The position numbers were made by a program, and so were the translations under genes. Source: Stegostoma tigrinum (taxonomy: Eukaryota). From it: a stretch of 64,000 bases of DNA. The stretch spans positions 64,546,312 through 64,610,311 of the forward strand of contig NC_081363.1 of NCBI RefSeq assembly GCF_030684315.1. Reading direction: 5' to 3'. The notes beneath the pieces are model-generated. The model saw nothing but the letters and a program-made list of their open reading frames with translations, was not told where the DNA came from and searched no databases. This document shows, in pieces, positions 1-64,000 of the stretch (position 1 is the stretch's first letter; the number at the start of each line of letters is the position of its first letter).

Positions 1-1194
1 TCTTTGTCTAACAAATGAACTAATTTAATAAACATTGTGTAATGGAAATTTTAAATTATGCATGTACTGCACCTATTAGAACATTTTTCAGCCATCCGGT
101 GAAGATAGAACGATTGCTGTCAATAAATGATCTCTACGTGAAGTCTCCTTTCAAAACATTCAAGCCACATTGTTCTTCTTCTATAATTTGATTAGACTTT
201 GTTATGAAGCGGAGGCCAACCCCATCCCCCCACCCCAATCTGATAACTAAAACCGAAACACACAGGCTCACCTCACCTCATAATCTATTAAAAGAAGTAT
301 GAAAAGTGGTATACCATGTCTCTCACCTCCGAATCTGTTGTAAAGGAGTGGTTAACTGAAATGAAATTCTTTCACTCAGTCTAAAATCAGCAAGTAAAAA
401 TTTATTTATCTAACTCTAACAGTAAACAAATTAACAGCACTACTAACAAACCAAACAATTCCCCCTTAACCACTAACTATTCCTGAAGAAAACAAAATTC
501 TAATGGTATGCAGTTACAATAAATACAAGTTCCCCCTTATATAAACCGTAATAATTTTATAAAAACCTTAATCTCTTGAAATTACCAAGATACATCTTCT
601 GAATGCTTCTGTGCCCTCTCCGTTGACCCTCAGCCCAGAACACCTTTTTCCATCGAATTCTTGTGTCAGGAATATTACTAAGAATGCCATTACACCTTTA
701 TTTAAATGATGGTTACTCTGAGAGTTTAGAGAATTCTGTAAGAGCCAGTTTTTGTTTTCTTTAGAGCTGCTGGTTGTTAACTCTAATAGAAGGCAGTTGC
801 TCTCACACTGATTTTCAAATGCCCTCTTCTTTTGTACCCTTGATGTGCTATTAATTTCTTACAATAGGATTTGTCCTATGTTGGCAAAACCATCAGATTT
901 AAATTTAATTGGGTTTTGGCATCTAGGGCCTGATTTAAATTAATTGGCTAAATTTAAACAAACTATTGTCTGGATTGTTAACCACACAGTCTATTGATAC
1001 AATGTTTCAATTTCAGGAACTCTCTGTGCACCTGCACATTGCTTTTTAATCTCCAAGCTTAAAAAAAAATTACTTAAAGGGACCACACATTCTTCCCCCA
1101 TCATTTTCGAAACACCAAATTCTAACATTCTGCCTACAAATCCACAAATATTCTACCCAAATTTGCAACAATTTATTATTATGACACATGCCGA

Positions 1195-1870
1195 GATACA
1201 ATGAATAGCATTGTTTTGTGTGCTAACCAGACAAATCATACCTTAAATAAATATATCAAATTAATAGAACAGAATGCAGGCTAAAGCATTACAGCTACAA
1301 AGATCAACTGTAATATATGAGAGGTCCGTTCATAATCTGATAACAATGGAGAAGAAGCAGTTATTCAATCTGTTGCTACATGTTATTAAACTTTTGTATC
1401 TTTTGCCTGATGGAAGAGAGTGGAAGGGAATATAACCAGATAGGAGGGAGCTTTAATTATATTTGGCTGCTTTCTTGAGCTGGCAGAAAGTGTGGATGAA
1501 GTTAATAGAAGGAAGGCTGGTTTTTACAATGGACTAGGCTGCATTCACAACTCTCCTTAATTTCTTGCAGTCTTTGGCAGGCTAGTCGTCATGCTGAGCT
1601 GTGATGCATCCAGATTGGATGCTTTCTATGGTGCATCTATAAAAATTGGGAAGAGTCATTGTGGAAATGGTGAATTTCCTTCAACTTTCAAAGAAATAGA
1701 GGCGTTTGTGGAATTTCTTGACTGTAGTATAAACATGGATGGACTAGGGTAGGTCATTGGTAATATTTTCTCTGAGTAACTTGAAGTTCTTGATCACCTC
1801 CACCTCAGTACCACTGATACAGACAGGGGCGTGTCCTGCACTCCACTTCCTGAATTTGATGATCAGGTCC
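1195..1870 (-). mobile_element. Rex1/Babar-like LINE 3' fragment (degenerate)
   Basis: Minus strand reads ..LIIKFRK..HAPVCISGTEVEVIKNFKLL..ITNDL, typical of the Rex1 RT C-terminus. Confidence 0.6.
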
Positions 1871-2019
1871 TTCATTTTAAATGATGAAAAATATTTTAAA
1901 ATACTCTATTTCAACCACAGGCATGTCATTTATATAGTGTTTCAGCCATCAATACTATGTTCCAAGTTACTTTGTATAACAACAACTATTTGAACAACTG
2001 CTTGAATTCCATTGCACCT

Positions 2020-3190
2020 TAAAAGCAGTAAAATGACTTAAGGTACTTCACAAGATCACTATCAAATAAAATTTGACATTGAGTCACATCTTGGAGATTT
2101 AGAGCAAGTGACAAAAACTTAGTCAAACAGAAGGCTTTTAAGAAATATGTTAAAGAAGGAAATAGAAAAAAAGAGGTGTAAAGAGAGAATTCTAGCACTT
2201 AGGACACAGATGGCTGAAGACATAAATGTTAATGGTGCAATAACTACAATCAGAGATTCTCCAGAGGCCAGAATTGTGTTAGTACAAATATCTTGGAAGT
2301 TTGAAGGAATGGAGATGGTTGTGGAGATAGGAGGGACAAGGGCATGCAAAAAATTGAAAACAAAGACAGGAATTTTAAAAACAAGGAATTGCTTAACCTG
2401 GTACAGAGGCCAATAGGTAAAGGGGACTTAGCTGAACTTAAAATGTGCACACTAGAGTTTGGATGACCTTCAGAGCAGAATGTATGTTGATCAGATGTGA
2501 GTTGTGATAGTCATGTCTAGCGGTAACAATGACGTGGGTGAAAGTGTCAGCAGTGGATGAATTGAAGCAAGGTTAGAGTTGGGGGTGGATACTGTAGGTG
2601 TAGGGATGGGCAGTGTTAGCGATACACAGGTAAGTGTTCAAAAGCTAAGCTTGGTGTCAAATATGAAACCAAGGTTGTGAAAAGCCTGGTTCAACCTCAA
2701 ATAATTGTCAGGAGGGATGGAGCCAGTGTTAAAGAAATAGAATTTGTGACTGGAATCAAAAACAATGGTTTCGGTCTTCCCAATAGTTAAGTATTCAAAG
2801 TTTTGATTCCTGTGGTACTGGATGTTGAACAAGTATTCTAACAAATTAGAAGCAATGACGTGATCAAGACTGTTGGAGGTAGAGTTCGGTGTCATCTATA
2901 TGCTTGTGGAAAAACTGATGCTGTCACCATTGGGAAGCAAATGTATCTAGGAGGGGAGGAACAAGAGTATTTCATCTGGAGATGCCAGAGAGAATGGTGC
3001 AAGGCTTTGCAGAGAAATTATCAGATAAAAGACAACATCAAACTGAAGCAGGCATTCAGTGGAGTGACTAAAAGTCTGACCAAAAGTGTTTGAAGAAGTG
3101 GAGAAGTATCATGTCTCAGTGACGGAATATTAGTGCATGTTATGTTAAACCTGAGCCATGGTTGAGATGTCAAATGTGCAATCTGTAGAA
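2020..3190 (-). mobile_element. L2-clade LINE 3' fragment (degenerate)
   Basis: ORF 2638-2895 remnant ..IGKTETIVF..RLNQAFHNLGFIFDTKLSF, matching the L2 RT C-terminal KTE...NLGVIFD motif. Confidence 0.65.
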
Positions 3191-4435
3191 TGTCACATAC
3201 AGGGCAGATGGCCTGAGGGGTCATGTGGATAATTTCAACACATACCCGCCTTCAGGAAATTGAAACTCAGTCTCCTGTGGGATAGACAGAATTGATAGAT
3301 TGATAGACATAAACGCACTCAAATGTATAGACTTAGTCAATGTAGTAATGTAGCCAGGAGTCGCACATTGGGACTGTACAGAAATTTCAACGTAGCTGAT
3401 TGCATGAATTGCTTCGTAAACGACGACTTTCCAGAAAAGTCCCCAGTATGAGTTAGAATCAGAGATGTCGCAGGACTGACTTGACCTGAGGACAAGTTAC
3501 AGGATTCAAACCTATTCTAAGTACTCAGGAGTTATTAAACTGAATCCCTGAATCACCACTGACCCCAGTGGCCCCAGCTAGCCCACAACTGGTAACACAT
3601 CTAACCCAACCCTCCACAACCAAACGTGCCAGACCTGACACCCTCAAAACTATTCATTGAACCCTCCAGGCCAAACAATCACCACCTGTTTCACCACCCC
3701 AGCCAGAACATACTACCTTCACCAGACACAAGCACTGTCCTTGACCTAACCCCACAGCACCCACCTCAACTGACCCAAAACCCCCAGACTCAACAATGTT
3801 AATTACCCCACTCCCATTCCCAAAAGCATCAGACCGGACCCAGTTCGCAGACCAGAAACAGCTTCCACCAGTCACACTACTCTCTCACACTTCCTCCCTC
3901 ACCTACCCAAAGTGGCACACATCTCATCCTGGGATATGACCCCCCTGCCACCCAATCTCTACACTTACCATCTCTCAGTAGCTTTCCAGTGGCAATAGAC
4001 CACGACATTACAGATTACAGAACTTTTGCTGAAGAAGGGATGTGGTTCCATAGTGAGCCTCTTGGCTCCTGTCTTTGTGGCTTAAGAAAGTTGTCTTGGC
4101 CAGGAAGGCCCCAGGATAGGAAATTCCTGGGTAGAACTCCGCTAAAGGTGTGCCTATTTATTTTTTGTCCGATCAGGATTAGAAATATGGAGCTGAATAG
4201 TTTATGCTCCCACCAGGTACGTTTTCAATCGGCCAGGGGGAAGGAGGAATGCAAAATAGACCAGGAGCCCAAATTGTCACCTTCGTACCTAGTGCTGAGC
4301 TCACCCCCTTAATATTGAGGGTGCTTGGGCTGCCAATTTCAGTGCCCATCTACCATATTTAAGTTAATAAATAATTAAGGGATAATTAAAGGCTAGTTAG
4401 GGGCTAGATTAATAATCCTTTGAAATTTGCATCAT

Positions 4436-4826
4436 GTATAGATAGAGTGGTTAAGGCATTCAGCACGCTTGCCTTCATTTTTCAGACCTTTGAGTATAGA
4501 AGTTGAGACATTTTGTTAAGGTTGTACAGGACATTGGTTAGGCCTCTTCTGGAGTACTGTGTCCAGTTCTGGTCTCCCAGTTATAGGAAAGATATTATGA
4601 AGCTGGAGATGGTTCAGAAGAGATTTACCAGGATGTTGATGGGAACGGAGGGTTTGAGTGTTAAAGAGAGGCTGGATAGGCTGGGACTTTAGTCACTGGA
4701 GCATAGGAGGCTGAGAGGTGACCTGATAGAGGTTTATAAAATAGTGAGGGGCATAGGTAAGCCGAATGGTGGTTGTGTTTTCCCAGGGCAGGGGATTTCA
4801 AGACCCAGGGGGCATAATTTTAAGGT
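4436..4826 (+). mobile_element. CR1 LINE fragment
   Basis: [32 protein letters not shown] signature. Confidence 0.85.
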
Positions 4827-4828
4827 AA

Positions 4829-5690
4829 CTCTCTCCCCACAACAACAATAAGGATAGAATCCCCTTAGACCTCACATACCACCCACCAACATTCAATTAC
4901 AACACATCATCCACTGACTTCTCTGCCACCTATAATCGGACCCCACCACCAAAAGGATATTTCCTTCCCCACTCCTACCCACTTTCCACAGGGACCATTC
5001 ACTCCACAAGTCCCTCATTAGCTCCACACTCCCCACCAACCCCTCCACCACACCCTTTCCCTGCAGCCGCAGGAGGTGCTACACCTGCCCTGACGCCTCC
5101 CCCTCTCACCTCCATCCAATGCCCCAAACAATCCTTCCAGATCTGGCAGAGATTCACCTGCACTTCATCTAATGCCATCTACTGTATCCATTGATCCTGA
5201 TGTGGTCTCCTCTATACTGGGGAGACCAAATGCAGAATCAGGGACCAGTGCATGGAGCACCAGCGCTCTGCACACACCCAACCAATTGGATCTTCCGGTT
5301 GCCATCTACTTTAACTACCCTTCTCACTCTCCTGGTAACATGACCCTACTTGGCCTACTCCACTATAAGAGTAAGGCCAAAGTAAACTGAAGGAACAACA
5401 CCTCATATTTTGGCTTGGGAGCTTACAGCCCAATGGCCTGAAAATTGACTTCACCAGCATCAAAATCTCTCTATCACCAACCTGTTATGACTCACCTATC
5501 TACTCCACACTTCCAACTGACCAACCATACACTCCGCACAGTCCACCCCTTCCCTCTATTTATTTCTGGGGTCCCCAACCTCTCCCCAGTCCTGACAAAA
5601 TGTTGAATTTCCTGTTCCTCGGAAGCTGTCTGACCTGCCGTGCTTTTCTAGCTCCACATTTATTACTCCTGTCTGCATTCCTTACTGTCT
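4829..5690 (+). mobile_element. Penelope-like element 3' portion (degenerate GIY-YIG endonuclease plus 3' terminal repeat)
   Basis: Frameshifted remnants of NKDRIPL.LTYHP, FPCSRRRCYTCP, FTCTSSNAIYCI..CGLLYTGETK..EH and PVA.YFN; ends in a tail related to the short repeats elsewhere in the window. Confidence 0.8.
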
Positions 5691-5766
5691 CAAAGTCTAA
5701 GCTCAGTTGTATTAAGACTGAAGGAAAGGGCTGTCAAATATACACCAGTGAGCCTAACACTGGTAG

Positions 5767-7141
5767 CGGGGAAAATTCTCAAACCCATTGTCAATGATTT
5801 TATAGCAGAGCATTTTTAAAACAGTGGCTGGGTCCGACAGAGTCAGCATGGATTTAAGAAGGGCAAATCATGCTTGATGAATCTGTTGGAATTCTATGAA
5901 GATGTAACTAGTAGAGTTGACAAGTGGGAGCCAGTTGATGTGGTACAATTGAATTTTCACAAAATTTTTGACAAAGTCTCACCTAAGAGATTAATGTGCA
6001 AGATCAAAGTGCAATGGATTGGGGAAAGCGTATTGAGATGGACAGGAAACTGGTTGGAAGAGAGGAAACAAATAGTAGAAATTAATGGGTCCTATTCAAA
6101 TTGGAAGGCAGTAACTAGTAGGGTACCAGAGGAATAGGTGCTGAGATCCCAGTTATTCAAAATATGTTTTAATGATTTGGATGAAGAACAAAATGTTACA
6201 TCTTCAAGTTTTCAGATGATACCACATTGGTGGGAGAGTGAACTGTGACGGGGATGCAGAGATCCTCCAGCGTGATCTCGACAGGTTGGATGAGTGGGCA
6301 GATCAATGGTAGGTGCAGTTTACTTTGGATAAATGTGAGGTTATTCAGCTAGGAAGCAAAAACAAGAAGGCAGATTACTACTTGAATGGCTGGAAATTGG
6401 GAGGGGGGAGTGTGCAGCAGGACCTAGGTGTCCTTGTATACCAGTTCCTGAAGGTAAGTACACAGGTGCAGCAGGTGGTAAAGAAGGAAACTGGTATGTT
6501 GGCCTTCATTGTGAGAGGTTTTGAGTACAGGAACAGAGATATGTTGTAGTAGTTATACGGGGCCTTGGTGAGACCACGCCAGGAATATTGTGTGCAGTTT
6601 TGGTCTCCTTTTCCGAGAAATGGTGCACTTGCTCTCGAGGGAGTGCATTGAAGGTTTACCAGGCTGATTCCAGGGATGGCGGGTCTGACGTTTGAGAAGC
6701 GATTGACTAGATTTAAATTGTTTTCACTAGAGTTGAGATGAATGAGGGGGGGAGTCTCATAAAAACTCATAAAACTCTAACAGGACTGGACAGGGTAGAT
6801 GCAGGGAGGATGTTGCCAATGGTGGCTATATTCAGAACCAGGGGTCACAGTATGAGGATTTGGGGTAGGCAATTTAGGACAGGAATGAGGAGACATTTCT
6901 TCACCCAAAGCATCATGAGCCTGTGGAATTCATTACCACAGGAAGTCGGTGATATGAAAACATTGAATGTATTCAAGAGGTGACTATATATAGCACCTGG
7001 GGGAACTGGGATCAAAGGTTATGGGGAGGAAGCAGGATTCGGCTATTGAGTTCGGGGATTAGCCATGATCGTAAAGAATGGTGGAGTAGGCTTGACAGAC
7101 AGAATAGCCTTCTCCTGCTCCTATTTTCTATGTTTCTATGT
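5767..7141 (+). mobile_element. CR1 LINE, 5'-truncated RT region to 3' tail
   Basis: QHGF.KGKSCL.NLLEFYE, FDKV, DD motif region, RP..EYCVQFWSP, FFTQ..LWNSLP; tail (TTTCTATG)2. Confidence 0.9.
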
Positions 7142-8729
7142 AAATTCTGAAGACTGGAAATTGAAACCACAGTTAAATTAAGCCCTTTGGCTGTGCTACA
7201 GAAGAGAATTGTCTGTGATGTGAGTACTGTAAAAAGGAATGCATTTGTGATTAATTGGAATGTGTTTTATCATGTGTTTTAATCTTTAACCTTATGTTTA
7301 AAGCTGTTTAAATAAATGCTTAAATGTATGTTTACCAGAGAAACAACCTGGCCCATTCCCTGAGCTAGGTGAGCATCCCAGTGACCTTGCTGCAGCATTG
7401 CAATGATAGCTGCAGGTGCAGCCCAACTTACAGCACCCAAATGCAGAAACAGCCTGTAAGTGATTTGAAGATGTGCTGTGAGTGTTTTTAACAGGCTGGC
7501 TCATATCGAATGCCAATGTCTATGGATGTGGAGAGTGTGTGGCCGGTGCTGATGTAGAACATTCTGAGATCTTGGTGACAGGCATCCAGTGTGGAGGTTG
7601 TTTGGAGCAAGCAGCAAGCTGCATCAGCCAGGTATCCAATCTAACTTCCATGTAGGTTTTCATAACGTCTAGCTTGTTTGGTGGGTTTGGTCGGAGAAAT
7701 CTGAAAATTAGTGGAAAGAGTTGAGCCATCAACAATGGTTTTAATAAACAACAATTCCTCTAAATTGGCAATTTGTTGCTGCCCATCAAGAAACTCATCT
7801 CCTTTTGATTTAGCCCCTTCCCTGTCTCCTGACCTTCCCCTCACTTTTTATGGGTTGCATTGCCTTTAACAGATGTTGCATGTAAATATTTCATTAGTTA
7901 CATAGACGTTTTTACAGGTGGTGGTTAGTAGTTTAAAGAAAAACTCACTATGATTTCAGTAGGGGAGAAAAACCACTCAGCTGAAGTATGAAAAAAAAAC
8001 AAAAACTTGCCCCTTTGCTTGTTTAAAGAAAAAGATAAAAGATGTAACAAGCCGGTCCCAATGTCAGGATGGACTTTGCTGAACCCATCACCCAATTATG
8101 CCAAAAATCTTACCACAGCTCTTCTCACTCAGACTCCTATAATATTCCACACATTGTATTTGACCTGGGGTAAGAGTGGCAGAATAAATAATCTTTATTT
8201 TTAACCTCACTAAATCTTGCCGTGAAAATACTTAATTGGGTTACACACTCAAAGGGGTAAGAAAAAGTTCACTTCTTTTGTTACAAGGCATATTGTTCAC
8301 AGTCAATAAGTCCACACACTTATATTTTGTTTGTAGGAAAGCCATAAATGAAATTAATGCATCAAGGTGATAAAAGGAATAAGAATCTCAGTCATGAACA
8401 GAGATTAGAGATATCTGGACTATTTCTACTGGAGTAGAGAAGGCAAAATGATTTGTTTGAAATAAATCTCTTAAATTATGAAGGGTTTTGTAAAAGCACA
8501 CGAATAAAACATATCTCTGGTTGGGAGAAGAGTAATAATCGATGCTTAAGAGAATTAGAGAAGCTGAGTTAAGCTGTGAGCTGTTATAATCTAATTGGTT
8601 ATAGATTGATTAGAATCAAACTAATTAATACAAAGCTCATTGCTTCTTTTTGGGGAAGAACCTCTCTCGCAGCCATGAAAAAAGAAATAGAAGGAAAGGA
8701 AAATGCAAGGCTATGCAGGAAAGGGTGGA

Positions 8730-9530
8730 GGATATTGAAGTGTGAAGTAATTCATTTTAACAGGAAGAATGTGGGGACTCAAAGTAAATTAAAAAATCTA
8801 ACTCCAAACAGACACAGATAGACCTAGGTGCGTATATGCATAAATTATCGATTGACTGAGAGTGTGATTAATAAAGCATAGAGCATTCTAGGCTTTACTA
8901 ATAGAAGTTTTGACATGCAAGTTCTGTTAAACTTCTAACACACTGATTCAGTCTCATCTCTGCCTAAGTTCTGGATGCCACAATTTACAAAGGATGTGAA
9001 TTGAAGAAAATACAGAAAAGCTTCATGAAAACAGTCCCAGAATGCAGAATCCAAGATAACAAGGTGTAGAGCTGGATGAACACAGCAGGCTAAGCAGCAT
9101 CATAGGAGCAGGAAGGCTGACATTTCAGGCCTAGAAACCATCATCTTCTCTAATCTAGAATGCAGAACTTCAGTTTTGTAGCTGTGACAGTGTTTCTTGA
9201 AGAGAAGTCTAAGACAGGCTTTGATTGAGGTAGTTAAAAGCATGAGCGATCTGGACAGAGTAGACAGAAAACAACTGTTCCCATTGTTGAAAGGATCAAG
9301 AACCAGATGGCACAAATTGAAGGTAATTGGAAAAGAATCACTTCTTGATGTCATGGGTGGTGAAGATCTGGAATTGCCTGTGTGTGGTAAAGGCATGATT
9401 AACTCAGTCTGTTGGAAGGAAATTAGATCAGTGCTTTCAAAGGGAAAAATGCAAAGTTACAAGGGAAAAGTGAGGGAGTGGTACTAAGTAAGTTGCTCTG
9501 ACAGAGGACCAACAAAGACATGATGGACTC
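8730..9530 (+). mobile_element. Old CR1 fragment, interrupted by a short Penelope-derived insertion
   Basis: KCEVIHF, DRVDRKQLFPL, SRTRWHKLKV remnants. Confidence 0.7.
9039..9167 (-). mobile_element. Short Penelope-tail retroposon with 11-bp TSD (AGAATGCAGAA)
   Basis: Direct repeats at 9039-9049 and 9157-9167; the interior is the reverse complement of the 11250-11366 element. Confidence 0.75.
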
Positions 9531-10564
9531 GTAATGAACCAAGTATTCTTGAAATTCTGACTACCACACAGTTAAATCAATAAGTCAGTTTTCTCTTCAG
9601 TGATATAATCAGAATTTCATCTTTGTTGTAGCTACAGGATTCATCCCAATGATGTGCACATTAAAAACAAGTTACCGTTGAGGTTTACTGCAGTTTAAAG
9701 AAGTATTATGAACCACATACCAGTGAGTTGGAACCATCAAGGTGATAAATGAAATAGAATCCCAGCTCAATGAATGGTGAAAGTTAGAACATTAAAACTA
9801 CTCCATTGGCAGTTGGAATATTTTTCTTCCAAAATGTTGTTTTGGTCCAAAGCAGCCCAGACTCTCGATACATTGTTAGAGTGATGAGGCAGTCATTTGA
9901 TTGCAAGCAAGGCAACAGTTACTGATGACAGTGCATAAAATACATTCAATATTAAAACATTCATCCTGACTGTTGGATGGACTTCTTAAAGTAAAAGTTA
10001 ATGGCCACCAAAAATAAACAGCATAGAAATGTGACGAAAATATTTCCTCCCATTTTGCTACTTTTACTACAGTGATGGAGATGCTGCTCACAATGAAAAA
10101 TCTGTCTTTAGTTTGCTCGTCATAGTCTTTCAGCAATCATTGTGCTTTCAGACCAAATGCTTATCTCAGTACACCTGTTTCAGTCATACGGAAACGAATC
10201 AAACACAAGGTTAAGGATAGCAAGTGGAGGATGGAAAACACTGGCTCCTTAATGTACCAGTGAAAAGCAAGAATAATCAGCAGCAATGGCCCTTTTTTAA
10301 AACCAGAAATTGCAGTTCTAGATGCAGGAGTCAAACACTTGCATCGTTTCTCAAGGTTCAAAAGAACACACTCAAAGACAACACCCTGGGACATATGATG
10401 ACACTTGGTTGTGACAAAAGCACAACACTCCAGATGTTCAGCCCACCAGTTACCTTCTGCCAATCTCTGCACCTTTTAAAAATATTTATTTCCAATAAAA
10501 TTATAAAGAGTGAACCTTATAGGCTGGGCACGAGATTTAGCTGTCGTTCAAGGGACTAATAAAT

Positions 10565-10680
10565 TTCCGATGAATGGTAATCTTTAGTCAAAACATTATT
10601 TCAGTTTCTCTCCACTGATGCGGCCAGATTTGCCACTTCTAGCACTTTTTGTTTGGTATCCGCAGGGTTTTGCTTGTATT
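10565..10680 (+). mobile_element. Degenerate Penelope-tail short repeat
   Basis: ccgatgaa..aaaacatt..tctctccactgatgcggccagatttg resembles the 59677 copy. Confidence 0.5.
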
Positions 10681-10953
10681 CAACGGAGTGTATCACTGAT
10701 CTGTCAATCACTTCCAATAACACGCCATGCTGTATTGAAGCGTAATGTTGGCAGAATACACCAAGTTACAATTGTGTTATAAAAACAACTTGTCTGAGCA
10801 ACTACCGTCGAGGAGCAGTTAATATTAAAATTGTTGGAACTGGCAACTTCATACTTTGCGTATGATTCTGAAATTAAACGGTGGAGCGCAACTAAATGGA
10901 CAGTAAAATTAGAAGCCATTAATGCGAGACAAGTCATTGATAATTTGGAGTGA

Positions 10954-10959
10954 TTTATT
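10954..10959 (-). terminator. Candidate poly(A) signal of the microprotein gene
   Basis: AATAAA ~410 nt after the stop, followed by U/GU-rich sequence on the minus strand. Confidence 0.5.
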
Positions 10960-11249
10960 GCTAATAGCGAATCACAAAAGCATACATTACCAATTCCATT
11001 TTTTTTAAAAATTGTGCAGAAAACGTAGGTATCCCCCGATAGAAAGACAAATAACAGATTAAAGTTAGTAAACATGTTTGTACGTGATGGAAATACTTTG
11101 ATAAAGAGGAATGATAAAGTATAGGGATGGCGAGCAAGGCTCTAGGATTAAGAATTCGTGTGATCAGAATATTCGGTGTTGGTGAATTAACCACAACGAG
11201 ACGAGTGGTTTTCTCTCTCTCTCTCGCTTCAAAGCTAAACGCTTACACG

Positions 11250-11366
11250 TCTAGGCCCGAAACGTCAGCTTTTGTGCTCCTGAGATGCTGCTTGGCCTGC
11301 TGTGTTCATCCAGCCTCACATTTCGTTATCTTGGATTCTCCAGCATTTGCAGTTCCCATTATCACT
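11250..11366 (+). mobile_element. Well-preserved Penelope-tail short repeat in the 3' UTR of the microprotein gene
   Basis: ctaggcccGAAACGTCagc..gatgctgcttggcctgctgtgttcatccagc..ttggattctccagcat; CpGs retained. Confidence 0.75.
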
Positions 11367-11369
11367 CAC

Positions 11370-11585
11370 TCAACAGAGCGGCTTGCTGGACTTCATATTC
11401 TCTGCACAGGAACGACCCAAACTGGCGCCCGACAGGAAGAGTTCGGTGATTCTGTCAAGTCCCACGCAGGTAGTCAGGGGAGAGACCAAGCCGTACAGGA
11501 AGCCGAAGAGCATAGCGATCGGCCAGGCCAGGTGGATGAGCACCAAGAACCAGAAAATGGACCACAGCATGTCCTTCACGCCCAT
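11370..11585 (-). CDS. Uncharacterised 71-aa hydrophobic membrane microprotein (MGVKDMLWSIFWFLVLIHLAWPIAMLFGFLYGLVSPLTTCVGLDRITELFLSGASLGRSCAENMKSSKPLC)
   Basis: Kozak gacATGG; acceptor tttccag| 11 nt upstream (exon starts 11596); 56/71 codons end in G/C in an AT-rich background; no indels or stops; no repeat similarity recognised. Confidence 0.8.
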   Translation of the reverse strand: MGVKDMLWSIFWFLVLIHLAWPIAMLFGFLYGLVSPLTTCVGLDRITELFLSGASLGRSCAENMKSSKPLC

Positions 11586-11979
11586 GTCGATTTCAGCTGG
11601 AAACTGACACGACAGTTCAGGGTTAATGCTGCAGAACGGAAGGCTCCATAAACAAGTCGCGCACACAACTTTGTTCAATTTACACACTACTACAAAATAC
11701 GAAGGTGCTGTCCGGTAGCCCGGTGGAGTCGGTGTCACGGGACTGTTATACAACCCGGCAGCAACTTTTTAGAAAGGGTTTTTTTAAGACGGAGTCTTGA
11801 CTGAGCCAAGTGAGGAACAGCTGTCTCCTCTAGCTCCCGCAAGAAAGTCATTCCATTCTCTTAAAAGAAATGAACCCGGAAGAGCAAAATTATTTCGGAA
11901 AACAATTCACTTCAATAAATCAAGTTCTTACCCGAGCTTTCTCAAACCTTACCACAAGTTCTCAAAGAATGATGAAGAA

Positions 11980-12145
11980 ACTTAGCAGGTCTGGAAATAT
12001 CTGGGAGAGGTGAGAAACACAATTAACGATATGACACTTCAGAAAAGAGCTCTCTCTCTGCACAGTTGCTGCCCAGACCTGCTGAGTTTCTCCAGGTTCT
12101 TCTGTTTTCTTTCTTTATTTCAGATCTTCAGGATCGGCAGTACCT
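11980..12145. mobile_element. Inverted pair of Penelope-tail repeats in the microprotein intron
   Basis: cttagcaggtctgg..gagag versus ctctc..ccagacctgctgag (reverse-complement arms). Confidence 0.55.
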
Positions 12146-12170
12146 TGCAATCATTTGGATGCTAACTCAC

Positions 12171-12210
12171 CTTGGCTGAAGGCTACACGCGACGTGTTCT
12201 ATTGCAAAGC
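12171..12210 (-). other. Putative non-coding first exon of the microprotein gene (5' end approximate)
   Basis: Consensus donor AAG|GTGAGT at 12171/12170; intron 11597-12170 ends with a cattaac branch-like motif and tttccag. Confidence 0.6.
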
Positions 12211-12440
12211 CCCTAAGTCTACAGATCTAGCTTAAATGACTTGTTAAGAATGCTACGCGGGGCACTCAAACAGAAAACTTATACGAAAAATAAGATCGCC
12301 GTCTGATTAGATTTTCTTGTTGCTTCAGGCCGCCTGCAGGATTCGCTTCTTGAATTGAAGGCTGTGGCTCTCTTATTAAATTGAAACTTTGTTTTAACAT
12401 TCGCTGAAAACTGCAGTAAAAGGAAACGTCCTCGCAGCTG
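12180..12440 (-). promoter_or_regulatory. Putative CpG-retaining promoter of the microprotein gene
   Basis: Local CpG retention (e.g. cgcgacg, cgcgg, cgccg); TATA-like ATTTAAG at 12231-12237 on the minus strand. Confidence 0.4.
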
Positions 12441-12541
12441 TTTCTGAAAATACTGATTAGCAATGAGTATTGTCAAATATGATATTCTCGTTAAGATGAA
12501 CCTTGCACATAAATGTTAGAAATGACTTGGACGTAAACCTA

Positions 12542-12890
12542 CATAATCGTACCAGACCATAGGGCAGCCCTCATATAAGGAGCGATGACCGACGGTGGTT
12601 TAACCTGAGGGTCACCATTGCTCACGTGAGGGGAGATAGCCAGAGTCATATAGGATGGAAACATTGGCCCATATCCCTCAAAGCCTTTCCTATTCATGTA
12701 CCTGCCCAAATGTCTTTTAAATGTTGCGACTGCACTTGCCCGTACCACTTCCTCTGGCAGTTTATTCTACCTATGAACCACCTTCAGTGAGAGTCGTTCA
12801 TGGTAACTTCACCTGGTACAGGAATTGAACCCACCACAATGCTGGACTTCCTCTGGCTCACAAATTGGTTAACCAGACAACTGATGCCCA
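12542..12890 (-). mobile_element. tRNA-derived SINE split by a CR1 3' fragment (~12643-12785)
   Basis: B-box-like GGTTCAATTCC on the minus strand at ~12821-12831; the CR1 piece reads ATFKRHLGRYMNRKG. Confidence 0.55.
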
Positions 12891-13024
12891 AACTGTCTGC
12901 AAGAATCCTAGCCATATGGCCGCTAAGGGAATTTGCTGAGTACTTGTCCCAAAATAACAATGGCTTCTTCTCTTTCGAGAAATAAAGTAATAAGTGCAGC
13001 AGTTGGCATCTCAGGGAGACTGTA

Positions 13025-13390
13025 TGGTTGTGGTACTGTCAGGGGGCTGGTACATTCAGGGCATTTCCCGCTACTGCAGCTGGTGAAATTTAAATTCGAT
13101 AATTAATTCTGAAATTTAAAGCTAGTCTCAGTTACCGTGCCACAAAACTCCCATTTGATCATCACAAAATGCATGCGTTGAGTATATGCCCTTTAAGAGA
13201 AGGAAATCTGCCATCCTTACCTGGGACTAACCTACACATCATTCCAAATCCACAGCAATGTGGTTGACTGTTAACTGCTCTGCAAAATTACCAAGCAAGC
13301 CATTCAGTTCAGGGACAGTTAGAGAAGCACTACAAATTCCGTCCCAGCTAGTGAACCCACACCCCATGAAAGAATAAGGAGGAAAAAAAA
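13025..13390 (+). mobile_element. SINE-like repeat sharing its 3' tail with the 25150-27830 LINE family
   Basis: ggaaatctgccatccttacctgg core (also at ~15008) and a ..cccatgaaagaataa poly-A end. Confidence 0.6.
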
Positions 13391-16204
13391 ACCCACATGT
13401 TGATCCTCTGATTTAAAAAAACTGCGATCTGGGCCATTCAGTCTCTCAATACTGTTCCACCCTTCAATAATATCAAGGTTGATCTGTAACTTAATCCCAC
13501 ATGTGTAATTATTTATATTACTTCACCAGGAAGTTTACTGAGGTCATTAATATTCATTTCCCATCACTCATGTCCTGTTCAAATCAATGGGGATGGTGAA
13601 CTTGCTGGATTTATGCTATTTCTATTAATGGCACCATAACAACATCGACCTGAAGGTGAATGGTGTGGGTGACCTATCAACAATGTCACTTATGGATGTC
13701 ATATGCCTTTCAACCTGGAAAGCAAACAAAGGGGCCGATGAGCTATGCAATCTTGCCCTGGACGGTCCAGAAATTCTAGCATTTTGTTTTCAAACATAAT
13801 CTGACAATCTACTTTGTCAATCCAGCCATCCAAAATCCTGCTAGCGCTATGGTAGTAGTTTAAAACAACTTTCTTTCTACACTCTGAAGGGAGCTAATGT
13901 GGTGCGAAGCCTTATTCACTAGCTATTCTAGTTTTTATTATCGAGAGGATAGAAGAGGAGCAAAGGAAGTAAGCACAAATGGGACAACAAAGTCCAGATA
14001 CCGTGCAATCTCATTCCGACGTAACATTCCTCAGCAGGCCGCCTGTAGGGAATGAAACAATGTCTGAGATACGCCGACTCCGCTTCAAAGGAAATGATCA
14101 GTTCTTAGTGTGAGACGCAGCATTGGAAACAACTTCCCAAGCTACCGTTAGAAGATGACAATAGTTCTTAATCTCTACAAAGCTGGTTCCTTCTAGGCAG
14201 CCTCTAACATTACCAAGATGCTGTGAGAATCAACATTGACAAGGTCACATTTGATATTCTACATATTGAAGCATGTGGCTTCATCGAACTTCAACTTTAT
14301 TTAGTCATAATAAAGACACAGGTCCATTCATAGGATCGCTGCTTTCCCCAAAGTCCAAGGAACTGTACATGGGACCCCTAAATCATCGATAAGGCACTCA
14401 TTTTCACTACTAGGAAAAGCTACCTTTCTCCAATTGGACTATTTGTACGGAATGTACAACCTCGCATGCTGCAGCGAAATTCTGCTGCAGATACTGAAAT
14501 GACTCAGCAGGCCGTGATATGAGTCAGTGGTCCAGGTTGTAATCTGAGTATTTACAGTAAATTGCACATCCTGCATATTAATTCAGGGTTCAGGGTGCAA
14601 ACAATGCTTTTATGCCCTCATTCCAACATCCACGATTTGTTCAGTTGGAAGGGACACAAATGATTTGTATTTTTACAACACTTCATGACATCAGGTCAAA
14701 GCACTTAACACAATGAAATATTTTTGAAGTACTGTCACTGCTGTTGAGTAAAAACGTAGCTTCGTGGGAAAGACAGATTAATCAGGAAGGCCTCGATAAT
14801 GGAAGGTTGTTCTTGATATGTTTTGATCTTTTGAGGAAGTAATCAGGACCATTAATGAGAGTAATGAATTTGTTGTGGTCTACATGGAGTTTACTAAGAC
14901 TTTTCATGAGGTCAGTCAAAGTAGATTGATCTACAAAGTAACTGCCCATGGGATTCAATAGAAAAGTGGTATTATCACTGAACTAGCAATCTGGAACCAG
15001 TCTGGAGGGAAATCTGCCATCCTTACCTGGTTTGACCTATGTGACTCCAGGCTAAAGTACTGGTCAAGCCAGTGATGCCCATATCCTATGAACCAAGTGT
15101 ATTTTTAAAATTAACCTGCATGTCCTTGGGCCTCATGAATGAAAGGGTTGCCAGAGATTGGCTATTGGAGACTCATTTGGTCCCACAACGATAACCACAT
15201 CCCTACATCCATACAAATTTCACCAGTAGAATGGAAAGGAGGAGAAATCCCACAATTTTTCTTGGAGTGATTCCATGTGGTGTTGTTAATATGCAAGAGG
15301 ACAGGCAAGATTGAAACTTTTAATTGAAATAATTGAACTTGTCTTCCTGTAAGTTCAACAGTCAACTGCAACAATTTAAATGTAAACATGGCCAAAGAAT
15401 CTGTAAGCTCTCACCAGGAATCAACAAAAAATATACAGTCTAATTTTACACTAAGCGTAAAATATCTTGGGATTTCATAAACAATGGTAAGAAAATAGCA
15501 TATACAGTACTTACTACGACAAAATAGTTCCCATGTTAAGCTGCAGGAATACATTGAATTGTAGTGATGTAACAGCACTTTTAAATGCATATTGACAATT
15601 AGTCTCTTTAAAAACAGGAAAACATCTCAAAACAGTTTCTTATAACATTACCAAGAGCAACAATATCAAAAATGATTTTTTTAAAAAGAAAATAACGCCG
15701 TTTTGGAGCAGCAGCATAAACAACAGCAGTAACTGTGAGAAGTGCTAAAACTATTTATGTTCGCTGTCTGAAGTAAATCTGTGGGTGTGAGTGTAGAAAA
15801 TGAATTCCACATAAAAGAGGGAACTCCTGCCTCAAGTGTGTACAAACCCTACTGTCTTGGGCATAGCTCTCGTGACTCTCGATCAAAATTAAGAGATGTG
15901 GGAGCTAGGTTCTGGATTTTGCTCAGTGTCTTGGGGATTAGGTGACTTTTTCTCCTTGAGCAGCTGTTGCTGTTTGCATCATTGAAAATTGGGCCTCACC
16001 AATCAGGCTATTCAAGGTCTGTCCGCCTGGTACAAAGCCTCAGTGCTGAAGAAGTTGGTCTTCAGGACTGCTGTTTTCTGCTCATCAGCAGCATATGGTG
16101 GCAGTGAACAATAGGATCCCAGCATTGCATGTAGGAGAGTCTCCAGATAGCTCTTATGCTTTCGGCACCTTTAGAAACTCCTTTATGCACACCTCCCTCC
16201 TCAA

Positions 16205-16480
16205 GTTAGAAGTAGGAATAGACCATTAGGCGACTCGAGTCAGCTTGGCCATGTAATAACATCATGGCTGATTTGACTGTGACTCCTACTTATCTTTGTA
16301 TCCAATAGCCTTTGAAAATTTAAAGGGGTTTTAACAAATTTGTCAATCTTGTCAAACAAAAATCTATCTAATGTAATCTAAAAATATTCAATGACCCTTC
16401 CTCCACTGCTGTCTGAGGAAAAGAATCTAGGCATTTGATGCCATCTTTGGAACTTCTTTCCCAAATCCCTCACTTTAAAT
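16205..16480 (-). mobile_element. CR1 3' end fragment
   Basis: gtaggaatagaccatt..atcatggctgat..cctccactgct, the reverse complement of a CR1 3' UTR. Confidence 0.55.
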
Positions 16481-16699
16481 GCATTTTTAGCACAAACTCC
16501 AAGATACATCGTGGCTTGAGGTTACCTTAGCTCTCTACCAATCCCCAACCTTAGTTTCATTGCTATTGATGAAAATTAAAGTTTGGTTTCAATTCCCGAA
16601 TTTTTCCACATCTCTACTGGACTATACTGCATTATACCATTATCATTATCTCTTATACTGCAAGACTTACCTGCTTTGTCATTTTATTCAACCAAGGAT

Positions 16700-17365
16700 G
16701 CAGGCATCATTTACAAAGCCAGCACTTACTAACTCACATCTTAACTGTTCTTGAAAAGGCGGTGGTGAGCCACCGAGTATTACAGTAGCACTGTTAGGCA
16801 GTGAGTTATTTCCTGGATTTTAAACTAGAAACAATAAAGAATTGGTGATATTGTACCAAGTCAGAATGGTATGTGACCAGAGGGGAATTGCAGGTGGTGG
16901 TGTTTACATGTATCTGCTGCCCTTGCCTTCTATGTTGCAGAGACCATGTAATCGCAAAGTGCTGTCAAATAAACTTTGGTGAATTCCTGCACTGCATTTC
17001 ATAGATGGTACATATTTGCAGCACTGTGTATCAGTGGCGGAGTCATTAAATATTTGATTTGAATGGGCTGTGGATCAAGAAGTGCCAAATTTCTTGTGTG
17101 TTTTTGGAGCTGCGCTTATCCAAGAGCACGGAAAGTACAACATCACATTCTTGATTCATACCTTGCAGATGGTGGACAGGCTTTGGACAATCAGGAAGTG
17201 GTTTATTTGCTGTGGAATACAAAACAAATAATATTTACACCACACACGTACTAGGCAGCGACAACCTCCAGCAAGAAAAATTCCAACCCTCTCCTCTTGG
17301 GATTCAATGACATTTTCATCACTGAATGTGCATTATTATCAACTTCTTGGGAGTTACCATTATCC
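16700..17365. mobile_element. Degenerate fragments of the second LINE family
   Basis: cttgaaaaggcggtggtgagcc..ccaagtcagaatggt..atctgctgcccttg matches the 43140 copy; 17240-17365 is a plus-strand piece. Confidence 0.6.
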
Positions 17366-17522
17366 AGAAATTAAAGTCAAAATCAGGATAATTATATTGT
17401 TTTGTTCCCCTTACCTTCTATTCCTTTTTATACTCCGTCACCACTACCAACAGTCTACCAAGACAGCAAATCAAAAGCTGCTGATTGTTATAGATATGCT
17501 CACTGATTTTTTTCTCAGAAAA

Positions 17523-17528
17523 TTTATT
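17523..17528 (-). terminator. Candidate AQR polyadenylation signal AATAAA
   Basis: First AATAAA on the minus strand after the stop (~185 nt downstream), before repeat-derived sequence begins. Confidence 0.5.
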
Positions 17529-17711
17529 AAAACATCTTTGAAGTTACAAAATAGATTGTTCAAAATCTCAAAATTACAACTGAAACTGTGACAACACTTG
17601 AGAATACTGAATAATGTTCTATATAAAGAGTCTGGCAAGTTACAAAATGAGATGTCCAACTTCTAGATGGCCATTCATTTGAACCTTTATCATTTTTGGT
17701 GCAAGGAACCA

Positions 17712-17915
17712 TCAGCTTTCTTTGTCTTCTTCAGTTCCACTGCCCTCACTATCACTGTCCCTGCCAGGATGCTCAGGCATTTGCTTAAAGTCCTCCTCTG
17801 TAGTCTCTTCATCTTTATTCTCAGGGACTGATTCCTCTGTTTCTTCTACATTGTCAATATCTGGAACAGGAGCTGGTTCTTTAATTGACTGGGGCACTGG
17901 TGGTGGAAGTAACTG
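17712..17915 (-). CDS. AQR: AQR terminal coding exon ([14 protein letters not shown]...[22 protein letters not shown])
   Basis: Long T tract plus ctgcag acceptor, phase 0, TGA at 17712-17714; acidic low-complexity tail. Confidence 0.85.
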   Translation of the reverse strand, partial: QLLPPPVPQSIKEPAPVPDIDNVEETEESVPENKDEETTEEDFKQMPEHPGRDSDSEGSGTEEDKES

Positions 17916-20900
17916 CTGCAGACATTAAAAAAAAAGTACATAGTGAATATCTGTACTAACACAAAAACTGCAAATGATGTATGTCCTATGCATTGGCTCT
18001 GTTAATATCAAAGGAACATCAAGCAACTGTGGGAACATAAGATGTAACAACCATTATGACAGAAAACAATCTCCAAGCTTTTAAATGTACAAATCCACAT
18101 TTAGAAATGTTAACATCATACTCATTAAGTGACTCGAATTTTTCAAATGTGACTTGTAAACCCTTACTACTCCTGAATACGGGACGATACAGTGAGAATC
18201 TGCATTTAACATTTGAAAAATTAAGCTTTCACTTCCTAGCACAGTTATTTTCATTTATATATTGCAGTACAAATGAGGCAAGCTGGAAAATCATTGCATA
18301 AAGAGATCTTGTGTGGCAAGATGTCAGATTTTTTTTCGTATTAGTTAAATGAAGAAATCATCTGTGCAGAAAAGGGAAAAAATGGTGAAATTACAAATTG
18401 CTTCCCGACGTCATGGGACAAACAAAAATACTATGGACAGAATACCGGCTATCTTATCAATCTGCCTCATTTGTATTTATGTTGTAGATAGCCCTTGAGA
18501 CGGATGACTTACCAACTTGATTTATTTTAGTGCCTTTAGCAGTGAAGCACAATATATTTCACAGAATTGTTCAATAAAGTTTGACAGTTAATTGGAAAGT
18601 GCAATTTTTATCCAGTAAGATGCACTTGAAGTTTTTCTCAAACCTAAATGCCTCTTGTGGTGCAGCTTTTATGATTGCCAAGTAATGTTGTGGGGACCTG
18701 GATTTGAATCCCACCATGGCAGATGGTGGAATTTGAATTCAATGTAAAAAAAATCTGGAATTAGCATCTAACAATGACCTTGAATCAACTATCAATTGTC
18801 AGAAAATCCATCTGGTTCACTAATGTCCTTATCAAGCGTCTCCTGGAAATCCAAAAATATTCTCTCTATCATTTGGCTTTTATCTATCCTGCCAGTTACC
18901 ACCTCAAGAAGTTCTAAGAAATCTTTCAGACACTATCTTCCCTTCATGAAGCCATGCTGATTCTGCTTGATTACAGCGTATTTCCAAATGCTCCTTACAT
19001 TCTTTATACTAGACTCTAGATTTTCTCCCCCCAGCAGTGTCGGACAGATATGCTATCTGGCCTCTATAGTTACCTTTTTTTTTGTCTCTTCCCTAACTGA
19101 ATCAGCATGTAACAATGGCAATTTTCCAATCCACCAGGAAATCATTTTCCAGAATCCAAGGGTCTTTTATTCTGATATATTTTCTTAAACCTGCCCCATT
19201 ACACATCACCAGATCCAAAACAGCCTGATCCGGGGTTAAATCCACAACATATTGTCCTAGGAAACTGTCCTGAACTCAGAATTCTTCCTTGAGATTCTCT
19301 CTGCCAATTTGACTTTCCCAATCTACCTGAAGATTAAAAGTCACCCCTGATTAATGCACTACCTTTTTTACTTCCTCTTATTATATCCTGATTTATTCTG
19401 TGGTACAATATAGCAACTGTTAAGGGGCCTATAGATTATTCCTACCAGTATCTTCTTCCCCTTTCTTTCCTTTACCCACATGGTTCTACATCTTCCAATC
19501 CAAGATCTTTCTTACTTTTGTACTTAGTCCATTCTGTACCACCAAAGTTACCCTGTCACCCTTACCTCCTTGTCCTTTTGAAAAGTCACATAACCCTGAA
19601 TATTTAGTTCAAAACTTTGATCTCCTTGTAGACATTGCAGAAACGTCGTCACAAGACCATACATACAAACCTCTATTTGTGCTGTTAATTCATTTTATTC
19701 CAAATACCCTGAGCATTCAAGTAAACAGCCAATAATTTTGCCTTTTTACTCTTTTCCCCTCCCCTTTGATCCTACTGACTACTATTATTCTACATTTATA
19801 CACACTGTTCATTCCTGTCCCATTTGGTTTCATTATCCAAATAATAGCAGTGTAATGTTGTCACATTCATTTGCATTCTAAGCCTACATTTTCTCTCTCC
19901 CATATCCTTCCCCTCCTCTAATTAGTTTAAAGCCATTTCAAGCACATAAATGAGAAAGGTAGATGAACAAGAAAATTAACAGGCTAATCACTTAAACTAT
20001 TTGCAACAGTACTCTTACAAGAAGCTCTTGTAACTAGTTGAGAGTCTACTGTTCACCTGACACACAGAATTCAGCTGCATAAACAGAGTGGAGTGGGAAA
20101 TAAAAACACCTCTTTACCTTTCTGTATTGGTGCATATTCTGAATCATCTGCATATACATATTATAAACGAAGTTTGCCATCTCAGGCATGTTTTTGATAA
20201 CTCTCATCAAATGGGTTGGAATATTACCATTCTGAAAAAAAAATCAGATGTGACCAATGGTTACAGTAGAACATTTGTAAAGCTACAGGTAAAAGCCATG
20301 TTGCACAGAAAAATCATTTATCATTTAGGAGAAATTACCCTTCTGTTTGTTGGGTGATACTCAGATGGCACAATGTGTAGCTGAAGGGGTCGAGCTGTTA
20401 GCTGATTAAAGGCTGGCGTAAGCTCAAAGCAGTTCTGGAACAGCGATACTCTTGCAAAGATGTAAAGCCCAAGCCTGGCTCTTGACATGGCAACAACTAA
20501 TCGCCGAACATCTCTGGTTGTGATGGAAGACTTTGGTTAATATCTTGATAATTGCAGGTTTGCTGCTGTTAAACCTACCCAGTTTAAAATAAATTAAAAT
20601 GCCTCTAATAAATATAATTTCAGCAAAGGTGCTTTGGCCCCAAAATAAATTCAAAACTGGTGGCAGCAAACTTCAAATTACAAGCTGACAATTCATGGCT
20701 ATACAGCATTGATGAAATAGGTCAGTCACATAACGATGTACTGTATCATATTTAAAAATGTTAACCTAATTTTTAAATTGACAATGTACGCTTTCAGTAT
20801 AAATTGAATTTCAATTTTAATATATTGTGCTCCTAAACGTCTATGAAGATGCAAATTACAAACACGAGCTCGGCATTTGGTTAATCAGGTTATCCCTAAG

Positions 20901-23900
20901 CTGATTGTGACCTTAATTTTACTTTCCTGTCTGTCTTAAATAATCTTTGGTTCCCTCGTCAATCAAGAATCTAAGTCAGACTTTAAATATTTAATGATGC
21001 AGACTTCACTGCTCTCCAGCAACGAGAATTCCACAGCCTAACAAACATGGAAAGAAAAAATTCTCATCAGAATAATGAGAATGTTCACAATATGCTGTTA
21101 GGACTTATCCCTTAATAAGATGAAAGATACTGGATTGTCCAACTCAACTTACCAGCATCTCTAATGATAAATGGGTCATTTAAATTATGTTATGACAAAT
21201 GAAATTTAAAATTAGAGACAAGGTTTTCACTTTAAATAGCACCAACAATATCTATGCCTTGCACAGCACAAACAACCAATAAAACACAGTTTCAGATTAG
21301 CAGCTTTTGTTTCTCAAGTCAGTCATTTCAGTTAGACTTGGTATGGTTCAATTTTCAGGTGTTAAAGTCAATGAAACATTTTCTAAATTATATCCAGGGT
21401 TCTAGTGTTGCACATGGTATTGGCTCATGGGCATTTGGCATCAATTTATGATGAAAATCATGTTCATACAGATTGATAACTTGCTACTGAAGTACTATCT
21501 TACCATAGGTATACTTCCATTCTAAGACAAATTTAGTCACTACTCTTCTACATAGATTACTGATAGAGTTAACCAATCTTGAACCCAATCAGTTTTGCCA
21601 CTGGAATTTCTTTGATCTGTGTGACTGCCAAGTGAAGGGAAGATTAACCATTCTTGGAAAGTGAATTCCATGACATAAAATTATAAAGGCTAAAAATACA
21701 GGCCAGCATAGCAAGCTAGGATAACATTGTTATCAGTTTGATTCCATTCCAGATATTTAACAGTTAAACATCTTCTTGATTCTCTAAAGATGACTTTAAG
21801 AAAAATAAGATCCCAACATGTTACAATACTTCCGCAAATTTACACTGCAGTTTTATCATTTTTTAAAAATTTTTTCTTTCAATCTCTAATTTCTTTTGAC
21901 ACCACATTGAATTGCAGGAATAGCAACCTGGTAATTGAATGAAATTGTGTACTGCATCCTGGTATCACAGGCATTTTTTGGAAACTGATATACCAGACAT
22001 CGATGAGACTCTGGAACACTGCTAATGACTAGAGGATATGAAGAAATGATAGCTTTAGAAGTTAAATCCACCAAAATGCTTTCAATGAGATCACTGAAAA
22101 GATTTACTTCAGGATGCCTAAACAATTTTGTAAATATTTGTATCAGTTTTATAATGGTATCATTCATTATCAACTCATCTTGTGGCTCATTAGTGATCAG
22201 AAATCATGTCACACACTATACCTTAGATGTCCAACAGCCTTAGTTCGTACCAATGAGAGGATAATATAGTCATTCTGTTGTCCCTGGAATCTGTCCACCG
22301 TGGTGACCTAGAAGGAGAAAAATCTCTGCGTTTTTGAACAGAAAACTTGGGAGAAGGTAGCAAGATTAAGGGAAATCAATTCCCTGGTCATGTAAAGGCT
22401 TAATATGATGTATGTCAATTAATTTTCAATAAAATCCAATAACAGAAATAAGTAACACACATTGAAACATACTTCAGAGTTGGTAACTCCAGACCTCATG
22501 AGTCAGACTATGACAAAACAAAATCGACATGATTCATCTCAACAAACAGCTTCAAACGGATCAAAAACAGAAGTTGTTGGAAAAGCTCAGCAAATCTGGC
22601 AGAATCTGTGAAGAAAAAAAATCAGAATTAATGTTTTGGGTCTACTGACCATTCCTCAAAACTCCAGAACTGTTCTAAGGAAGGGCCATCGGACCCAAAA
22701 CATTAACTCTGATTTTCTCTTCACAGATGCTGCCAGACCTGCTGAGCTTTACCAGCAACTTCTGTTTTTGTTCCTGATTTACAGCATCCGCTGTTCTTTG
22801 GGGTTTTTTTCAAGCTTTAAAAGGATGATTGGTCTTTGTTCGTTCCATGTATTCAGATTGCATAAATTGCATGACTGCACAGTCTTCAATCACAAAATAA
22901 TTTGTCCACAAATTTGTTGTTATTAATTTGAAGAGGACAGGTTAGCTTCATCAGACACTTAAAGAAATATTTCCTTTCCTCTGCACAGCTCTCACTTTAG
23001 TTCTTCTAATACAAACAGCCAGAGACGTGTTTGACACAACTAGCTGCACACAAATACACCCACTCCAACCCCCAACACACCAAAAGAAAATGTTCACTTC
23101 CACTTGGTGTTTCTCTGCGCAATATGACTGAAATTAAGGTATTAGTGCCAATGAGCAAATGACTTACGCAAACTCTACACGCACTACATCATATGTTATA
23201 CATTTGGTAATTTTCTTTTATATAAAAAAACTTGCAAAAAGTCACTATCCTCGAAATAAATCAGGAGATCTGTGTTACAAGATTTGAAAATAAATCTTAC
23301 CTTGCTTGGTCGTCCTATAAGAGGATTACCGCCACAACGCTGATTGACAACATCACGAATCAAATGCTTCTGACCATTGTATGTTGTTAAGATGCTGATT
23401 CTTTCGGCAGGGTACCCTAGCAAGCGCATGTACATAAAAAGGGCCACTGAATATTCAGCCTCTGCCAGATTCTGTCAAGGGTTTGATGAGTGACAGTTTT
23501 AATTTCAAAAGGGCAATCAATACAAAGTAAAAACCATCAGTCAAATATTTTCCAAATTCTTTATAGAATGCCAAAAGGGCTTCGGTGCAAAAATCATCAG
23601 GATGCAAAATATTTCAATAACCCGTCTTCTATATAGGTCAATCAGGTTATAGACATTTGAAACATTGGGAATGTAACACAATTATTTACCTGGTAAAAAT
23701 ATGGATTGGGCTCAGATTCTCCAATTCCATTGAAATCCTCCACATTAATAAGTTGGAAATCGTACACTAAACCGGCATTGGCAGTACAAAATTCAGGCAA
23801 GATCTGGACGTGGGGAAGGTTGCCTAGTTTCTTGTAACGCCAGTTGTAAAGATTGCACAAACTTAAAGAAAAGAGTAAATGTTAGTAATACAGTGCAGAT

Positions 23901-26900
23901 TACTTAAAACAGTAGATATGTTTAAATGAATAAATTCCTTTTCAATACAGCTTCCTCTTTTTCCAGTCACTTTCATAAGTCTTGGCTCAGCGATAGCCAA
24001 TCTTTACTTGAAATCGAGAGTTATGGGTTCAACACCTCTGCAAAGACTTCAGCATTTAGGCAGATTATGTAAAACAGAAGTAGTATAGCAGTGCCAGAGG
24101 TGTGCATTTTAAAAAGGGAACATGAAACTAAATCCCACCTCTGTCCTCAAATTAACACAAGACATTTTGAGGTGGCATTCAAGTATTAGATGGGAAGTTC
24201 TCATGTTAAACCTAAAACTAACAGAAAGACAGACAGAGAGGAGCTAATCACATCTCAGTCTTGAAGTTACAGAAGTGTTATGTAAGAGTAAATATTTTCT
24301 TTCTTTTGCTTTACCTAGCTCTTGCTCTCCCCTGGGCATCAAGATCCACTGTTGGAACACCCAAACGAACAAATCGTGTGAAGAGAGACTGTTCCATGTT
24401 GGAATATTTCTGGAAGGCCATGTTCTTGATGACAGGGGGTAGCTGGTGATGATCCCCGATCATTATCCAACGCTTCAGTCGACTGAAGCCATCCTCAGGG
24501 TTCTGTGGAGAACAAATAGCACATAAACGATTTCCTGGTCTCAAAGATGCTGCTAGCAACGGTGAGCAATTTTTACAATTTCAGTCATTACTTCAAGACA
24601 GGGTGTCAAGAATTTCTTCTGTATATTGTTAGTTAATTTAATTAAATCAGTTAGATAGTAAGCAGTGAGTGCCTCATTCGAACTAAGTTCAGTTTCATCT
24701 ATGAAATTCATTACAACCTTTGGATGACTGTCACTCACGTATTTAGAGTCAGGTTTACCTAAATGTGACATATCTGTAAATTCAATTTGAGGGCCGCAGA
24801 TATGAGGTGTATAATTTTGAGCTGACTTATGGGAAAAGGTAACCAAAAGAACAAGAGACCATATTACTTATCACAGAATATCAATACCAGCAATCACGAC
24901 TCTAATGTGGCAATTATCTACTTATGATAGAAAGCTTACTTGTAGGAGGAGGGGAATAAAGGTTTCAATCTCTAGAATCTGTGCAGCTTCCTCCATCAGA
25001 ATGTTGTCATACTGTCAAAATAATAATAATAATAATAATAATAATAGTTTTCTTTTCGTATCTTCAAACATCAAATTGCAACCGGTCTTCCCTCCCACCC
25101 AAACAAAACGACCAATGAGAGTACGTATTGATGCGTCAGTGTCAAGCAACAGCACGCAAGAGTCACAGTAACAGAATCATACCTCAGACACAATGTCCCA
25201 GACATCTCCATCACCATTCCTGGATACGTCCTGTCCCACTTGGCAGGACAGATGCAGCAGAAGTGGTGGCAGTGACATAGAGTTGAGAGGAATTTGCCCT
25301 GGAACTGATTCTGGACCCTATAAGGTCTCTTGGCTTCTGGTTAAACATGGACAAGGAAACCACTTCCTACTGATTACCACATACCATACTCCTCAGCTGA
25401 TGAATCAGTACTCCATATTGAACACTTGCAGGAAGCACAGAGGGTGACAAAGGAGCAAACATAATTTGCACCAGGAGTTTCAATGTCCACCATCAAAAGT
25501 AACTTGGCAGCAGCACTACTCGTCAAGGTGGTTGAGTCCTAAAGGCCAAAGCTGCTAGATGGATCTGCAGCAAGTGGGAACCAACAAGAAAAATTGAAAG
25601 AGCTACAGATGCTGTAAATCATAAACCAAAACAAACTGCTGGAAAAAACTTAGCAGGTCTGGCAGCATCCGTGGAGAGAAATCAGAGTTAAAGCTTCAGG
25701 TTGGATGACCTTTTCACAGAACTGAAAAACATACCTGATCTCATCCATATCAGCTCCAGAGCTGTCCAAGACAGTATCAGTCAGACCACTGAATAGTCTT
25801 TATGGAGATGAAGTCCACTCTTCACCTTGAGAATAACTCTCCTTCATGTTCGGTGGTACTATTAACTGTGCTAAATGAGACAGACTTTGAATAGATATAG
25901 TAACTTAAGGCTCAGCCTCCATGAGGCGCTGAGGGCTAACAGCAGCAGCAGAATTGTAATCCAGCACAACAGCATGGCCTGGCATATTCCACTTTGAACC
26001 ATTACCATCCAGCCAAGGAATCAACCCTGGTTCAATGGAGAGTGCAAGAGGGCATGCTCGGAACAGCACTAGGCATACCTGAAAATGAGGTGTCAACCTG
26101 CTGAAGATACCAAGCAGGACTCTGTGCATGCCAAACTGCATAAGCATCAAGTGGGAGACAGAGCTAAGCAATCACACAACTGACATAATTAGATCTAAGA
26201 TATGCAGTCCTGCCGTATCTAGTCATGAAAGTTGGTGGACAACGAAACAATTCCCGGTAGGCAGAGGCTTCACAAATAAACTCATCCTCAATGATGGAAC
26301 AGGCAACATCTAAGTGCAAAAGATAAGTCTGACGCATTTGCTGTCTTCTTCAGCCAGAAGTGCTGAGTGGATGATCAATCTCGACCCTCCTCCAGTGGTC
26401 CCTGTGTCAGTTACCAGTCTTTAGCCAATTCAATTCACTCCACATGATATACAGAAAAAATGGGATGCACTGCACACTGAGAAGGTATGGACCTTGAGAA
26501 AATTCTGGCAACAGTACTGAAGACACAGGCTCTAGAATGTGCTGCCTCCTTGGCCAAGCTCTTCCAGTATTGTTACAGAAGTGGCATCTACCCGACAATA
26601 TGGAAAATCGCCTAGGCGTATCCTGTACGTAAAAAGCAAGCTGGCCAATTACCATCCCATCATTCTACTCTTGATCATCAGCAAAGTGCTACCAAGCAGC
26701 ACCTGCTTAGTGATGCCCAGTTTGGGTCCCGCCAGGGGCACTCAGCTCCTGGCTTCAAAATACCTTGATTCAAACATGGACAAAAGAGCTGAATTCCAGA
26801 GGTAGGCTGAGAATGACAGCCCATGACATCAAGATTGCATTCAGCGAGTGTGGCATTAATGAGCCCAAGCAAAACTGGAATCAATAGGTATTGGAGGGCA

Positions 26901-29900
26901 AGTTCTCTGGCACATAGAGTCATACTTGGCACATAGGAAAATGGTTGTGGTTGTTGGAGGTCAGTCAACTTAGCTTCCTCAGTTACTCAGGGTAGTGTCC
27001 TCGACGAAATATCTTGAACTGTTTCATCAACGACCTGTCCTCAACATGAGGTCAGAAGTGGGATGTTCACTGAGAAATCACACAATGTTCAGTATTCGCA
27101 ATTCCTCAGATATTAAAGCAGACAATTTCAAATGCAACAAGACTGAGACATTATCCAGGCTTGGGCTGACAAGTGGCAAATAACACAAATGTCAGATGGT
27201 GACCATCTCCAATAACAGACTATCTGACCATTACCTCTGGACATTCAATGGTGTTGCCATCATGGAATCCTCCAACATCAACATCCTTGGCATCACCATT
27301 GACCAGAAACTCAACTGGACTCACCACATTAACACAGCGGCTCCAAGAACAGGCTAAAGGCTGGAAAAACAGTGGTAAGTAACTCACCACTGTGAGGTGG
27401 ATCTCTAACCACACTCAAGCTTGATCCATCCAGGACAAAGCAGCCTGCTGAACTGGCACCACATCCACAAGTGTCTACTCTCTCCACCATCAACACTTAG
27501 TAACAGCAGCATGTACCATCAGCAAAATACAATGCATAAATTAAACAAAGATCAGCACCTTTCAAACCTGCTTCCAACTACAAGGGCAACAGATAGATGG
27601 GAACACTACTACCTGCCAGTTACCCTTCAAGCTATTCACCATCCTGACGTGGAAATATATCACCGTTTCTTCACTGTCGCTGGGTCAAAATCCTGGAATT
27701 CCCTCCCCACAGCACATGGGCTGCAGTGGCTCAAGGCGGCAGCTCAGCGCCACCTTCTCAAGGGCAACTAGGGACAGGCAACAAATGCCAGCCAGCCAGT
27801 GACACTCATTTCCCACATGTGAAATAAAGAAAAACCTCCAGTCTAAACTACAGGTGTCCCTACATACCGGGTCAAGTGTTTGTTTTTACTTCTTCATTAC
27901 TTTGTTCAAAGAAAGAATCAGGCTGGAAAAATATCAACTTCCAACGCATCAGGAGATAAACTGTTCTGAAATACCTGAGTCTGTTCCAGCAATTATTCTG
28001 TTACAGGATTGAATTACTTTTTACCTTGAACCCCAGCTCTACTAGGTCATGTCGTTTTAGAGCAGCATGAGTACATGTCATGGCAATGATCTTTGCTTCT
28101 TTCACTAGTAAATATTTTGATCTGTCCAGCCCACTGCGCAGCAATTCAAAAGCTCGAAATTCCTGCAAAAATGATCAAAAAATGTAAAAAATGCACAAAG
28201 GTTTGCATTTGATTCTATTGCTGTACATTCCAATAACAATACATTGAAAATAATTAGACTTAGGTTCATCCAGACAATAATGATTGCAGTTGATGGTTGT
28301 CAATCTTCTGTACTTTCTGATTCCACTTTTTTGATACAGGCACAAAGCACACAGAACATTAGCCATAACTAAATGTTAGAAAAGAAGCTTATTCTAAAAC
28401 TGAAAAGGGTTTAAAATTTCAGGTATGTAGATTATGACCACTTATGCACAATTGAAGATGCCCTGAAAAGTGTAAGGCATGACAGACATTCATGTAATAT
28501 CCAATTTCTAAATAAAAAGGGACGTATGGTCCTTTTGGCCAAATTAAATAAACTGAGTTTTTCTTTGTGAAGCTTCAAAATATGAAAATTTTTAATCCGT
28601 TAAATGGTTATTTCACTGCAACATAGAAAGAAACCTTGCTAAAAGAATCTATCCAAATGCCACTTTATTTTCGCCATTATATACTCACCATTTTATTTTC
28701 TTTCTTTCCATTTTATGCCCTTACGCTTTAAATGTTTTGGTCTTGGCTTCGCTAACAACTACATAAATTTTCCCAACAGCACAGAGTGAGATAGTTAATG
28801 TAGGTTCTTACATATTTACCATAAGATAATCATTTCCCACATTCCTTCGTAAAACCAGTACAAAAGTATTTAAACCTTTCAACTATTTTAAGTCAGGCAA
28901 GAGATGCTGTTTCTTTCCACTGACTGTTCTTTAACTTATGCCCTTCCTTCTGCATAGACATAGGGAGCGCAATGAAAAGTCCTTTTCAGTAACTTGCTTA
29001 CTTAGGATTTTGGAAAACTTGACACTTCAGGGTTACCCCATTCGGGTTGCTATCATTTGAATGAAATATCAAACTGATGACTGCCTTATCAATTAAACTG
29101 GGCCCTTACAATATTTGAGCACTTCTGGTGACATGTTCAATATATTTCATCCAAAAAAAAGACCAAAACTAAAAATAAAGTCATTTACTTCAACTGTTGT
29201 TTGTCAAACTTTGCTGTGTGCGTATTTGTTGCTATGCTTGCGACTTCACAAAACTGTAATTCAAAAGTAAGCCACTGGCTCTCAAGTGCTTGAGAATCCT
29301 CATGAAATGTAAGGCTCCAAATATGTAAATTATTTATTTTAAATGTCTTTATTTTTATTCACAGAACCTTTACTGTACTCCTTTTATTCTAAACTGGAAG
29401 GAACTTAATCCGTATGGCATTAAATATTGTTTTTCCATTTGTCTGTTTTTAATTCATCATTTTCAAACCAGTTAACTTAGGGCTACAATAGAAATTTGCA
29501 AATTCCCAGTTCAACAACCTTTAGTTCTTCTCTTTCTTCAAGGTAAACCCAATTGGGTTTTGATCATAACTGCTCCAAGTATTATTAAATCCACCAAACC
29601 CAGTTCTGCTTTGCCACTCAGAACTGGATCTAAGACAGCACAGAAGATTGATTATGTAAACAATGATAGATGCATTCAAAGAAGCCTTCTTGTTTTGACC
29701 AGAAGCCACCATCTTTTTTAAAACTATCTTGAAATAAGATAAAGTTCTTCACTAAGTACAACACTCGTATCTTTAAGTTGATTGTAAACATCATCCATGA
29801 TAAATTATTCCTCCTATCTGATGGTCAATGATACATTTAACAAAATGGTATCAAATTTCTTATTTCTTAATACAAGAAAGATTTGATATCATCGCCAAAG

Positions 29901-32900
29901 CTCCTTTGCTATATCTCCTTTCAAATTATTAAGCATTCTTCCTTGTTTTATCTTTCCTGATCACTGCAAGAATATTCATTGTCAGACTGTTTTAGTTCAA
30001 TCTCATTACTGGTAAAAACCACTTTAATTAAATCTAAAAGTATACCATGAATGATTGTTTCAAATAAATGATGGGCTTTACCAACAAAAAAATGTTCCCA
30101 TCTTCATCACTGTGAATGCTGTATTTTTTAAAGGGAGGCCTTTGTATTTTAGTTTTTAGGATCTATAATGGTATATAATTAATAACTTTAAAGTAAGCTC
30201 AGTATGCTAACTACAAACTAAAACCAGGAGCATGACTATGATTTCATGGACTGTAACCATGATTTTACTTACACATTATGGAGTACTTAAGAAATAACCA
30301 GTAACAACCTGCAAGTACAACTAAAACTCAGACACGAGAGATAAAGGTCAGGCATTTTGTATTGTGTGAGGTGAGTCCACTTTCGATGTTTCCCATTCTG
30401 TAACTAATGCTAGAGTTAAGGTTATAAGCAGTAAACAAAACCATGTTTCTATTATTTTTGAAAAATCAGGCAATAAATCCTGACATCTTATTTACTCATC
30501 AGGTTGGAATAGGCACAAGATTTTTGGCTATTCTTACAAGTGTGGCCTACCTCCAGCTGAGTAAATATTTTATTGATGTGTCTGAAACAACCTTCAGCTA
30601 TTTCCATATCTTCTTCATATGATTGACCTTTAAAAATAGGCTGGGGTGCATTTGCAAAGTATTTATGGAATGGAAAATTCTCAGACACTGTTGTAACATC
30701 ACCAGACTTTCCACATTTGGTCTTTACTTTGCTGAGATATTCTTCCCAACGTGACATCACCTGAAAGAGAGAAAACAAATGCACTGATGTCCTCCTGCGT
30801 AGTTAGATCACAATAAACTTGAGCCTTAGGCCATACATGATAATATTGAGTCAAATATTAGAAAGAATATTCTTATTTGGAACATTTATGAATCTAAACA
30901 AATTATAGAGCAGCTAGGCAGTGTGTCACTAAGTGGCTGGAATTAATAATTACCCCAAGCTTGACCAATGGGATTTAAAAGGGAAGCAAAAGGGGTGGAG
31001 AGAGGAGATGGAATGGATGGAACAGGTATGATCACCAGCATGTATGGTAACAACTCACCAAAGTTGCTTAAACACACTTCCTACCAGTACAACAGTTGCT
31101 GGTGTAAATAACAGAACTTTAAGGATCACTAGAAGATAGCACCTAGATGTTTTCCTAAGTTACAAACCTCCTGTTTCTTCAGGTTGATCAGTCAAAAATA
31201 AGCAATGTCCAACAAGCACATCATTGTAACAACAGCATAAGGATGATCGTGACTTTAAGGGAAGTCCATCACCACCTTCTAACGGAAGCGCACTAAGCAA
31301 ATGGCAACAAATGCAATTTCAACAGTTGCTCTTAAATCCAGAGGAAAAAATGAATAAGGTCAGGGCAATGTTAGCCCTTATTTCAAGGGGGTTGGAGTAT
31401 ATGGGTGGAGTAGTCTTACTGCAACTGTACAAGGTGCTGGTGAGACTACATCTGGAGTACTGTAAGCAGCGTGATATGGAAGGATTGTCTTATGGTCAAA
31501 GGCTTATAAGTTGGGGCTCTATTCACTGGAGTTTAGAAGAATGAAAGGTGATCTCTTTGAAACATAGGATTCTTAAGGGGCTTGACAGGGCAAATGCTGA
31601 GAGGATATTTGCCCTGACGGCAGAGTTTCTGATAAAGCGACACAGTCTCAGAATAATGGAGACACCAATTTAAGACTGAGATGAGGAGGAATTTCTTCTC
31701 TCAGAAGGTTGAGTGTCTTCAGAACTCCTTTCCACAGACAGCTGTGGGGGCAGAGTCCTTGTGTCTCCTTGAAGATTAGATAGATTAATTCTGGATTAGC
31801 AGAGGAATCAAGGGTTACAGGAAAAAGGACATAAGAAATGATGAATGACGAAGCAGGCTTGGGGGTTATATTCCTGTTCATATCTTTCATGGTCTATAAC
31901 TTTTAAGATGTCACCTATCATTGCCACAAATACCAATTAAACAGAATAATGCTCAAATCTTCCCACATTTCCGATCATTGAGATTTGATTTAATTTTCCA
32001 TACTGCAATCATCTCACCTGATACAGGTAAAAATGCCCTGCTGTTTCACAAGTATATGAAACATCTCCAGGGACTCCCAGACTCTCCTGCAATCGTCCCA
32101 CTTCACGCAATAATTCGAGTCTCCGAGCCAACACGTAATTTACCCGACCATACCTATAAAGCAAATTTCAAACAAACTAGGTTGTAGTACCTAAATGTTA
32201 TTTGGTTCACAAATTAAAATCTTATATACTTATATTTCCAATATTGCATATGCATGTGGAAATATTTGTACCATATTACAATGCATGATTAGACTGTGAA
32301 ATTTGTCACATCTTAAGCATTACATATTTAATTGTAATTAGTTAATTTGAGAATGGAAAATACAAAAATATAAACAGATTCTTAAAGTCAGAAACGAATT
32401 AATTCTTCAGCACAAAGATCACAGCCATTATGCAAAAGTAATATTTTTCTACATATCCAGATACATATTCTTATTAATACATAACTTGGCTGTATATGTC
32501 TCACTCTTGACTATAGACATAAATCTCATCCTACAATTTTGGCATATAACCTAGATTGACCATCAAGCGTGTGACTGAGGAAATACTACATTGTTGCAGG
32601 CACCATCTTTCAGATGAGAAATTAAACAGGCTACTTTAGCTGCCTGCTAGTTATACAAACAGACAAACGGTAAAGATCCTTGGCACTTTTCAAAGCAAAA
32701 GTACTCTCCATGTGTCTTAGCCAGCATTCTTCCCTCAACCACTACCACCCCAAATAATTTGGTTATTGTTGTATATATTGTATTCCATTTGGTTTCCCAT
32801 ATCTTCAAGTACTAAGATCTTGTATGATATATTAGTTTACCAACTTATTCAATGTAGAACTCTGCATACGTGCAATAAACTGAGTTGTGTGTTCATTTGT

Positions 32901-35900
32901 CTGTGTTTCTAGATTTTTCTAATGTCATATGGACAAGGTTGAATGTCCAAAATGTAACAGTTGGAAATTCATTTTGTCACTACTTGTGAAATATTGCTAT
33001 AAAATGGCTGCAACATTTGTTTTCATAATAGTCACTGCAAAGAAATTAAGTCTGTGAGATGCTTTGAAGCACTTGTTAAAGAAATTACAAGTGAGTATGA
33101 AAATGTTTTTGTTACAATCAACAAAACTAAGTAAACTAAATTTTATTTGAAATTCTTTTTCCTAGCCCATAATTTTTATGCTTAAAGCATCAGTATCAAA
33201 TATTTCCACATTAAGGACAGCTTAGATGTGCTGCCCAATATGATTCAACTTCACAGTCAGCACTACACCCCTTAATAAGAGTGACATTTGCTTTGTGCCC
33301 ACAGCAGCTACAAAGAATGGGAACTTAGTGCCTTATTAGGGGACCATGGTGAAAAGCGAAATTTTATTTTGAAAAAACTAATTTCATATATAGAAAGATT
33401 CATCCCAATAATCCATACTCAATTTCAACCCAGGCCCCAGGAGCAGCAGGCCAGAATCTAACTCAATGCATCACTCAGTCTTTGTGAAATGAAATTTTAT
33501 ATAAATAGATAATGCATGAAGTAGTTAAATCTACTAACAAATTTAATGAATACAGCAAGGTGTTGAGTTTCAAGTCAGTTTTCTTGTCAGTTAGTTCATA
33601 AAGACATTGTTCCACTGGGCTAGTCACAAAGTTGCATGTTGCACTGTTTCACGTAGAGAGGATTAATCTACCACTAAAACACAATATTGTGCAGGGGTAT
33701 TTGGGTTACATTGTTAAATTAAAAACAATGTTTAATTCGTGTAAGGAGGCAAATTTGCAAACTGCAAATTTCAGAACGTAGTTTTTTTTTAAATGCTTAA
33801 ATGCATGTGCAATTAAGTGTCATACTTGCTTGCAAAATCTACAGGTGTAATGTTTTGAATATAAAAGAAGTAGATTTTTGTGTTGATGCTCATAGTCGCT
33901 TGTATATATTGCTATGTGATATGATATTAACAAGGTTATTGATTTACAATGATGGAAAACTTGAACTACATCGCAACATATTTCTATAGATATGATGCGT
34001 GTGCATATCTTTCATTTTGACAGGGAGTAGCCCATGAGACCCATTCATCAATCACGTACAGTTGAAGATGTAACTCAGGTCTACAATCAGAAGTATCAAA
34101 CACATCACGGATACAGTCACAGAAATGTACAGCGTGGAGACAGACCATTTGGTCCAACTCGTCCATGCCAACCAGATATTCTAAATTAATCTAGTCCCAT
34201 TTGCCAGCAATTGGCTCACACCCCTCTAAACTCTTCCTATTCACATACCTATCCAGATAGCTTTTAAAATGTTGTATTTGTACCAGCCTCCACCTTTCCC
34301 TCTGGCAGCTCATTCCATACATGTACTACCGCTGTGTGAAAAAGTTACTCTTAGGTCCTTTCTAAATCTTTTCCCTCTCAATTTAAACCTATACCCTCTA
34401 GTTGTGCGCTTTCCTACACTGAGAAAAAGGATCTTGACTATTCACTCCACCCAGCCTCCGAAGGTCCAGGGAAAATAGCCCCAGCCTATTCAGCCTTTCA
34501 TCTTGGAGCAAAACAAAGTTGAAAATGTAAATTCGCAGAAGTTCCAGCAACTCAGCATGACACTGGTACTATTTAAAAGGTGACTTACAATAACAAAGAA
34601 AATTACGGCACAAGAACAGGCCCTTCGTCCCTCCAAGCCTGCGCCAATCGAGATCCTTTGTCTCACCTGTCATCTATTTTCTAAGGGTTTGTGTCCATTT
34701 GCTCCCCGCCCATCCACGTACCTGTCCAGATATATCTTAAAAGTCGCTGATGTGTCTGCGTCTACTGCGTTCCAGGCACCCACCACCCTCTACGTAAAGA
34801 ACTTTCCACGCATATCTCCCTTAAAAACTTTCCTCCTCTCACTTTGAACTCATGACCCCTAGTAATTGAGTCCCCCACGCTGGGAAAAAGCTTCTTGCTA
34901 TCCACCCTGTCTATACCCCTCATGATTTTGTAGACCTCAACCAGGTCCCCCCTCAATCTCCGTCTTTCTAGGTGCAAGCTAGGTGGATTAGCCATGCTAA
35001 ATTGCCCGTAGTGTTCAGGGGTATGTGGGGTATAGGGGGATGGGTCTGGGTGAGATTCTTCAAGGGGTAGTATGGATTTGTTGGGCCGAAGGGCCTGTTT
35101 CCACACTATAGGGAATCTAAAAAAAACAATAATCCTAATCTACTCAACCTCTCTTCATAGCTAGCACCCTCCATACCAGGCAACATCCTGGTGAACCTCC
35201 TCTGCACCCTCTCCAAAGCATCCACATCCTTTAGGTAATGTGGCGACCAGAACCGTACGCAGTACTCTAAATGTGGCCGAACCAAAGTCCTATACAACTG
35301 TAACATGACCTGCCAACTCTTGTACTCCATTACCTGTCCGATGAAGGAAAGCATGCCGTATGCCTTCTTGACCACCCTATTTGCCTGCGTTGCCACCTTC
35401 AGGGAACAATGGACCTGAATACCCAGATCTCTCTGTTCATCAATTTTCCCTAGGACTTTTCCATTTACTGTATAGTTCGCCCTTGAATTACATCTTCCAA
35501 AATGCATCCACTCGCATTTGCCCGGATTGAACTCCATCTGCCATTTATCTGCCCAACTCTCCAATCTATCTATATTCTGCTGTAATCTCCGACAGTCCCC
35601 TTCACTATCTGCTACTCCACCAATCTTAGTGTCATCTGCAAACTTGCTGATCAGACCACCTACAACTTAATCCAAATAATTTAAGTATATCACAAACAAC
35701 AGTGGTCCCAGCACAGATCCCTGTAGAACACCAGGTCTCCAATTTGAGAAACTCCCTTCTACTACTACTCTCTGTCTCCTGTTGCCTAGCCAGTTTTTTA
35801 TCCATATATAATAAATGACTTAAAAACACCATTCCATGAAGGGGTAAACAATACTGTCTATCATGTCCTTTTTATACACTAGAACAGACATAATAGAAAT

Positions 35901-38900
35901 GGAAGTCAATACAGTGTGGAGCTGGAGAAACAGAGCAGGTCATTTTAGGTCCCAACCCAAAATGTTGGCTTTCCTGCTCCTCTGACGCAGCCTGGCCTGC
36001 TGTGTTCTTCCAGCTCTACACTGAATTGACTCTGACATTCAGCATCTGCAGTTCTAGCTATCTCATGAAAGAAATGGAAATTTTTTTTAAAAACACTTAA
36101 ATGAAAATGATAACAAGGAGCATTAAGAGGCATTTGAATCCACAATATAAATTAAAGTCTGGGGGAACACATAACAATTTTAATTTGGATTGCACAGGAA
36201 CGGCTTCAGTGAGGGCTGCAAAAGAAAATTTGCCTTCCTACACACACACAAAGTAACTTTGAAAGACATTTTTCAAAAATTAGACAATGAGTGAAGAAAA
36301 AGCTTTTGTGTAGTCTTTATTGCATACTTGTGCAAATATACAGACATGACTTTTGTTCAGATCCTTCATACACAGAATTAGTGAACACAATTAATGAATA
36401 TACAGTATCAATGTGCCAAGATTATAACTTGTTCCACTTATGGTGCAATGGTAGTGTGCCTACCTCTGAGTCAGAAATAGAGGCTCAAGCCTCACCCGCT
36501 CCAGAGGTCTGGAATAACATCTCGGAACATGTTGATTGGAAAATGTCTTACAGGTTCCAGTTTTCATTTTCTGCATTCTATTATTACATATTCCTTCCAG
36601 TTGCTCACCTGCTAAAATCCTTTTCAGTCTCCAACTCCTCCTCTCCGTGACCCAGACGTAGAAGGTGACGCTCATCAATGTCCAGAGCCATGATCTTCTC
36701 AAACAGCTGATTCAATGCCTGGAGATTGACAGTAACAGATGACTCAGTGTTTAGAAATGAGAACAATGCTTGAAAATAATTAACTTGCTGCAATGTGTAA
36801 AACATTTTGGGAGTATTTCATGTTCCATATGATGTTAATCTGGTTTATCAGAATTCTGTCAACTTTAGATTGAACACTTTTAGACACTCGTCACCAGAAA
36901 AATCAACTGTCATGTTTCAACTTAATACTCAGTCCAAACCTGAAATTTTACAAAACGAAGTTCGCGATAAGTAATGTTTCAAGTGTGCAAGTTCATCTTT
37001 GAAGTTAATTGGTCTTCTGTATTATTTAGCAGTCAGCAGAAAGAAATTCAAGCAACCAGAGATTGAATTTTCTTTTCAAATAAGATTTCCTCTTTCTCAA
37101 TTTTAAACATTTTTGTTCCATCTCCTTTGAATCACTCCCACTGCTCATTTTTGCTTTACGGGAGCTTTTTTGTGGGCTTTCAGTCCTTTTTTAAATTGAC
37201 AATTTACCCTCCTTAATTTTACATTAAGTTAATTCACAAATTGTGAAGTTTTCTCAGGTTACAATGTGATTCAGATAAATTCAAAGAGGTATTGCTAAAT
37301 ATACTGAGAGCTATAACTTTACCACCATTACATATGAGTTTGATTTGGTGCTGAATTGATATGGTACAATTAACTCCACTTACAATATTTACCTCCTTGC
37401 ACATGTTTAAATTTATCGAAATATTCTTTCTTCATGCAAAGTTTTTTTTTAAACTCTCACTCATTTGCAAAATGTTTCACGAACGACAGCAAGTGTGATT
37501 ATCATGTGGAAATGTTTGTCAAAATGTGATAAACAATGTAGATATTTTTAAATCAATCTGTTAATACATGTCTAAGAAAGATGGGATTTGAATCTTCTGG
37601 TCCAGAGACAGAAACACTACAGCTGCTCCACCACAGCCCTTTAGAATATTGTTGTATATTTGGCAAAAACGCAATAGAGCTCTATCACACAATGTCCTTG
37701 ACTATACAGTATTCTGTTTTTAGTTCCCTGCCTCTCAGTTCTCATGCTTCATTGAGCCAAGTTCACTTTGCTAAGAACTTAAAAATTATTCATAGTATCT
37801 GTACAATCTCTTCTTTTCCAGAAGATAACTTGCTTGGCAAAGTTTAAAGATTACACAAATACCAATGAGATTAAGGTATAAATTACAAAAGTCCAACTAA
37901 TAAGAAATTTAGAAAATCAGTTACAATAAATTATACACATAGCTTTGCTTTTCCATTCCAACTTATTTCATCACTGATTAAATAAACTTCAGATACTGTA
38001 ACAACATACTGTAAAAATATATGATTGTTTAAAATGACCCACACAATATCTTTCAATAGCTACTCGTATAAATTGAAAGAGTTCGCTTCGTCATTTGTAA
38101 AAAGCAGATTACAAATTGCAGCAACTGTTGCAAAAAATATATGCGCCTGAGGCACATGATTCTAATACGGTTTCTTGTGCAATCATCTGCTAACATGCAA
38201 CTGCAGACTGAAATTTCCCAGAATGAAAATTCATTTTATATAGCCAGTCGTCACTGATCCCGTACATATAGCATTAAATATTCAAGAATATGTATTTCTG
38301 CTTAAAAATAATTACAAATTTATAGTTGCTCGTACATTTAAAAATTAAACATAAATATTGAGAAATCAAACACTGTTTCCACTAATACGATTTAAACAAG
38401 CGTGATTTATATCCTGTATACTAAGTTAATGCTGAAATGCTACAGTCATTGTAGACTTATGATCTTTCAGTTCTGAAACAGCCTATTAATTAATTTGTTT
38501 ATAAGGCTAGGACTGAATTTTAGAAAAATGTAAAACCCCGTCACCAACAAAAGTGGGAATAGACCATGACAGAGATGTTTTACGCTACAAATTTGTTGCA
38601 CTCCCCATAGTCAGGCTGTTTATCAATAGTAAATGAAAAGACTGACTGTGTAATATTGTACGTTAAAATAACCCAAATATCAAGAACCATGTTGTGGACA
38701 TCAAGTTGGACTTAAACTGGTTCTACTTTGTGTTGTCTTTTCATTTTGATTATGAATGAATGTACAGTGTTCCTCAAATTGTACCGAATATGTGGAATGC
38801 TAAACGATCAATGGAACAGGAAATGCAAGGTACTGGTAACAGACACATTTCACTTCTTGAAATTAAAGTTATTTTTGCACCATCAAAAGGTAACTGTGGC

Positions 38901-41900
38901 AGTAGTACATAATAAAAATAATTACAAACAGCATCCTTAATATTGCCCCAGATTTTTCAACAGCCAGATAGTCGTTTCTGCAGCATTACTGGGAATTGCA
39001 TGCCAGGACTCTGTGGAATCCTGATGTAGCAGGCTCTGAGGCAATCGCTTGGGACATTGAAAAATCCACTAAAAAATTCTTCTATGCTTGGAACCCACTG
39101 AAAGTATTGATGTAAATTGGAGAATTCAGGAGGGTCAGCTGCAGTTACGTAAATAGTTACCCATGAAAAGTAAGACACAGTTAAAAAGTTAGTCAAACTC
39201 CAGTATAACTAATAAACGGACCCACACCTTCAACTGAACATTCATATCCCCAAAGTGCACCTGATTCGATAGTAACCCCCTTCCACCTAAGATTTCCTCT
39301 CCTCCCTCCATCTTCTACCTTTAAAACCTATTCTCCTCCTCACAACATGCCCTGCCTCCACAGGATATGACAACACACTCCCCTCCAACTCCTCACTGGA
39401 CATGATATCCCCTATCCAGCATCCCTTCCAACTATCTTACCAGCTGCATAGATCCCCCCGCAAGGCCAGTGCATGCTAGCAACTTCCAGATCAAGCAGTC
39501 AACTCCTGCCCATGGAACAGCAGCGCTGCTGTGTACAACCGCATGCAGTTTAGAGGGAGTGTTAGCTTTACCCACGCTAACACTTCCCTAGCCCTATCCC
39601 ATCTTGCACCCGACTCAACCAGTGCCCTACCCTCGTACTTACCTTATGCACTTAGCCTTTCACAGGAGCTGTCAAAGTGGCTGCCTATGCTACCAAACGT
39701 TTAGACCATAAGACCATAAGACATAGGAGTGGAAGTAAGGCCATTCAGCCCATCGAGTCCACTCCACCATTTAAATCATGGCTGATGGGCATTTCAACTC
39801 CATTTCCCTGCACTCTCCCTGTAGCCCTTGATTCCTCATGAGATCAAGAATTTGTCGATCTCTGCCTTGAAAGCATCTAATGTCCCGGCCTCCACTGCAC
39901 TCCGTGGCAATGAATTCCACAAGCCCACCACTCTCTGGCTGAAGAAATGTCTCCTCATTTCCATTTTAAATTTACCCCCTCTAATTTTAAGGCTGTGCCC
40001 ACAGGTCCTAGTCTCCCTGCCTAATGGAAACAACTTCCCAGCGTCCACCCTTTCTAAGCCATACATTATCTTTTAAATCACAACATAGGAAACAAATGTT
40101 GTGATAGAGGGGGGCATAGTTTGACTTCCCCTGACTATGTTGCACAACAAGGACCTATCAGATTTAAACTATGTTCTGCATTTCTGAATTAGCCCTGATT
40201 AGAATTGCTTGTCAAAAATACAGAGTGCATTTTTACCATAAACAGCTTCAGATTGCCACTCCCCAGAAAATCTGGGCCAATATTTTTGACTCCACTGTAA
40301 AATTACTCCAGAAAAATGATTGCTTGATTTAGTATCTGCTCTGAAATATCACTGCCCACACAAATTTATTCAAATCAGTGGCAGTACATCCTGCATTCTT
40401 AAATGTCTTATTGTCAACAATGTAGTTGCTACATGGGAGTTTACCCCACAGAAGTATAGCTGCAATGCAGACTGAGTCTCTCTGATCAATTAACATTCCA
40501 GCCACAGATATATTTCCCAAGAACAGCTTAGACCAATCAATCAATGTAATAGAAAATAGTACCTATACCAAATCAGGATTTTAAAAACAAACAGGCAAGC
40601 TCAATGAAGAATTTAAAAAAAACTCAATAATATTACTCTACAAGACTCTGTATAAGATATAAATTATATTAAACAGTGGAAATGAAATACCAATCTCAGG
40701 ATTTTAAACAAATATTATCAAAAGGAACTTTAGGGATGAGACAAACTTTGCCATAATGAGTTGTGTCTACAATGAACCTTCACTTCTATACAGTTTGAAA
40801 AGAAACATGTCATATAACACAGACAGTAGTCATTAATCAGCACGTTTGGCAATGTAAAACTATAACAAGTGTAACAGAAGTGTGCTAACTATTGCTTGGG
40901 TACTAATTTCAAAGAACTGTTCAGAACATGAGCAGGAAAGGTCAGAATATATAAAATAAGTATTTTGTTGCATTGAATACTAATGAAAATCTTAGCTTCT
41001 AACAATCAAACTAACTTCAAGACATTTTAAAAAAGTATTAAATACTGCAAACTGCAGTGAGTGCTGTCACATTCTGTCTGAATACTATTTTTGGATCAAT
41101 CTAGGTTGATGACAGCTTCTTTGCATTGTTGGTCACAAAGGTCACACATAAACACAGGCCTGACCAGTGTTCTCTAGAAATTTCCCGATTCACAAAAATA
41201 ACTCAAATTTTATGAGCTGACATCTTCACTTAGTAAAGTCATAGGAAAAGTTGATATTTTTTATTAAGAATAATGATCACGCTTATAAGTGAAGGGTCGT
41301 CTTTTGACAGTAAGGTCAGGCATGTTAGTTAGGGACAACAGGATACTCTTTACTTAGCCTGATTGTGTTATTCTTGATTTAGGGTCTATGAATGTTGACA
41401 CTTGATGGTCAAAATGAAAAAAACGTTCTTGTGTGTATTCCCACAAGGACATGTATTCAAACAGTCCTTGCACCTCTTCTAATCAAAAAAAATTAAAATC
41501 GCTATTTTTAATGAAATCAACATTGATCCAGCAAGTTAAATCCAAAGCTAATCACAAATTAATACTTCTCTTCCGGAGTGATCATTCACATTCTCAGGGC
41601 ATTCTACATATCATCAGTATCTCTAGTTTCACTGAGATCTATGTTACACACAACATAAACTTACATCGTAAAAACCAAAAGAACTGAGAATGCTGTAAAT
41701 CAGGAACAAAAATAGAAGTTAGTGAAAAAGCACAGCAGGTCTGGTAGCATCTGTGAAGAAAAAAAAAATCAGTTAACATTTCTGGTCCGATGATTTTTCC
41801 TCGGAACTTGCTCAGTTCTGAGTAAAGTTAACTCTGATATTTCCTTCACAGATGCTGCCAGACCTGCTGTGCTTTTCCACTAATTTATGTTTTTATTCGT

Positions 41901-44900
41901 AAACATTATAGTCAGCCTGACTGGATCTTGTTCTATGTAATAGATCATTGAAAATACTTATTGTTCACATACCTGGTTAGAATGTGTCACAATGAGAGTC
42001 CTCTGCTCTGGAAAGTTGTGATACAGGTTAGAAATTATCTGTACAGCCACATCAGTTTTTCCTGTACCTGGTGGGCCTACTACCTAAAACACAGAAATCA
42101 GTAACAAAGAAAAATGTGGGGAAACAGTCAGTCAGTCAGTTAAAACACTTCCTGTAGATCCTCCCTGACCTACAGGGTATTTTCAGCATCTTTTGTTTTT
42201 ATTTTAAATTTCCAGCATTTGGAGTATTTTATTTTTGTTGCATTAAACGCAGTCAAATAAATACTTGCAAAAATGAGCAAGAAGAGGGAACAAAAGCTAA
42301 ACATTTCGTTATGTTCTTACCATTGTTAGCCCTGGCTGCATACCAGCCCGAATTGCTTCTATCTGTGTTGGTGTGAATTGAATCGTGTTTCTGGAATTAA
42401 AACCCACATGAGAATAAACAACATGTCAAGAGAAAAAAAAAGCATTCTTCTGAATTTCAAATTAATGCCCAAAATTAAAGGCTCATAACTCTGATGAATA
42501 CCTCATCTACATTTCAGCACATCCTACTTTATGATAATGACTCATCATAAAATGAGGTTTAATTTGCTTTTCAAGCCATCATGCTGCTGCTTCTTTGCTA
42601 ATGCTACCTCAGTTATTAATAAAACCTATTTTTAAAACTCAACTGTCTGAAATGTTTCCTTCCACTCTCATGGCTTGGGTTGCTTACTACAGCTGAATGC
42701 TGATAAGGTAAATTCCATTTGTCCAAAGTATTGGGTGACCTTAAACAGGGATGTGACCTTGTCCTGGGAGGTGGCCAGGGTATTCACTCCGAGTTTAGTC
42801 ACCAGTCAGGCACAACCTGAAGCATGACTGTATACTATCATAGTCTGGTAAGAGTATAGATGGAACCTGTTAGCGTGGTTAAAGACTACTTAAATTTTAT
42901 GTAGGATACGGTTTTTTCTTAAAGTATTAAGGAACACACTTATACAAAAACGCCTAAAGCAGCACCAACTATAAAATACTTAAATGTACATTTAGAAACT
43001 ACATGAAATACTTGGTACCCAAAATTTAACCCGAAACAAACACATTAAAAACAGATCAAGTAGTTATTCACCTGATTCCTGGTTTAATACAAAAATAACA
43101 GAATTTATCTAACTAATAGTAACTGCACAACTTTTGAAAATTCTTTTCATAGGATGTGCGCTCCTGACTGGGCTAGTATTTATTGCCCATCCCTAGTTGC
43201 CCTTGAGAAGTCGATTGTGAGGGGACTGCACGAATCACTGCAGCCCATTTGGTGTCAGTAATTCCCCAATGCAGGTCGGGAGGAACACCGAGAAAAACTG
43301 TCAAACATTTACAAGTCAGGATGGTGAGTGGCTTGGAGCTGAACTCACGTAACTGCTACCCTTGTCCTTGGAGATGGTAGTGGCTATGGAAGGTGCTAAG
43401 GGGTTTTGGTGAAATTCTGAAATGTATCTAGCAGACAGCACACACTGCTGCTACTGTGTGTGAGGGGTGTTAAGAGTGATTGTTTATCAATTATGGTGCC
43501 AACCAATTCAGCTGCTTTGTCCTGAATGCTGTAAAACTTCTTAACTGTTGTTGAAATTGCACTCATCCATCTAAGTGCGTAGTATTCCATCACACTGTTG
43601 ACATCTGCTTTGTAGATGGTGGCCAGGCTTCTGGTAGTTTGGAGCATAGTTACTTGTCACAAGATTCTTAGCTTCTGACATGCTTTGTAGCCACCACAAT
43701 TATTACTATATCCCCAGAATGCTAACAGCAGATTCAGCAATGGTAATGCCACTGAATGGTTAGATTTTTCTCTTGATGGAATGGTTATTGCCTGGCACAT
43801 GTGTGGCGTGAATCTTTCTTGCCATCTGTTAGCCCAAGCCTAGATGCTGTCCGGGTCTTGCTGCACTTGTAAATCAACTATCTCATTACCTGGGGAGGCC
43901 ATGATTGCACCACGTCCAATACCAGCCATCAGCAAACATCCCTATATCTGACCTTACGATGCAGGGAAGGTTCTTGATGAAGCAGCTGAAGATGGCTGGG
44001 CCTAGACACTGCCCTGAGGAGAACATGGAGCGATATCCTGGAACTGAGACGAACTCAAATAAACATAGCCAACTTTCTCTGTGTCAGGTGCAACTCCAAC
44101 CAACGGAGGGCTTTTCCTCAAAGCCATTGACTCTTGCTTTGTTAGGACTCCTTGATGCCACAGTTGATCAAAAGCAGCCTTCGTGTCAAGGTCACTTGTG
44201 CCTTATCTCTGGAGTTTAGTGCTTTTGTCCATGTTTGAACCAAGGCTATAATGACACAGCAGCTGAGAGGCCTAATGAATTTGAAACTCAAACTGAATGT
44301 CTGTGAGCAGATTGTTGCTGAGAAAGTATTATACGAGTAACAGCACTGTTGATGGCAGCTTCCATCACTTTACTGATGATCAAGAGTAGACTGAAGGGGC
44401 AGTAATTAACTGGGTCGGATGTGTCCTGCTTTTTGTGGACAAGACATACCTGAGCAATTTTCTACATTGTCAGTTAGGTGCCAGTGTGGTAACTGTATTG
44501 GAACAACTTGGCTCGGAGTGTGACAAGTTCTGGAGCACAAGTCTTCAACACTGTTGTTTGAATGTCAGGGCTCACACACTTTGCTTATCCATTGCTTTCA
44601 GCCATTCTTGATTTGAAACAGAGTGAATCAATTTATCACGAAGATTGGCATTTGAGTTGCTGGGGACCTCTGGAGGGGGCTGAGATGGATCATCTATGCT
44701 ACACTTCTGGCTGAAGATTTTGCAAATGTTTCAGCCTTATCTTTTACACTGATGTTCCGCGTTACCCAACCATTGGGGATGGTGATTTTTGTGGTGCCTC
44801 CTCCTCCAAGGAGCTGTTTTATTGTCCCCCACCATTTATGACTAAACATGACAGGACTGGACCTTAGATCTGATCCACTGGTTATAAAATCACTCACGCC

Positions 44901-47900
44901 TAATACTGTCTAATACACGTTGCATATGCAGTTTGGCATACATTAGTACTGTGTTGTAGGTTCACAGGCAGATGCCTCCTTTTTAGGTATGCATGATGCT
45001 GCTCCTGCCATGCTTTTCTGCACTCTTCATCCAACCAGGGTTGAGCGTCTGCCTTGATGGTAATGGTACAGTGGGTATCACACCAGGGTACGAGTTTGCA
45101 GATTGCATTAGAGTAGAATTCCGCTGATGGCCCCCAGCTCCTCATGGATACCAGTCAAGTTGCTGGATCTGTACAAAGTCTATCTTATTTAACAAAGTGA
45201 TACTGCCACAGAATAGGCAGGAGAGTATCTTCAGTGTGACAGTGGGCCTTTACTTAAATTGCCACGGGCAGGTGCCTTTATGGCAGTAAAAATGGTGAGG
45301 GCGAGGACAAGTATGTCCTTCCCTCTTGTTGGTTCCTTCACCAAGTGCTGTAGAACAAGTCTCCCAATGATGTCACTCAGGATACTATCAAATACATCAG
45401 TAGTGGTGCTGCTAAGCTATTCTTTGTGATGGACAGTGAAGACCCCAGTTTCACTGCTTCCTCCAAGTGGTGTTCAATAGGATTTGTACTGATTTGTCAG
45501 GTGTGGGGTGGGGAAGAGATACGTGGTAATCAGTATGTTGATCCTGTTTGACCCATTACCTCGAGTCAGGTCTTTTGATGTGAAGGATTTCAAGTTTTTT
45601 TATAATGTCTGAAAGCAACGTATGAAAATAAGGGTCTTTTTATCCAGTCCTTCTATTCAGATCTAAACAATACCAATGCATCATATCATTACAGAATTAT
45701 TTATTTAGCAGCTCAGTGCATCTCATGCTTAGAGTGAGCATAGACACATACAAAGTACGTGGCTTCTTCATTGTGACACAAATTCAGATCCTCTCAGTTC
45801 ACAATTGTCCACCTCCTGGTAATTGGTTGACACAGTGGTTGAATTATTGGGGTGGGCGTGAAATTTTAAGACTCTTCCTTCAGAATAGTGGCCTGGCTAT
45901 GAATGCCTTTTTTTTAAATTAAAAATTTGTACAAGTTGGAGACAGGGCAGCTCCTTTGTGGAGCCTGCTCTCCCTCAATTAAACATAAGTTCATCTTGCT
46001 GTTGCTTTCAAATTGGACAACCTTCTCTTGGCCAACCAGCATCAACTGCTAGCTCAGGCATACTTAACAGGAAAGCGAGCCCATCCTTTTCTCCTTAATT
46101 GGCTGCTTTTGGGAAAATCAAAGGTGGCAGGATGTCGAGTCAATGACATTTTTCCCTGTAAATGGTACTTGCCAATGGTTGAACATGAACTGCAGGGGCC
46201 ATGAAATGTAACAGGTTAGAAACTAAAATAGGACAATTGAATGAACAGACAAATCACTAAATTATTAGGAAACTCTTCTGTCATTACCTCTTTGGCTGGT
46301 TATACGGGTAAGGTCCTCTGTTTGGAATCACATGAGGTTCAACAATTAAAGTTGTAGTCGCTTCCTTCTCTCCATCATCATTTTCCCCTTTTCGTTTTTT
46401 CCCTTTTCCAAGCTGCAAGGGGAACGTGATCCTAAAGTTTAGGGTGGGGAGGAATGCTCATAATAGTGATGACAAAATTATTACACATTTTTCTCATTAA
46501 CCAAAATAATTTTCATTTTTCCATTAACACTGTTTTACTGTATTCTGCATTACACTGTACAACACTATAAACAAGATGACATTGAATGCAGGATGCATCT
46601 TTCTAAAAAGGTACTACAATACTCAATTACATGAATATATTTTTGAACTGAGAAAAAAAACGGATTAAAGTTTGCAGATGTCAATATAAATTCTTACCTG
46701 AAGGGAGGCTTTTGCAGAGCAGAGTTCTCAACCGTTGTTTTAATAGTACACCCAGGAAAACTAGCTTTCAGGTGCTCAGTAGAGAGAAAGGTATCATTAA
46801 AATCTAGTTTGGAAATCTGATTTGGCATTTTAGAATAATGAGCACTTCCAGGGTCTCCATATCCGAGTATTATATCATGAAGCCAGTCAGGGACTACACA
46901 CTCTGTATTCATTAGATTGCGGATGGTCTCGAGCACTGCCTGAGGATTTGAAATTTGAAAATGGTCACTCAAAATGAAAGTTACAGCAGTCAAGTATGGT
47001 AGAATACAATAAAATTCTTACTTAAAAGAGAGAGTTATAGACGAAATCACTGCTGTTTTTAATGTGACATAATGTGTCTAAAACATATGAAGATCATTAG
47101 TTCTGTATTTTTGAATGTTATATTAGCGGCAAAAGGGTTTAAGAGTCTTAGTTCAGATTTCTCTTACGGTTAGCGGGTTTAGTTTACAGTTAGAAAGGAC
47201 AATGCAATGTCAACATCCATTTTGTGAGCGCGAGAATACAACAGCAAAGCTATACTGCTAAGCTTGTTTGAGAACTGGTCAAACCACATTTGGAATATTG
47301 TAAGTGGTTTTTGGGTCACATATTTAAGGATGAATGTGCTGGCCTTAGAGATGGTTCCGAGGAGGCTTATAAGGGCTTGTCATATGAAGAGTGGTTAAGG
47401 ACTCTGGATCTGTACTTGGAGTTTAGAAGGGTCAGAATTCTGATTGAAACTTATAGAATAAAGAAAGACTTGCGTAGAGTGGGTGTGAAGATGCTGCTTC
47501 CACTATAAGGAGAAAGAAGGACAGAAGGGCACAGCCTCAGAGTGAACGATGGCCCTACAGAACATAGCTGAGGAAGTACTTTTTCAATCCAAGGTTAGTG
47601 AATCCATAGAGCTCAGTGCTACTGAAGTCTGTGAAGGCAAAATCATTAAGTGTATTTAAGACAGAGATGGATAGATTCTTGATTAGTAAGGGGATCAAAC
47701 GTTACAGGTAGAAGGCATGAAAGTGTGGATGAGAAACATATCAGCGGATTCAATGGATCGAACGGCCCAATTCCACATCTTATGATTGTGTGTGCGTGTG
47801 TGTGCGTGTGTGGGCGTGTGTGGGCGTGTGTGGGCGTGTGTGGGCGTGTGTGGGCGTGTGTGGGCGGGGGGTGGTCTGGAGTGCAATGATGAACTTGCAG

Positions 47901-50900
47901 GTAGTTCTGTAGCTGTGGTGATTTCTTTTAAATCAATATTCGAAAGAGATTTCCGGGTAATATCAATGTTTTATTCATGTTGGGAGTTTACAAATGAGCA
48001 AAGTAAACTATGTATTGCATTTGGGTTTCAGATAAGAGACTCTGGAATAATTTTTTTTAAGTTTGGGGAGACACCTATACCTTGAAAGAAAGCTTCTGGG
48101 TTTCAGTTTGACAACTTTAGTCAGAGTCATACTGAATGGAATCAGACTCTCACATCTAACTCGTCCATGCCGACCGGGTTTTCCAAACTAATATAGTCCC
48201 ATTTTCCTGCATATGGCTCATATCTCTCTAAACATTTCTTATTCATACACCTGTCCAAATGTCTTTTAATTGTTGTAACTGTACCTGCCCCTATTACTAT
48301 TTCTTGCAATTCATTCCATATATGCACCATAGTGTGTGGGGGGAAAAAAATGCCCCTCAGGACCCTTTCAAACATTTCCTTCTCATTTTAAACTGAGCCC
48401 TCCAGTTTTGAACTCCCCACGCTAGGGAGCAGACCTTTGCTATTCACATTATTTATGCCTCTCATAATTTTATAAACATCTATAAGCTCAACCCTCAATC
48501 TTGTACGGTTCAGGGAAAAATCTCCTAGCCTACTTAACCTTTCTTTATAACACAAATCCTCCAGTCCTGGTAACGTTCTTGCAAATCTTTTCTGCACCTT
48601 TTCTAATTTAATACTTAATGCCAACATAATTTAATTTCTACAGCAGGATGACCGAAACTGTTGCCAGCACTCCAAAAGAGGTCTTACCAATGTCCTATAC
48701 AGCCACAACATGATGTCCAACACCTATCCTACATTTTGCACAAGTATTGCCTAGAAGTGTGACTGTGTGTGTGTGTGTGTGTGTGTGCGCGTGTGCGTGT
48801 TTGTTTTGCACATTCTTCCCATGTCTGTGTGAGTTTCCTCCCACAGTCCAAAGAATGTGTAGGTTAGGTGGATCGGATGTGTGAAATTGCCCATAGTGTC
48901 CAGGAACATGCAGGTTATGTGGATTATGAGGATTATGAGGATTACAGGGATTGGGTGGGGGCAAGTCTGAACAGTTGCTCTTTGGAGAGTCGGTGTGGAT
49001 TTGTTGGGCCAAATGACCTGTTTCTGCACTGTAGGGATTCAATGCATCTATTTTAGTTTATTCCATTCTAAATTCATTTCTTTGGTGTAATAAATTTCTA
49101 TTTTATAGTTAGAACTAAAAATGCAACATTGCTAGTTATGGTTCACTGGAAAACATAACTAAAACAGAAAGAAATTATAATCTCTCAAGTCAGATTTCAG
49201 ACTGGGATCTGATTTGGATAGCAATAATATCCAGGATCATAAAACAAGCCATCAATTCAACATACATAGCATGATTGGGAAAAGCTGTCAAATGTGCAGA
49301 TATTCATAAAACATGGGAATTACAAAGAAATTCCACAGACCATGGTACTTTGACACTGGCATTACTCTTTAAAAAGTTCAAAGTATGGGGGGGACGCGGG
49401 GAGTGCACGCAGGTCAGTTGTTGCAGAAAACACCGTCAGTCTGCTATTGCGGAATGGAAATGGAAAATGCTGCAAACACTCAGGTCAGGCAGCATTTGTG
49501 GAAAAAGAACCTGAGTTAACATTTTAGGTCAATGACCTTTCAATTGAACTTTAATAAAGTGTCATCAAACCTGAATTGATCATTAGTTTTTCCACAGCTG
49601 GTGCCAGAGCTGCTCAATATTTTCTGCTTTTATTTCAATTACCAGCAGCTACAGCATTTTGTTTGAGTAGTTTTGAAGGGGCCATTCTGGTAATTATGCC
49701 CTGAGGTCTTTGACATAATGTGTTTTAAATAAAATAATCAACAGAACCAAGATTCCATATGCCATTAGTCTCCAGTCTAATTTAGAATGAATATATGAAT
49801 TATAAAAACTGACATCCATGTGTCACGAGTAAAGTTAATCAGCATGGAGACTTCAGCAGCATTAAAAAGAGATAACCTTTGGCCGTTCATGACCATTAAA
49901 TGTCAACATGGTTAAGAACTCTAAACAGGTACATCATAGTTTTAAATTTAAGGTCCAAAGCAAAAAGATTACTGTGTTTTCATAAACATACACAGCTGTA
50001 TTGCAAATTAACTCAAACCATAAACTGCACTATATTTAGACAATATGAATTCCAGGGAGGAAATGGTGTGACTATTTTTTTCATTCATCCTTAGAATGTG
50101 GCAGCTTCTGGCAGGGCTACCATTTATTGAGCATCTCTAACTGTCTCAAGAATTTTTTTTTGTTCTTCAACTTGTTCTTGAACTGTTGGTGGCTTCTTAG
50201 TATAACACTGGAGTCACATAGGCCAAATTGAGTAAGGTATTCTCTAAAAGGATATTGGTTACCTGGGTGAGTTTTGTGAATAATATGGCAAATTTGTGGC
50301 AAAGGTTTGACTTATAAAAGAGTTTTTAAATGGAATTAAAATGATCAAACTGCAATGATGAACTCTAAATTCTCATTCTCTGGATAACTAATTCTGTAAT
50401 ATTCTTTCTGCTCATAATGAATAATTAATTTGCTAAAATTGCAGCACGGTGGCTCAGTGGTTAACACTGCAGCCTCACTGCGCCAGGGCCCAGGTTCGAT
50501 TCCGGCCTCGGGTAACTGTCTGCGTGGAGTTCGGACATTCTCCCCACGTCTGCATGGGTTTCCTCTGGATGCTCCAGTTTCCTCCCACTGTCCAAAGATG
50601 TGCAGGCTAGGTGGATCGGCCACGCTAAATTGCCCATAGTGTTCAGGGGTGTGTGGGTTATAGGGGGTTATGTCTGGGTGGGATGCTCCAAGGGTCGGTG
50701 TGGACTTGTTGGGCTGAAGGGCCTGTTTCCACACTGTAGGGAATCTAATCTAATCTAACCTAATTGTGTGAAGCAGAATTATGGAAAATTGCATTATGAC
50801 CACCTTAAAATTATTTTCCTTGGGTTTTCTTCTCATGATAATATTGAAGGTCTCATAGACATCTTCCGCTCCACTCTGAATGGAGAAGCTCATGTCCTGC

Positions 50901-53900
50901 TGATACTGGTTGGGATCCAACCATACTCGGTAGGTTCGTGAATCTCCCTTCAGCTTTGGTTTAGGCTCAGGACCTATGAAAAGACAAAAGTGACCATTAT
51001 AAGTTCCAGGAGGTAAACAGTGATATATTTTTAGTGTTATGTATATGCATACTCAGTAGAGAACCTCAACAAGTCCTTTCACAAGTTCAGGGCATTGCAA
51101 AGTAATTCACAACTTTTTGAGTTGTAAGTCATTTATTTTAAGACAAATGTGACAATATGCATGCAGCAAGCTTCAACAAACAAGAAATAACTAGTTAAGT
51201 AATTTCTTTTACTGAGAATGGATGGTTAATTCACCAATACATTGGGAGAAATGTCCTTCTCTGCTCTGAGGCACGCCATGGAATCTTTTAGATTTACCTA
51301 AACAGACATACTGCTGCTGTTCAACTTCTCATCCAATACATCTCCATGAATTTAGCAATCCGAGTAATTGTAACAAAATATCAAGCCAGATCCTGTGCAC
51401 GTGGTCCTGGAACCCACAGCTCGCTTGACTCAAATGTGAAAATGCACATGAGTGAACCAAACAGATACAATGCATGGCTTAGTATTTGTGTTCTAGATAC
51501 ACATGCACTCATTCTAATTTTTTTTTAAATCTTCAATGAGAAACATAAAAAAGTACCATCTTCAATGACCCGTCCTTTCTCATCCAGCATGCCTTGAATT
51601 TCACATCCTCGCACAAACACAAGCCCATACTGCTCTGCGAATGGCTGCTTTCGATCAAACTTTGTGCCATAAGCCAATACTGGTCGAACAGTTATAAGGA
51701 AGCACACATCATGTTTGCGAAGTGCTACAAAATTGAAAATGCAATATGTAAAGGCAGAAAACAGTAAAAATATGCACAATCCTGCTCTTTTCGCTGACCA
51801 AACAAACAACACAAACAGTGACTATTTGGAACAAGGAGAGGATTTATCCTTTCAATGTAAATTATTTTAATTATACAAGTCTAGCCAAAACCAGATGAGA
51901 TATATTATAACATATAATTAGTTAAACAAGTACAAGCTTTTTTTGATGTACTGGGGTCACAATTTCAGGTTTTCTACTTCTTTTCTCTTTCTGTGGGTGA
52001 TTCAACACAATGTTTCAGCATTTGGACAATTTACAATATCCTGCAAAACAGGAAATAATACACTTTGTAGCCACTGCAAAATGACGCAAACACGGAGTTA
52101 CCTTCCCATTCCTCTCTGATTTGAGAGCGAACATTGAGGTTGATGGTCACATCCGCACGGACTCTTGCTGGCCAGTTCTGACCAATATTGGGTTTTGCTA
52201 CTTCGACAATGGAGAAAGTGACGATAGGCTGAGCCATTCGAGCCCAGCCACCAAATACAACTCCTCCATACTCGCCCTGCCTAAGAAGATATTAAACAAA
52301 TTAATGATTCAAGCAAAATACTGTTAAGTAAATTATCTCACCCAGCATTGTAACAAAATAATCCCGTAAAATTATTTTCCAACTTAAAATGGTTAAAATT
52401 GGATTCAGTTTGGTAACAAAGAGCAAGCAAAGTGACTTAAGTATTGCATTCCCAGATTAATTTCAGAACAGTAAGAATTTTCTGGTGATAATGGTAAAAA
52501 GGCCATTTCAATTCAACTTTCATCAAATACTTTTAATGTCTGAGACCATCATGCAGCAAAGGGACTTTTAAGAGGACAACTACTAACCTAAAATAGCTGC
52601 TGACATTACCTGACCAGGTTGAGTCAAGCTCATGAAACCATCAATAAAGGAAGAGCAACCTGAGCAGAAATCATGATAAAAAGATATGGAAATTCAGATC
52701 TCAAGTCCCTTGTTAATTTGCACCTTTCTGAAAAGGTACACACCAGAATAAAAGTTGCCTACTTACTCCAGCTTGAATATACTATGATGCCACAATCCAA
52801 AAAAAGACATCAGGTGACAGCTTTTGAGCGGCAGAGTGCAAAAAAAAACACAAACTGATGACAAGATGCTTCCAAGTCAGTGCCAGGTGAAAAAGCAACT
52901 TGAAACAGCTAATATTCACCAAGAACTCAAAAGAGACCTGTGCAAGCATTTCAACTGCTGAAATAACAGTCATGACTCAGGTTGTTCTTACAACTCAAAG
53001 ACTCTTAGAACTTCAAACTGAAATTGGCTTTATCCTTTTGTCTGTACTAGGCACCCTTTGCCCTTCTTTCTAAACTTAATGGCATTTGTGCATATTTGAT
53101 GTCGCATTTTTACTTTTTTTGGGGAGTACTACGTAACCAAATTCCTTTTTCATTCAAACAAATCTTGTAATTTGGAGCTTTTATTTGCTTCTAGTTAATT
53201 ATGTTTATTTGCAACGTGATAGTTACATGCCAAAAAAATTAAATATTTATTGAGATGGACCAAAAGGTGAGCCGATTCCCCATCCTCACTTGACTGTAAC
53301 GCATGTGGGGCTTAATCTATGATGCATTCACTGATGATGACAAAATTGGAGTGGGGTCAAGCAAATTGTTCCTTCAATGCAGTTTGAAAAACAACTTTGC
53401 AGAAATATAAAAACTGGAAAAAAGGTTTTCTTGTGGTGTCTCTAAGGTTTATAAATGCTGCGATATTCATATTTGATGTCAATGTTTTAAATGAACTGGA
53501 TATAAAAGTATGAAAAATTAAGTGTTAACTTTACAAGCATTAAAACAGGCAGCTATGCATCTAGAGAAGTTCTTCCTGAAAACCATAAAAACAAATAATT
53601 ACAACACTGGTCGCTGACAATCTTGGAGCTAGAAACTGAGGCAACAACTTCTGAACAGCAAAGCAGAGAGGGCAAAAGGAATATGAACTGATAACAAGAT
53701 GCCGGAATGATCTCTCTATTCCCCTGTCTCTTTACACCTCAAAGTCAGTCCCTGACGAATAAACAACTATAAAACTCGAAACCCATCTTTACCTTCATGC
53801 CTATACTAGAAACCCTCTTCTCTTGTCTTTCTTTAACTTAGCACCAGTTATTGCATGAGCATTTAATGTGACACTTATTATTTTGAGATTAATAAGGTTC

Positions 53901-56900
53901 CACATTGTCACTCAGGAAAACCTTGTAATTTTGCTACTTGAGTTTGTTAATCTCATATTGATTGAATTATGGTAGCTGCGTGCTAAAAAGGGGGTTTCAA
54001 AGAGATGGAAGTTAATTCCTCCTCCTCACTTGTGTGTTACAAAATATACTTTAAAAGGATGACAGGAGATAAAGAATTAAACAGCTTTTTTTAAAAACTG
54101 TGATCCAAAGCTAATGCAACACCAAAAATATTTTTCTAAAGAAATTGTACATATCATTTTAAACTCGGACATTGTCATACAGCATGGAAACAGATTCTTC
54201 GGTCCAACTAGTCCATGCCAACCATGCTCCCAAACCAAACTAATCCCACCTGCCTGCATCTGGCCCATATCCCTGCAAACCTTTCCTGTTCAATTATTTA
54301 TCAAAAGTTTTTTAAACATTGTAACTATACCTGCATCCACCTGGCATTCATTCCATTTACAACACCACTGAGTTAAAAAAATGTTGCCCCAATGTCTAAC
54401 TGTTTAAAATCTTTCTCCTCCCACCTTAAAAATATTTCTTAGTTTTGAACTACTCCAACTTGGGGAAAAGACCTTTGCCATTCACCTTACCTATGCTCCT
54501 CATAATTTTATAAGGTATCGCCTCAACCTCCTCTGCTCTGCTTCAATGAAAGAATATCCAATCTATCTTGATAGCTCGATCCCTCTATTCCTGGAATCAT
54601 CCAGGTAAATCCTTTCTGAACCCTATTGGTTTAATGATATAACAGGGAGACCAGAACAAGACAAGGTACTCAAGAAGAGTCCTATGCAACCTCAACATGA
54701 CTTCCCAACTCCTGTACTCAAAGGTCTGAGCAATGCAGGCAAGTGTATTATCTGCCTTCTTAACCACCTTGTCTACCTGGGACGTGGAGTTATTAATACC
54801 TATCTTAAAACTGAAATAGTTATAGAAGGAAAAAAAAACGCTTTAATTGCACTCCAGCCAGTGTTATTTCATAAAGGTTAAATATTAATCAGATGAATTT
54901 CAATAACATTCTTTAAAGAAACGAGAAAACAGAAAGCTTAAGTTGTTCAAGAATTTGTTAAAGTGAACTTCTGTACATCAAGTCTGAAGTGGGCTGGGCA
55001 TTGCAACATTCCACAATTGGACTGGAAAATCTAACATCTGATGTGATGTAAGCATTACACTTGCAGTGCACTTTGTCATCAGTTACTTGTACCAGTATCA
55101 TTTATTTACAACAGTTGGCCATTTGTAAAACGTTAGACAAGTGGCGCTGGATTGATGTATGCAAATTAGATTTAAAAATGTTACCCAATGCATCTTAACC
55201 ATTTAAAGTAATCATGAAACCTATATTGGAGGCAAGGCTGTAGACAGAAAAAAAAACACATGCAAGAACAGAATGGTATAACCATGCACATTTGTTCTCA
55301 CCATGGCTTAAGTCTACTGATTGCATCCTCAACGTCCTGTCTAATCTCATACGTGGATTCCAGGCGAAAGAGGTTAAAATTTCTTAATAAGTAGTCATGA
55401 AGCGTCAAAAATTGTAAATTCAGTTTAGGTAATGCAAGGCATCCTGGCATAATGAAAAATAAACAGTTGTAAATTATGTCCTACATAGTATTTTCAATAC
55501 AAGGAGGTTGCAAGATTATCCAAAGAAAGAAAACTGCCTACAAGCATTAGCGAGATCATACCCTCTCCAGAGTAATATTCTGTTGGTACAATGTTTTCGT
55601 CCCAGATTATTTTTTCTGTGGGGTAAAGTGGCATTTCATTTAATTGTTGAATTTGTGATGTCCTGCGTTCATGTCGGGACACCTATCAATGTTAAGAAAA
55701 GCAATTTTAAATTATTAACAACTTCTGCCTGTGAGAAAATGCTCTACTGTTATGTTAATTAATGTGTGCTTTCCACTCCAATACCTACCAACATTTCTAA
55801 AAGAAATAGCTTTTCGTAAGAGGTATTATCTGCCTCAGGTAGTGATGGCAAAAGACAAAGATTTGATGCCACTTTATGAAGTGTATTGGCACTGTAAATG
55901 GAAAACAGAACAAATTTAGTAATGTGTGCTTGGCTCTTCATTAGGTTGTCCTTCGAAGTTTTCAGAAGGAAAAAGAAACGGAAAATAGGATGAAGTTTAA
56001 AACATAAAGGTTAATTAAATCTTTACGGACCTGTTAGTTAACTTTGAAAAACTGTGGGACTTCTGCTACCAAATGGAGTGATTGAGGCAAATGTCAGAGA
56101 TTCATGGGGAAGCAAAAGATGTAAAAAGGTATCGGAGGGTATCATTCAGAGTACGAGACAATGTAAGCTAGGAGGAAGCTCACATGGACATTAACATTGA
56201 CAGAAAGTGGCTGGGTCCACTCTATATCTTAAGTGCTTGCGAAGTCAACAACACGCAGAAATAGTACTGGATGAATAAATAAATAAATATTTACCTAAGT
56301 GATCCAAAGTGTTTTACTAAAGATTCTCGTGTATCAACAGCTGCGACATTAGACAGAGCAAAATCATGTAGTTCTGGAAAGTGTGCAAATGCTGCTCTCT
56401 GCAATGGAAATCAGAAAGTCACATTCCAATAATTAATTAAGTGAAAAACAATATTCCTATTCTTGAAACAAATGCTTTGTCTCAAAATGTGCTCCAGTGT
56501 AGACTTGACTAAATTATCATTTCAAAAACAAATATGAGGAAATGTATAATATAATAAACCTATGTTAATACATTAGTATTTTTGGCTAGTTTTACATATG
56601 GTTTTCGGACTCTCCACCCCAACTAGGGCTAAGTGAAACAATGTTACATTGAACATTATAGCACCTAAAGTCGCATTTTTAAAAAAAATCACAATTTTTT
56701 TTATTATTTGAAGCACGTTAGAACTCTGATTCCATCACATCATATTCTAAATAAAAAGGTCCTGAATTTAAACATTTACAATAATGCAAGTTCAGTCTGA
56801 GTATTTGAAATATTTGGTAAAATGGAATGGTGTCAAATTTTTGATTTATGTCTCCTTCATCAACTTATTACTGTATTAAAGGTAAAACATATGTTCCAAA

Positions 56901-57241
56901 TGGCTTCACAGGGATATTATCAAACAAAGTTTGACACTGAGCTACATAAATGGACTGCAGGCAAAAATGAAGTAGGTTTAATGAAGTGTTTTGAAGAGCT
57001 GTTTGAATGGTTTAAGGAGTGAACACAAGAATGTTAGGTATTATTTGCCTGTCAATGCAGGAGTGATTCAGATAGTTCAAGAGGCCAAAATAGAAGGAGT
57101 GCAAGTAAGTCGGAAAGGTACGGGTAGATCCAACAGAGGGGAGAGAGAAAAGAGACAGTGCAAGAGAGAGAGAGAGCGCAAGCGAGAAAGACAAAGAAAG
57201 ACAGAAAGAAAGAAAGACAGAAAGAAAGAAAGACAGAAAGA

Positions 57242-57280
<39 letters not shown>

Positions 57281-60200
57281 ATAGAGACAGAGAGTGTGAG
57301 TGAATGAGTGAGAGTGAGTGAGTGAGTGAGAGAGAGAGAGAGAGAAAAAAACATGGATGAGAGTAACAGGGGTAAATTGAAAGCAGAAAAAGAAAGATAT
57401 CAGTATTTCTGGAGAGAGAAACAGAGTTAACATTTCAACACTGCCTCTCCCACACAGATGTGGCCATTTTGTTATGTCAAGAAAACAGCATTTAATTAAT
57501 TGATTAGAGTGCAGAACTTATTAGAACTAATTACAGAAATCATTAATTGGTGCATTCTCCATGGCAATGCATCTACAAGTCAGAAGCTAATCAGCACTCT
57601 CCTCTCGTGCATTACAAATGTTGGTTTTCTCCTTGAATTGGTATTCTTGCAAATTATCTTGATGACCCCAAGATAAAAATCTCTCTTAAATGTTCAGCAA
57701 CGCTCAGGTTCTGTACTACTGAATAACTAAGAGTATTAATATCTTGGTGTCTTGTGATAAACATAAATGTGAATTTACAGTATCATTTTGTCAACAAATT
57801 CTATCTTGCAATGAAGGCTTTACAAAATAAATTATTATTGTTGGTTACCTGAAGAGAGGTGATCCGATCATAGTGGATTGTAGTCATCTCATTCTCAGTC
57901 AAAGCATTTCCAGTTTGATCATTAATTTCAAAGCCAGTGTAAAACTTCAACATTTCTAACAGCTACAAATAAACAGATAGATATGGATAATTCAAATGTC
58001 TTAAACATTTTAACAAACCCAGAAGTGACTGCTTACAGAATGCAATTTCAATGAGTCAATATGCAATGAAAAATTAATTAGCAGCCAACTCAGTGTCAAG
58101 TGGACCCAAGAAACAAGTTTAAAGGTCTTTAAAGGCATCAAGCTAAAGGCAGTCATATGGCAAACCTGAGATAATCAACACAAAAGTAACACATTTTTCG
58201 AAGGTTGAGCACCTAAACTTCGCCTACCACACTTTTCCCTCTCAAGATTTAAATCGTGGAGTTAATGAACTGCGACTGAACTAAAGCACATGTAATTTGC
58301 ACTTCAATGAATTCCCACCTTAGCTTTCTCTAAGTGGTCATTATTTTGAAATATTTAAGAAAGGAGGACCAAAGGACCTGTTCATGTGCTGTACATTTTC
58401 AATTGTTCATTAGCTACTGAGGACAATAATTGAAGCACTTTTCCCTTTATATTCTGAAATTACAGAATGTTACCCTTCAATTTAACGTGACTAAACTGAT
58501 TATACCGAAAAGGTACATGACACAGGTGAACGCTTAAACCTTAAGAGAAGTTGAGAGCTGACAGCCAAAACAAAGCTTGACCTGCGAATATTAGTTGGTC
58601 AAGAGCTTACAAACATGCAGCATCTACGCCAGAGATGCCTAAGCTTTGGTCTTTGACAGTCATGCAGTTGATCTTGAGCACCATAGACTGAGAGGCCAGG
58701 GGTGGAAGGATTTAAAGTTCACACCACTGCTGTTATGATGCACTGTGGTAATGCACCATAAACTCAGCCACAAATTCTGCTGTGCCTTGAGTTGTACCAA
58801 ATGTTAAACATTATTTTTAAAGGTACAGAGAGTGGTCCAAATTAACAGAATTTCAGACCAAGTTGATAGAAAGCATGGGCCAGGTTTCTGTGCTAAAACA
58901 AGAATTGTTATTTATTGTAAGTAATTATGTCATAGTTATGGGTAAGCAGACATAAATCACTGGCATATAACAATACTAATTAAAACTCTATTCCTCTTAT
59001 TACTCCATCTTATACATACACAGACAAACAATGAAAATAGATTATTAGCAGAGGTAGGAAAAACTGGAAAGGCACTGCAGTAGTCTTTGCTTCTTGCTTC
59101 TGATCATGAAGATGATCTTTCTTCAGCTGACCAAGTTCTTGGTCAGTTTTTGTTTCCGCTGGAAGCTTCTGCTGGTTTGACTGATTCAGTTTTAGAATGT
59201 CTCTGATTCACCGCTTAAAAATCACAAACCACAGCTGCAGGAATGATTTTCTTGAAGTTTTTTTTTACTGCAGAGACCAGGCAGCTTCTGTTGGGGAGAA
59301 TAAATGAACTCACTGGTGTGCCTGCAGCACTGGAACTGGGAGCAAGTTATAATCTGCTCAGCTAGCTAAGAACCAATCAATCAGCTTCATTTGTAAGCAA
59401 GTCCTTGGTTAGTGACCATCGCACATTGCAAACACCAGCAGTCACAAAAACATCAGACGGAAAGATATCATGTTCCTAGCCGTGAAACGATGCAACCACA
59501 GGCCAATTCCTGCCTTATATAAAAAAAATTCTCTCTCACTGCAGTCCACAGTTTCTAGAAATATGATAAAAAAGACAGCGTCCTTACTCTGTGACAGCTA
59601 TATTAATCTCCAGACCCTGTTCCAGATTCACAAGATGGCCAAACCAACCAATGTGCAACACAAGTACAATAGGTATCTGAGGAAGGGTCACTTGATCCAA
59701 AACATTAACTCTGATTTATTTCCACAGATGCTGCCAAACTCGCTTAGCGTTTCCAGCAATTTCCGTTTTTGTTCCTGATTTACAGCATCTGCAGTTCTTC
59801 CAGGTTTTACAATAGGTATCAGTTGCCTGGGTTTTCATGCGATATATGTGACCAATAGACAACTGCACGCATAACTTTGATCTAAGCTCATGCTGAATAA
59901 TGACCAATCAGACAAAGCATCATAAGAGACAAAGTCCTGAAGGGTGGATTAGCAGTTGAAGGTTGGGAAAACAATAAAAAAAAAGCATAAAGCACAGAAT
60001 GAAATGATCTATTCTTTAGCAAGGTATCACAACTCTGCATATCATACTTAAACCACAGGAGGCCAGAAATCCCTCTGCAAATGACAATCTCTATCCAAAA
60101 ATTGAGAAACAGAGCTTAAACTGAACAGTCCCTCCAATATCACAGAGATAATTCTCATTCTGTGGTCATTACAAAATTATCAAACTCTCATCTCTGCAGC

Positions 60201-63200
60201 ATGAATACATTGCATGCCTTTGTTGTTCAGATTTCAGAAGGCCTGATGGAACACTGACAGCAGTTATTCACCTTCTTCTATGAGTAAAAGTGGCACTAAT
60301 TAAGTGCTGCCATCATCTCACCTGGCAAAAAAGTCGACCCTCCTTCTCTCTTTGGACCAGATTAGATAGATAGCAGTGAGTGACTAAATGAGAATCATCC
60401 AGTACAGTGCTGAACCATCGTCGAGTTGGAAGGAGTGCCTTTAAGAAAATACAGATGATATCAATTGAACAACAGGTCTCACTTCCTTTAAACTAACCAG
60501 CAATAAAAAGATTTTGTTTGTAATTGCAATTTTACACATATTTAATCAATTGTTCAAATCAACATCTATTTGTTGGACTTGAAGCAAATGGAGAAGACAA
60601 TTTTGATTTGTGAACTATGAGCTTTTTAAGAATTTTTATACACATCCTCTGACTCTATGGAAATTACTTACCTCCAAGTCTATCATTAGTTCGATAAATC
60701 TTTCACAGTAATGAACCACATCCATGCTGACTGGCCCTACGTGCAAATTTTAAAAAAAGTTAATGCAGTAAGCAAAAAAGTCAAAGAGTTACACCAATTA
60801 CTTCCTTAACGCACACATGCAAACTTATTCCAGAACAAGAATTTTTAAACAGCTAGTTAAATAGCTAAGGAGGCCTTATATAAACTTTTTAGTTGTGGGC
60901 TTGAACTGAATGGAGTGAAGAGGATTAACAATGAAAGAAAAATGACACCTAGTGTAAGATACATTGTTAAAGCCTTTTGGACAAGTTTATTTGCTCAATG
61001 CAAAAGGCAGAGTCATAAAAAGTCTAAACCGTTACAAATATTCACAATAAGAGATGCTACTTTTGAATAAGACAAGGGTTAGATCACAGTTGAGATAACA
61101 CATGCAACTCTGGGCATCTCATTTTAGGAAGGACATTAGAACTATATAAATAATAGTGCAAAAATTCACGATAATGACACCCAAGTGGACAGGGTTGTTA
61201 AGAAAGCATATGGTGTTTTGGCTTTCATTAACAGGGGGATTGAGTTTAGGAGTCGTGAGATCTTGTTGCAGCTCTATATAAAGCTTTGGTTAGACCATAC
61301 TTGGAATACTGCGTCCAGTTCTGGTTGCCGTATTATAGGAAAGATGTGGATGCTTTGGAGAGGGTTCAGAGGAGGTTTACCAGGATGCTGCCTGGACTGG
61401 AGGGCTTATCTTATGAAGAGAGGTTGACTGAGCTTGGTCTCTTTTCATTGGAGAAAAGGAGGAGGAGAGGGGACCTAATTGAGGTATACAAGATAATGAG
61501 AGGCATAGATAGAGTTGATAGCCAGAGACTATTCCCCAGGGCAGAAATAGCTAGCACGAGGGGTCATAGTTTTAAGCTGGTTGGTGGAAAGTATAGAGGG
61601 GATGTCAGAGGCGGGTTCTTCTCACAGAGAGTTGTGAGAGCATGGAATGCGTTGCCAGCAGCAGTTGTGGAAGCAAGGTCATTGGGGTCATTTAAGAGAC
61701 TGCTGGACTTGCATATGGTCACAGAAATTTGAGGGTGCACACATGAGGATCAATGGTCGACACAACATTGTGGGCTGAAGGGCCTGTTCTGTGCTGTACT
61801 GTTCTATGTTCTATGTTCTAAAACAGAGAGACTCCAGTCAGGAAAGAAACTTGAAAAAGGGATGTTTATAATAAAACCATAGTCACCAAGGTTTCAAAAT
61901 TATGAAAGACTGTGAAGCAGTAAATAGTGAGATTATTCCCATTTGTTGCCCATTGAGGCAATCAGCAGCCAAGCATCCCTGCTGGAAAAAAAATTAGACT
62001 GGTTCCTGTAGTCAAGGCACAATATCATTACGAGCAGAATATAATGATCCCAATGGTGCAGACACATCCTGGCACAGGAGGCAGTAATTGCCAGTATGTG
62101 TCACTGGCCATGTTTGTGTATGCAAGCATGTTAGTAGTCTTTTTAAAGTCAACTTTGCATTCAAGTTCTTCTTAGGGGTTTGTTAGACCACTGTAAGTCT
62201 TACTATAAGAGCACACTGAGACAAATTTAAAGCATGTTAAAAGGGTGAATATAAAAGGTATGTAAAAGAGGCAGGGGAAAAAAGGAACTATCACAGATGC
62301 AGTTATAAACTCTCAATGGCGCAGACAAAAGGTAACATTCTAAGATTTCTAACATTACTAGAGGAACATTCAACTTCAGAATTCAAAGTTGATAGTTACA
62401 GAATAATATGTTTGATTCTTTAAATTCAATAATTGCGTATTTCAAGTTGGAATGGATTAGATTATTAAAATTAAAATTTCATCCTGTTCTAGAGACTAAA
62501 ATTTCACATTACCTAAAGCCTACAGCACTGTAGCACACTCTAAATGGTTTAAAAAAAAGGATGACATAACCTCAAGTGCTTGAAACGATAATCACCGTAT
62601 GCCATTTCAACTCTGTTTCACCTGATAAGACTGGTATGTCAGTCTAAAAAATAATTGCTACTTCAATCAGAAGTTGGACTGCAGAGTAAAACTATTATTA
62701 GATTTAGCTCAACAATTCCAATGTAAACCAGTTCTGTATTGAATTTTACTATTCTGTATCAAAATTTAAAGATGGTTTATTCAAGATAGAATTAACACAG
62801 TTAATTTGACAGAAGAGTTAATAATTACGAAAGTAAGTCACAGCAGTGAGAGATCTATCCAAAATGTTGTGAAACACTTAGTGGTCTACATTTCTAATGT
62901 ACATTACTTTCTAAATTATAGTTTAGAATAAAGAGAGGGCTGAATATCCCAAATCAATCTCAGTACGTCAAATACATGACTCAGCAATGGGAAATATGTA
63001 AAATGGGAACAATTTCAGATTATTATATTGTCTCAAATTTCATTTGTAAAACATTACTAATAGGTTTTGGCAGTGATTTTAATGAGATCTCGTGGTACAT
63101 TGGTAGCATTCAAGACGAAAAGCTCCAGGTCCAAATCCCAATCAAGACTTGCTGGCCACTGAAGGCATGTTTGTGGCATAGTTCAATGAGCTGATAATCT

Positions 63201-64000
63201 TTCACTGCTTCCCACAACTCCCCAAAAGGAAAGAAAAGTGGGCAAACAGTGTGCAAAAATATGCTGCAATTATTTTTCTTTTACAAAATGAAGAGACACT
63301 AAGATAGATGTTAGCAATTCTGATTCATTATGTCTACCAAACACTTGCATGGTAATAAAACCACAAAAAGTGCAATTTTATTATCTTAAAACACTAACTA
63401 AAAACAGGGCCCGAATTCTAGTGATGTCACTATAACCAGGAGGAGCAGGATTTCCTTCCACCCCATATTAAACTAGGATTCTGACCCCACTTTCAAGTGC
63501 AAATTAGTAAAACCCCTGAGGGTCTGTAGTAATCAACTGACACCATTAGGTTTGTCCTTCCTCTTACTGGCGAGTTCTCAGATCTGGGATCCAGCAGAAG
63601 CAGTAAGGCTTCCTCTTCGTGACACAGCCCACTCAGTTGCTTGAGAGACCTGTTTAACCAATTTCATGCTCATGCTGGTATCAGTCTTGGGAAAATCCAG
63701 GTTGCAGCACTGCTGTAGGCACCTGCAACCTGGATTTTCCCAAGACTCAGAAGCCAGTGAGATGGAAACTACCTTATGCCATAGACAACTCTGCCACAAC
63801 TTATTATTCAGCAGGCTTACAGCCCAAATTTCAGTCCATGACAACATTTCTTGCAAAAAAGAAAATCAGCACTGTAAATATTTGTCTCTTAATAATGTTC
63901 ACTGTTAATATTTTATTGAGAAACAGGTGAGAGATGCTTGGGCAGTTACCTGAAAGTGGAATGTTTTTTAATACGCCGAGAAATTTGCTGATGAGACAAG
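17712..64000 (-). CDS. AQR: RNA helicase aquarius (intron-binding spliceosomal factor), 5'-partial multi-exon gene; 27 exons in window
   Basis: Spliced translation has SF1 helicase motifs [34 protein letters not shown] and VAMSRAR, plus AQR-specific segments ([47 protein letters not shown]). All 26 introns are GT-AG with compatible phases; 3677 coding nt in window. Confidence 0.98.
18835..19930 (-). mobile_element. Degenerate CR1 fragments (endonuclease/RT region) in the last AQR intron
   Basis: ttcatgaagccatgctgattctg (reverse complement of the QHGF motif) and ctattagtttaaagcc, typical of the CR1 ORF2 5' region. Confidence 0.6.
20118..20231 (-). CDS. AQR: AQR penultimate exon ([38 protein letters not shown])
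   Basis: cag|AAT, AAG|gtaaa, 114 nt. Confidence 0.95.
20339..20513 (-). CDS. AQR: AQR exon ([36 protein letters not shown]...TNRR)
   Basis: cag|A, AGG|gtaat, 175 nt; helicase motif VI. Confidence 0.96.
22222..22307 (-). CDS. AQR: AQR exon ([29 protein letters not shown])
   Basis: tag|GTC, AG|gtata, 86 nt. Confidence 0.96.
22548..22826. mobile_element. Fold-back Penelope-tail retroposon (~100-bp inverted arms) with degenerate 14-bp TSD
   Basis: Arms 22562-22662 and 22672-22770 are reverse complements; flanks agcttcaaacggat / agctttaaaaggat match at 12/14. Confidence 0.75.
23301..23471 (-). CDS. AQR: AQR exon ([40 protein letters not shown]...RPSK)
   Basis: cag|AAT, AAG|gtaag, 171 nt. Confidence 0.97.
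23690..23861 (-). CDS. AQR: AQR exon ([19 protein letters not shown]...[11 protein letters not shown])
   Basis: aag|T, CAG|gtaaa, 172 nt. Confidence 0.96.
23980..24290 (+). mobile_element. Old Deu-domain-type SINE
   Basis: tggctcag A-box-like, gggttcaa B-box-like, and gccagaggtg..gaaact..gggaagttctc central domain remnants. Confidence 0.5.
24315..24502 (-). CDS. AQR: AQR exon ([27 protein letters not shown]...[11 protein letters not shown])
   Basis: cag|AAC, AG|gtaaa, 188 nt. Confidence 0.97.
24940..25011 (-). CDS. AQR: AQR exon with Walker B-like motif ([24 protein letters not shown])
   Basis: cag|TAT, CAA|gtaag, 72 nt. Confidence 0.96.
25019..25045. repeat. (AAT)9 microsatellite abutting an AQR 3' splice site
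   Basis: Read directly from the sequence. Confidence 0.95.
25150..27832 (+). mobile_element. Long degenerate APE-RT LINE (CR1/L2 superclade, family distinct from the canonical CR1 copies)
   Basis: APE remnants (TESYL, IPGY, QDR..GG, FNVHH), RT remnants (ANYHPI.LL.IISKV, DIK.AF, QGSVL) and a [16 protein letters not shown] end with poly-A. Confidence 0.8.
25590..25725 (-). mobile_element. Penelope-tail short repeat nested in the LINE
   Basis: gatgctgtaaatc..cttagcaggtctggcagcatccgtggagagaaatcagagtt; flanked by gaaaaa on both sides. Confidence 0.7.
28025..28162 (-). CDS. AQR: AQR exon ([46 protein letters not shown])
   Basis: cag|GAA, AAG|gtaaa, 138 nt. Confidence 0.96.
30551..30760 (-). CDS. 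AQR: AQR exon ([12 protein letters not shown]...[15 protein letters not shown])
   Basis: cag|GTG, GAG|gtagg, 210 nt. Confidence 0.96.
31340..31895 (+). mobile_element. CR1 3' fragment with internal deletion
   Basis: [30 protein letters not shown]. Confidence 0.85.
32018..32153 (-). CDS. AQR: AQR exon ([46 protein letters not shown])
   Basis: tag|G, CAG|gtgag, 136 nt. Confidence 0.96.
32500..33105 (+). mobile_element. Old Deu-domain-type SINE (interrupted)
   Basis: ccatctttcagatgag..aaagatccttggcact..ccctcaacc..aaatggctgc..gctttga. Confidence 0.55.
34110..34500 (-). mobile_element. CR1 3' fragment
   Basis: ccaactcgtccatgcc..ctggcagctcattccatac..aaacctataccctctagt. Confidence 0.8.
34590..35810 (-). 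mobile_element. Young CR1 fragment interrupted by an HE1 SINE 3' piece
   Basis: ORFs 35106-35564 and 34762-35106 give [47 protein letters not shown]; [10 protein letters not shown] at ~35617-35646. Confidence 0.92.
34971..35127 (+). mobile_element. 5'-truncated HE1 (V-SINE) inserted antisense in CR1
   Basis: Highly similar to 50600-50748; CR1 resumes on both sides of the insertion. Confidence 0.85.
35910..36065. mobile_element. Penelope-tail repeat with short inverted arm
   Basis: cagtgtggagctggagaaacagagcagg versus cctgctgtgttcttccagctctacactg. Confidence 0.7.
36609..36718 (-). CDS. AQR: AQR exon ([37 protein letters not shown])
   Basis: cag|GCA, AG|gtgag, 110 nt. Confidence 0.96.
39702..40072 (-). 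mobile_element. Young CR1 3' end
   Basis: [33 protein letters not shown]; tail (TATGGTCT)2. Confidence 0.92.
41666..41903. mobile_element. Fold-back Penelope-tail retroposon, ~70 nt from an AQR donor site
   Basis: aaaagcacagcaggtctggtagcatctgtgaag versus cttcacagatgctgccagacctgctgtgctttt; tcgtaaa on both flanks. Confidence 0.75.
41973..42083 (-). CDS. AQR: AQR exon with Walker A ([37 protein letters not shown])
   Basis: tag|GTA, CAG|gtatg, 111 nt. Confidence 0.97.
42321..42390 (-). CDS. AQR: AQR exon ([24 protein letters not shown]), Q-motif region
   Basis: cag|A, ATG|gtaag, 70 nt. Confidence 0.96.
43140..45545 (-). mobile_element. Second long degenerate copy of the 25150-27832 LINE family, opposite orientation
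   Basis: tttattgcccatccctagttgcccttgagaag is the reverse complement of the 27758-27790 tail; ORFs 43396-43647, 44694-44897 and 44900-45145 are matching RT/linker remnants. Confidence 0.8.
46288..46431 (-). CDS. AQR: AQR exon ([16 protein letters not shown]...[17 protein letters not shown])
   Basis: tag|G, AG|gtaat, 144 nt; contains a basic KGKKRK patch. Confidence 0.95.
46698..46939 (-). CDS. AQR: AQR exon ([30 protein letters not shown]...KPPF/R)
   Basis: cag|GCA, AG|gtaag, 242 nt. Confidence 0.96.
47180..47785 (+). mobile_element. CR1 3' fragment (old)
   Basis: [31 protein letters not shown]. Confidence 0.8.
47787..47866. repeat. (TG)n-derived 10-mer tandem repeat (TGTGTGGGCG)n
   Basis: Read directly from the sequence. 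Confidence 0.95.
48120..48725 (-). mobile_element. CR1 3' fragment
   Basis: ORFs 48142-48375 and 48388-48627 ([24 protein letters not shown]). Confidence 0.85.
48757..49042 (+). mobile_element. Truncated HE1 SINE with internal TG and (GGATTATGA)n expansions
   Basis: tttcctcccacagtccaaaga..aggttaggtggatcgg..aaattgcccatagtgt, colinear with the 50441 copy. Confidence 0.8.
49455..49665. mobile_element. Degenerate fold-back Penelope-tail repeat
   Basis: caggcagcatttgtggaaaaa versus tttttccacagctggtgccag. Confidence 0.6.
50441..50760 (+). mobile_element. Full-length HE1-type tRNA-derived SINE (V-SINE)
   Basis: A box TGGCTCAGTGG at 50450-50460, B box GGTTCGATTCC at 50493-50503, V-domain, CR1-like 3' end and (AATCT)n tail. 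Confidence 0.9.
50804..50973 (-). CDS. AQR: AQR exon ([28 protein letters not shown]...[10 protein letters not shown])
   Basis: tag|GT, AAG|gtggt, 170 nt. Confidence 0.96.
51080..51480 (-). mobile_element. Old Deu-domain-type SINE
   Basis: gcagcaagcttcaacaaac..gggagaa..gccatggaatctttta..ttcaacttctcatcc, the reverse complement of the central domain. Confidence 0.55.
51557..51724 (-). CDS. AQR: AQR exon ([15 protein letters not shown]...[18 protein letters not shown])
   Basis: tag|CA, G|gtact, 168 nt. Confidence 0.96.
52102..52280 (-). CDS. AQR: AQR exon ([21 protein letters not shown]...QIREEWE)
   Basis: tag|G, G|gtaac, 179 nt. Confidence 0.96.
52349..53301 (+). mobile_element. Possible solo-LTR-like repeat
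   Basis: Begins TGTAACA and ends TGTAAC(G), ~950 bp with no coding signal; no TSD confirmed. Confidence 0.25.
54170..54782 (-). mobile_element. CR1 3' fragment
   Basis: cggtccaactagtccatgcc..cctcataattttataa..ttcttaaccaccttgtctacctg. Confidence 0.8.
55302..55443 (-). CDS. AQR: AQR exon ([48 protein letters not shown])
   Basis: cag|GA, TG|gtgag, 142 nt. Confidence 0.96.
55562..55682 (-). CDS. AQR: AQR exon ([41 protein letters not shown])
   Basis: tag|GTG, G|gtatg, 121 nt. Confidence 0.96.
55789..55891 (-). CDS. AQR: AQR exon ([35 protein letters not shown])
   Basis: cag|T, TTG|gtagg, 103 nt. Confidence 0.93.
56295..56398 (-). CDS. AQR: AQR exon ([35 protein letters not shown])
   Basis: cag|AGA, AG|gtaaa, 104 nt. 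Confidence 0.95.
57140..57345. repeat. Compound microsatellite (AG)n/(AAAG)n/(TG)n/(AGTG)n
   Basis: Read directly; it adjoins an L2-like 3' remnant (~56860-57135). Confidence 0.95.
57849..57962 (-). CDS. AQR: AQR exon ([38 protein letters not shown])
   Basis: tag|CTG, CAG|gtaac, 114 nt. Confidence 0.95.
59665..59820 (+). mobile_element. Penelope-tail short retroposon with perfect 13-bp TSD and hammerhead-like core
   Basis: TACAATAGGTATC at 59665-59677 and 59808-59820; the element begins CTGAGGA-agggtcacttgatcc-AAAAC-att. Confidence 0.85.
60322..60438 (-). CDS. AQR: AQR exon ([39 protein letters not shown])
   Basis: aag|GCA acceptor, CAG|gtgag donor, 117 nt. Confidence 0.95.
60672..60736 (-). 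CDS. AQR: AQR exon ([22 protein letters not shown])
   Basis: tag|GG acceptor, GAG|gtaagt donor, 65 nt. Confidence 0.95.
61185..61820 (+). mobile_element. Young 5'-truncated CR1 nested in an older CR1 remnant
   Basis: 148-aa intact ORF2 C-terminus ([25 protein letters not shown]), one frameshift, (TTCTATG)n tail. Confidence 0.95.
63950..64000 (-). CDS. AQR: AQR exon truncated by window edge (..[17 protein letters not shown])
   Basis: Donor G|gtaac at 63949; phase 1 matches next exon. Confidence 0.85.

Follow-up and report, generated by a model that had tools for sequence, protein, structure and literature searches.

A spliced two-exon gene downstream of AQR in Stegostoma tigrinum encodes a 71-residue member of an old, apparently undescribed family of small hydrophobic proteins

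Gene structure and splicing

The window (the whole stretch of Stegostoma tigrinum DNA that was analysed, 64,000 nucleotides) contains on its minus strand a genuine spliced two-exon gene for a 71-aa protein, here called P1. Non-coding exon 1 lies at 12171..12382 (coverage reaches at least 12364 in run X17 and 12382 in run X6). It is followed by a GT-AG intron of 567 nt within the 5' UTR (11604..12170) and by a single coding exon (CDS 11370..11585). Translation starts at 11585 in the context gacATGG and stops at 11372-11370. The first AATAAA after the stop (10954..10959, minus strand) lies 411 nt downstream and is the likely poly(A) signal. Start, 71-codon frame, third-position GC content (GC3, 79%) and AATAAA agreed with an earlier note made from the sequence of this window, and the paralogues described below place the frame far beyond chance. 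The upstream neighbour on the same strand is AQR, with its last coding exon (17712..17924) 5.3 kb from exon 1 and a Pfam match to the Aquarius insert domain at 46700-47017. Simple repeats in the AQR introns, at 24821-25168 (Asn run) and 57015-57434 (Leu-Ser and His-Thr runs), give chance frames and are ordinary microsatellites. Searches for tRNAs and Rfam families around P1 returned no match.

The splice joint 11603->12171 was found in a 361-nt contig of run X17 (organism B) with 159 letters on the shorter side. X17 is RNA by guess only, and its joint, the sole one listed, comes from a relative and not from Stegostoma tigrinum. The exon end at 12171 and the donor AAG|GTGAGT, both proposed in the earlier note, are present in the sequence and are used in this joint. 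Candidate AG acceptors occur at two sites 7 nt from each other: tcAG ending at 11604 and ccAG ending at 11597. The earlier note had chosen the latter, with an intron of 574 nt. Its two-exon GT-AG structure held, but X17 uses the AG ending at 11604, and the 574-nt form was not seen among the listed splice joints (one, X17). The ORF is identical with either acceptor. In a second study of organism B, a contig of run X6 covers 11370-11603 plus 78 further letters, and rows at 12205-12233 have equal depth. Contigs of run X5 (organism B) break at 11604 and 12171, and X5 also holds intron pieces. There is no row for the joint 11603->12171 among the X6 and X5 rows listed, and the pattern may be read as this same joint. 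In organism C, DNA runs X7 and X12 show the intron unbroken; the joined form is therefore not the genomic state there. Organism B contigs extend 3' to 11032 and 11059, toward the AATAAA. Three small runs from Stegostoma tigrinum (X16, X18, X22) cover repeats only and are uninformative on P1 expression.

Repeats and CpG retention

High-copy repeats flank P1 upstream (12511-12874) and in the 3' UTR (about 11231-11369), and a repeat fragment lies inside the intron near 12020-12141. The 3' element (11231..11369) is SINE-like, was recognised by contig depth and adjoins the stop codon. Summed contig depth was 1e5-3e6 at 11227-11363 and only 7-23 over the P1 CDS. Contigs of organisms B and C jump from 11206-11230 to 11370, and the element is thus absent there; as an insertion present in Stegostoma tigrinum and absent from organisms B and C, it is usable as a phylogenetic marker.

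CpG observed/expected ratios were 0.50-1.11 over 10501-12750 (500-nt windows), compared with 0.26 (median) and 0.66 (95th percentile) for the window. The earlier note had described CpG retention upstream of the gene; the retention is real but extends over the whole of P1. With a GC content of only 36-52%, this domain is not a classical island. GC3 was 0.789 in P1, 0.43 in P2 and 0.35 in P3, and computed CpG ratios gave no sign of retention over the latter two. High GC3 together with CpG retention in P1 alone suggests that this copy only may be hypomethylated in the germline.

Tandem paralogues and gene neighbourhood

In the genome search, eight candidates were scored and three copies were found, all on the same contig, on the minus strand and head to tail. 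Besides P1 these are P2 (C12:64544383-64544601, 1.7 kb left of the window edge) and P3 (C12:64524023-64524241, 22 kb left of the window), both intact with 72 aa and 56% and 46% identical to P1 (E 3e-25 and 1.5e-16). A distant family member used as query recovered the same three copies and nothing else at E<0.7 (nine candidates scored; 3.2 Gb genome). The two paralogues lie beyond the window edge and were absent from the earlier note. Each has at least two candidate AGs within 60 nt of its ATG (L002, L003 1717-1776), and no clear upstream exon was identified for either. Downstream of P2 and of P3, some 2.8 kb and 22.8 kb to the left of the window (L007, L009), there are 54-nt stretches that are 78% alike; they may represent a common 3' UTR element or belong to a repeat.

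Along the minus strand, AQR is followed by P1, P2 and P3, then by an actin gene at 35.6-39 kb and a connexin at 47 kb to the left of the window; we take these last two genes to be ACTC1 and GJD2. Gene lists of chicken and stickleback are consistent with this naming (PMC8469556, PMC4880927). Public gene models point to a similar layout elsewhere. In P0175 (piranha) and P0028 AQR C-terminal sequence is fused to the family domain, in P0031 the domain is fused to an actin piece, and cobra model P0022 consists of two tandem copies of the domain. These four models are probably annotation errors that hide the gene, although AQR read-through is possible. The same layout recurs on a fish-type contig (L032), where there is one coding exon and acceptor-like sequence precedes the ATG by 6 nt. 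Judged by the order in the Stegostoma tigrinum genome and the AQR or actin fusions of fish gene models, placement between AQR and actin appears to be common to shark and fish, the evidence from the gene models being indirect.

Family breadth and possible loss

A single-sequence word search with P1 found nothing, and a profile of the three paralogues was therefore needed. It retrieved 21 proteins among 39 candidates, the best relatives at E 1e-34. The wider family comprised 189 clusters (50% identity) at E 0.001 or better, 150 of which were listed, and a profile of 112 rows added 22 proteins. P1 itself gave a significant full-length profile match that includes W12, L16, W/P21-22, Y31, P36, C40 and C60. 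One of the 150 listed matches, the 1121-aa repeat protein P0045, was a false match and was dropped. Eight fetched proteins had two family matches and mostly look like fused or mis-spliced gene models.

Named orthologues came from 15 teleost genera, four frog genera (including Xenopus), two salamanders, two turtle genera (sea turtles) and three squamates (cobra and two lizards). Further named members were from catshark, lamprey, annelid, barnacle, beetles, cockroach, midge, butterfly and the amoebozoan Arcella intermedia. All named records are annotated as 'hypothetical', 'unnamed' or 'uncharacterized' (for example KAE8587505.1 of Xenopus tropicalis, GCB64816.1 of Scyliorhinus torazame, LOC110992220 of Pieris rapae and A0A6B2LWL6 of Arcella intermedia). 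The supposition of an ancient family of small uncharacterised hydrophobic proteins reaching invertebrates and protists was borne out by these profile matches; for protists, the evidence consists of the one Arcella record, which may be a contaminant. Among vertebrates the gene is not confined to cartilaginous fish, contrary to what the earlier note had supposed. The matches to transposon proteins or named genes that it had wanted sought were not found in Pfam, PDB or profile searches. In the Atlas language model, three arthropod-rich clusters scored 0.92-0.93 against P1 and have no Pfam 38.1 family in common. In five insect-type sequences (P0195-P0199) the predicted frame runs off at the same place past the C40 region, which points to an intron inside the coding sequence at that point, in contrast to the one coding exon of the vertebrate loci seen.

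Among 30 proteins looked up by name, none was from a bird, a mammal or a plant, and many records are nameless. A rough tree was calculated from 51 rows and 71 columns, leaving out P0082 and most invertebrate rows; 12 of 48 branches were well supported. One group (support 99/92) inside the reptile-containing clade unites the intact P0018 with the partial P0036, P0039, P0040 and P0164. In these four and in P0082 the frame seems to be disrupted, at differing positions, by frame shifts or an early stop, and some broken amniote-type copies were found on many contigs. The broken copies point to a putative decay in one amniote lineage, and loss of the gene in some amniotes is plausible.

No published description of the family or its locus was found in the literature searched (most subscription journals lie outside it), nor any mention there of six identifiers of the hypothetical-protein records. 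This is apparently an old, undescribed family whose members have already been deposited as scattered hypothetical proteins.

Selection and divergence

Across 68 codons, identity among the paralogues was highest at second positions (78-87%), lower at first (63-71%) and lowest at third (37-51%). Their pN/pS was 0.32-0.45, with silent sites near saturation. Between P1 and organism B, nine differences were counted in 11370-11604 without gaps; four of the eight listed are silent and four change a residue, corresponding to a ratio of about 0.3 (about 50 and 155 sites, computed by hand, too few to test). In organism C one gap letter falls somewhere in 11370-12090, its position not being among the rows listed. 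Regarding frame disruption in related sharks, which the earlier note had named as a check, the frame is thus gap-free in organism B, with one unplaced gap letter in organism C. Together these comparisons support codon-level constraint on P1.

That the ORF arose by chance or from a transposon and has no function is highly improbable. High-copy repeats do flank the gene and interrupt its UTR and intron, but the CDS is low-copy (three places in 3.2 Gb among the scored candidates) and free of Pfam matches, it is spliced in a relative and conserved to insects and an amoeba, and second positions exceed third positions in identity among the paralogues as given above.

In the tree, end branches were 0.51 for P1, 0.64 for P3 and 0.015 for P2. 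P1 may be less constrained than P2, given its long branch. It is accordingly possible, at somewhat worse than even chances, that the family is functional but that P1 has become a duplicate specialised for a tissue or the germline, evolving fast under relaxed constraint, with the ancestral role left to P2. The branch lengths, the residue changes among half of the listed differences to organism B, and the GC3 and CpG retention peculiar to P1 speak for such specialisation. On the other side, the frame is gap-free in organism B with a ratio still near 0.3, spliced contigs exist, and the P2 branch is short in part through a close orthologue in the tree. This reading is compatible with the explanation of protein function preferred below.

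Protein features

Alignment columns 7-43 are almost free of charge. Around P22, the stretch without charge measures 41 residues in the median and 30 or more in 107 of 112 aligned members. W12, L16 and Y31 are conserved in at least 90%, the prolines P22, P36 and P57 in 75%, 83% and 68%, respectively (P57 is mostly Gly in jawed vertebrates). The number of cysteines per domain varies from 1 to 12, with conservation above 50% only at C40 (89%), C60 (72%) and C71. Twenty-nine members carry only C40 and ten only C60 (Fisher p 0.5), so these losses are independent; C71 co-occurs weakly with C40 (p 0.02) and C60 (p 0.035), uncorrected for relatedness. Among 95 members with a nearby Met, 67 have Gly2 or a Cys ahead of W12 (start Met guessed, no background rate). 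Many vertebrate members have N-terminal cysteine clusters, while P1 itself has no N-terminal Cys. The mean number of K+R was 3.4 on the C-terminal side vs 0.42 on the N-terminal side.

Across the family, the hydrophobic moment is 0.3-0.7 in residues 10-47 and climbs to 1.5-1.6 in residues 43-56. AlphaFold2 (112 rows) gave an all-helical monomer (pLDDT 91.9, pTM 0.67) with helices 3-41, 44-54 and 56-66, the latter two amphipathic and followed by the terminal Cys. The first helix passes unbroken through P22, without a tight hairpin. In the Pfam copy scanned, P1 matched no family and the 112 members gave scattered weak matches only. The PDB sequence search found no solved relative (one match at E 9.6), and Foldseek returned no match at E 0.001 against PDB and viral structures. 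The best VIA-align Z was 6.9, none reaching 8, and the matches were generic helical hairpins. For the modelled structure, this is taken to indicate neither a new fold nor kinship.

Proposed function and alternatives

The explanation preferred here, although with less than even confidence, is that of a cysteine-acylated membrane microprotein that organises the membrane from its cytosolic side by means of a hydrophobic helix longer than a normal span and a pair of amphipathic ones. The length of the uncharged run (too long for one upright span), the amphipathic C-terminal part, the members with Gly2 or an early Cys and the plasma-membrane location of the look-alike plant TAXIMINs count in its favour. 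Residues 7-43 would be tilted or re-entrant in the bilayer, without a cleaved signal. Both termini would be cytosolic and lipid-bearing, with acyl chains at the N-terminal Gly or Cys, C40, C60 and the terminal C71. The independent loss of C40 and C60 fits acylation better than a fixed disulfide; the weak co-occurrence of C71 with both leaves some disulfide possible. Helices 44-54 and 56-66 would lie in the membrane surface, where the copies could act as a wedge or small scaffold, and a membrane patch would be organised or bent in the manner of caveolin or reticulon hairpins, without kinship to them.

The main rival, which we consider unlikely though still a serious contender, holds that the protein spans the membrane once and serves as an accessory subunit, tuning a pump, channel or lipid enzyme in the way of sarcolipin, FXYD and PMP3/RCI2. 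The small size of the protein is in its favour, and two observations that count against the organiser count for it: the basic residues on the C-terminal side equally fit a single tilted span with the N-terminus outside and the C-terminus inside, and the modelled helix has no break at P22. The missing N-terminal Cys of P1 is a further point against the organiser. The near-invariant W12, L16 and Y31 in the membrane segment resemble a binding face, and diverging tandem paralogues could serve different tissues. However, the uncharged stretch has almost double the length of a usual span (about 20-23 residues), the Pfam and PDB searches brought up no known regulator, and the N-terminal cysteine clusters of many vertebrate members point to an N-terminus in the cytosol. 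Much less probable is that the protein is secreted as a cysteine-rich signalling peptide after cleavage of an N-terminal signal, the role proposed for plant TAXIMIN. TAXIMIN was the top named Atlas cluster for the shark and Xenopus proteins (0.80), and it is described as a peptide of 73-75 aa that has six Cys and three conserved Pro and is secreted after cleavage of its signal as a mature peptide of 46 aa (PMC4526920). In the family, on the contrary, hydrophobicity extends past residue 27 as far as residue 43, leaving no polar mature part, the N-terminus is not basic, and the conserved members among 1-12 Cys per domain lack strict pairing. For TAXIMIN itself, TAX1-Venus stayed at the membrane (PMC4526920).

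A 70-residue protein that has been retained in organisms as distant as an amoeba, insects, sharks, fish, frogs and reptiles, and that has neither a name nor a family in the Pfam library scanned nor a paper in the literature searched, offers an unusual opportunity for study; its single coding exon makes it directly testable by knock-out in Xenopus or a model fish. If the gene was lost in mammals or birds, the AQR-ACTC1-GJD2 interval, although well studied, would gain a further gene loss, and it would be clear why annotation centred on human genes overlooked the family.

Comparison with known systems

Sarcolipin/phospholamban, FXYD and PMP3/RCI2 are small, hydrophobic proteins that are often encoded by one coding exon behind a non-coding exon. 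The present family resembles them in all these respects; it differs in its much longer hydrophobic segment, which is followed by two amphipathic helices. None of these families was among the Pfam rows listed for members.

Caveolins possess a long Pro-kinked hydrophobic helix followed by Cys-bearing amphipathic helices, an arrangement that the family resembles. Unlike caveolins, it has no beta-strand in its monomer model (a strand could form in an oligomer), and its length is about 70 residues vs 133 positions of the Pfam profile. Kinship with caveolin (PF01146) was rejected: comparison by HHalign with four caveolin exons of the Stegostoma tigrinum genome gave a probability of 0.9% and a score of 13.7, vs 15.4 with the family reversed and as much as 18.1 in a set of 30 shuffles, and only 1 of 112 members matched the caveolin Pfam family (E 0.0024, 18.3 bits, below the cut-off of 25). 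The true caveolins of this genome lie elsewhere. Caveolin exons were seen at several loci (L017-L025; C13, C22, C285), four matches having internal stops, and two copies on C13, about 1 Mb apart and in opposite orientation, are 99% identical in protein. Seven structural elements including the beta-strand are given for caveolins (PMC12330381).

The nearest named look-alike by the Atlas language model is TAXIMIN (PF28483; TbTAX of Taxus, TAX1/TAX2 of Arabidopsis). Shark and Xenopus queries scored 0.79-0.80, short of 0.9, with 168-173 of 256 features in common, a level that a third of shuffled proteins reach at 0.80; 3 of the 10 best named matches belong to the TAXIMIN family. That the three closest Atlas clusters have no Pfam 38.1 family in common argues against plain membership. 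The TAXIMIN paper describes very hydrophobic proteins, two-exon genes, two Arabidopsis paralogues and plasma-membrane localisation (PMC4526920). Set against this account, the family is alike in its length of about 70 aa, its hydrophobicity, its conserved Cys, its three conserved Pro and its two exons, with a membrane location predicted here. Against the six Cys described there, only C40, C60 and C71 are conserved above 50% here. Kinship with TAXIMIN, compared by description and language model and not by sequence, is therefore a doubtful lead only. With similarly low confidence, the family and plant TAXIMIN might be two branches of a eukaryote-old superfamily, in which TAXIMIN would be uncleaved and lipid-anchored, and the animal gene would have been kept beside AQR and actin from sharks to reptiles and have decayed in some amniotes, perhaps mammals or birds. 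If the two are kin, the accepted view of the plant 'signalling peptide' would need revising.
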